Below, piece after piece: positions 1 to 64,000 of a stretch of 64,000 nucleotides of DNA (position 1 is the first letter of the stretch; each line of letters starts with the position of its first letter). The position numbers were made by a program, and so were the translations under genes. Source of the DNA: Octopus vulgaris (Eukaryota). The notes beneath the pieces are model-generated. The model searched no databases. It was given only the letters and a program-made list of their open reading frames with translations, and was not told the DNA's origin. The stretch is from the NCBI GenBank assembly GCA_951406725.2, contig OX597817.1, positions 2,914,001 through 2,978,000 on the forward strand. The letters are read 5' to 3'.

Positions 1-218
1 GTGGGTTACACCATGGTTTCTCTGCTTTGTGGCAGAAGTAGGAAGAAAGAGTGAGAGAAAGTTGAGGTGAAAGAGTACAGCGGGGTTCACCCCGCCGGAG
101 CCTCGTGGAGCCTAGGTATTTTTGCTCAATAAACACTCACAATGCCCGGTCTGGGAATCGAAACCGCATTCTTACAATCGAGAGTCCGCTGCCCTAACCA
201 CTGGGTCATTACGCCTCC
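1..218 (-). mobile_element. tRNA-derived SINE, family C (head GGAGGCGCAATGGCCCAGTGGTTAGG), cut by window edge
   Basis: A/B-box-like head on minus strand; homologous to 4830, 22226 and 41225. Confidence 0.8.
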
Positions 219-1985
219 ACCACTGCTGCTGTTGCTGTTGTTGTTGTTGGTGTTAAGCAACAAGACGGGTAAGGGTGATTAGGTGATGGTCAATGGCTTA
301 GGGGAGGGAGACCCCAGACCTTGGAAAAAAAATCTTTGGTCGTCTTGTTGTAGTCGAGGGCTCTTCGTTGACGCCCGACACCACTGGGAGGTGGCCCTCG
401 AAGTCGCTGGAAATGGAGATCTCCAGGTCCAAATTCTTGGACGGCTGCTGCTGTTGCTGCTGTTACTGCTACTGCTGATGCTGCTGCTGCTGTCGCTAGC
501 AGTGGTGATGCGATGGTGATGATGTTTCTCTTATTGTTATTTAGCCCCCAGGTCAACAATGAGTAAACCCATGATCATGAGGCTGCAGTGATGATCATCC
601 TCTCTTATTTAAAGATGTTTAAAATACCATACGCTATCGAATATGGTATTTTTACAATACCTATGACAGTGTATGCTTTAGAGTATATATGTCTGCTATT
701 TCTTGCAAATCAAGTGAACACGCCGAAGCTCTCTGTTTGTTATGTAATATTGTTTAAACCAAACTCTACTTTGGTGGAAAGGACTTATAATTAACAGTTT
801 TCCACTCTTGACCTTCTGTCTTTTTATTCTGCGCTATCAAATACTGCGCAATCCAACAGAGGACCTTACTGATGAAAATCAGCAATAGGGTTTCGATTTC
901 TCCATTCTTTGTGTTTTTAAAGACAATGACAGTGTACTTTGAAGGGAATTTCGATGCTAATTTTAGCAGCTAGAGCAACCACTTAGACGTTCGTGGTTTA
1001 TGCTATTGTTGTTATTTAGCCCCAGGTCAAACCTGATTAAGCAAATTTAAGATGACTTTTTAGGACAGTCATGGACAAATGTCAACCGCAGTACTTTCTG
1101 AATGGCTTTCCTAGCGAAAAATCACCTTGAATGTTTTCAGTAATATGTTGTAGTTCAGCTGATAATGACTCATGTCTCACGCAGCCCGTTTTTCGAAAAA
1201 GGTTGCCTATGGTTGTTTTTTGAGGTGTGTAAGACTTACAATATCCAACGTCTTTTTCCGTTCTGAGGTTGATTTAGTTGCTATTTCTCACAGGTAAACC
1301 GACCACATATAAGCAAGAAGTTTTTATTTGTGATGTCTATTAGTGGCCATGATGACGAAGGCGTAGTGCGGGATAAAACAGTTGACTAGTCTGTTTAATA
1401 ATAACAAATGAGACTTGATAAAAGAAACATGGTGGATGAAACGAATAAAATCGATGATATGATAAATAAATAACTGACAAAACTGACACAAATGAGTTAA
1501 TGGCTCTTGTTTCCTAAGTGATGCAAGGTTCAAGCTATGTCGGAAACACTGAGTGTATCTTCAATTATTTACTTATGCATGTTTCTATTGATTTTCTTTT
1601 AAATTTACAGTCCTTGAATCTTGCGTAAAAAGCTTAAAAAGCTTAGCCGTCACTTGCAAACGAGTGTGACCTGGTAGCGCATACCTTGTTTTTGCTAATT
1701 GTTTTAGGCGCCTCTATAGTCGTGAGCAGATATAGACACCGTCAATTTCGAGCAATAGAACAAGCGGTGGTATGACAGCTAGAAGGGCGAAAGAGCTGCA
1801 TCAGCAATTGGCTGGTACTCGTTTTTTTTTTTAGCTGAATAGATTGAAGCAACGTGAAACTATGTACCTTGATCAGGGATACAACAGGTAACAGTCCAGG
1901 AATTCAACCCATGGTCCCTACACTCCGTGAGCCCTACACTCAAACCACTAAGCTATTCTCTTTCACAAAATGCCATTCTAAAAGA

Positions 1986-2052
1986 AGTCTCTAGTGAAGA
2001 TCGAACACACGACGCCTAGTTTACAAGACCAGTGCTCTCTCTAAACATTGAA
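1986..2052 (-). pseudogene. tRNA-Thr(UGU) pseudogene
   Basis: Minus strand AGAGCACTGGTCTTGTAAACTAGGCGTCGTGTGTTCGATCTTCACTAGAGACT matches the anticodon arm (TGT) and T arm of eukaryotic tRNA-Thr. The 5' acceptor and D arm are corrupted. Confidence 0.7.
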
Positions 2053-2933
2053 ATTTTAAAAAATGTCTGGAGCTGGGTACCTTTTCCTTCCTATCTCTTA
2101 TTTCTATATGCCTTCACCTAATATCTCTTATGAGCTTTCATCCAGTTTCTATTTATCAAATTTTATTCATAAGGATTTCGTGGAGTCAAGGCTATTGTAG
2201 AAAACATATCGAAAAGGTGTCGCGCAGCTGGAATCGAACCACGGATCATGAAATTGCGAAATGATCGTCTCAGTCACACAGTCATACCCGCGTCTAAGTA
2301 TGATGAGTCTAACGAGGAGCTGCTGCTTCTACTGCTGCCATTGTGGTTGCTGTTGCCGTTACTTTTATTGTTGTTCATCCTCAGGTCTGGTTCGGCAAAC
2401 TATAACCCAAAGTATTCCAACCATGACCACCGCTTTTTGTATACATTGGGTACTACATTGTCAAATATGCCCTTCCTCCTTTTAAGAAGACAGGAGCATG
2501 ATTTACGGGAGATTGGGGAGCTATTTCTAACAGATTGAGTAGCCACATGCAAGCTTCTTTGTTAGTTCGTTCAATATGGATTAATTGTTGTCGTATATCA
2601 ACCACCTCACACACATTATTCAACATCAGAGCCAAAAGCATTGGGAGTCTAATTCTAACCACCAGTTGTACACTCGAAAGGTTCCTTGTTGTTAACTTGT
2701 CAAGACCGACAACAGAACTTCAGCTCATAACTACAAAGTAATGGAGCTTCCGATCTTTGCAACAATGAATTGAAGTTATGGTTCATGTCTCGAATCAACG
2801 GAAGTTGGGTGGCCTTGGCTTAGTTAATACTGGGCAGTGCAATGATGGAGAAACAAATGTCGGGAGTTGAGATCGTATCTCCTCGTGACTCATTCAACCT
2901 CACTTATTCATCATTTTAACATTTATCTCTCAT

Positions 2934-3819
2934 CTTTTATCTTCTTCTTGTTTCAGTCATTGGACAGCAACCATGCAGGGACACCACCTTGAGGGATTTT
3001 AGTCGAGCAAATCGATGCCGGTACTTAATTGTTGTTCTTCTTTTTAAAATTTGGTACTTATTTTATCGGTCCCTTTTGCCGAACCGCTAATGTTACGGGA
3101 GCGTAAACAAACCAGCACCGGTTGTCAAGCAGGGAAAGGCATACATATATACCACACACACATATACACACATATACCGTAAATCCTTGAGTATAATATG
3201 CAGGGGATTTTTAGGGGGCTGTACCTCTGAAAGACCTAAACCTTGTGTATAATACGCACCCCTTCTCTAACTTGAGTCAAGGAGGTCTATATAACGTTCT
3301 TGGTTTGTAAAAATGTATACGGTAACGTCCTTTATTGTTATTGTATATATAACATAATGCAAGCGTGTAGCTTTTTTGTGCATTTTGTTTGCAGAAAAAA
3401 AAAAGAAATAACAGTAATAACGTTTAATAAATGTTGCTAACTGCAAGTTATGGATGATTTAAGTTATTCTCGCTCCCGACGCCACAAAATGCGTCTGAAT
3501 AAACATTGCCGGACAGCCAATAGAGACTCGGACATTGCTTAGAAAATAATTTCGATTTTTAACCCCGTATATAGTACGCATTAGGGATTTTGACCTTTAA
3601 ATTTTTTGGGGAAAAATCTGCGGATTATACTCGAGGATCTACACTATATATATGTGGTGGGTTTCCACGCAGTTGCCGTCTATCGAATTTCTCACAAGAC
3701 ATTAGTTGGTCCAATGCTATTCTAGGAGACATTCGCAACATATCATACATAGAGGAACCGAATCTGAAATCATGTGGTTACTAGGCAATCTTCTTAATCA
3801 CACAACCATACCAACGCCT
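2934..3819 (-). mobile_element. SINE family B split by a nested DNA-transposon MITE
   Basis: 3' half at 2934-3135, 5' half at about 3655-3819, MITE inserted in the internal TA/CA repeat. Confidence 0.75.
3177..3644. mobile_element. Non-autonomous pogo/Tc1-superfamily MITE
   Basis: About 27-bp TIRs CCGTAAATCCTTGAGTATAATATGCAG / CTGCGGATTATACTCGAGGATCTACAC, with TA on both sides. Confidence 0.8.
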
Positions 3820-4182
3820 ATTCAACAAATTTACTTATTCATTTTGCTGTAAAGTACTTTAGTATTCTGTTTTGACAAATGCGATGATGAAGCAGCTTTA
3901 TCGCAAACTCTTTAAATTTTAATTTGTTTACTTGCTTTCTCTGTCATTTTGTCATTTTCCATCTTTACTTAACTGAGACTTTCGTTTTTAGTTTCTTTTT
4001 CATTCCTTTTTCATTTTCTTTTAGCCAAAGGCCTTTCGTACGTCATAAAGAACTGACATTTATCTAACGAAACTGTTGGATCCTACGTCTGGTTATTTAA
4101 ATCAATATTCAGAACTTATCTCGAATTATTTTGACAGTATATTAAAAAAATATTTTCGGGTAAGACTAGAAATATTTAGCTA

Positions 4183-4568
4183 CTAGCAGTATCACCCGGC
4201 GTTGCTCGGGTTTGTTTCGACCCTTTAGAATTGGAATTTTTGAAAAGTAAAAATTTTGCATTATGTTCGCTCTTTAAGCGAACATTTTTCTGGTTGAAAT
4301 ACACCGAAAAATGGCGACACAGCAGTCACAAAATCGTAAAAAAAATAGGGATTTTCATAGAAAAAAAGTACCTTTTTTATGTAAATAATTTTTGGTATTA
4401 ACATGGTCCGATTTGAATTTTATCTTCTACGGAATGAAGAGCAAGCCTTCTTCTATCAAACTCTTAATTTTGGTCAACTTGCGCCGCAGGGTCTCGGAGG
4501 AGATAGTGTTAGTTGAAGGCTACCAAACCTGCCATACACAGACAACTTCAGATTTATATATATAGAGA
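4183..4568 (-). mobile_element. Non-autonomous Helitron
   Basis: Minus strand starts A|TCTCTATATATATAAA and ends with hairpin CCCGAGCAACGCCGGG plus CTAG|T; no TSD. Confidence 0.8.
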
Positions 4569-4829
4569 TATATTTGCTCTAATTTTGGCACGAGGCTAAC
4601 AACTTTTAGATAAGTGAGCAAGTCGAGGGAGCATCGACCCCTGTACTTCTCTTGTACTTTATTTCATTGACCCCTAAAAAATGAAAGTCAAAATTGACGT
4701 CGGCGGTATTTAAACGTAAAGCCAGAAGAAATGTAGCTTATCATCTTGTTCAGCTTATACATAATTATATAATAAAATATAATTATATACAATTAAACAT
4801 AATAATGAATCATTATACTATATCAATGT

Positions 4830-5527
4830 GAAGGCTCAATGGCCCAGTGGTTAGGGCAGCAGACTCGCGGTCTTAGGATTGCGGTTTCGATTCCAGACCG
4901 AGCATTGCGAGTGTTTATTGAGCGAAAACATCTAAAGCTCCACGAGGCTCCGGCAGGGTGTGCTGTACTCTTTCACTACGACTTTCTCTCACTCTATCTT
5001 CCTGTTTCTGTTGTACCTGTATTTCAAAGGGCCCGCCTTGTCACACTCTGTGTCATGCTGAATCTCCCCGAGAACTACGTTAAGGGTACATCTGTCTGTG
5101 GAGTGCTTAGCCACTTGCACGTTAATAAATGAGCTGCGACGTCACTGGTGCCAAGCTGTATTGGCCTTTGCCTTTCCCTTGGATAACATCGGCTTGAATT
5201 TTCATCATTTTGTAGATCACTGCACCTCATTCAAATACAAGACTACCATGTTCAGAAATCCAGTTCCCTTCAATGTCCTTAACCCTTTCTATACTAACCC
5301 GGCTGAAAACTTTTTTGTTACATAAGACCAACCCGGCCAAGAGTACCCATTGTTATTTAAATGTAAATTTGAACACAAATCTCATTAGTACATTCGTGAA
5401 AACATCTGATTTCACTTTGTAAATAGTTGAGTTATTGTATCCAACATAAACAACCTTGCCCAGACTTGTGCCTCGGAGGGTAACTTTCTAGGTGCAATCC
5501 AATGGTCATTCATGACCGAAGGGGTCA
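4830..5527 (+). mobile_element. SINE family C with 3' module, interrupted at about 5194-5444
   Basis: Head ATGGCCCAGTGGTTAGGGCAGC...GGTTTCGATTCC. The 3' module (GGTGCCAAGCTGTAT...CCTTGGATAACATCGG) is shared with the minus-strand element at 18815-19128. Confidence 0.75.
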
Positions 5528-5863
5528 AAATAATATATCAATAATAAATGTGGTTGTGTAGATACTTGATATTCAGTTATGTAGTTTGGGGTTCGATTCC
5601 ATTGGAGTGATGCTGGACATGTGTCTTCTACAATAGTTGTCCAGCAAAGTCTTATGAGTGAAATTTGGTGACAGAAGCAGGTTGAAAGAGCATAGGAGGG
5701 ACATTTCCTGTCATTGTGTGGCATGCAAAGATAAATAAAGTATCTTGCTCAAGGACACAACACTCCTCCATGAATCGAACTCACAACTTTAAGATCGTGC
5801 ACCCAATGCCCTAACCACAAATCCACGCGCGCTTTCATTTCTCTCTCTCTCTCTCTCTCTCTC

Positions 5864-5904
<41 letters not shown>

Positions 5905-6669
5905 TTCCCTAAGCGTCTACTAATACTTGTACCATATAAGATCATTAATAGAATTTCTGAAACACTCTCAAGATGCCTACATGTTTATAAGTGCACTTTC
6001 CGTACAATGCAGTTGGAATGAATTAGAGTAACCGTTACTCAAATTAATAATTATAATTTACCTTAAGGAATAGATGAATTAAATTAAATTCTAGCATACC
6101 CATTCTTATAAATACAAAGTCGCTATTTCAATTCGCTGCGTGAGCGTATGTGAACCAAACCACATGTATGCATATGCTTATATCTTCGTAGGTGTTTGTA
6201 GGAGCGAGTTACATGCGCCATACAACCTAAGCGAGGGCGTTCATATATCCATATCTGTTAACTGTTATACATCCATATCTGTTAACTGTTATATTTAATA
6301 CATTTTTCGTTATTTTGTGTATTGATTTCTTTTTTTCATCTGTTATTTATTATTGATCTTTTATAAAAATGAAGTTGTATCCCTTAATTTTCAGTTTTTC
6401 TATACACAAATCGAGAATATATATTGCGGAACAGTGGTTATTTTAACGAGATACATTTTGTAATCACTTGAAGAGACACATCACCACCGACCGATACTCC
6501 TAAACCAGTTGCTAAGTATCTCTCTCGTGAGGGTTCGATGATAGATGGGTCGAAACAATTGCATCTTCTATCTTCCATCTCTCTCGTTAATCAAATACGT
6601 AACGAACACTGTGAAAGTAAACGTGCTTTACCGGTAAGCTACGAGATTTATACCATACGTTTTATTATC

Positions 6670-6708
<39 letters not shown>

Positions 6709-6711
6709 TAA

Positions 6712-7092
6712 ATATTCTTTTATTCTTTTACTTGTTTCAATCATTTGGCTATGGACATGCTGGAGCACCGCCTTGAATGACGTTTTAATCGAACAAATCG
6801 ACCGCAGGACATATTTTTAAAGCTTGGTATTATTCTATCGCACTCTTTTGTCAAACCGCTAGATTACGGGACGTAAACTCACCAACTCCGGTTGCCAAGT
6901 GGTGATGCGTGGTGCAAACACAGACACAAAGACAAACACACGCATAGATATATTACATATATATATATATATATACACACACACAATCCACTCAGAAGGC
7001 TTTATAGAAGACACTTGCCCAAGGTGTCACGAAGTGGGACAGAACCTGGAAACATGTGCTTGGGAAGCAAGCTTCTTGCCACACAACCCTGC
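6712..7092 (-). mobile_element. SINE family B
   Basis: Reverse complement of family B including the internal TA/CA repeat. Confidence 0.8.
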
Positions 7093-7143
<51 letters not shown>

Positions 7144-7619
7144 CGTGCGTGCGTGTGATTTATTATGGATATTGACAGATGTAAAATTAACCTGAGTGAG
7201 GGAACATGATAGCCTCCACCACATCAAACAACGAGAATAAGGCCGGGAATTATATTCCTCAATATGATTTTAAGTGAAACCTAGAAATATAGATCCTATT
7301 TATGATTAACTCTGAATTACTCTCGTTCAATTTATAATTGTTCTACTGGGATCAATAAAATGTGCGAAAGAGTTCGGTATTCTGCCAAATATGCAAATGA
7401 AAAGATACTATATTTGATGAAACAGTTGTGTGATCCAGTAATTGAAATTTATTAAGCATCTACTTAATTTATTTTGCATCTACTTAAAATTGCAAGAAAT
7501 GTACAAGTCATATGAACCCTTGAGACACACTGTAATGTCGGATTAACAGAGTCGGACAGAGTATTGGATAATCAGATGTGAGTTCATCATACTTATTTCC
7601 ACTGAGTATGATAACTTGA

Positions 7620-7811
7620 GCAAGTGTCTTCTAGAACAGCACCAGGCCGACCAATGTCTTGTGAGTAAATTTGGTAGACGAAACTGTGTAGAAGCGCTCA
7701 TAGTATGTATATATTCTTTTACGTGTTTCGGTCATTTGATTGCGGCCATGCTGCAGCACCACTTTAAAGAGTTTTAGTGGGTGGGAGGGACAAACCCAGA
7801 CACACACACAT

Positions 7812-7860
<49 letters not shown>

Positions 7861-7889
7861 TAGACACACACACACATATATATATATAT

Positions 7890-7936
<47 letters not shown>

Positions 7937-8345
7937 TTGACAACCAATGTTGGCGTGTTTACGTCCCCGTAACCTAGCGGTTCCACAAAAGAGACCGATA
8001 GAATAAGTACAAGAATAAGTCTTATCGATATATATAAAACTATTTAAAGTATATATATATATATATATATATACGACAGGCTTCTTCCAGTTTCCCTCCA
8101 CCAAAGTAAAAATCACTTGTCTAAGGTGCCATGCAGTGGGACTGAACTCGAAACGATGTGCTGGGAAGCCAGCTTCTTTCCACACCGCCATGCTTGTGTG
8201 TGTGGTTGACAATCAGTGTTACTTTGTTTACGACCCGTATTATTGACGGTTCGGTAGAATATCTTTCAAAAAGAAAATAAAATTGTTCGATCCTAATCCC
8301 TCAAAACGGAGTCCCACTATGGCTGCAGTCCAATGACTGAAACAA
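7620..8345. mobile_element. Cluster of family B SINE fragments in both orientations with microsatellites
   Basis: Family B pieces on both strands separated by (TA)n/(CA)n tracts. Confidence 0.7.
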
Positions 8346-8943
8346 GTAAACAACTCGACATACAATTCAAATTGTTTTCTACACTCCATGGATAGAAAAT
8401 ACTCCAGCCGACTCTCTATAAAACTGCAGTTGGCGACTCTTGCTATTTAAGTCAGAGCCAAGTAAGAGTTCCGCATGCATGTACCCTCTTTCCAGCTGTC
8501 TTACCTTTAAAATAAAAGATTTTTACAAAAATATTATTTGTTATTAGTATTCATTTATATATGTATTAAACCTGTATTATATCGTTTCATGCCGGAAACT
8601 CCACTGAGTGAGACCCGCAAAGGAATATCGGATATGTATCTGGGACTGTACAACTATAACTTAATTTTTATGTTCAAATCCCTCTTTCACGGAGCCTCAA
8701 CTCTCAAGAAATCCTTCCTCGCCATATATTTCCTGCAATCACTAACTTACAGTTCTTCAAGTTGGGCAATCAACAACTTCGATCTACTGAAAGAAGAAAA
8801 GCGAGCATAGAACACGTGTTAAGAACTTGTGAAAGTAACCAGGGATAGACTAAACACCTGTCCAGGAAGTAATCTGTCTCTCTCATTTACTTAATTCCAT
8901 GAAAACCGATTGGAAACCAAGGTCTGTCCTTACGTTGTTATTG

Positions 8944-9125
8944 GTTAGTTAGTTAGTTAGTTAGTTAATTTGGCTCAAAAGCAAATAGCAAGGCCATGTA
9001 GGGGGACATGGAGTTAAGTACAGGGTGGTGTTCATGTAAAGAGTTCAGGCCACTTGAGGTCCAGGGAGGCTTTGAACAAAGCGGTCGTCGGCATCTTTAC
9101 CATCTCGTCTGGCAGCTTGTTCCAC
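8944..9125 (-). mobile_element. CR1/L2-type LINE 3' end
   Basis: Minus strand encodes WNKLPDEMVKMPTTALFKASLDLKWPELFT* (typical CR1 ORF2 C-terminus), then a short UTR and (TAAC)n tail. Confidence 0.8.
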
Positions 9126-9256
9126 TCAGTTTATTAAATATATATATATTTTGTTTAGCATTCCAGAAGCCTGAAGGAATCGGGCTCCCGTTAAGGACTT
9201 CCGAAACTTGAAGTAGCTTGGAACCGAATCAAACCGTTTTAAATAATACACGTAAG

Positions 9257-9667
9257 GGATCTTTTCGGTTTGAACGGTAGTTTTTAACATAATTTCTAGG
9301 TAACTGAAAATTTTTTAACTTCGTATACTGGTAGAATGTGTTTATAAAACATCTTTTTCTCTTGGCTCTATTGAGAAAATTCTATAGTTTGTAAGATATT
9401 TGTTGTTCTTTTTCTTCAGTTTCTACAATTTCAACCAATCACTGACGTCCACTGAGGTAAACAACATTCTGTGCCGTATGAATATGTCCCTCGTTTAAGA
9501 AACAGATTGGGTTTATTTACATTTGTGAAGAAAAAAAGATACCCTTCCCCCAACCCTAACCCTAAAATAGATTGAAATGCAATAGATCGATACTAGGGTC
9601 ATAATTATGGGTGACAATTTCATATGACACGGCTAGAAAAAAACTGCCGTTCAAACCGAAAAGATCC
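9257..9667. mobile_element. MITE, Merlin-like, copy 1
   Basis: About 29-bp TIRs GGATCTTTTCGGTTTGAACGG(C/T)AGTTTTT; 8-bp flanks CACGTAAG/CATGTAAC; closely similar to 53611-54022. Confidence 0.85.
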
Positions 9668-9957
9668 CATGTAACTTTTACTAAATGTGTTAAGTGCCCT
9701 TTTCTTTCGTTTGTCCACTCACGTATGTGTGTGCGTGTGTGTGTGTGCGTGTGTGTGTGTGTGTGTGTATACACATATACACACATATAAATAGTGTTAT
9801 ACACTGCTTCAAACATTCTTGAGGAAGCATAGATATCACATTGTCTCGACGGCCCAGTTCTGATCGATCTTATTAAACACGTATACTCATCTGTCACCTT
9901 GGCTTTTCGAATAAATAACATTAACATCAAACCACAGCTGGCTTTCACAGCTATCAC

Positions 9958-10050
9958 CACTTACTACTGCTTCTACTACTACTACTACTACTGCTAGTAA
10001 TAGTATTACTGCTGCTGCAGCTGCTGCACGCGCCCCCGCAGCTACTGCTG

Positions 10051-10099
<49 letters not shown>

Positions 10100-10162
10100 A
10101 GACTAAACCGATAACTAAGCTAGAATAAGAACACCTGCTACATAGATAACGCAGCATCAATT

Positions 10163-10198
<36 letters not shown>

Positions 10199-10333
10199 AA
10201 ATAGTAGTAATAGTAGTGTAGCAGTAGTAGCAGTAGTGAGTGGTAGAATGATGAGGGTGGTGGTGGTGGTGGTGGTGGTGAAAGAGGTGGAATGGGAAAC
10301 GGAAGGGAGGTGCGTATCATGCACAGGTAATAT

Positions 10334-10406
<73 letters not shown>

Positions 10407-10629
10407 GCTGCTGCTGCTATTACTGTTTCTACTTCTATTACAACTATTACTGCTGCTACCGTAACTACAACTACTTTTACTACTGCTACCGCTGCTGCTG
10501 CTGCTACTGATGCTACAACTACTATTACTATCACTAATACTTCTGCTGCTGCAGCTACTACTACTACTACTACTGCTGCAACTATAACAGTAACTACTAC
10601 TACTACTACTGCTGCTGCTACTACTACTA

Positions 10630-10661
<32 letters not shown>

Positions 10662-10704
10662 ACTGCTACTGCTACTACTACTTCTAATACTACTACTGCT
10701 GCTG

Positions 10705-10736
<32 letters not shown>

Positions 10737-10895
10737 GCTACTACTACTACTACTACTACTACTACTGCTACTACTACTACTACTACTACTACTACTGCTA
10801 CTACTACTACTGCTGCTGCTGCTGCTACTGCTACTGCTACTACTACTTCTAATACTACTACTACTACTTGTACTACTACTGTTACTGCTGCTGCT
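9958..10895. repeat. Compound (ACT)/(GCT)/(AGT) trinucleotide array
   Basis: Directly visible; gives rise to the spurious poly-T/A, poly-S and poly-V ORFs. Confidence 0.95.
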
Positions 10896-10919
10896 GTTGC
10901 CTTGAATCGTCATAAATGA

Positions 10920-12050
10920 CAGACATTAACAGAGAGATAGAAAGAAGAGATGAAAGAAAAATATGAAGAAATCAAATGAATGAGTGAATGAATGAAACGA
11001 TGACAATGAAAAGGAGAATAAGTGAAGCTTCTCGAACAAAGAAGAAAAATATAAAAGAAAGAAATAATGCGAAAGAAAAACAGAAAGCATGAAAGAGAAG
11101 AAAGAGTGAAGGGAATGATGATAGGAGAAAGAAAGAAATATAGTGCGAATGAAATTAATAAAAGAGAGGAGAAGGGAATGACAAAGTGTGGAGCTGGATG
11201 ATGAATACGAAGAGAAGGAATTGGAAATTATTAAGGAGAGGGAATGAATGAAAGGAATGAAAGAAAAAGAAAGAGAGAAATGAAAAATATATTTAGGGTT
11301 GATAAGGAAGGGTAATAGAGAACAATGATTGGAGAGAGAAAGAGGGAGAAAGTGCAAAAGAAGGAAAAGAAGGAAAAAGAAGGAAAGTGTGAAAGAAAAG
11401 AATGATGAAAGAGAATGTAAGATTGTGGGTAAGATATGAGGAAGAGAAAGAGAAAAAATAAATGATAGAAAAAGTGAAAATAGCGAAGGGGGGGAAGAAA
11501 AAAGAAAAATGGGGGTAGATATGAAGGAAAGAAAAGAAGAAAAGAAAGAGTAGTTATGGTTATAGAAAAATGAATGGATGAAAAAGAAAATTAGAGATTA
11601 TAAAAGAAGGGGGAGGACGAATGTGTGAGAGGAAGAGGGTGAGTGAAAGAGAAAGAAAGAGAGAGTATGAAAGCAAAAGTAAAGAAAGAGACGAAGAGAA
11701 TATATAATGAATGAAAGAGGTGGTGGTGGGGGGGGGGAGCGATAAGGAAAAGTGACGAGAGAAAAGACGAAGGAAAGAGAAAAGCAAAAACGAGAAATAC
11801 GAGATTAGGAGGAGGAGGAGGAGGAGAAGGAGGAAGAGGGGTGGTGGGGGGAAGGGAAGAACGAAGAGAAAGGCTAGAAATAATAATAAAAAGAAAAAAA
11901 GAAAACAAAAGGGGGAAAGGAAGAGCGAAACAACAAGGGAGGGAGGGGGGAATGAATAATCGGAGGGTGGGGGTGGGAGTGAAAGAAAAAGAGAGCGAAG
12001 AGTGGAGGGGGGAGAGTTGTATGTGTGTAAGTGAAAGAAGGTGGTGGCGG
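10920..12050 (+). repeat. 1.1-kb purine-rich (GA) low-complexity tract
   Basis: Plus strand mostly A/G, with G-runs towards the 3' end. Confidence 0.9.
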
Positions 12051-12059
12051 AGACGAGGC

Positions 12060-12225
12060 TGTTGGATTGTGTTTTGCCACCGAATCAGCTCAGCCTTTCT
12101 CTCTCTCTCTATTCTAATACGGACGTTTTACAAGACGAAGTGTAAGGCAGCCAGTCAGTCGGTCGACGGTTTTACAACGGCACTGGCATCTATCAACCCC
12201 CAGTAGTAGTAGTAGCAAAGCTAAG
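12060..12225 (+). other. Candidate non-coding first exon
   Basis: Unique, CpG-retaining sequence right after a 1.1 kb purine-rich tract, ending in consensus donor AAG|GTGAGT at 12226. Confidence 0.4.
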
Positions 12226-12229
12226 GTGA

Positions 12230-18105
<5,876 letters not shown>

Positions 18106-18109
18106 ACAG

Positions 18110-18768
18110 GTGTGTAGTGTGTGATCGTCACATTGACCATGACAGAGAAAGTTGCCAAAATCTTGGCGATACCTTCTCAGAGGCCTACGCAAAATTTTCA
18201 AAAAGTTTTCATTATTCTCAACACAATCAAGGAGATCTTGTGCAACTGAAACCCGAGTGTCTTTTTGGTCAACCCAAAGTAGTTTTCGCACAAACTTAGC
18301 AGACACTCATCTCATAGCCAAATCTTCAGTGATAATGGGACTGAACTGAACCGTAACCTGCTCATTCTCTGATAACTCATGGATTTCCCCTCACTGCTGC
18401 ACGCACATGTTTTTCTGTTTTCTGCTGGTTGCGCGTCTCCAAGAACGTTCGACAATACCGACATTTCTTCGGAATCGTCTGAACCACTCCTACACTTGTG
18501 TGCGACTCATACACTCCAGTCCATACACTTTCGAAAACTCTGCCTAGACCTTACCATGACAACTTTCTCTGTCATGGTCAGTGCGACGATCACACGCTAC
18601 ACACGTTCCTTCCAAGCACTGCTGTAAACAGCGGAAGTGAGCTAGAACGTAAGAACTTAGTGCGCATGCACAGTAGAGCTCAAGGTCAACCTTTGGCAAG
18701 CGGTTTCACTCTACGTGCTTTAGCTTTGTTACTGTGGCAACAGCCTTGATACTTACTGATCAGACTCG
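18110..18768 (-). mobile_element. Rearranged mariner element with transposase N-terminal remnant
   Basis: TIR-like TA|CGAGTCTGATCAGTAAGTATC at the right end. Minus strand encodes MTEKV...SKVYGLECMSRTQV*EWFRRF...[45 protein letters not shown] (mariner HTH and linker region). Confidence 0.85.
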
Positions 18769-18814
18769 TATATATATATATATGCATGTGTGTGTGTGTG
18801 TGTCTATGTAAATA

Positions 18815-19128
18815 ACTCGACTCCGTCGGTTACGAATGATCACGGGTGCACCTAAGAGGTTTCCCTCCGGGTTACACCGACGAACGCACAACCTAGGGTT
18901 GTTATTGTGGAAGACCAGCAGTCGCCCATGCATACCAGTCTCCCCTCTCCACGTCACCGATGTTATCCAAGGGATGGGCAAAGGTCGATACAGCTTGGCA
19001 CCAGTGATGTCACACCAGTGAACTGGAGGAACGTGAAATAAAGTGTCTTACTCAAGAACACAACACGCAGCCCGGTCCGGGAATCGAATTCACAACCTCG
19101 ACGCTCTAACCACTGAGCCAAGCGCCTT
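18815..19128 (-). mobile_element. Family D head joined to the 3' module shared with family C
   Basis: Head at 19020-19128 on minus strand; 18900-19010 is the reverse complement of the module at 5140-5193. Confidence 0.65.
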
Positions 19129-19149
19129 CACACACACACACACATATAC

Positions 19150-19223
<74 letters not shown>

Positions 19224-19225
19224 TA

Positions 19226-19376
19226 AGCGTGGCTGTGTGCTAAGAAATTTGCTCCCCTACCGCATGGCTTCCGGGTTCATTGCCATTGCGTGACACGCTG
19301 GGCAGACGTCTTTACTGCCTCGTGCCCACCAAACCTTCGTGAGTTGATTCGTTGGACGGAAACTGAAAGAAACCCG

Positions 19377-19453
<77 letters not shown>

Positions 19454-19622
19454 TGGGTCTGGGTCTGTGTTCACGTCCCCGGAACTTAGCGGTACGGCAA
19501 AGTAATCAATAGAATAAATACCAGAGGAGTTCTAGGGTCGATTCATTTGACTAAAACTTATTGAAGGCTGTGCTACAGTATAGTCGCAGTCTAGTGTCTG
19601 TAACAAGTAAAAAATAAAAGAA
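19226..19622 (+). mobile_element. SINE family B with internal (TG)n
   Basis: Degenerate homologue of 26365-26795. Confidence 0.75.
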
Positions 19623-19829
19623 ATATAAATATTTGAACACAGATACATAGTTTGAAAGGAGACAAAGCACAGACTCAAGCGTGTAGACAAAATATATACG
19701 TATATACAAACATATATTACGTAGGTAAGGTTTCATTCAACTTGGCGAAGGTGGAAGGCTTGTGTTAGTAATTATTAAGAAACGACAACCACATCTCCGC
19801 TTTTAAAACCTGCCGTTCACTAACAAGAG

Positions 19830-20485
19830 AGAATCGTTCGCGGGATATTTCGGACAAAATGCTTAGCGGCATTTCTTTCGGAACTTTACCTTCTTAGTAC
19901 AGATTCTGCCGAGATCGACTTAAGCTTTTAATCCTTTCGGGTTCAATAAACTATGTAACAGTCAAGTATTGGGATCATTCTGCCCCTTCCCCTCAAAATT
20001 GTTGACTTTTTACCGAAATTAGAAAGAATTAATATCAATTATAATGTTTGCGTTTTGAGTTACAATTCTGCTGAGGTTTACTTTGCTTTTCATCTTTTCT
20101 TGGGGGTCAATGAAATAAGTTCCCCTTACGCATTGGGTCGATGTAATTGACTAGCCCACACCCTCCCCAAATCCAGGCCTTGTACCTGTAACAGAAATTA
20201 TTATTAATAATAAATTTCTAAAGCAACGATCTTTTCTCAATCGTTAGTGCGGTCAGCTCTTTACGTACAGAGTTCAGATTCTGCTGAGGTCGACTTTGCC
20301 TTTCATCCTATAATTGTTGAAGTAAAATCCTTTCTACCATTGCCATAAAGCCTGAAATATTGTGAGAGGGGACTAGTCGACTACATAAACTCCATTGTTT
20401 AGCTGCTACTTATTTTATTGACACCGAAAAGATGAAAGGCAAAATCGACCTCGGCGGAATTTAAACTCAGAACGTGAAGACGGTA
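19830..20485. mobile_element. Cluster of degenerate family A SINE bodies
   Basis: Three plus-strand GAGGTCGACTTTGCCTTTCATCC-type units and one minus-strand unit. Confidence 0.7.
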
Positions 20486-22001
20486 AAATCTTATTATCTA
20501 TAATTCTGAGCAAATTTTGAAGGCTATCACAGAACCCCGTCGTATATATCTATGTGCCTTTCCTGGACCCTCAACTCCTTGGTGAAGTTCTAGGTCACCG
20601 TTGTGATATACAGCGTGCTGCACTTTTAGACCTGACGGAGGTCATCCTTCTCCGAGTTTGACCGCAACCGATTACTTTCAGAAATGAGAAAGTCAGACAA
20701 AAAGAGTGAAAGAAAAGACTGGACCCTAGTACAGAACTAGCACATTATTCATTGAACCCGATGGAACGAAAGGTAACGGTTACCTTGGCGGAATTTGACC
20801 TCAGAGTGTACGCGGACAGAAATGGAAAGACTATCCCAAAGCAATTTATCCAAACGATCGATCCATTCTGTAGAGGTGTTTTACGTTCTAGTTGTATTTC
20901 GTAACTGAGTGGTTTGACAAACTGCCAGGTTCAGAGCACATGGTCAATCCCATGTGCACGGAGTATGAAAAATTTCTTGGAAACACAAGGCACGTTATGT
21001 AAATATGCCAAGTTAACGTGTCTCCACGGCATGAAACTTTTAGTAGCTATTATTTCAATACTGTATATGAATGTGTGTGTGTGTGCATATGTATGTATAC
21101 ACACAAACGCATACACACATAAGCATGCATTAGGTGTGTGTGTGTGTGTGTGTGTGCGTGTGTGTGAGTGTCTACTAACATGTGTGCGTGTGTTTATATA
21201 TGATTAACCTAAAGTTTTGCTCTTTGTATTAATTATCATGGACATTAATGACTTTTTTTATATATATATACGTCACTAAATAAGTTTGTATTCACAACTG
21301 ACATGAAATGTTTTGTATTTTTTTTTACTGCCCTGGAAAAAGAAAATAATATTAAACTGCCTTCCACTGTTAGTAGTAGTAGTAGTAGTATTAGTATTAG
21401 TAGTAGTAGTAGTAGTAGTAGTATCAGCAGCAGCTGTTGTAGTAGCAGCAGCAGTAGCTGTGACTGCGGCTTTTGCGCCATGGGTAACAACGACGTTGAT
21501 CCTTGCAGTTTTCGCTTCTAGCAAAATAACGTTCACAACTTTTACCCTATCCACCGCTGCTTTTCCCTAAACAGCAATTTAGATTATCGAGCTTTCGTTT
21601 GTAAAATATCGCTGTCGATTTTCTAAGCTTGAAGTATCAAAAGTTTCGTTCAATCAATGTTTTGTTGCCTCCTCCTCCTCCTCCTCCTCCTCCTCTTCCT
21701 CCTTTCTCAAACCTCAACTGATCGTAAAGGCCGGTCTCATTATCCACGTCTTTAATTGGTGTTTTACATTAAACTGTTTACTGTAAACTGATTACAGTGT
21801 TATAAACATAGGAGAGCATGTAAGACTGTCAGCCATTCAAATCTCAATTCCGTAATTTTATAATTCCGTTCCATTTGTCTTGTAATTCTCTTTAATTATC
21901 CTTCAGAGCGGCGGTGGTTATTATAGCCACCTGTTTGATTCCATACTCTCCTCTCTCTCTCTCTCTCCCTCACTCCCTCTGCCCCCTCTCTCTCGTGCTG
22001 T

Positions 22002-22053
<52 letters not shown>

Positions 22054-22225
22054 GATTCTTCCCTCTTTCTTTCTCCCTCCCTCTCTCTCCCCCCTAACAC
22101 ACACATACATGATACGTGTGTGTATATGTTAGTGAGGTGAGTGTGTGTGTGTGTGTGTGTATGCCTGAATGTATACTAGTGTGAATACGTGTGTACTACA
22201 TTAATGCATTCCCTTTGTATACAAG

Positions 22226-22547
22226 GTGGAGGCGCAATGTCCCAGTGGTTAGGACAGCAGACTCGCGGTCGGAGGATCGTGGTTTCGATTTCCAGACCGG
22301 GTGTTGTGTGTGTTTATTGAGCAAAAACACCTAAAAGCTCCACGAGGCTCTGGCAGGAGGTGGTGGCAACCAATGTTGTACTCTTTCGCCCCAACTTTCT
22401 CTCACTCTCTCTCTTCCTGTTTCTTGAGTAACGCTGCGATGGACTGGCATTCCATCAAGCTGGGGGGAACATATATGCCACAGAAACCGGGAAACCGGGT
22501 CCATGAACCTGGATAGGCTTGAAAAGGGCGACGTTTATCGTTTATCG
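22226..22547 (+). mobile_element. SINE family C, full length with TSD
   Basis: 12-bp direct repeat TTTGTATACAAG at 22214-22225 and 22548-22559; short tandem CGTTTAT tail. Confidence 0.85.
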
Positions 22548-23047
22548 TTTGTATACAAGATAAATATAAGAACAAATGTCTAAGCAACGCCGTCGAATAT
22601 ACACATACGTCTATACTTACATGCATACATGTATACACACAAACATTTATACATACATATAAATCAATCTCATTAACAATGAACCGTAGTAAGTGCACAT
22701 GGACCGCGTGCTTACACACACACACATACATACATACATACATACATACATACATACATACATACATACATACATACATACATACATACATAATACATAC
22801 ATACATACATACATACATGATGGTTGCAAACATATTGTTGGATGGCCGTTGACTGCTCATGAGCTCTTCCGCCTTTTCATAGGTCATATTTTTCGTCCTA
22901 CAGAGTGTCCAACAACCATCTTCCTCACCAAGCAAGCTTGATGGGGTTGCCAGTTTGGTCGCCGACGACCCGACCATGCAACAGGTTGTACTGGGTTATA
23001 TGTTACCAGTAGCGTCTAAGAGCGACTTGACATACATACATATATGC

Positions 23048-23080
<33 letters not shown>

Positions 23081-23299
23081 TGTACGTATGTACGTATGTA
23101 TGTACGTTTGTACGTATGTATGTACGTATGTATGCATATATGCATGTATGTATGTAAGTATGTATGTATGTATGTATGTGTTCGTACGTTTGTGTTTAAT
23201 GAAAAGTATTGGCACTCAAATCCATTTGAATTTCTTATTCAAAGTGACCTGACCACATTGTTATGGACTGGAAAACCCAGGAATTATCTCCCACCCACC

Positions 23300-23364
<65 letters not shown>

Positions 23365-24475
23365 TCCATTCTTTTCGTACACACACGTACATAAACTATT
23401 TTTGTGGCTGCTGTTATTATTTGTGCGAGACTTACTTTATATCAACTCACAAACGTCTGTTAAACTTTGTTGAAAACATTTTGTTTACTGTTGTGAAGAA
23501 AAAGACTGGGTGAAGAAAAAGACTGGAAAATTGTACTTCTTAAGGTTCAATTTCTGCAATATCATACTTGTTTATGCCTGTTTTATTTTTATTTTATTTA
23601 TTTTAAAAATTTTTGTTGTACAAGGCTGCCGGCCGATGTTCCATTGTGACGTTCTATCAAGGGTTATTGGAGGTCAGAGCGATGACGTCCTCGGGCAATC
23701 TCTTAGTGTACGATGTAAAATCTACTGGCTGACCTTTTAAACTCGACAGGCATGAAAATACCGTCAGTTGCATCTGTCCGAAGTGTGTGGAGAGCGACGT
23801 AACCCTCCTGCCTGTGCTCGTACAGTGGCTCATCTAGTACTGGCGAGTGGAGTTATGTCCAACAGCTATTATCACATGAAGGACAGATCTCGCTATCAGC
23901 TGACTCTTTCTAGAGGATCGCTCTGCCACCTTACTTTTCCTCGCAGTTCGGGGCAGTTTTTCTCTCTTTGGTGGCTATTTCAAAAGAGGTTGTGTGGCAG
24001 ACGAAACTGAAAGAACTGAAGGCATACACTTTACTTTACGAACAAGCTCTAATTGACTTCTTTAGCTTTCCCTTAGAAAGGGAAGTAAAGCTGTAGAATA
24101 AAGTGCTGTCCCATCAACCCAGTAAATTTATGAATGTAGCGAAAATTGCACGAGTCTACTTTAGGAATACATTTCTAGACTGAAAAGTACATGGAAAAAA
24201 AGAGTAATCATGGTTTTGGTTCTGTGGGATTATTTGGTCACCCTTGGTTGGTAATTTTCCTCGCTTCATTTCAATTTTCCAAGCCTCCAGCAACCGAATT
24301 AAACATCCCTGGGGAAGGGAATCTCTACATACCCTTCCCGCATGAGAAATACTGACTTAAATAACATCAACGATCGCATTTACAGTCATGTTTCATATTA
24401 AGGGAGACTCCAAAAAAGTACATTATATTTATAAGCGTTCACACAAGGACACACATTTCAAATACACGCACTCAT

Positions 24476-24520
<45 letters not shown>

Positions 24521-24735
24521 TCACATACCAGCGTATTTTTATCAACTGTTCTACAGCTGGTATCATTCATCGACAAACTTGGCACGTATCTTCAACGTAA
24601 GTTAAGCAAAATGTGTGTGTATTGTTTGTTAGACACAAGCATACCTTTCGAAGAAGGTAAACTATCAAATACTTTGTCTAAAACTGAAGCGTAACTTATT
24701 GTCTAGGAACAAACAAATAGAAGATAAAAAGTGCC

Positions 24736-24789
<54 letters not shown>

Positions 24790-24840
24790 TGTAGTAGTAG
24801 TTGTAGTAGTAGTAGTAGTAGTAGTGGTAGCAGCAGCAGC

Positions 24841-24871
<31 letters not shown>

Positions 24872-25454
24872 TTTCTTTCTAATTTTTGTACAAGGCCAAC
24901 AATTTTGATGAGGGACTGTAAGTCAATACTTGTAGATGCATAAGGCGAGACAACGAATGAAGTTCTTACCCGATTGATCAGCCTGCTAGACTTAACAATC
25001 GAATTTCCATCCTATCACATAGTATTGCCTTTGAAGAAGCCAGGATACTCTGACTAATGATGTAGCTATAGATGTTAAGACACGATGGTTGTAGCTGGAA
25101 CACCTCATTATATATACTCTTTTATATATAGTATTAATTAAAAAAAAAAAATGGAATGTGTAATAGACGTTATTGGTTACAACACATATATGTGCTCGGT
25201 CTGAGCTGATGCTGGATTAAACTGTATATCTGCGTTTATTTCCTCAGCTGTCAATCTTCACAATCAGGAGCACCACAAATATGGACGTGCCTCTGTTAGA
25301 GGCCTGCGAAAATTTAAGTCGTAGAGAACCGTATCAAACTGTTTTTAATAATATATATATGAGAGGAGAGGAGTGGGAGAGAAAAAGAATATAATCAAAG
25401 TGATAAAACCACGTGGTAACTGAGCTATATGGTGGTCGTTATATATACATACAT

Positions 25455-25496
25455 ATATGTCCGACGAACGGGAACGTGAAACTCTGAGTAACAGAT
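25455..25496 (+). ncRNA. Minimal hammerhead candidate, U4C core variant
   Basis: AUAUGU-CCGACGA-ACG(GGAA)CGU-GAAA-CUCUGAG-UA-ACAGAU. Confidence 0.5.
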
Positions 25497-25716
25497 TTTG
25501 TGATATTTTTGCTGCCTTTTAACAAAGTATATATATATATATATATACTTTATTAAATGGAGTCGCATGAAACGATCGTACTGCATCACTTCTGGATATC
25601 TTTGTTGCTTTTTTTTTTAATCACCTTATTTTGAAATTGTATGGATAATACCGTACTACATTCTGGTGCCTCAACTTAAGTACCATATTCATCTGAATCT
25701 AAACTTTTACTGAACT

Positions 25717-25805
<89 letters not shown>

Positions 25806-25830
25806 ACGCACACACAACCATATACAAACA

Positions 25831-25874
<44 letters not shown>

Positions 25875-26134
25875 CTCACACACACATACATGTGTGCATG
25901 CATGCAGTAAAGTGAAATTGACACTGCAAGATAAAGTCTTTTAAATTATAGTCACGTGCCTCACATCCGTTTCGATTGTCACTTTGACATCCATTTAGAC
26001 ACTTCCCTGTACAAATACCGCAGCTTCATATTCATATTCTATTTGCACGCTCAGTTTCTGTCTCTTTGACACACTTCTCTATACAGATGCTAGTAAGTGA
26101 CCTTCATATCGCATACGTAACTTTATATATCTTT

Positions 26135-26315
26135 AGCTTTTACTTGTTTCAGTCATTAGACTCCGGCCATGCTGGAGCACCGCTTTGAAGAGTTTTTAGT
26201 TGAATGAATCCTTTCCATTACTGTTTGTTTTTGATTTGATAAACCTGGTGCACTTATTCCACAGGTCTCTTTTGCCGAACTGCTAAGTTATGAGGACATA
26301 AACAGAACGACACCG
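26135..26315 (-). mobile_element. SINE family B, 3' half, inverted relative to the adjacent copy
   Basis: TTTTACTTGTTTCAGTCATT...GGCCATGCTGGAGCACCGC...TTTTGCCGAAC is the reverse complement of 26640-26795. Confidence 0.75.
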
Positions 26316-26322
26316 TATGTGT

Positions 26323-26359
<37 letters not shown>

Positions 26360-26364
26360 CATCC

Positions 26365-26519
26365 TGGTTGTGTGGTAAGTAGCTTGCTTGCCAACCACAT
26401 GGTTCCGGGATCAATCCTACTGCGTGGCACCTTGGGCAAGTGTCTTCTACTATAGCCTCGGGCCGACCAAAGCCTTGTAAGTGGATTTGGTAGACGGAAA
26501 CTGAAGGAAGCCTGTCGCA

Positions 26520-26591
<72 letters not shown>

Positions 26592-26795
26592 TTTGTGTTT
26601 GTCTGTGTTTGTACCCGCAACATCGGTTGACAACCGATGCTGGTGTGTTTATGTCCCCGTAACTTAGCGGTTCGGCAAACGAGCGCGATAGGATAAGTAC
26701 TAGGCTTCCAAAGAATAAGTTCTGGGGTCGATTTGCTCGACAAAAGGCGATGCTCCAGCATGGCCGCAGTTAAATGACTAAAACAAGTAAAAGAG
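26365..26795 (+). mobile_element. SINE family B (head GTGGCTGTGTGGTAAG; internal (TA)n/(TG)n microsatellite)
   Basis: Near full length: GGTTCCGGGATCAATCC B-box, CACCTTGGGCAAGT motif, internal microsatellite, 3' GCTCCAGCATGGCCGCAGT...AAACAAGTAAAAGAG. Many homologues in the window. Confidence 0.85.
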
Positions 26796-27566
26796 TAGTG
26801 GAATTTGAACTCAGGATGCAAAGATTCAGAAAAACAATATCGCGATTCATTACATCCATCCCGCTAACGACTCTGCGAATTGTCCACCATGTTGAATGAA
26901 AAACTGATGCTTGGTGGATCTGAAATTTTTTAAAATTATTTTATCGAGTCCTTTTGTGTCTGTATATTTTACATAGTAGAGAGGTTAGGAAAGTTAACTA
27001 CGACACACTAATTTTAAAATTAGGAAATTTCAATGTCGTCTAAAGGAAACAAATTTACGCTCCGACTGCTGATTCCCATGGCTTGGAAGCATGTCCTTCA
27101 TTGCTACCATTGGCCTACTTTTGGTTGTGGAGACAACATTGTACATTACATAACATTGGAATGATGTCCATTACATCAGTAACGTCATAAATATATAAGC
27201 TCCATAGAACAATACGAATTAATCAGGGCTGAGATATATTATGGGCTTGACGAAGAATCCTCTTTAAGAAGATTCAATAATGCCATATATGTGAAACAAT
27301 GAAATATCAGGAGACATTGTAAGGGTAATTTAGTCTTAGATACTGTGTGTCTGAATGAAAAAATGGAAAAGAAAAAAGAATGAGGTGGGCATGGCAGTGA
27401 TTCCGGAGTTTACTTAAACTTATACAACAATAGGTTGATTGGGAGTCTCATGCCAGTCAAGTTCCAAGAAATTGTTATCAATGACAACAAAGCGTTGCTT
27501 TAACAGAAGCTCTCAAGGGATGAACTTCATTTGAGTATGTATCGTAGAAGTTTGTCCTTATATAAA

Positions 27567-27603
<37 letters not shown>

Positions 27604-28231
27604 TTCTCGCACGCACACACACATTCACAAACACCCATGCACAGAAATATGTGTATGCGTTTGCGTGCGTAGATAAACGCGCGTTTATTTAAATGTTGAC
27701 TACGAGCAGATCATCTGTTTCGGGCTGTGCAATAGATTCTCATTCGGTCCTAATATTGAATATACCTCTATATGGCCTAAAATTTAGAATGCTATGTCCC
27801 TTGTTAAAGGTAACGATACAAAGGAGGAGAGAATAATTCAATGATCATGCAAGTCTGTGTTTCAGGTAGACCTTTATGAATGTTAAATAATTAACTGTTT
27901 ATCTAATAGGGAAGCTCTTGTCAGTTGTTGACGTTTATTTCTAAAACAAACTGCAAAGATATCAACCGTAACCAAATGAATCACACCCTGTTGCACACTA
28001 CGGTTTTTTTTTCTTGTTTTTTTTCACATCCCCACGTATAGTTCAGTATTTAATAATACTCTTACACATCCACTTAAATTGGATTTGGAGTTCACTAAAT
28101 TATGGCTCTTGCAACAGTTTTAATATTCGTTGATATTTTCGTCCAGTAATTCGGTGGAGGTGTCTAAGAACATAACTCGTCTCGTTAAATGCACAAATAT
28201 GTTCGAAACCAGCCTCAGTTGATTTTAAATA

Positions 28232-28650
28232 AGGCGGCGAGCTGGCAGAATCGTTAGCACGCCGAGCGAAATGCTTAGCGATATTTCGCCTGCCGCTACG
28301 TTCTGAGTTCAAATTCCGCCGAGGTAGACTTTGCCTTTAATCCTTTCGGGGTCGATTAAATAAGTACCAGTTACGCGCTGGAGGCGATATAATCCACTTA
28401 ATCCGTTTGTCTGTCCTTGTTTGTTCCTTCAGTGGGCAGTAAAGAAATAAGAATCGTTAGCACCCCGGACAAAACATGCTTAGAGGCAGTGCATCCGTCT
28501 TTACGTTCTGAGTTCAAATTCCACGGAGGTCAACTTTGTCTTTCATCCTTTCGGAGTCGATGAAATAAGTACCAGTTGAGTACTGGGGTCGATGAAGTCG
28601 ACTTACTCCCTCCCCAACATTTCAGGTCTCGTGCTTGCAGCAGGAAGGAT
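28232..28650 (+). mobile_element. Two tandem family A SINEs (head GGCGGCGAGCTGGCAGAATCGTTAG)
   Basis: Shared body GTTCTGAGTTCAAATTCCGCCGAGGTCGACTTTGCCTTTCATCCTTTCGGGGTCGAT..AATAAGTACCAG; second copy starts at about 28451. Confidence 0.85.
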
Positions 28651-30030
28651 ATTTTCATCCAGTATTCGTATACACTTAAAGCCCGAAAGACGATTTTGAT
28701 TTAAAATACATCCAAAGTACGTGACACCCTCTTCTGTACATTTGTATTTTCCCGCTAAAACAACACACATCCGTGAGCGAACACAATCATACACAAATGC
28801 GTAAACATTTACACATACACACACACACATATACGGACGCGCACTTATACATGTATGAGTTTGTATGCTGAAGCTATTCACACTGTAGTCTGTTCCAGCA
28901 TCTTCAACTGTCTTTGTTATTAGCTATCTGTGTCAGAGAGTGTGAGAAGGGCGAAGTGGGTGAAGAGGAGATGGCTATGAAACCATGCCGTCCAGGTTTG
29001 TTTGGAGATTGTTCCATATACATTCTCTTACTCTCTACTCTATCTATATTTGTGTGTGTGTGTGTGTAGAGGGAGAGAGAGAGAGAGAGAGAGAGAAGGA
29101 GTAGGGAGGAAGTGGAGTATGTTAAACACATACATACGTATAATTTACGTTAATGTGCTCATATATAAGAGCAGGCATTTACATCTACGCATGGGGATGG
29201 ATAGGGCGCGCGCGTGCGTGTGTGTGTGTGTGTATGTGTATGGAAGCGCATTGAGACAAACATATAATCATATTATTGATACATATATTTAATAGGAAAA
29301 AGTACTCATTGCAAGTGTGTGTGTGTGTGTGTGTTCGTGTGTGTAAAACAAGTGGATGTCTGAACAACTTATTCGTCATGAAGCAAACGCACACACACAC
29401 ACACGCACACACATACATACATACATATGCGCATCTAATAAAGACATAGGAAACACACACGCGCCCATGCACAATGTACGCTTTCTGCCTGCAGGCCAGA
29501 AGTATTAACACTTTTAGAACACTTATAAGTTATTAGCGGACGCATGTGACGAGGAGAAGGAGGAGGAGAGGCAACTAAAAGCAAGAGTAAGGGAATGAGA
29601 GAATAGGTTTGGTGATGCTGGTTGTATTGGTGGTGGTAGGAGTGGTGGTTGTGGTGATGTGGTTGAAGTAGATGTAAAACAGAAAGACAGAAAGAGATGG
29701 TGAAACCTATTGTTGTTGTTGTTGTTTTTGTTGTTGTGTAGCTCAAGGCCAGCCCTGATTAATGGTACAGATCGATCTTCCCATTTATACCATATATTTG
29801 CCAAGCAGAGCCTTACCCTGTTCACTCCGATATGCAGTATTGAATTGTACGGGTGCAGTGTGACCGTCTTAGTATATTGCGCGCACGCACACACACACAG
29901 AGGCACCCCCCTCCACACACACACTCTCTCTCTCTCTCCCTCTCTCCTGTATAATCTATTTTTGTATGTACGGAGATTCTGGCGGTACGTACACGTACGG
30001 TGGATGTCAACTGACTAGAAGCAGAGAGTA

Positions 30031-30234
30031 CGAGGTGGGGCTGAAAAGTTCCTGGCTTGGGTAAGATATAATACAAGAGGATCAGTTAGTTATAATTTTA
30101 TTCAACATATTCCCCTCTCAGATTCTTCCCATGCTTATTGCAGCGGTCCTTCAGTTTTTCTAAGCCCTGTGAAAGATCTCGGAAGTTTGGTCCTCTAACC
30201 AGACCATTAAAACCAGGAACGTTTCAGCACCTCA
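30031..30234. mobile_element. Mariner-type MITE
   Basis: TIRs CGAGGTGGGGCTGAAAAGTTCCTGG / CCAGGAACGTTTCAGCACCTCA with TA flanks. Confidence 0.75.
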
Positions 30235-30299
30235 TAGAGAATTACTCCTCACCTGAAATTATTGTGCATCAATTATAGTTCACTGTTTGGAATCATTGT

Positions 30300-31420
30300 G
30301 ACAGGTACTTCTCTATGTATGTGATTTTTTACGTCCGTCTTGGCTAAGTGGCAGAGATTTCGAAGGATGCTGTAGTAGTGCTCTGGGGTAGCGAGTATCT
30401 CTGGGTTTCTTGAGTGTTTTCCTAATAATGACAAAGAAACGTGGAGTTTACTAAGAAAACAAAGTCATGACTCATTCTCAATAGTTTATCGTAATTATGA
30501 AGAAACTGGGGTCCAGTATAGAACTAGTATGGTCCATGTTAGATCTAATGTAGTCTTTGTACAACATTGATGTGGTTTCTGCTGACCAAATGTCATACCC
30601 GTGATTGTTCTGTGCTTCATTTTGCTTTCTTTAGTGTCTCCTGTGTGTGTGGTGAATGTGAAGAAGTTGGATGCAACTCCGAGTAGTTTTGTATTCTATA
30701 TGTAATGTATGTTTGCGTTGCGCGATAGTTAGCTGTATTCGATGGTCTCTGATGATGTTAGTTAGAAAGGAGACGATTTAAGTTACCGTAGAATATACTG
30801 AGCATATTTCTGGGAAATAGTTGGAAAATGTGAAAGATGATTGTTCTCTGAGTAGGATAGTGTGTATGTTTTGTAGAGAAGGTCATGGAAACGTTGGTTT
30901 AGAAAAATGGATGAGGAGAGGGTGGACCCTGGAATTCGTCTTTCGGGTAATTACGAGCCCTGGAAGTGTTGCTTTTATATATTACATTGACTGTGCAAGC
31001 TCATAGGTTAGTTGCAAGCCAGTATTTTGTGCTCTTACTAAAGTTATGTTTGGGTACCATGCATTACATGTGTGGATAGTGGGTAATGGAGTAGAAAACG
31101 TTGCTGATTTTGTTAGTACTTTAAACTGTACAGTGGCAAGGTTGCTTTCTTTTACTTTTGATATGGAAACCATCACATATTTTTAGTTTCATGTTTGAGT
31201 AATTTGATGCTTGAATGTAATGGACTGAACCTGGGTTGCGACTTGAAAAGATGGAGTATATGTCAGTTAGGGATTTCTAGGATTAGCCTTTCAAGAATTT
31301 ATGAGAGAATGCCTATGAGGGCGATTTCACTTCCTTTTTCTTTTTGCTTTAGAATAGCTAAAATTTTGCCCAGCTTTCATATTCTGAGAAGTTGACAAGG
31401 TTATGGGTTTTTGAAAATGT
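30300..31420 (-). pseudogene. Heavily decayed non-LTR retrotransposon reverse transcriptase
   Basis: Frameshifted minus-strand motifs in the correct order: ILERLIL, QPRFSPLHS (QxGFRxxHS-like), IPGSTLSSSIF (GVPQGSxLSPxLF-like), TKLLGV...FTFTTH, LYKDYIRSNMDHTS (LYKxxIRSxxDYAS-like). Confidence 0.7.
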
Positions 31421-32098
31421 AGAAGAGCGCTCGAAGGAAGAAAGAAGTCAAAACTTTAGACTAGGGAGGAGGTGTCCATTTTTTGTTTTGTGTTCCTATC
31501 TTCGTTGAATCGCTTTTGGTTACTAATTTTGGTTACTAATTTTGGCTATTAATTTTGCTAGAGATGACGATACTTCAATTCAATATAGGTGCCTTATATC
31601 GTGTTTGTGTGTAGGCATTTGTTATGTCATGGTTCCTTGCCCCACATCTACCGTAAGCCGCTACTTCTGTGCATGGATTCATTCGTTTTCAGGCTGACCA
31701 TGCTCGTAAACGTTTTTCAAGCACATCGGTATCTGAGACGCACAAAGAGGACAGTTATAAACCGTACCTTGGATAAAACACAGCAGTTTCAAACCCACAT
31801 TTTTTTTGTTGTCAGTGCATTAGGACTTGACTCTGCACCTATGCATGTTCCCAAAATAGCTGCGTTTACACTTGTAATCAGTTATGAACCTGTGTGGTTA
31901 GAGACGATGCGTTTTGTGTGAGTCTGTTTTATGTGAAAATCTGCACACTCCATCTATTTGCATTCGGTTCTGTTGCTCTCGACACACTTGATTTAAATAC
32001 GTTCTTTTAAAAATGTCTCACCGTGTTGTTTTTGTTCTTCCTTATCTTCTTTCTCTTTTCACGTTTGTGATTATTATTATCATTATTATTATTATCAT

Positions 32099-32131
<33 letters not shown>

Positions 32132-32189
32132 CAGTAGTAGTAGTAGAAGTAGTAGTAGAAGCAGCAGCGGCAGTAGTAGTAGCAGCGGC

Positions 32190-32253
<64 letters not shown>

Positions 32254-32639
32254 TTTTCTAACAATGAAATGTTTTATAAATAAACTCCCACACACACACG
32301 ATAAACCCAAACGCACCTGCTTGTTCACCGAAATTCTACGCGTATACATCCTCGAAACAGTCACACATTTTGCAAATATAGAAACAGCTCCCCCCCCCCT
32401 ATAAACATATATGTGCACTAATTCACAACAGCAGATGCACATATATACATGAGGCACACACGTACACGCACACACACACACACACGTACACGCACACACA
32501 CACACACGTACACGCACACACACATTTTCCAGTTATAGAAACGATATATTGTCGTAATTACGTACACACATTCACATACGTACATGCATACATACATAGG
32601 AACACACACGAGTACGTACATTTTCAAAAACACACACGT

Positions 32640-32712
<73 letters not shown>

Positions 32713-33931
32713 CTACATGAACCAGTCAGTACACTTAATTCCATCACAACATTCCTCACACACTTCCATTCTTTCTACGTTCCAATTTCTTTATTACATT
32801 ATCAACCTATTTCTCTCCTCTCTCTGTCTTTCTCTATCTGTCTGTCTCTCTGTCTCTGTCTGTCTGTCTCCCTCTCTCTCCCCCCTCTCTCTCTAAGACA
32901 CACACACAATCACCCGTCTGAATTGATGACACTTTTCCTCGTTGTTTCACCTTACATTCGTCTCTTCGTGAAATTTCGTTTGTTCTCTTCTCTATACATA
33001 CCTATGGAATCTATTAGTAAGCTTGTCTTATCAGTTTTCCACTCTATTTGCCTTTCAGTATCTCCTCTTTCTTTCTCTCTTTCGTTCTTTCCCTCTCTCT
33101 CTTCCTCACTACCTAGTTCTATTTAACTCTTACCTTCTCCCTCTTTCTCACTCACTCTCTCTCCCTCTCTCTCTCTCTGTCTCCCTTCCTGTATTTTTCT
33201 ATCTCGGTCTGTTTATCTCCGAAGATTACAAGAGTGCGAAAGCAAATCAGTTCTGTTGACTTCAGGTAAACACAGGTGAATAATAAAAGCAAAAGAAAAA
33301 AAAAAGATGGTAACACAGAGAAAGCGGTGAGAGGAGGGAATCTTTCTTGTTCGAAATCTGCTGCTAAGAAATTCTTTTCAGCTTCACCTTCAGTTTGTAA
33401 ATTACTGAGGGGACGCCGTGACTTTACTCGCTAAACTTGGGTTTTATTACTACATGACTTTCAAATAACTGTGTCCGAAATACACTTGAAACACGAAGGA
33501 AATAATAATACATAAAGAATATGAATGATGGAGAAATAATACCTAAATATTCCTTGTCAGTTGACTGCTAAAATAATAAACATAGGTATTTTCTCACAAT
33601 TTAGCATTGAGATTCTGATGCACGTGACATCATGGCATTAGACTTTCTGCACACATTCGTTTACTCACTAATCCGCTCACAGGCACATAACTTTCTGTCT
33701 TTTCTGCTATTTACTGCTGGTTTCTACGCAAATAAAACCGTCAAAAACTGTCAGGTGACAACAACCGCAAAGGTAAATGAAACCGTATATTGAAACTCAT
33801 TGCTACGTACGAAACAAATAAAGAAGCTAGGAAATAGTCACTCGACCTGCTATAAATAGCTGCGAGGTTTCATTATCATCCCAAAGTATCTCATATAAGA
33901 ATAGCAAGTATTAGGCATACACTATGCCAAA

Positions 33932-34312
33932 GGCGGCAGGCTGGCAGAATCGTTAGCACGCCGGGCGAAATGCTTAGCGGTATTTCGCCTGCTGTTACGT
34001 TCTGAGTTTAAATTCCGCCGAGGTCGACTTTGCCTTTCAACCTTGCGGGGTCGATTAAATAAGTACCAGTTACGCACTGGGGTCGATATAATCGACTTAA
34101 TCCGTTCGTCTGTCCTTGTTTGTTCTCTGTGTTTAGCCCCTTGTGGGTAGTAAAGAGTTCTGAGTTCAAATTCCGCCGAGGTCAACTTTGCCTTTCATTC
34201 TTTCATTCTTTCGGGGTCAATTAAATAAGTACCAGTTACGCACTGGAGTCGATATAATCGACTTAATCCGTTTGTCTGTCGTTGTTTGTCCTCTCTGTGG
34301 GTAGTAAATTAA
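33932..34312 (+). mobile_element. Dimeric family A SINE with TSD
   Basis: Full copy plus 5'-truncated second unit from 34157. Flanked by TAGGCATACACTATGCCAA (33912-33930) and TAGGCATATTCTATGCCAA (34313-34331). Confidence 0.85.
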
Positions 34313-35372
34313 TAGGCATATTCTATGCCAAGAGACGAGATTTTGTTGGCTAGATGAGTTTGATTGTGAATTTACTTGACTGGGAGTAACTAATGACTCA
34401 TGAGCTAAAACTAAGTTTGTTGTATAAAGAATACGTCGGTTTTGCGTTTATTTTATTTTTTTAACAGAAGATTTGTGTGATTCTAAATCGTTATTGATCT
34501 TTATGTCTTAGCCAGTCAAGAAGGGCAACGCTTATGATCGTTCTTAAGGACACCTGAGATTAGCAAGAAGAAACAAATGAATCCACGATTCGTGAATTAT
34601 GCCCAGTCCGAATGCTTGCAACAGAGTGGACTCTGTTAAATGCTGGTTTAAGAACAAAATTTCATAGGTTTCAGCGGTGCACAGTTGACAAGGTTTCGTA
34701 CTGTCAGTGTAGAGTTTTGCGATGGATAAAATATGTCATAAGCATTAAAGCAAGTGTTGTTTGTAAATCTAAATACAAAATATTGATTAAAAACGACTTG
34801 TCAGCTTTTCACTCCGAGTTACTAAAGGTGTAAGTTGATAAAATCATATTTTGAATTAATTCACTGTTAATCCTAACGATGAAATTGAGTTCAACTTGCT
34901 GTTGGACGTGGCACAATAAACTAATTCTTTGACGTTACAATTTTCTTCGGGTAAATAATTGTTGGCGTTGATGCAGTTACTTTCAGGAAATTACTAAGAT
35001 ATTCTGAATTAATTCCCAATACACTAGAATTCACTTTTTGCTGAAAATTATGAGTAATGGAATATGTTGTTCTAATATTTATTTAGATTGGGAAATTTTT
35101 ATAATTTTCGATTTTGAAGCATTTGAAACAAAATTGAGCTTCTAGCGTTGACGCTGGGTACACCGAACAATGTGTCACTTTCCATTTTTGATAATTGTTA
35201 AATTGCATGAGAAATCCGATGTGCATTTTTGGAGTAACCGTTTTGTATCGAATATCATTATATATATTAAAGAATATTCTGATCTAATATATGACTACAG
35301 AATTTCGGCAAGCTCAATATTGTGCGCAAAAGATCAATTTTTTTTCTTAGTTTTTTTGCCATAATGCTAAGT

Positions 35373-35615
35373 TCACTTGTTCTGTACTGTGGATATAGTT
35401 ACATAAAGCTGACCATGAAAGAAATATCCATTGTTTGTTGGGTAAATGCAGATCTTCGAAAGCGTTTGACCTTGAGATTTATGAATTTGAAGATCAAAGG
35501 ATAGTTTGAGAGGAAATTGATGCCTTTGTATTTGGAATACTAGTTTATGATCTATTAATGCCATACATATTCTTGGGATGAATAAATTTTCCCCTTTTGT
35601 GGATACCAGAATCAA
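35373..35615 (-). pseudogene. Helitron RepHel (Pif1-family helicase) C-terminal fragment
   Basis: GENLFIPRI...QRHQFPLKLSF..IHKSQGQTL..ICIY...FFHGQLYVTISTV matches Pif1/Helitron motifs RQFP-x-L-x-FAMTINKSQGQ and FSHGQLYVAxSRV. Confidence 0.85.
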
Positions 35616-35644
35616 TAACAGCGAAAATAACGTGCTGCTTAGTC

Positions 35645-35688
<44 letters not shown>

Positions 35689-35689
35689 G

Positions 35690-36210
35690 ATCTTAACTGA
35701 TTGGATGTGTTATCATGTACATTGTTTTGTCTTGGTATAAAAGATGGGCTACAGCAAACATTCTGCTCAATACCACAGATTTGCTTGTCAATTGTTTGAT
35801 CTTAACCAGTTGAGCATGTCCCTTAGTGGCTGACGATATGTGCATCTCTGATCACGAGCTGAAGTAGTGGGGAAGCATCATAGCCATGTGTTGAGAGGGA
35901 TTCTTTGGGGTTTGGATAATTCACCTTTGGAGACATGGGTGTTTCGTTCAACATCCTCAAACAACCCTTGTTCAGGGATCTTTTGAGCGGGATGGGCTAC
36001 CCAACCAGAAGAAAATTCTAACTGGACTCCACCCGCAAGGTCATGCGCTGTCACTGTTGATATGAGATCACCATGTCACGCACATATGGTTGTTATGCAT
36101 GTGCCTGGTGTACCCTTATCAGACAGGTAGTCATGATGGGTATTCTGGGCTTCGTATATTTGTGCCCCAGTGTCACTTTGATGGCATGCACTGCTCTCTC
36201 ACTCAATAAT
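35690..36210 (+). mobile_element. Probable 5'-truncated LINE 3'UTR inserted in a (TAA)n tract
   Basis: GC-richer 520-bp block with (TAA)n upstream and an AATAAT tail, lying directly next to the Helitron fragment. Family assignment is inferred. Confidence 0.45.
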
Positions 36211-37966
36211 AAGAAGAATAAAAATTAGAAGAAGAAGAAGAAGAAGAAGAAGAAGAAGAAGAAGAAGAAGCAGAAAAAGAAGAATAAAAATTAGAAGAAG
36301 AAGAATACCAACGACAATGAAACTGACAAGGATGATGATGATGATGACAAGAGAGAGTTTTGTCTGCAAATGGATGATTTCAATTAATTAGAGTTTTTGA
36401 ACTCACTATCTTGCATATTTCTATTTATAGCCTTTATTTCCCGTAAAAAATTTTACAAACTAAACTTATAGCAGTTATTTCCAATGTTTATTTGTTACTT
36501 AGATTTAAGACACACCTAGAGAGAGTTATTTTTTCCTCAAGTTACATGGAAAATTCAATTAATCGAAAATTTTAACAAACTATACTAAATTTGAACTATT
36601 GCCAAACTTTCTTGGAGAGATCAAAGAGCTTTTTTTTATTTTATCAATCTCTTCCTTGATAAAATCAAAAGTTAAAACAGTGCCATCGCCGGTGCTTTTT
36701 TCGGTTGTCAGGAAAAAAAAATAAAACAGTAGCCAGTTATATTAAAACTTGAAATTACAAGAATTGGTTTATTACACAATATAGCTACTTATTCTATTTG
36801 AAAACTAGCGAAGAAATTTTGCTTCGATTTTATTTTCTGACAACCCAAACCTGAATTCTGACGTGTAATTCAGTTGCGGCATGGCTTACATTGTTTCAAA
36901 TCATGCGTCGAAAATTTCGAGCCTGATTTTCTGCTCAACAGAGAGATGTGGTTATATTAGTAGAGAACAGAAACGAAATGGCTGATAATGTGTGTTTTGT
37001 CATTCAGTAGCTTATTTCATTTCACGTTACTCCAGTCCACTCAGCTGAATATGAGTATCAACTAAGAGTTGGTGTTGCTTTCTCTCCCTCCAGCTGTTAA
37101 GTCCTTGATGTTCCGCAAGTTCAAGTGGGGAGAGGGCCGATATGAGTGTATATATATCTTCTCACAACTATATAGACAACTAAAGCAATTATCGAAAAGC
37201 ATGGCACATGTTACGAAGTCATGATCACTTCTGAGTAACAGCTATAAGCATAGAGCCAAATAAGTGTAATACATCGAAGTTACAATGTTCTTCTCTACGT
37301 CATCATGTTTCCTTTTTTACTGTTGAACTCTCAAAGCATTAAGAGTGTCAAAAATAACAAACGGAATTTCTCATTTGCTCTACTACTACCGCTACAAACC
37401 GATCATTTAATAACGTGTGTGTATATGTTTATACGTATTTGCACACACCAGTAGCGAATTTATACGTATTTACACTCATCAGTAGTGTATTTAGTTAGTG
37501 AATATATTTGAATGCTTTGTAGTAATCTTTGTAATTTCTAAAACTGTTCACATGCTATTTCATATTCAAACTTCTAATCCCACCAAATATTATGAGGAAA
37601 TTGTTATCTCCCTTGTATTAACTATCCACGAGAAGACACCACGTGGAATACTATTGATTCATATTTTCTTCTCTCTCTGCCTCAGTGACTCTGTGTGTGT
37701 GTGCGCGCGCGCTAATGCAAGAAAAGAATGTAACAGACTGTGACACTTAAAATCTACACAAAACAACACAAATACATATTAATCCCATTAGAAACATTAT
37801 ACACTCATTTACACGCACATTTGTATATACTTGTGTGAATACTTTAGCTTCATTTATCTCTATACATAAAACCCAACAATTGCCTTTTCTCCCCAGTGTC
37901 TCCTCAATCTATGCGGTTACGCATTATGGAACTAACGCTTTGATTCGTGTCTGGAATATATATATA

Positions 37967-38160
37967 CAGGGTGGCCCATAAAGTACCTTTGCTGTTATTC
38001 AACTCACTCTTTCGAATTCATATTTTAGCAGTTTAGATCTTAATTATAAAAAAAGAGGAAACCATTATTCTAAGCTAATTTAGTTCATTGTAAGATAGAG
38101 ATTTAAATGTAATAAAATGTTTTAAAAGAAATTTGAAGTTCCAAAGTGATAGCCACCCTG
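37967..38160. mobile_element. Tc1-type MITE
   Basis: Termini TA|CAGGGTGGC ... GCCACCCTG|TA. Confidence 0.65.
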
Positions 38161-38163
38161 TAT

Positions 38164-38195
<32 letters not shown>

Positions 38196-38294
38196 GTGAT
38201 ACACACACGCACACACACACATACACACACACACACACACACACGCACACACACACACATATAATAGAATAATTACTATGAAGCATTGTGTAGT

Positions 38295-38592
38295 ATATAT
38301 TGTATAAAGGATCGTGGGTAAGACCAAAACAATGCGAAATAAATAAAAGGTAAATCATAACAAAACAAATATGTGAATTAATGTAGACTTACCTCGTATT
38401 CAATATTTCGGGGTTATGACCCCATTTTCAATATGTGGATCGACAACATTCGTCAATTCCTTGAAAATGGGGTCATAACCCTGAAATATTGAATACAAGG
38501 TAAGTCTACAGTAATTCACATATTTGTTTTGTTGTGTTTTACCTTGTATTTACTTCGCACTGTCTTGGCCTTATCCACGATCATTTATTCAA

Positions 38593-38597
<5 letters not shown>
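38295..38597. repeat. Fold-back inverted repeat (probable inverted Penelope-like terminal repeats)
   Basis: Arms 38295-38431 and 38461-38597, 29-nt spacer, embedded among TA/CA repeats. Confidence 0.85.
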
Positions 38598-38646
<49 letters not shown>

Positions 38647-38647
38647 T

Positions 38648-38860
38648 TAATCCAAACATGCAAACACCAAGAGAAAACACAACAACGCGAGGACGTGGAA
38701 CAAATATAGTATTATTGGACGCTCAGGAAGGAAGGGAAGAAGGAGGGCTTTACGTTTCGAGCGGAGCTCTTCGTCAGAAACATAGGAAAAGGAAAGATCC
38801 AGAGAAGGGAAGACGGAGGAAAAAAAATCGCCAACGGTACACACGCGGTCACATTTTGAA
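38648..38860 (-). mobile_element. Penelope-like terminal repeat remnant
   Basis: Next to (TA)n; minus strand has CTGACGAAGAGCTCCGCTCGAAACG followed by AATAATA, typical of PLE pseudo-LTRs. Confidence 0.6.
38747..38781 (-). ncRNA. Minimal type I hammerhead ribozyme candidate (canonical core)
   Basis: GUUU-CUGACGA-A-GAGC(UCC)GCUC-GAAA-CG-UA-AAGC. Confidence 0.55.
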
Positions 38861-38956
38861 TGACCGGAAGGAAATGGGTGAAGAAAAGTTATTTCAAAGA
38901 CAGGAGAGTGCAAGAGGAGGTATGTGTGTGTAAGTGTGGATATGTGCGTGCGCGAA

Positions 38957-39006
<50 letters not shown>

Positions 39007-39358
39007 TATGTGCATATATACATACTTACATACATGTACATACCTTACATATATATGTATATACATATGCATATATGGGTACAGGACGTCAAAAAACGTG
39101 AACAACAGGAAAAACGAGAACATGAAATACAAAAACATAGAAAACGAACTTTTTCGAACAACCAAAGAAACAAATAGACAAGCGATACAGGCAACATAAA
39201 GAACAACCCTTCATCAATTGTCCACTACTTTATCTACTCTGCATTGCGAACATATATATAAATATACATTAAGTACAGGACATCACCAACGAGAGAAAAT
39301 ACGTAAACATACAAGAGATATGTACAGGACAAGACACCAAAAGGAGATAACTCGCTTA

Positions 39359-39545
39359 GGGAGTTGGCAGAATCGTTTGCATGCCGGGCAAAATGCTTAG
39401 AGCGATTCATCCCTCTTTACGTTCAGAGTTCAAATTCTGGCGAGGTCGACTCTGCCTTGTAAATTTTCGGAGTTGAACACTGGCATCGATGCAATCATTT
39501 TATCCTTTCTTTAAAATTTCTGGCTTTATACCAAAATTTAAAATC
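39359..39545 (+). mobile_element. Degenerate family A SINE
   Basis: GAGTTGGCAGAATCGTT...GAGTTCAAATTCTGGCGAGGTCGACT. Confidence 0.7.
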
Positions 39546-40119
39546 GATATATTTAGATATTTGACGAGATAGATTCGTTCTCCGAACTACGAAACTTGAA
39601 GTTGTATAGAGCTGAGTCAAACTGTTATTAAAACATATATATATTTAACAAACGGTGAAATCCGAAGCATATAAATCCACAAATATTGAGTTAAAAATTT
39701 CTCTGGATAGAAAAAGTCTCATAAGTTTCTTATGACGTCAGCAATGTGTATGTGTGTGTATGTGTGTGTGTGTGTGTGTGTGTGCATACATGCATACTTA
39801 AAGCCTGTTTCCAAAACACTACCTCTCGCTCATCGAAATTACTCACTTTAAATAACTGTCGTAGAAAGGCAAGACATATTTAGTACAATGCAAGTCGTTG
39901 GCGGTAACTGTGCAAACCAGAAACTATGCTTCAGACGATGAATGTGCCCTTTGAGGAATGCAGAAACAAAATGAAAACAAAATAATAACGTCTAGATATT
40001 CCTAGACTAAGCACATTTTCTATGTTTCTCACTTCTTATCTACCTCTTTCACACATACATACCTGCACATGCACATAAATAGACACTCGCTTAAATTATA
40101 TGCATATACACATATATAA

Positions 40120-40171
<52 letters not shown>

Positions 40172-40176
<5 letters not shown>

Positions 40177-40409
40177 AGATAAGAAAATGGAGAAATACAT
40201 CCAAATCAAATATCAATTACCAGATAGTACCCAATCACATACTTTATTAAACCACCACATAAGAAACTTTAAGGTCAAACATAATAATATAGAACAAAAC
40301 AGTGTACAAAACAGTTTCTTATGTGGTGGTTTAATAAAGTATGTGATTGGGTATTATCTGGTAATTGATATTTGATTTGGATGTATTTCTCCATTTTCTT
40401 ATTTTGTAT
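40172..40409. repeat. Fold-back inverted repeat
   Basis: Arms 40172-40268 and 40313-40409, nearly perfect. The ORF track shows the same peptide KKMEKYIQIKYQLPD on both strands. Confidence 0.9.
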
Positions 40410-40578
40410 TATTAATTTGTGGTAAAACATTTTACCTTTGCCCATATAATACAGTAAATGAATTAATTGCATCGCAATTCTTAACATTTATGTATTAACT
40501 TTGTTGGGTACTTCACTAGCAGTATATTGGATATATGTTATCCCATGGAGGGTTGCATTTACAACCCCTATCTCAATT

Positions 40579-40886
<308 letters not shown>

Positions 40887-41224
40887 TATTATGCGAAGCT
40901 TTTGATCTTTTGAATATATTTTTGTGACCGAAAACTACCAGCAAGACTATCTGTGATTCTAGGCTATATATATATAATCCGTATAAAAAGACAAAAGATT
41001 TTATAAAATCTTTATCTTCTTATTTGGATTATATTTTACCTTTCGCTAAACCCACACAATAGTTTCCCTGTTGTGATATCTGGAATTTTTTTTACACCTG
41101 AAGGATTTCGATCTTACTTAAGATTATAATCTGTGAGTGTAGATAACCTAAAGGTCAGGTTGAGTAGTGCGTTGAAAATAATATATAATTCTACTTTCCC
41201 AGGATCTTATACATATATGTATGC

Positions 41225-41410
41225 AGGAGGAAAGAGTGAGAGAAACTTATGGCGAAAGGGTCAGCAGAAGTTCGCCATTACCTTCTGCCGGAGCCGCGTG
41301 GAGCTTAGGTGTTTCGCTCATAAACACACACACATCGCCCGGTCTGAGATTCGAACCCGCGATCTCTCGAACGCGAGTCCGCTGCTCTAAACACTAGGCC
41401 ATGTGGCTCC
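41225..41410 (-). mobile_element. SINE family C-related copy
   Basis: Reverse complement similar to the heads at 4830 and 22226 (CCGGAGCCGCGTGGAGCTTAGGTGTTT, GAGTCCGCTGCTCTAA). Confidence 0.7.
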
Positions 41411-41565
41411 ACAGAAGATTAATATCAAAAGATTTTATTTGTTATTTACATTTCATTTAGCTTTAAGTATTTCGCATATCTTTGTGTTTTGCTTGCCTTG
41501 CATTCATACAGAAAATGATATCGTTCAAAGGATATTTAGGACTACGCTCTCTAATGTGGTCATGC

Positions 41566-41850
41566 TTTTGCTTAAGACAATGGGATACGATGTGACAGGC
41601 ATTTCTGCTTTATGTAGCAGGCTAGGCGACAACGTCACAGCTTCTTTGCTAGGCTTAATGTGTGCATATAATCGTGCTTTTAGAATTTCATTGAAGAGTG
41701 CAAGTATCTGTGGGCTTTTACTTAAGACAATAGGATTCAATTTGACGATATCTAAAAGGCTGGACGACAACGTTAAGGCTTCTTGTTAGGCGTTATGTAT
41801 GCATATGATACTGCTTCAGAATTACATTTAAGAGTGCAAGCATTTGTGGA
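41566..41850 (+). repeat. Diverged tandem dimer, about 140-bp unit
   Basis: CTTAAGACAAT...GACAACGT...AAGAGTGCAAG...TGTGG occurs twice in tandem. Confidence 0.75.
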
Positions 41851-42303
41851 ACACTCTGTTACATTACAGCAAAAGTTATTGTGTTGCATTGACCTTACGG
41901 GGACATTCTTTCGTGGATAACGGCACGAGACTATTATACACACTCATTGCTTTGTAAATGTATTTGTCGACTGTATCTCCTCACATAAGAGTATAATTTG
42001 GTTGGCGTAATCGTTTTGTTTGGGGGGAAAATTCTCACACGTTGCAGCGAACTGTACATGCGTAGAGATAATGATTCATGCGCGTACGCACAGAACACGA
42101 TATACATTCCACACATAATTTTTTAAACTTGCGAGTGTGTCCATACATTTAGCCAATCAATCATTGCACACATACGCGTACACGCACGCACACACACACA
42201 CGCACATACACAGGCGTGTTTATTCATCGTATTGCGTACGTGTATACGAGCATGTATCCACATAGCAAATAATATACGTTTTGATCAGTCTATCTATCTA
42301 TCT

Positions 42304-42338
<35 letters not shown>

Positions 42339-42611
42339 CATAAATACATATGTATAGGTGTGTGTGTATTTATATACACACACACATATATATATATGTA
42401 TGTGTGTGTATATTCTTTATATTGAGATATATTTACATGATATAATAAATATACTCTTACACATCTTTGCAAACATTCATATAGAAACCCCCAACCCTAG
42501 GTCCTTTCTTTCTTTTATCGTCTTCAACAGGCTCACTGACACGTTTACACAGTCGCAGACTCCCTCTCAGTCTCTTCTGTTACATACATACATGCGTACA
42601 TACATAGATAC

Positions 42612-42667
<56 letters not shown>

Positions 42668-42721
42668 CCACACGCACACATAGTGATATCTCCTTTTGCA
42701 GCGTATCCCCTATTAGTCTTA

Positions 42722-42791
<70 letters not shown>

Positions 42792-44006
42792 CTTCCACGC
42801 ATATATATCTGACGAAAATAAGAGCTAAAGAGAATAAAGAATGATAAGCAGTAAATAAGAGGAAAGAAACCATAAAATGTCTGATCTAAAACTGCTGTTT
42901 GCTTATCCCAAGAGACATCGTCTAAGAATGTGATAGAAGGGAATATGCCATAAAAATATATAAAGAAAGACCTATTAAAGATGAAGATAATCATGAGTAA
43001 CAAGAGACTGGTTTACGGAACAACTAGTTGTGCGGAGGAAGATAAGTTAACAATGCAGAAATTGCTTTCAGGACACAAGAATGCACGTGTGTGCTATATA
43101 TATATAGATATAAAACTTACACGAACACAAGCACACACATATGCGCACCCACACATATTTGCATGCACGCACGCATGTATACATATTGCAAGCTCAGGAT
43201 TGGTTAACGCGCCCTACATTGGCATCCTTTCTTTTCTCCACTTTTCACAACAACCATCTTTCTCTCTTCCCCCGTCTCTCTCTTCCTTTCTTTCAGTAAC
43301 ATGCATTTGACACCTCCTCTCATACCAACCTCCTCCTCCTCATTCCCTCTTTTCTGTCAGAATTTACAGATCATTTCCACACCTCACAATCTCCATCCTC
43401 ATATCCTCGTTTACTTCCTGTCTCCACATGTTAACCACTTCTCTTAATTTGAGTCTTCCACCTGCTAATAAATTGCATTACTACTCACTCCATCAAACAC
43501 TTTGACCAAGGTTTACTAAGCATTATCTCAAACACAAATTCAAATCAAAACTAACCGTATCACTTTGATCACGAAGTGTCAAAATTTTACCCATATCTGA
43601 CAGCAACTTCGTATAGGAAAAAGTAGCGCAAACATCATTATAGCAAACATTACTAAACACCTCGCAGGATTGATCGATACAAGGCCTTTAATTATACCTG
43701 AAGGCTTCACTGATGACAGAAATATGGAGAGCACTCTGCCTAACAATGATAAATGCTTTCACTGATTTTCCTTTTAAGACTTAATCTAAGGACAAATACC
43801 TGATCCAGTCAAGTCCCTTTTTCTAATTATTCCTCAAGCATTTGTAAAATATGAACCTTCAGTTCTGTTTGTTAGAATTTATATTTATTGGTGTCAGAAT
43901 TTCCAAACGAGTAGGAGTAGGGAACAAATGCATGTATGTATATATGTATGTATGTACGTATGTATGTATGTACGTACTTATGTACGTATGAAGTCTAATT
44001 CTGTTT

Positions 44007-44087
<81 letters not shown>

Positions 44088-44277
44088 CATACACACACAC
44101 ACACATATATATATTACGGAGATGTACTTGCATAGCAAGTCACCTGATCTGAGATCGTGTGCTGGAACGAAAACATTTGCAGCATGGAAGATGTTTATAG
44201 CCATTTAAGAAACACAAACAAACACAAACAAACAAAAAACAAAATACGGCTAGATTCACTTGAACATTTAAATCTAA

Positions 44278-44328
44278 TTTGTCAAAATATTTTCGTCGCT
44301 TTGAGACCGCTACCTGTTCACTGACAAA
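44278..44328 (-). ncRNA. Minimal hammerhead candidate, G3-C8 core variant
   Basis: UUUGUCA-GUGAACA-G-GUAGC(9 nt)GCGAC-GAAA-AUAU-UU-UGACAAA. Confidence 0.5.
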
Positions 44329-44376
44329 ATTCCGTGCTGCAGCAGATAATGTTAAGTAAACCTTGTAGCACGGAAT

Positions 44377-44427
44377 TTTGTTAGTGAACAGGTCGCGGTC
44401 TCAAAGCGACGAAAATATTTTGGCAAA
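44377..44427 (+). ncRNA. Minimal hammerhead candidate, G3-C8 core variant (mirror copy)
   Basis: UUUGUUA-GUGAACA-G-GUCGC(9 nt)GCGAC-GAAA-AUAU-UU-UGGCAAA. Confidence 0.5.
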
Positions 44428-45048
44428 TTTTAATTTTTTTGTTGAAGTGAATCTAACGGTTAGATATCAGCTTCAAATGAATTATAACTTTGAGGTTGTT
44501 CCAAGAAGCCTCATCGGCCTAAATGAAATAAACTATACCGGAAAAGGGATGCGCCGCTTTATTGGTTGCTTGCTGGTATCTCACCACACTACAGAAGCTA
44601 TCAATCGACATCATTGACTAACTCCTTTACCAGAATGTGTGACAAGCTGTACACAAGCTGGAAATCAATTATATTTTGTCGCATGAGATTGCAGTAAGGA
44701 ACTAAAACGACGGTTCACATTCAATTGAGATATCCCTTTAGCTCAGTCCACTGACGTTAATACTGCTCCTGAGAAACATATCAACATCACTATTATTTCA
44801 ATAATCACTTGTAGGCAATGCAGAAAACAACGCTACGCTGGCTTAAACGATTCTGATTTCTTATCTAACTGGGCAACTCAGACTTGCTCTTTAGTAGCCT
44901 TCTCTTCATTTCGTTTTCCTTTCTTTCGACTTGCGATCAGAACTCTATACTTTTAGAGCAAGGGATTAAAGAATTAAGGACTAGATGGAAGTACAAGTAT
45001 ATCTAAGAGGAGATGAGCTCATCACACACACATGCACACACACACATG

Positions 45049-45079
<31 letters not shown>

Positions 45080-46023
45080 ATCCGGAAAGGAACTCATAAA
45101 ATGATCACAGAGTACCTATACCTTAACGGACGAAAATATGGACATGGAATGTACCTGTTTATACCTCAAAGGTAACAAGGGTGTCATTGAAGTGGAATTA
45201 CTTCTACTATACCAAGGAAAGAAACCAGAACCAGTTACGGTGCTTGCCAAATTGAAGTAATGGTTAAAAGTGTATTATGATAAGGATTTGTGTGCGATTT
45301 AGCCAATGAAGTCCAGTCACTGACGAGAAAATCGCAACCGAGTCTATCACTAACCACGCGCTATTTTCTTAGAAAAAGAATAAGTATAATAGTGTATCTA
45401 GACAAGCTTTAGATACACTATGAATGCAGTATTGCGGTGACTGGCACACCTTTCACCATAGGCCTGTTGTTTGGTAAGGACTGACCTAGGGCTAAATAAT
45501 AGCAATACAGTATTAAGTTTTCTCACTAGTAAAATAGGTGACATGTTTACTCTACTCCCTTCAGTCGCAACTGCAATATCCATGAACTACCCAGTCCCAG
45601 CTTGCTAGAAATAGCAGCCAAATATCACTAAATAACAAATTATGATTGTAAAGTAACAGAAAGATATATTGAATGATATATGTAATGTAATATATATTAA
45701 AGATTATGGGATAATTCCCAGTAGAACGCCTTGGATCATAGTATTTTCAATTACGACTGACCTATGAATAAACAAAAGCTGTACTGTGCGTCTTTCTCAA
45801 GGATGCAGATCTTGTGAACTACTATGTTGCATCTATATTCTGCGGAAGAAATATGATAATATCGAAACGACTAACTGTAGTCATCTCACGTATTTGCTGG
45901 AACAATTAAAATAATATTAACCATTGATTAAGCTTTCCTTCACTGCATATTTAAATCTAATATGCTATTTAACGATCACTACGTGAAATACGTGAACGTG
46001 GACTTTATATGAATCTAATTAAT

Positions 46024-46315
46024 CATGGCCTGATGGCTAGAGTGTTGCACTGACGATCGTGTGGTCGTGGTTTCAATTCCTAGACCAAGCGGTGTGTTGT
46101 GTTCTTGAGCAAAATACTTCATCTCTCGTTGCTCTATAATCACTTCGACACCTGACGCGTGGCATACGGCGCACCTGTTTAGGCAACGTCGACTTGAAGG
46201 AGAGAGTGGGCCTCAAATGCACAGCACATACATTTTATTACTATGAACGAATCAGTTGTGCAAGGCGTTCGGTAAAAGCTGAAACACTCATACGTCGTCT
46301 TCGATGGGAGAATCC
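46024..46315 (+). mobile_element. tRNA-derived SINE family D (GTGTTCTTGAGCAAAA motif)
   Basis: A/B-box-like head then GTTGTGTTCTTGAGCAAAATACTTCAT. Relatives near 1835(-), 5730(-), 19020(-), 47775 and 49348. Confidence 0.7.
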
Positions 46316-46798
46316 TTCACAGAACGAAATTCGCTTTCTCTTTCGTTGCCCCAATGTCTATCGAATAAGAAACTGTAATAAATTGTGGTCTACAAATCTC
46401 TGATTTTGTGTTATTAAAAATAAGATATGATTTGTCTTATCAGGCCATCAAATGAAACACAGGCAAACATGGTTCCCAATAGAAATTTGATTAGGCTGTC
46501 GGGCCCTTTTTAGGGAGCTGGTTCAGTAGATAATCACGAGCTCCTGTTTGGCTCTTCAGGCCTCGAACTCCGACCTGAACACTTCTTCTGATAAGCACTG
46601 TTGGTAAAACACATTAGATAAGAAAAAAAAGTATCTAATTAAGTATATTTAATAAGCATTTCAGTAAATTACAATATATCCCATCTTAAACTCTATAGAT
46701 TTATCTTGTAGAAGTGCCAAGGAAAGACATAATATACCACTAAATTCGTAGAAATTTATGCCCAAATGTATGCGCACCCATGTTAGCAGCAGCTTACT

Positions 46799-47044
46799 CA
46801 AAAACTTGTATATACGCATGTAAGAAAATATGCGAAGGTAGGTTCCTTTTGACTTAGCAGGAGGCTTATGCATAAACAAGGTGAAGCAGGTATTTGAGAT
46901 TTCGCATAAGCATATATAGTGACATTTTGCATCATTTTGGAGAGGATGACGCACAATAATGACCAGATGTGATTTGAGCACAGAAATTATATTGGAAGGA
47001 GTTACGTTGTTTTCAAGTACCTGTATGCTTCCTGCACCTCTCAG

Positions 47045-47090
<46 letters not shown>

Positions 47091-49838
47091 TGCGCAGGAG
47101 TGGCTGAGAAACTTGCTTCCCAATCACATGGTTCCTGATTCAGTGCCACTGCGTGCCACCTTGGGCAAGTGCCTTCTGCTATAGCCTCGGGAGTGGATTT
47201 CGTATACGGAAACTGAAAGAAGCACGTTGCATATATATGTATATATTTGTGTGTGTGTTTGTGTTTTCCCGCCACCATCACTTGACAGCGAGTGTTGGTG
47301 TGTTAACGTCCCCGCAACGTTGCGGGTCGGCAAAAGACACCTATAGAATAAGTACTAGGCTTACAAAGAATAAGTCCTGGGGTCGATTTATTTGACTAAA
47401 TGTGGTGCTCCAGCATGGCCACAGTCAAACGACTAAAAAATTTTTTTTTAATAATAGTGTGTGTGTGCATTTTATGCACATTGCTAGCTTTTTCTTGTGA
47501 ATCGAGGTAGTTATGTCTCTACCTTTATATCTCTCTCACTATGTAACACTACCCTCATTTACGTATATATTCCGTTCTTTAGGCTTTAGCTTTACTCATA
47601 CTTTATACTTAATACTTGTTTCTACCTTTTATACATCTTAAATTTTTTACACCCTTCTTTCTTTACTCATCTTCCACCATACAATATAGAAAACATCCAA
47701 ACACTGCGCCTTTTTAGGAGTAGCCATACTTTGTTGATTAGTGTTACTATATAAATTATATATTTTAATCATGTGGAGGCCGGTGGCTTAGTGGCTAGTG
47801 TATCGAACTGAGGATCATAAGATTGCGTTTTTGATGACGGAGCGGACACTTCATTTCATGCTGCTCAAGTCTACTCGGCTGACATAATTGAGTGATCCTG
47901 CAACGAAGACGGGGATTTGGCAGCACCGTTGGTATGCTGGACATAGGCATTTCGTCCATTTTTACGTTATTAATTCTAATTCCATCGATGTCGACTGTCC
48001 CTTATATAACTTCATGAACACCTATATACTATATATACACACTCATTAATTTCTCCAATCCATTGTGACCTACTTTCCATTTTTCAGATGTAGTATTGGT
48101 ATAAAATCATGTCGAAATAATTAAAGAGTACATGTGGATAATCAGATTAAACCCACGGTCGTCACAGGTATGCATCTGTCCCTACAACTCCCAATTATGA
48201 TCATTGAGGAAGGATTTCCAATATGGTTAACCATATCTTAAAAACGCTATCATTTAATTACAACTTGAAAGGCTTTCATTTAATTACAATTTGAAAGCTA
48301 TTATAAATCAATCATTAGTCTTTTCTACATCTTAGTAACATATTTATTCCTAATATTGATATCTGATTCTAGATATCCAAACATAGGTTACTTGATAATA
48401 CATAATCTGGAAATCTTAAGTGTACATATCAAATATGTGTCTAAATTCTTAGTCACTCCTCATCACGATTTCTTGTCTACTAAGGCGTCAAATCTTTACA
48501 GATATCTCTACTAACCACAACGTGCATTATTAGCAAATTCAGAGAAATATATATTATCTGACAGTTTTCTTACAGTAAATTAAGAAGAGTTATATAAACT
48601 TATCAACTGTAGCGATTTTCGTTTTCTTCATATGTTTCGGAGAAATAACGTTATTTATCACATGACTAATTTGAAATATGCTGACCGTATTTTCTTCTTG
48701 AACTGTTGCTGTTCTTCTTGTAACTGCTGTTGATCCTTCTCCATTCTTCTCATGAACGTGTCAAAAACTTGTATGTATGCAATGTAAGTGTGTACGTAAA
48801 TATGCGAAGGTAGGTTCCTTTTGACTTTGCAGGAGGCTTATGCATAAAAAAAGAAGAAGCAGGTATTTGAGATTTCGCATAAGCATATATAGTGACATTT
48901 TGCATCATTTTGGAGAAGATGAGGCACAATAATGACCAGATGTGATTTGAGCATAAAAATATGTTGGAAGGAGTTAAGTTACTTGAAAATATCTGTATGC
49001 CTCTGCACCTCTCTGGTGACCTAAGTGTGTATATTTTATTCACGTTGTTTGCTTTTTCTGGTGAATCGAGGTTATTTTTATACCTTTATATCTCTCTCAC
49101 TGTTACTAAGTAACACTACACTCATTTACGTATATATTCCGTTCTTTAGGCTTTAGCTTTCTTCATACATTACACTTAATACTTGTTTCTAAGTTTTACA
49201 CATCTTAAGTCTTTTTCACCCTTCTTTTCTTACTTATCTTCTACCATATAATATATCAAACATCCAAACACTGCACCTTTTTAAGAGTAGCCATATTTTG
49301 TTGGTTAGTGTTACTATATAAATAATATATTACGCATTTTAGTCACGTGGAGGCACGTGGCTTTGCGGCTTAGCGGTTAGTGCATAGCACAGAGGATCAT
49401 AAGATTGCGTTTTTGATGACGAAGCGAGCACTTCATGTCATGCTTCTCAAACCTATTCGGCTGACAAAAGTGAGTTTTCCTGCGACGAAGGCGACGAGTT
49501 GACAGCATCGTTGGTATGCTCGGCGAAATGCTTATACGCATTTCGTCCATTTTTTTTACGTTATTAGTTCCAATTCCACCGACGTCGACTTGCCCTAACC
49601 TCACTTCAGGGTTGTAAAATAAGTAGCGGTTGAACACTTGAGTCAATGTAACCATCTTAATTCCTGCCTGAAATGTGAAACCAATATATTATACATTCTA
49701 AGTTCTATACTTCCAGAAGAGATCCCACGTGATCTATCAGTAGCGCTACACTGAATTCATGAACACCTGTATACTATATATACACACTCATTAATTTCTT
49801 CAATCCTTTGTGACCTACTTTCCATTTTTCAGATGTAG
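46799..49838 (+). repeat. Local direct duplication (units about 46799-48091 and 48762-49838)
   Basis: Collinear matches from CAAAAACTTGTAT to GACCTACTTTCCATTTTTCAGATGTAG, including a shared family D SINE. Confidence 0.85.
47091..47436 (+). mobile_element. SINE family B
   Basis: Homologous to 26365-26795 throughout. Present in only one unit of the local duplication. Confidence 0.85.
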
Positions 49839-50092
49839 GAGTGGCTGTGTGGTGAGTAGCTTGCTTACGAACCACATGGTTCTGGGTTCAGTCCCACTGC
49901 GTGACACCTTGGGCAAGTGTCTTCTACTATAGCCTCGGGCCGACCAATGCCTTGTGAGTGGATTTGGTAGACGGAAACTGAAAGAAGCCCGTCGTATATA
50001 TATATATATTATATATATGTATGTATATATATATATATATATGTGTGTGTGTATGTGTGTATATGTTTGTCCCTCCAAGATCGCTTGACAAC
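49837..50092 (+). mobile_element. SINE family B, 3'-truncated
   Basis: GGAGTGGCTGTGTGG...GGAAACTGAAAGAAGCCCGTCG plus internal microsatellite. Confidence 0.85.
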
Positions 50093-50773
50093 CTCTTCAT
50101 ATATTTGAGGTTGTTCTCAATTCTTTATCTCACCACACATTTCAAACTTCTATGCGTTTGGAATTCACCTTCATTTCCTATTACTCTAATGATTCACAAG
50201 ATGAAATGAAAGTTATTTTGCATAAATAATTTAACATTCAGCTAAAATATCAGTTTTATATATTACTAATATAAGTGCTAGATTGTCGTAAAGACTCGTT
50301 GAAATACTAAAATTTCCAATTTTAGATAAAGTACTAAACTTTTTTTTAAACGGAATGACACGTAGAAAATAAATTACAGTTTCGTGACATTTAAAAATCA
50401 GTGGCGCTCTTAGACTGTTTACTAGATTATTTGCTAATGAAGGTTCTCTCTGTATATAATTATCTACACAGCTCTGCTAGAAACATAGATCTATCTCCGT
50501 GGAAAATATGTATAAAATATATAGACTAATTATAATGTATGTGTCCCGACATATTTTCCCCACATGACATTTCGTCTTTGCTAGTTATCTATAACAAATA
50601 TACAAATGAGCGAATATATGGAAAAGGTGAGCCAAATATGTAGGCGTTTGATTTGGCATGAAGAGAAATTATATCATTGAAAAAAAGAAACGAAATGAAG
50701 CTATGTTTAATGTCCGGTCTAAGATCTGTTATTGCCAAATCGGAAAACCAAAATAACAAGAGAAAATTATGTA

Positions 50774-50965
50774 AGGCGGCGTTGCCGCGCCGGACCAAAT
50801 GCTTGGCGGCATTTCTTCCAACATTACGTTTTGAGATCAAATGCTGCCGAGGTCGACTTTGGTTTTTATTCTTTCGAGATTGATAAAATATGTACCAGTT
50901 GAGCACTGGGGTCGCTGTAATCGACTGAAACACCTTCCCCGTAATGGTTGGCTTTGTGCCAAAAC
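50774..50965 (+). mobile_element. Degenerate family A SINE
   Basis: AAATGCTTGGCGGCATTTC...GCCGAGGTCGACTTTG...GTACCAGTTGAGCACTGGGGTCG. Confidence 0.7.
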
Positions 50966-51146
50966 CTACATTATTGGAATAATGTATTGATAGAAATGCT
51001 ATTATGCAAGTTATTTTTACGTCTCTTTACGTTCCAAGTTCAAATTCTAGTGAGATCATTTTGCCTGCTTTTAATCTGTCTGCATAGAGAAAGTAAGTAC
51101 CAACGAAATACAACTAAGTAACTTTCCAAAATTATACGGATTTATA

Positions 51147-51378
51147 TATTTCTTTACTACCCACAAGGGGCTAAACACAGAGGGGACAAACAAGGACAGA
51201 CAAACGGATTAAGTCGATTACACCTATCCCAGTGCGTAACTGGTACTTGATTTATCGACCCCGAAAGGATGAAAGGCAAAGTCGACCTCGGCGGAATTTG
51301 AACTCAGAACGCAGCGGCGGATGAAATACTGCAAAGCATTTCGCCCGGTGTGCTAACGTTTCTGCCAGCTCGCCGCCT
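51147..51378 (-). mobile_element. Family A SINE, young, 24-bp TSD
   Basis: TTTCCAAAATTATACGGATTTATA at 51123-51146 and 51379-51402. Confidence 0.9.
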
Positions 51379-51919
51379 TTTCCAAAATTATACGGATTTA
51401 TACTAAAGACAAAAATCAATATGATGTTACGTTTTGTCGTCGTCGCCGTATGATAAGAGGTACAATCGTGACGAATAGGTTTCAATTCTCAGTTAATACA
51501 AATTCATTTCTGTAAATAAGGCTATTAAGACTAGGTTGAATGCTACAGTATTTCATTTTAGCCTTTTTTCAGAATATGAACTTGAGAAAATGAAAGTAGC
51601 ATTACGTTTTACATGAAAGTATGGCTCATAGAATACACAAAGATGTTCTTTGTATCATGTCTACGAAACTAGCTTTGGTGAGTCAACGAAGATTGTAAAA
51701 CATAGGATCATTACTCAGGTTTCGATTTTCACTTGAAATTTATAATTTTTAGTCTAAAAGAAAAGTATATTCTGGAAAAATGTTAACAAAATTTGAAGAG
51801 ATGAAATTTCTCATGTGTGACATATTGAATTACAGAAAGCTAGATTAGAATACCATGATATATGTGCATAAGTAAGCAATAAATATATAATCATATTGAT
51901 GTTATATTTTAATCTCACT

Positions 51920-51949
51920 GTATTATTTTTCCTTTTTATTTTCTACCAG
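51920..51949 (+). promoter_or_regulatory. Strong 3' splice acceptor, probably starting a 5'UTR exon of the SLCO gene
   Basis: Polypyrimidine tract tattattttt cctttttatt ttctac followed by CAG|G at 51949/51950, about 1.1 kb upstream of the ATG. Confidence 0.5.
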
Positions 51950-52787
51950 GTCTTTACAGTTTAATAAGAAACGAGAACAGAATACGAAGCGAAGAGGAAA
52001 ACACAAAAACACTTGAAAAGGATTTTCCTAATTTGAAAAATACTCCTACGACATATAATTAGCTGCAGCTCTTTTATGTTTTATATATAATGAAAAAGAG
52101 CAATAACTCTAAAAGATTATTCGAAATTGAGACAGTATATTAGTAGGCGTACCTTTAGATAAGCTTATAAATTGGATAAATATCAAAGAAACTCTTAAAG
52201 ACCGTTATTGTTACTTCTTGCCGTCCAGAAAATAACTGATTTCTAAAATCAAAACAAATCGGAACTGGTTGTTTTGTCTTTTCCCCACTTATTCAGTCTC
52301 CCTTTTTGATACAACCATAAATCGAAAGTATTTGTATTCGTATCATGACCAAAAATATATTCTACTACAAAAATCAAACTTAACTGAATCTAATTTAGAT
52401 GTGTGTGTATCTGAGAGCCAGTATATAATTTGTAGCAAATATATATATGCTATATACATAATCATGTAAATTTAGCATGCGTCATAGACTTTTTATAATC
52501 ATTGTGTTAAGCACTCTATAAAGATAGAATTTTATATTAAACGTGATATACATATCATTTCACTTGTCCATTCCATTAAGCCGAAGTGTCAGGGATGGGC
52601 TCGAATGAGTTAAAATGCGGTGTAAAGTAGTACTACCTGTAATTTCCGCATCCTTTGTTTGATGGCTCTAGCAGTCTCTTAAAAATGGAGAGGAACTCGT
52701 TTATAGTTTAATAAGCTTCGAGTATTATTAGAAATAGTATTCATAAATTCCTTATTTGGCTACATTCCGGTCATTCGTTTCTAATAG

Positions 52788-52894
52788 ATATTAAATTTAC
52801 ATATAATCATTTCATAAACACATACGTTTTAGAATATCAGTTCGAACGCCGATTTGATCTCGAATCTGTGAAATCGGAAGTAGTTTGTTCATTT
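52788..52894 (+). pseudogene. Degenerate copy of an SLCO/OATP exon-2-like segment upstream of coding exon 1
   Basis: Frame reads KFTYNHFINTYVLEYQFERRFDLESVKSEVVCSF versus OATP4-type [33 protein letters not shown] (recalled). Bounded by TAG at 52785-52787 and GTAAGT at 52895. Confidence 0.55.
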
Positions 52895-53093
52895 GTAAGT
52901 TTGTATATATATATAAAAGTTAAAAAATATATATATTCCACAAATGCAAAATGAATAAATAATAATACCCTTTTTTTTCTTCTTTTTGCCATGCTAACAA
53001 AGATTGTAAAAGACAATCAAAAGTAAACGATAAGTAAAAGGTAATTGCCTGTTTTAGTTTTTCAAGTTAATATATTTTCCTAAATTCACGAAC

Positions 53094-53318
53094 ATGACTG
53101 GGCCAATATCATATACAGCCATGAGTGAAAATGGCGGTATTTCTCCGCCTGAGAAAAATGGCAAGTTACCGACTTGCCATACAAGACTTCCTCCTGATAA
53201 CATGGACGATAATATTAATGTAAAATGTGGATGGGGCTCTATACGGCCTTCGTTATGTCAAAGATTTGGACATCCCAAATGGATTTTGTTTCTACTAAGC
53301 CTTGCAGGGGCAGCTCAG
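53094..53318 (+). CDS. First coding exon of an organic anion transporting polypeptide (SLCO/OATP, SLCO4-like); gene continues beyond a long intron
   Basis: 75 codons MTGPISY...VKCGWGSIRPSLCQRFGHPKWILFLLSLAGAAQ match the OATP N-terminal pattern CGWxxxRPxxxQxxxxPKWxLxxL leading into TM1. Ends in a consensus donor CAG|GTAAGT at 53319 (phase 0). Confidence 0.88.
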
Positions 53319-53610
53319 GTAAGTTGTTTTTGTAAAATATATTGAACTTTTGTTGCATTTTTTTATAAAAGTAATATTTCGAATGAATCGACATCGGTAC
53401 AATTTCACCAATGTGGTATTTTAAAAACATTCGTTGCTATTATGTTAAACTGTCGTTTGTCAAAATGTGGCCAAATGCGTTTTCTTCAATATTTATTTTT
53501 GCTTGCATTAGCCGGTTCTTTTGGTCAAACTATCGCATCTCCAGCCAAAATATCAAAAATTGTCAAGGTGTAGTACAACGGTTTTGCTATGGAATGGTGA
53601 AACTATTTTT

Positions 53611-54022
53611 GGATCTTTTCGGTTTGAACGGCAGTTTTTAAAAATAATTTCCACGTAACTAAACACTTTTAAACTTCGTATACTGGTAGAATGTGTTTAT
53701 AAAACATCTTTTTCTCTTGGCTTTATTGAGAAAATTCTATAGTTTGTAAGATATTTGTTGTGTTTTTTTCTTCAGTTTCTGCAATTTCAACCAATCAATG
53801 ACGTATATTGAAGTGAAAACATTCTGTGCCGTATGAATATGTCCCTCGTTTAAGAAACAGATTGGGTTTATTTACATTTGTGAAGAAAAAAAGATACCCT
53901 TCCTCCACCCCTAAGCCTAAAACAGATTGAAATGCAATAGATCGATACTAGGGTCATAATTATGGGTGACAATTTCATATGACACCGCTAGAAAAAAACT
54001 GCCGTTCAAACCGAAAAGATCC
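53611..54022. mobile_element. MITE, Merlin-like, copy 2 (in the SLCO intron)
   Basis: Same TIRs; perfect 8-bp TSD CTATTTTT at 53603-53610 and 54023-54030. Confidence 0.9.
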
Positions 54023-57000
54023 CTATTTTTTCATTTTCTGAAAAAGCAACGTTTTGGACTTAGACACTTTTGCATAATAGCAATATTTCTCCCCACCTTC
54101 AGTATCTTCTTTCAGTATAAAGAACATCTGAGGAACCAAATTTAATATTCAGTTGATAAAGTTCTTAAAATTAGATAGATTTGTGTATCGCGTGGATTTA
54201 CGGTACAGAAGTCTTACTTTACGAATTAATATTAACTTTTTTCTTTTCGACAGTTGTAATTTTTATATTTTAATATAGTTTACACACTTCACTAAATTTT
54301 GTTGAACATTTCAAAATAATTTTATATTTTAATTGTCATTTCACCGAAAACTTTGATAAGAATCCAATTTTTATTTAATTTCTTTCTTTCTTTAATCTTT
54401 GACACGGGTACAAAAGAATATTCGGAAAGGTTATCTTTTCTTTCTTTTCACATTTCACTGCACTTTATTTAAACTGTCCGTTGTTCTTTCCACCTCTACG
54501 TTTTACTTCTTTCACGAAATATTATTTTTCATAAATATTATTATAATGATGTGGCGGCTCGAAGAATTTTTATTGCCATATATTGTATGCAAATGAGTGC
54601 ATTAGCCGAGCATGATTAAAATCGGATGAAAAACAAACGACTGTTGCCAACAGTGATTTCTAATTTATGTTGACATTTACCTTTTTCATATGACTATCCC
54701 CTCATCCTCCACCAGGATTATAATTTTTTTTCTCAATTCACTTTCGATTCATAACACTTCTAAAATCGATCCCCAGTAATATTGTTTTGTTTTTTTTTGC
54801 AAATTAGATTTTTTTGCTGATTGTTTTTATTCGAACCAGATATATGTTTGACATATTTGGAAAGAGGAGAAAAAAAAGACAGCTGTAAAAATATTATTAG
54901 ATTAAACCATAAATTGACGCAGACGACGTTCTTTTGTCTTCTTCGTTGTAGACATCTGTTACATGTAATAAATTAAATTAAAATTCTTTTGATTAGTTGA
55001 CCCTATAGATTCTAATTGACTTTTAAATAATACTTACAATATCACCTCCCCCTCTACTCTTAATTGCGATTCTCAGCAACCCAGATAATGTGCTTTTATC
55101 ATTGTATAGAGCATCGTTTGAAATTTTAATTGCTTCGCGATCACACTCCTGATAAGACTTTCATTAGATGGCATTGCGTTGCTTAATAATGACGATTATT
55201 ATATAATAGAGTGCAACATATGTGTGTCTTATGACTCAGCAATTCACAAAATCGATCGTATTTACATAGTCTAAAGGCATTCAGCCAAACTAATCTATTA
55301 TCCAGTAAATACTTAATATTCGGACATCTCTGTTATAATGTAAGCGTGGGAGATGGATAGGCGGAATCGTTAGATCGTCGGAAAGAAATTCCTAGCGGAA
55401 TCTTTTCGACTGCCAACGTTCAAATCACGGTTAGGTTTAACTTTTCCTTTCTTTCCTCCGGGTTCGATGAAATAAACTACTAACCCTTCCTCTATAAAAT
55501 GAACGTAGTGCGACGCTTTTACTGATAAACGTAAGTACAGTCACTGACACACAGACACGTATAGGAATTATGTGTACATAGAGATGTCTGACTACTACGG
55601 TTACATTTAGAGTTCCACGTAGATTTTCATAATCCAATTTGCTTCCTGTATAGTTGTTAAGTAACTTCTACACTGAGTAGTATTGCTAGTTATGAACTAC
55701 AGAGGAACTGTTGGAAAAATAAGGATACGCACCAGTTTATAAAGCTTTTACGCGCGTTTCACTATTATGATCATCTGGAGCCCTGCGATTGATGATTCAA
55801 ATGCATATAGATGCTCAACCCCGACGAATCCTCAAGGAAAACTTCATTTTAGCAAGTTACAGACAACTATGTCCAAAGTTGAGTGGCTGGCGAGGCATTT
55901 TGTCATCATTTTAGGATGGAAATAGAAAGCAAAAGGATATCTATGCAAGCGTAACGAGATTCCGCGGAGTTCCCAACTTATAAATTCCAGATATAAGTTA
56001 TTGGCAAACAGTTGAAGGTCCTTGCCCAAGGTGTTGTGCAGTGGAATTGAACCCAGAATCATATTGTTGCAGAGTAACAATATGATCACGCAGACATAAC
56101 TCTATAGTTGGTTATCGTAAATGTTTTGAACAATTTTGGAAGAGTGTAACTGTTGATGCGTCCTCCACCTCATCGCAGTGTGGAATAATTGAAGCAAACT
56201 TTTGTGATTCGAAGCAGAAATCAGTTCCTGGAAGTTCTGAAGGCACGTGATATCCCATTTCTCCACCTTACAAAACTTATTACAAATCGAAATTTGAGTC
56301 CACCTTCGATATTTCTTGTCCATTGAAAACCATTGAAATCGATAATGATCCTCTGCTCGTGAACCTTTTGATGAATGTTCTTCTTGAAGAGCAGCACGGT
56401 TAGAAGCGCAGCCTTCCATATTAGGGAAATAATAACTATTTTCTTTTTCACCCCTTTCGCAAATATACTGCTGATAAGAACTAGCACGATACTGAAGGTC
56501 AGTGAATAAATGTTCACTACATAAATCTTCGGAATATTGTGCACCATGAAAATTCTCTATCTACACACACACACACACACACATATACATATATATATAT
56601 ACACACAAACACATTAAAATAGATTTATATGCATTTATATTCAGTTGCCTATATTCGGTAGTAGGTACGTATCTGAACATGCAGGTGCCCCATAAAATCG
56701 ACGCACACATCAGTGTGCACATGCATGCTAGCATCCAGGCATATATTTGTACAAATCAGCATGGAAGGTAGTTGCTCACAAATACAGATGCACACGCCGC
56801 TCTCGCAAGCATGTATAGGCACAAACATGAATTTGCACATTACTGCGCGATTATACATGGCCGCATGTTCCCAAATTGATCTAGCGTGTGAATGGTCTTC
56901 AATCTGAACGGATAAATCAAGTCAGTTAATACAGAAGGTAGTAACCTTACTAAAGAATTACACATTCGATATATGTATAATGTGCGTGCGTATTTCTGTG

Positions 57001-58631
57001 TGTAATTATATATGCACACGGGCGAATGCATAATCTAATTAAGTTTCTAATTAAAAATCATGGCAATGAAGAAATGAATGTTGGTGGGGATGACGGTTTT
57101 ATTGTTTGGGTCTTATATCTGCCGAAAACAACAAAGCTTATTAATAACTATTTTTTTTACTAAACATCAATTTTAAGTCGTTCATCCCCAGGTCAGTCCT
57201 GATTAAGCAGGCATGTGATCAAAAGTATTCAGCCATGACAGGCCAAATTTTTTTTTATATATATCTATACATTTTTTTGTATTTTTAGACAATCTAAAGC
57301 TATATTGCCCATTCACTACGTCTTTTCTCTTTGAAGAAGATAGTGGAGTGGTCCGAGGGAGAATTTGCTATTTGTAGCCGGTCAAGCAACCGTATAAACT
57401 TCCTCCTTGGCTCATCAAATTACATTTTGTTGAGGTAATATGGCGATTGTATCGATCTCATTATAGCATTTACTGATTCCTCTCCCTCTCTTAATTCACA
57501 GACGTATCGCTGCACAGAATAATTTTTTAATAGTCCCAAAGCTCCTAATATTTTAGAAGAATGAAATTTAAAGATGTCTTGAACTTTCTCGAGGGTATTG
57601 GGAACGTAAAGGAAGCGAAAGTGGCGTCGTGCAAGATTCGAAACTACGTTCTTTCCCCTCCGCTCTTTCTTTCACTGGGAGCTATTATCTTACTACGTGG
57701 CACGCGTCTGTATTGTAAAACGTATTAACTGACGTTATTAATCACTCTGAAGTTTTAAACCTTTTATAAGAAACCTGTTAATCCACTAAAAGCTAATTGT
57801 TTAAAACCATAATTAATGTCAAAGCGGGAAGAGGAGAATTAGAGAAATAGAACTCCGGTGATTTAATCCACCCCCACTCTTTTCACTCCTTTCTTTTATT
57901 ACTTACTCCTGTTCTCATTCACATTTTCCTCCCAGCTTTCATCCTGTACATTCACACTTATTCAGCAAAAGCTAACAAGAGGATTTGTCTCTCTTTAAAA
58001 TCCCTTACATGTAAGACCATCCTAGAGAAGCTATATTATTACTAACCGAATTACATTTGATGTAGGATTTACTTATTAAAATCTTGTTCATCAAATAAAA
58101 ATATCCTGTTTCCACCTTTGATTTCTCTAGCTGCTATGATATTTTCACTCTTCCACTCCAGCCTTTATATCATACACACTGATTTTCTACATTTCCTTAT
58201 AGATGTAGTTGCTATGGCTTCATTATGCTTAACATGTTGCAATACACTTGTACAGTTTGATTAATCTCATTATATTTTTTCTTCAAGGTTAAATATATTT
58301 GCCGTAAAAACTACGTCCTTCATAACTTTTTGGTGGGGGTGGGATTAAGTACCAGTAACATGCCGTGCTGATTACATTTCTCTCTAGTATAATAAATGGT
58401 AAATAACTAAGAGATCCTGCAAACACATTCATAAGAGGCATAAGTCCCCCTATTTCAAAACTCGATAATTTCGAAGGCAGGATTTTAACCTGGCATCGTA
58501 AACTAACGAAATACTAATTAGTTTCTAAACGATTAAACAGTAATATAGAGAATCACTGAACACATTCGAACACACGAATCTTAATCATCAGGCCTAATTC
58601 GACTCTACGTATAGATACAGTGATGTTAGAA

Positions 58632-58818
58632 CAGTGCTCTGCAACCTGTATGCCACAGCACACTTGTGTGCCACGAGACGATGCTAGGTGTGCTGCAGTG
58701 TAACTTGAATATAATTTTTTTCCCTATAGTTTTAGTTATATTTTTGGTTCAGGTGAGCCGCCAAATTTTGAAAAGAAAATAAGTGTACCGTAAGTGAAAA
58801 AATAGCTGCTAAACACTG
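58632..58818. mobile_element. hAT-type MITE
   Basis: CAGTG...AAACACTG termini, internal GTGCC/GCACAC motifs, 8-bp flanks TGTTAGAA/CGCTAGAA. Confidence 0.65.
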
Positions 58819-59504
58819 CGCTAGAAAATTCCAAAATGAGTGCCTTGTATATGAAAAATATAAGTTAATCAATTGAAACTCTAGGCTGGCGAAGACTATC
58901 TGTAAAATGTAGGTATGGGTTCCATGGCGTTTTGAAAAGCATTACTGTTGTCAATGAAGTAGATTTTAAATAATGCTAGCTATAGCTTAAATGTGTTTCA
59001 GATCACGTTTGATTGGAACTCGGGACGTTCATTGACGAAATTTTCTGCTGAAGTGTGTCACCCGTCCCACTGATATGCTCCTTCCCTCACAAACTGTAAC
59101 TGCTGCTGTTGATACACTCCATAAGATTCCCACCGCCACACCTGTTTAATACTCAGAAGATCCTTATTTCCATTGTGCTTTCACTTTCATAACAATTTAA
59201 AATCCATTTTACAAATATTATACCATAGCTCAACTACCGTCTTCCACTTCAAATCCTCACATAACACCGATATCGAAGTTTAGCCGCAAGCAAACGTTCA
59301 AGTAGCTCTAGGAATGAGGGCATTCTACTCATGACTATCCTGCCTTTTAGTATATCCGATACGTAACCTAATATCTCTTGTATATTTAAAACAGTATATT
59401 TTGGTTGCAACATTGAATAGGTTGAGTTACCCCAGTTTTCTATGATAGCCCATCACCTAACTCTGTTATGCGCTTTTATATTCTCTATGTATTTAATAGT
59501 TTGA

Positions 59505-59800
59505 GCACAGGCATGGCTGTGTGGTTAAGATGGTCGCTTTGGAACTACATGGCCTTTAGGTTCAATACCACTGTATGGTACTTTGGGCAAGACTTTTATA
59601 ATCTCGGACCGAATAATGCCTTGAGCAAATTTGGTAACCGGAGTTGGTTTGTTTAAGTTTCAGTAACCTAGGGGCTCGGCCAAAGAGACCGATAGAATAA
59701 GTACCAGATTTTAAACAATACTTAGGTCAATTTGTTCAACCAAACATCTTTTAAGGCAGTGCCTCAGTATGGCTGCAGTCTTATGACTGAAACAAGTAAT
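59505..59800 (+). mobile_element. SINE family B, degenerate
   Basis: GGCATGGCTGTGTGGTTAAG head...ATGACTGAAACAAGTAA tail. Confidence 0.7.
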
Positions 59801-61500
59801 ATGTGTACGTAGCCTGTCGTTTTAAAATTATTGCTGTGGAGCTGCGGGTTAGAAGAAACGGTATGATACTAGGTAAAATATCTTTTATTTATTTAAATCC
59901 CTATGCCTTCTCAATTTAATATTTACTTAATCACCTGCTATCCGATAAAATTTTGTCCCCATGAAAGAAATTATTAGGTGCCAGAAATAGTCATACCTAC
60001 CAAACAAAATGACTTTTTTTTATTAATTAAAGAGTGATTTAATTAATACCAATGGAATAATTAACAAAAAAAGCAGTTGTTTACACGTGTTTGCATTAGG
60101 TATAAGCGAGGATATATATTGCATGAAAACATGACCTGGTACCTGGAAAGAAAAATTACAAAATGAACTCTGCTAAAGGCACCCAAGGACCAGTCTATGG
60201 TACTAAACCGTGCAATGGATTAATTTTACCTCCAAAAACTCAAAACTCATTGAACCAGAACAAACCCGACAAAGCATTTCGTCAAATGATTTAAGAGTTC
60301 CTTCAATCCGTTGCCTTGGATTGGCACTTTATTTTATCGATCAGTAAAGTATCGAAAGTACAGCCTATATTAGAATATCTGAACTTAGAGAGTAGGGAGC
60401 TAACAGAAAAGCCTTTTGTTCGACGCTTTAAAGATTTTGCTAATTCATCGCGCGTATGTGGGTGTGCTTGCGCACGCGTGTAAATATTTATTCGCGGGGA
60501 AATACTAAGCAAATTCGATGCACCGAACAAAAATACTTGAAATTTAGGCCAAATTATGGCCATTTATGCATTATAAAAGTACTAGATTAGATGCAGTCGA
60601 CTAAAATCCTTGAGGTGGTGCTCCAGCATGACCATAGTTTAAAAAACTGAAACCACTAAACGAACTTAATTGCGTGTGTATTCTTAGCTTAGTGTTTCAT
60701 TTAATTACGGATCATTCTTACTTGACTTCATGAACCTCTTAAGCACTTCCGTTTATGGAGTATTGTTGCAGTGAAGTGGGCGAAGGTTTGGTAACTTTAT
60801 CACCGCGATTTGTGCTTTGTAATTTTTTTATTATTATTTTTCACCTCTTGATAACAGGAAACTGAATCTATTTTTAAGCTTTTGAAGTGGTTAGCATTGT
60901 CTTTTAAAAGAAATTATGTATGTTAGGATGACAATAATTCTTAATAAACTAATTCCTAAAGTTTACGAATTCACAATTTCCGCAAATGAATATTAGGGTA
61001 AGGCAGTGCCGGATTCAAAGCACCAGACAAAGTATACCGCAGTATTTAGTTACGTTCTATGTTTCAAGTCCTTTCTTTCTTCGCTTAGTTTTTAAAGTTG
61101 CAGCGGATGAGCAAAATTACTTGCACTGTTTAGTTGCAAATGTTTTAAGTTCTGATTTCAAATCGTTGCTGTTTAACCTTTCGGGAACGATAAAACAAAA
61201 TAGCTGCCAAGTCCTTTCCTTGATATATCGACTATTTCCTCGCCAAAACATGTGGAATGGTTCACAAGTTAAAAATTATGTTTACAAATATTACGGCAGA
61301 GGAATGGCAGAATCATTTGTGAGCCGGACAATTTTTTTTTTCCATTAGTAATAAATGTAAGAAGCGCTCAATACAGGTGAAGAATACAAGATAGGAATGT
61401 TGTCATGTCTGAGGAAGAAAAGTCCAGAGTAAAAAGCCAATAGATCGACCCATAATAAACTATCATACACAACGCTAGTCAGTGAATATATACACACACA

Positions 61501-61875
61501 CGAGCAAAACGGTCCCCGTCCAATGGACGGTGCTGAGTTGTCAAACATTTCAACCAAATTTTCTCAAAACAACTTGTCCGACCGTCCCATTTTGTGGCAT
61601 TATTTCACGCCAGCCGGTTTTTTTTTTGCGCAAACTGCACGTGCATCTTCCTCGCGTACGCGTAGTATCGATCTCAACAGCTGATGTACTTGCGCGAACA
61701 AATGCACGTTCTCACGGCTTTATCGATCACATTCTCACCTGGAATCGATATTTGTAATTTGTTTCAAGACTTATACACGCCCTTATACCGTCGGTATCTA
61801 CATATCAAATTTGAGTGCAATCGGATGGAGGATGTCCCAGATCCTAGAAGACACACGGACACACAGACAGAACGG

Positions 61876-61900
<25 letters not shown>
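61501..61900 (-). mobile_element. Non-autonomous Helitron, second family
   Basis: Minus 5' end TATATATAAAATCCGTTCTGTCTGTG (lost in a TA repeat); 3' hairpin CCGTCCATTGGACGG followed by CTCG|T (decayed CTAG). Confidence 0.6.
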
Positions 61901-61917
<17 letters not shown>

Positions 61918-62327
61918 CATACATGCACACGCGTTAGTGAATATATTGTGTGTGTACACACATACGCAGCTTTTATATCGTAAATAACTTGAACAGCCGA
62001 AACCCTTTGAAGCTAAAAATGTCTTTACACAATATTGCTAGTTTTAATTCATAGGCGTGTTTTATAGTTTACATTGCATATGTTTGTGGTAAAATTCGTC
62101 TTCGCTTGAGCCAAGTGATGTGAAAACTGTGCATTGTTTATGTGCATGTGTATTGTTGGGCATAATTGTAGTGCATATAATATAAAAATGTATCGTTAGA
62201 ATTTCAGTAAATGGTAGAAGTTATGCTAATGGAACGCTACACCCGTGTGTGTGTGGAGAGAGGGGAAGAGCGAACAAGAATGTATAAATAGAAGCAATAA
62301 CAGCAGCTAGAATAACAAGAGAAAGTG

Positions 62328-62470
62328 AGAGCCTCTACGTGGTCGCTCAAACTGTTAGAATTAGCAGCCAAATCGCCCTCAGACTAAGCCACTACCGACA
62401 TGGAAACCGAATGCATTCTTTTGATCATAGACTTGCTTAATCAGCGTCGACTTTGGCATAAAGAACAAAC
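62328..62470 (+). mobile_element. Old dispersed repeat family E (SINE-like)
   Basis: GAGCCTCTACGTGGTCGCTC...TAGCAGCCAAATC...TTTGATCATAG. Related pieces near 540, 950, 14895, 24965, 33840, 45600, 57185 and 62930. Confidence 0.55.
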
Positions 62471-64000
62471 AATAGTGAAAACTGCAGTAAAAATAGCAAT
62501 GCAAACAATACTGCACTAATAGCACTGATTTCAGAAATATATTTCTAACAATCGGGCGACTCGCTGTGGAATGTTTCGTAGGCGGTATTTTTATATAGCT
62601 GTGTTGGTGAGTGGGTTAGATGTTTATGTATTTGATAGAAGATATTATCAATAAGTATACAACTAGTAAATATAGTAATGATATCCATCTCATCTGAAAA
62701 ATATCAGGCAACACAACAAAAGAGATTAGAAAGCATGTGTGGCCATGACACTCGATGCTGAATAATCTACTTCGGTAGAAATTGTTGTTAGCACAAGTCG
62801 ACTCTAAAAGGACAGAACTCTGAATAAAGATATTTCTTAGGTGATCTCTTCGCATTCTCTTCATATATAGCTAATACAGGATTACGTTATCCGGCTTTAT
62901 TTTTCCCACTTCAAGACTATAATTTGAGCGAGATTTTACTGTTATTTCTAGCAAGTTTCTCAATACGTAGAAGCTCTCTTGTTGGTCAAAATTGCCTTCA
63001 TGCAGTTGGGAGTTTAGTATATTTTTTTTCTCTTGCATTTAATTACCAAAATTATTAGAAATAAAACTACACCGAGTGTCAGCATTTCTTAGAAGTAGCA
63101 ATCAAATCTTCCTCAAACCATATAACCATCTTTAGATTAAAGTTAGGGTACGATCAAATATACGAGAGAAAACTTGTTTAGCGACGAATAGTTTTTGAAT
63201 TTTTAATGATCTTTTGTAGATCCTCACAAACTGTTATTGATGTGGTTCTGTAAGATCCAGTCTCCAGTTTTGATTATTTACATTCTTGAATGCATGAAAG
63301 TCCGTACTTATTTCTCTTTTCACTTAGTCTGGCTCAAGCTGTTGAACACCATTTGCTCGGCGTGTGTGTGTCTTGCTTGTCGTGTTCACTCAAACACAAT
63401 AATACTTAGTTCTTATATTAAAGCTACTTGTATTTAAACTAACATTGGCAGGTGCGACTTTAGCGTGCAATCTACCTGGCTATTTACATTTCAGCAAGCA
63501 GTCTAACAATAATCATTACGGAGATAGATTTTTTTTTTTCACGCTGTAGACTACGGATAGCGCGGTAGACCACAAGCTGAAGTAATCAACGTAGATGAAC
63601 GTGTCGACATGACCCCATTACTGAGGTTGGATTCTGTGATGCAACTGCAATTCTGAGGCTACTGTCTCTGCGGTGGAATCGCCCGTCGTTTTTTTTTAAA
63701 TTCTATTTTACTGTAAAGTAAGAGTATTCGATTACCAATTCTACACCGTCCATCGTAAAACTTCGAGTAGCGACAGAATAAATGACGATCTATTTAATCA
63801 ATTTTATAATTTGTAGTCCATAAGCATAAAGAAAACAGAAAAAAAGAAGAAACCGGCTGAAACTGCTCGTCTTGTCTGCCTAAAAAATGTGATCTAAGCC
63901 TACTTATGAGAATATATGGTGGTGTTGTATAAGCCCTCAAGTAATCATTGTCCAGCTATTTATAGGGAAAGTTGTTTCATCTTTAGTCAGTCCTTTTTTT

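Follow-up and report, generated by a model that had tools for sequence, protein, structure and literature searches.

Can the hammerhead ribozyme occur in nature with its 3-8 base pair reversed, and if so, what kind of element carries it? The question is raised by a palindrome in a 64,000-nucleotide stretch of Octopus vulgaris DNA (hereafter the window), where two divergently oriented motifs of the minimal hammerhead layout both contain the core GUGAACA. The window is microsatellite-rich, with a GC content of about 36%.

Structure of the locus

Two copies of a short, high-copy element stand head to head at this locus. The left copy (44114..44346, minus strand) is near-complete and measures about 230 nt in the hammerhead sense, as judged from the sequence, from contig depth over 44120-44341 and from loose contig ends that cluster at 44341. 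Its 3' boundary was taken from the sequence; the contig alignment described below omitted 43900-44119, and the 3' ends of the family are masked there. This end adjoins a (TA)n/(CA)n microsatellite (44038..44113) that is likely the insertion target, and about 12 nt from it is a 6-bp hairpin (44126..44140) that also forms in the element's predicted fold. The right copy (44364..44461, plus strand), delimited by alignment of the two arms, is inverted and 3'-shortened, with the last ~135 nt missing. It is followed by single-copy DNA (depth about 80 by 44512 in sequencing run X1), and there is no (TA)n at its 3' end.

An inverted-repeat search places a 22-nt junction spacer (44342..44363) between the copies. 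The core arms, 44276-44341 and 44364-44429, are identical at 62 of 66 positions and the complete inverted repeat (44251-44455) has 82.7% identity over 208 columns. The spacer stretch 44344-44365 has an inverted match (20 of 22 positions) to 43507-43528, 840 bp upstream, and is possibly templated filler; as a background level, a match of this quality within 2 kb is found for 14 of 400 random 22-mers. An ATG at 44204 on the minus strand lies in an A-rich context after a U-rich tract, about 90 nt from the 3' end of the element. It could be the start of a parent open reading frame (ORF), as in Penelope-like elements (PLEs) whose pLTR continues into the ORF.

A minimal hammerhead with a reversed 3-8 pair

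Each copy contains a minimal type I hammerhead. Evidence for the plus-strand motif (44377..44427, predicted cut 44420/44421) comes from the sequence, the descriptor given below and folding, and for the minus-strand motif (44278..44328, predicted cut 44285/44284) from the sequence, arm alignment and folding. In the plus copy, stem I (UUUGUUA/UGGCAAA) has two U.G wobbles (44382.44422 and 44381.44423), the core GUGAACA at 44384-44390 is followed by an extra G at 44391, and stem II (GUCGC/GCGAC) is a perfect 5-bp helix with a 9-nt loop. After these come GAAA (44411-44414), AUAU (44415-44418), U16.1 (44419) and U17 (44420). The minus copy, read from 44328 to 44278, has a perfect 7-bp stem I (UUUGUCA/UGACAAA) and shares the core, the extra G, GAAA, AUAU and UUU with the plus copy. 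The first-pass annotation had listed the perfect stem I of the minus copy, the perfect stem II of the plus copy, the G-U wobbles and the shared core, and we confirmed these base by base. Absent from it is a single A.G mismatch in stem II of the minus copy (GUAGC/GCGAC).

The C3 and G8 of the canonical box CUGANGA are not matched in either copy, both of which read GUGAACA, while U4, G5, A6 and A9 are canonical. A Watson-Crick 3-8 pair is possible in the motif as G3-C8, with G3 at 44384 and C8 at 44389 on the plus strand and at 44321 and 44316 on the minus strand. The GAAA box, A15.1-U16.1 and H17 are all present in the plus copy and at the mirror positions of the minus copy. The extra nucleotide 9/10.1 is G44391, and G10.1-C11.1 is G44392-C44410. 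Positions 15.2-16.2 and loop 3 are palindromic (AUAU), inside the 6-nt palindrome AAUAUU (44414..44419, plus strand, A15.1 to U16.1), which sequence and folding mark as the predicted inter-copy stem III. Stem I (7 bp), stem II (5 bp) and loop 2 (9 nt) are within the published limits of 3-7 bp, 3-7 bp and 3-10 nt. The two copies are not independent evidence because they result from one insertion of one family. The wobbles in stem I are weak evidence because transitions in stems often yield wobbles, and the change at 44382 is absent from about 98% of the family depth.

To judge how easily such a motif arises, we ran a descriptor that requires stems of 4 bp or more and accepts any Watson-Crick pairing between positions 3 and 8 on the 64-kb window and on 60 Markov resamples of it. 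The window gave two matches: the plus copy at 44377-44427 and, at 38777, a motif with the canonical C3-G8 pair. The minus copy was missed because of its stem II mismatch. The 60 resamples together gave one match, of the C3 type, and none of the G3 type, and an analytic estimate of the chance expectation for the plus copy is about 1e-6 per window. A chance resemblance to the hammerhead would fit the silence of the Rfam hammerhead models: at the gathering level nothing in the window matched Rfam, and with E up to 10 the 27 matches over 44050-44520 included no hammerhead family, the top ones being generic microRNA hairpins. It would also fit six occurrences of the exact core plus stem II pattern in prokaryote genomes. 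Those six are themselves chance matches in GC-rich DNA, however, and have neither the palindrome nor stem I. Pattern scans returned no further family copies from metagenome contigs (two patterns) or from viral contigs. The hammerhead motif is not a chance product, and we give that explanation a negligible probability. The published hammerhead descriptors that we examined require CUGANGA (PMC4209133, PMC3088659, PMC8557442), and because this box is hard-coded in the published search pattern, the G3-C8 motif would be missed.

The repeat family in public sequencing runs

The stretch or part of it is contained in 20 of the 24 public runs listed, and four have at least half of its words. Contigs of four of the 24 (X1, X2, X6 and X15, with three species labels) were aligned to 43900-44900, giving 11,141, 7,312, 6,081 and 945 aligned contigs, respectively. 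X15 is guessed to be an RNA run; it is made of contigs and has no bearing on transcription. In X1 the summed depth is 2.15 million over the hammerhead compared with 80 on the single-copy flank, a ratio of about 27,000 that is rough and is not a copy number. We read the element as present in many thousands of copies.

Variants were tabulated at a threshold of 3% from short contigs and summed depth, with variants near contig ends uncounted. At 44311, T>G is found in 85-94% of the depth, and at 44382, T>C in 97.5-99.5%, in all four runs; in each case the majority letter is that of the other arm, and both stems are therefore perfect in the family majority. By the first-pass annotation, the proposal turned on whether the consensus core reads GUGAACA, and it does: no variant of at least 3% is present in the core (44315-44321 and 44384-44390) or in GAAA (44291-44294 and 44411-44414) in any of the four runs, among the 40 of 44 variants listed. 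Among those listed in the hammerhead, the non-CpG variants affect loop 2 at two positions (up to 30%) and stem I at one, where the U.G pair is kept (3-9% on the left arm); the remainder are at CpG sites. The annotation had also called the reversed pair a natural example, which is borne out by the family majority in all four runs. G3-C8 is a trait of the family, not a quirk of one locus.

The repeat family looks young. The variant table shows the state of the family and not present selection, because most non-CpG positions in stems and flanks are equally unlisted. We considered constraint on G12, a CpG position absent from the variants listed while its CpG partner C11.1 varies in 3-11% of the depth. 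We gave this no weight because other CpG partners are likewise not among the 40 of 44 variants listed.

The 5' ends of the family are within about 25 nt of stem I, with loose ends at 44328-44329, 44341, 44367 and 44376-44377. In X6, the loose-end consensus of 12 contigs at 44344 shows the element restarting in the opposite direction across a TGCA palindrome and reading GTGAACA. Head-to-head pairs therefore recur in the family. A single X6 contig extends over 44251-44428 (27 differences, 7 gaps). The right flank of the locus is covered in X1 only. According to the loose-end consensus, the family 5' end (44342-44347) could pair with loop 2 (44397-44405) over 5-6 bp, and this pairing is lost in both copies at the locus.

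Predicted folding

Folding calculations suggest that a single copy would form the hammerhead poorly. Closure of stem III within one copy costs 5.4 kcal/mol, and for the plus copy the dimer hammerhead has a predicted energy of -20.0 kcal/mol compared with -4.3 kcal/mol per monomer hammerhead. The dimer fold consists of swapped stems I and a 6-bp AAUAUU helix, and the cofold minimum is 5.2 kcal/mol lower still. In the predicted fold, G3 is paired with U17 (probabilities of 0.52 and 0.59), and this G3.U17 pair is a possible inactive trap.

A transcript that reads through the locus folds differently, at -132 kcal/mol for the plus strand and -121 kcal/mol for the minus strand, with hammerhead stem probabilities of 0.0. 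The first-pass annotation had expected a read-through transcript to form a long dsRNA hairpin masking the ribozyme, and the predicted fold agrees. Could the locus then matter as a dsRNA hairpin, a substrate for editing or small RNAs in a host transcript, and not as a ribozyme? These energies are what the idea would require, but any inverted pair yields such a hairpin, no host exon was identified nearby in the window frames, and conservation of the locus is unsupported with its right flank seen in one run. We consider this very improbable. The locus as such is probably an inert insertion, and the interest sits in the repeat family.

Affiliation of the element

No reverse transcriptase or GIY-YIG domain was found in any of 131 window frames (at least 75 aa, complexity-filtered), and the four frames with weak, sub-cut-off Pfam matches had none related to mobile elements. 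The PLE link is for this reason based on anatomy. Among the Naiad PLE consensus sequences (Craig et al. 2021 supplement), five short element words had no match and a sixth had one, in unrelated sequence; this comparison used exact words, and line breaks could hide single matches.

The arrangement of the copies is consistent with PLEs. PLEs have been reported to insert with an inverted copy attached at the 5' end (PMC8557442), an arrangement present both at the locus and in the 12 X6 contigs, and (TA)n insertion targets have been described for PLEs of the Neptune and Naiad clades (PMC8557442). Solo copies are the rule for PLE minimal hammerhead motifs, and opposite-strand pairs of them have been noted in Schistosoma (PMC4209133). 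The divergent palindrome, which had been put forward as a special feature, is thus an ordinary PLE insertion pattern that recurs in the family and also in another, U3-A8 family of the window. A target-primed copy should end in (TA)n, and the right copy does not, which counts against the PLE reading.

The ends of the element allow another origin, in which a non-autonomous DNA element of Helitron-like or MITE-like type captured a PLE hammerhead fragment and the ribozyme is a passenger. Helitrons have a 3' CTRR after a subterminal hairpin and a 5' TC, and insert between A and T. At the locus there is a defined 5' end, A|TC, and the hairpin about 12 nt from the 3' end is followed by T. The two ends of the family, from the loose-end consensus, share an imperfect 8-nt inverted repeat (7/8). 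Despite the hairpin at 44126-44140, however, the 3' end reads GTAA and not CTRR. The loose-end consensus at 44341 is TC in X1 and X15 and TG in X2 and X6, and more 5' ends occur at 44328-44329. The recurrent head-to-head pairs and the (TA)n target fit PLEs, and a captured fragment seems improbable to us. A retrozyme array at the locus was rejected: the window has two copies, and these are inverted rather than head-to-tail.

Other repeats occur in the window. At 38262-38600, 6 kb from the G3-C8 locus, is a second divergent inverted pair of the same layout that is minimal hammerhead-like with U3-A8, its cores starting at 38431 (minus) and 38461 (plus). Each of its motifs is followed by a GTAAGT splice-donor-like word and ends at microsatellites, and stem I is imperfect in both. 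At 38747-38781 (minus) is a canonical C3-G8 minimal hammerhead, with its core at 38777 and the 3' end of the repeat adjoining (TA)n. Three different 3-8 pairs (G3-C8, U3-A8 and C3-G8) are thus found within 6 kb. Two MITE-like copies of 412 bp, at 9257-9668 and 53611-54023, share 94% identity and have inverted repeats of about 30 bp at their termini. A SINE-like repeat occurs at 28231-28609, 33929-34299, 51151-51388, 50780-50929 and 20351-20483, in places as partial units in tandem; there is no tRNA in the window and therefore no tRNA-SINE head, and this repeat, like the repeats of the window in general, may resemble octopus repeats. A local diverged duplication links 46798-48099 and 48761-49844 in three blocks with 81-94% identity.

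Discussion

Together, these data make it likely that the swapped core is a ribozyme variant of natural origin, derived from a Penelope-like element. We favor, with somewhat better than even confidence, a reading in which the locus holds head-to-head copies of a very abundant repeat of about 230 nt, whose majority has the minimal hammerhead layout with G3-C8, which is likely a PLE pLTR and which is likely weakly self-cutting, as a dimer or with the protein of the element. A Watson-Crick contact between nucleotides 3 and 8 positions the 2'-OH of nucleotide 8. The reversed pair would retain this contact, so that the active site would still form, at a lower rate. Stem III would be too short in a single copy, and two same-sense copies would instead pair through AAUAUU and swap stem I. 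From the folding and by analogy with known systems, we infer that the family ribozyme is slow and would act, as a dimer or aided by protein, where copies stand in same-sense tandem.

In the mechanism that we propose, the reverse transcriptase of the element would have copied uncut RNA into a (TA)n target, and it would be for this reason that the copies retain the complete ribozyme and about 25 nt upstream. Two cDNAs would then have been joined at their 5'-sense ends, probably aided by the TGCA palindrome, to give the divergent pair. Read-through RNA from the locus would form a dsRNA hairpin that hides the ribozyme, and because the copies are on opposite strands, no cis dimer would come from the locus.

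The main alternative is that the family carries a dead relic: a PLE-derived hammerhead whose source copy gained G3-C8 no longer cuts, and the family spread regardless, which it could do because insertion does not need cutting. In the anole element, uncut RNA is the insertion substrate, catalytic mutants were without effect on insertion in vitro, and RNA-seq gave no reads ending at the cut site (PMC11167929). G8C alone causes a 10^5-fold loss of activity, and C3G gives only partial recovery (PMC8495972). That our element copies include the uncut motif and that the G3.U17 pair is predicted would also fit a relic. Against it, both changes restore one pair, the other core positions are canonical and the majority stems are perfect, and among the variants listed non-CpG variation is confined to loop 2 and a wobble-compatible site. 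We consider a relic unlikely.

A change from C3-G8 to G3-C8 takes two transversions that restore one pair, which seems hard to explain without selection on that pair. A successful family in which this pair is reversed and the rest is kept argues for selection on the active-site pair. In its strongest form, which we hold tentatively and well short of even confidence, the G3-C8 hammerhead would be active and selection would maintain it in a repeat that ranks among the most abundant of the animal lineage, U17 would have been chosen since C17 would trap G3, and swapped cores would make up a large class that CUGANGA descriptors leave hidden and that may extend to some PLE clades said to lack hammerheads. 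A G3-C8 variant was less active with C17 than with G17, according to data not shown in that report (PMC3884650); nucleotide 17 of the present family is U. If the pair is active and selected, the two transversions would prove, from a natural case, that the geometry of cleavage is important for the propagation of PLEs in vivo.

The case matters because PLE hammerheads cut poorly (in vitro for the minimal ones; PMC4209133) and in one reconstituted system insertion did not need cutting (PMC11167929). To this it adds a family of very high copy number whose core is clean in all other respects, which is a ready natural test set. Since the published descriptors that we examined require CUGANGA, counts of animal ribozymes may miss families of many thousand copies. 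We give the palindrome little weight, as a common PLE insertion product that would silence the ribozyme in read-through RNA.

Comparison with known systems

Animal non-LTR retrozymes, proposed to derive from PLE pLTRs, share with our element a non-coding unit of about 200-400 nt and a type I hammerhead (PMC7229834; bioRxiv 10.64898/2026.07.22.740005). By contrast, retrozymes are head-to-tail tandem arrays with mostly canonical hammerheads, whereas the two copies at the locus stand head to head and carry a minimal motif with a swapped core.

The likeness to the minimal hammerheads of PLEs (Cervera and de la Pena 2014, PMC4209133) is closer. Shared features are the type I layout, the extra 9/10.1 nucleotide, G10.1-C11.1, the palindromic 15.2-16.2, the stem and loop sizes, the occurrence mostly as dispersed single copies and the presence of opposite-strand pairs. 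The core differs: the 56 motifs of their Fig. S3 comprise 53 with C3-G8, two with U3-A8, one with U3.G8 and none with G3-C8. The extra nucleotide is G here, whereas the published PLE consensus has H, with G in one of the 56 examples.

Natural U3-A8 covariants, described by Perreault et al. (2011, PMC3088659) and in the Cercyon PLEs of Schistosoma (PMC4209133), are likewise a compensated 3-8 change, and U3-A8 is the natural covariant named in the available part of Perreault et al. They differ from ours in that U3-A8 takes two transitions with a possible U.G intermediate, whereas G3-C8 takes two transversions and puts the purine at position 3 and the pyrimidine at position 8. In the literature that we searched, mostly outside subscription papers, we found engineered cases and no report of a natural G3-C8 hammerhead. 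The rarity suggested by the first-pass annotation holds only to that extent. The nearest of the engineered cases is the C3G/G8C construct of the anole Poseidon PLE hammerhead (Frangieh et al. 2024, PMC11167929), an identical swap in the same ribozyme class, which partly rescues cleavage and requires the PLE protein. That swap is a laboratory construct; here, by contrast, it is the natural majority of a high-copy family.
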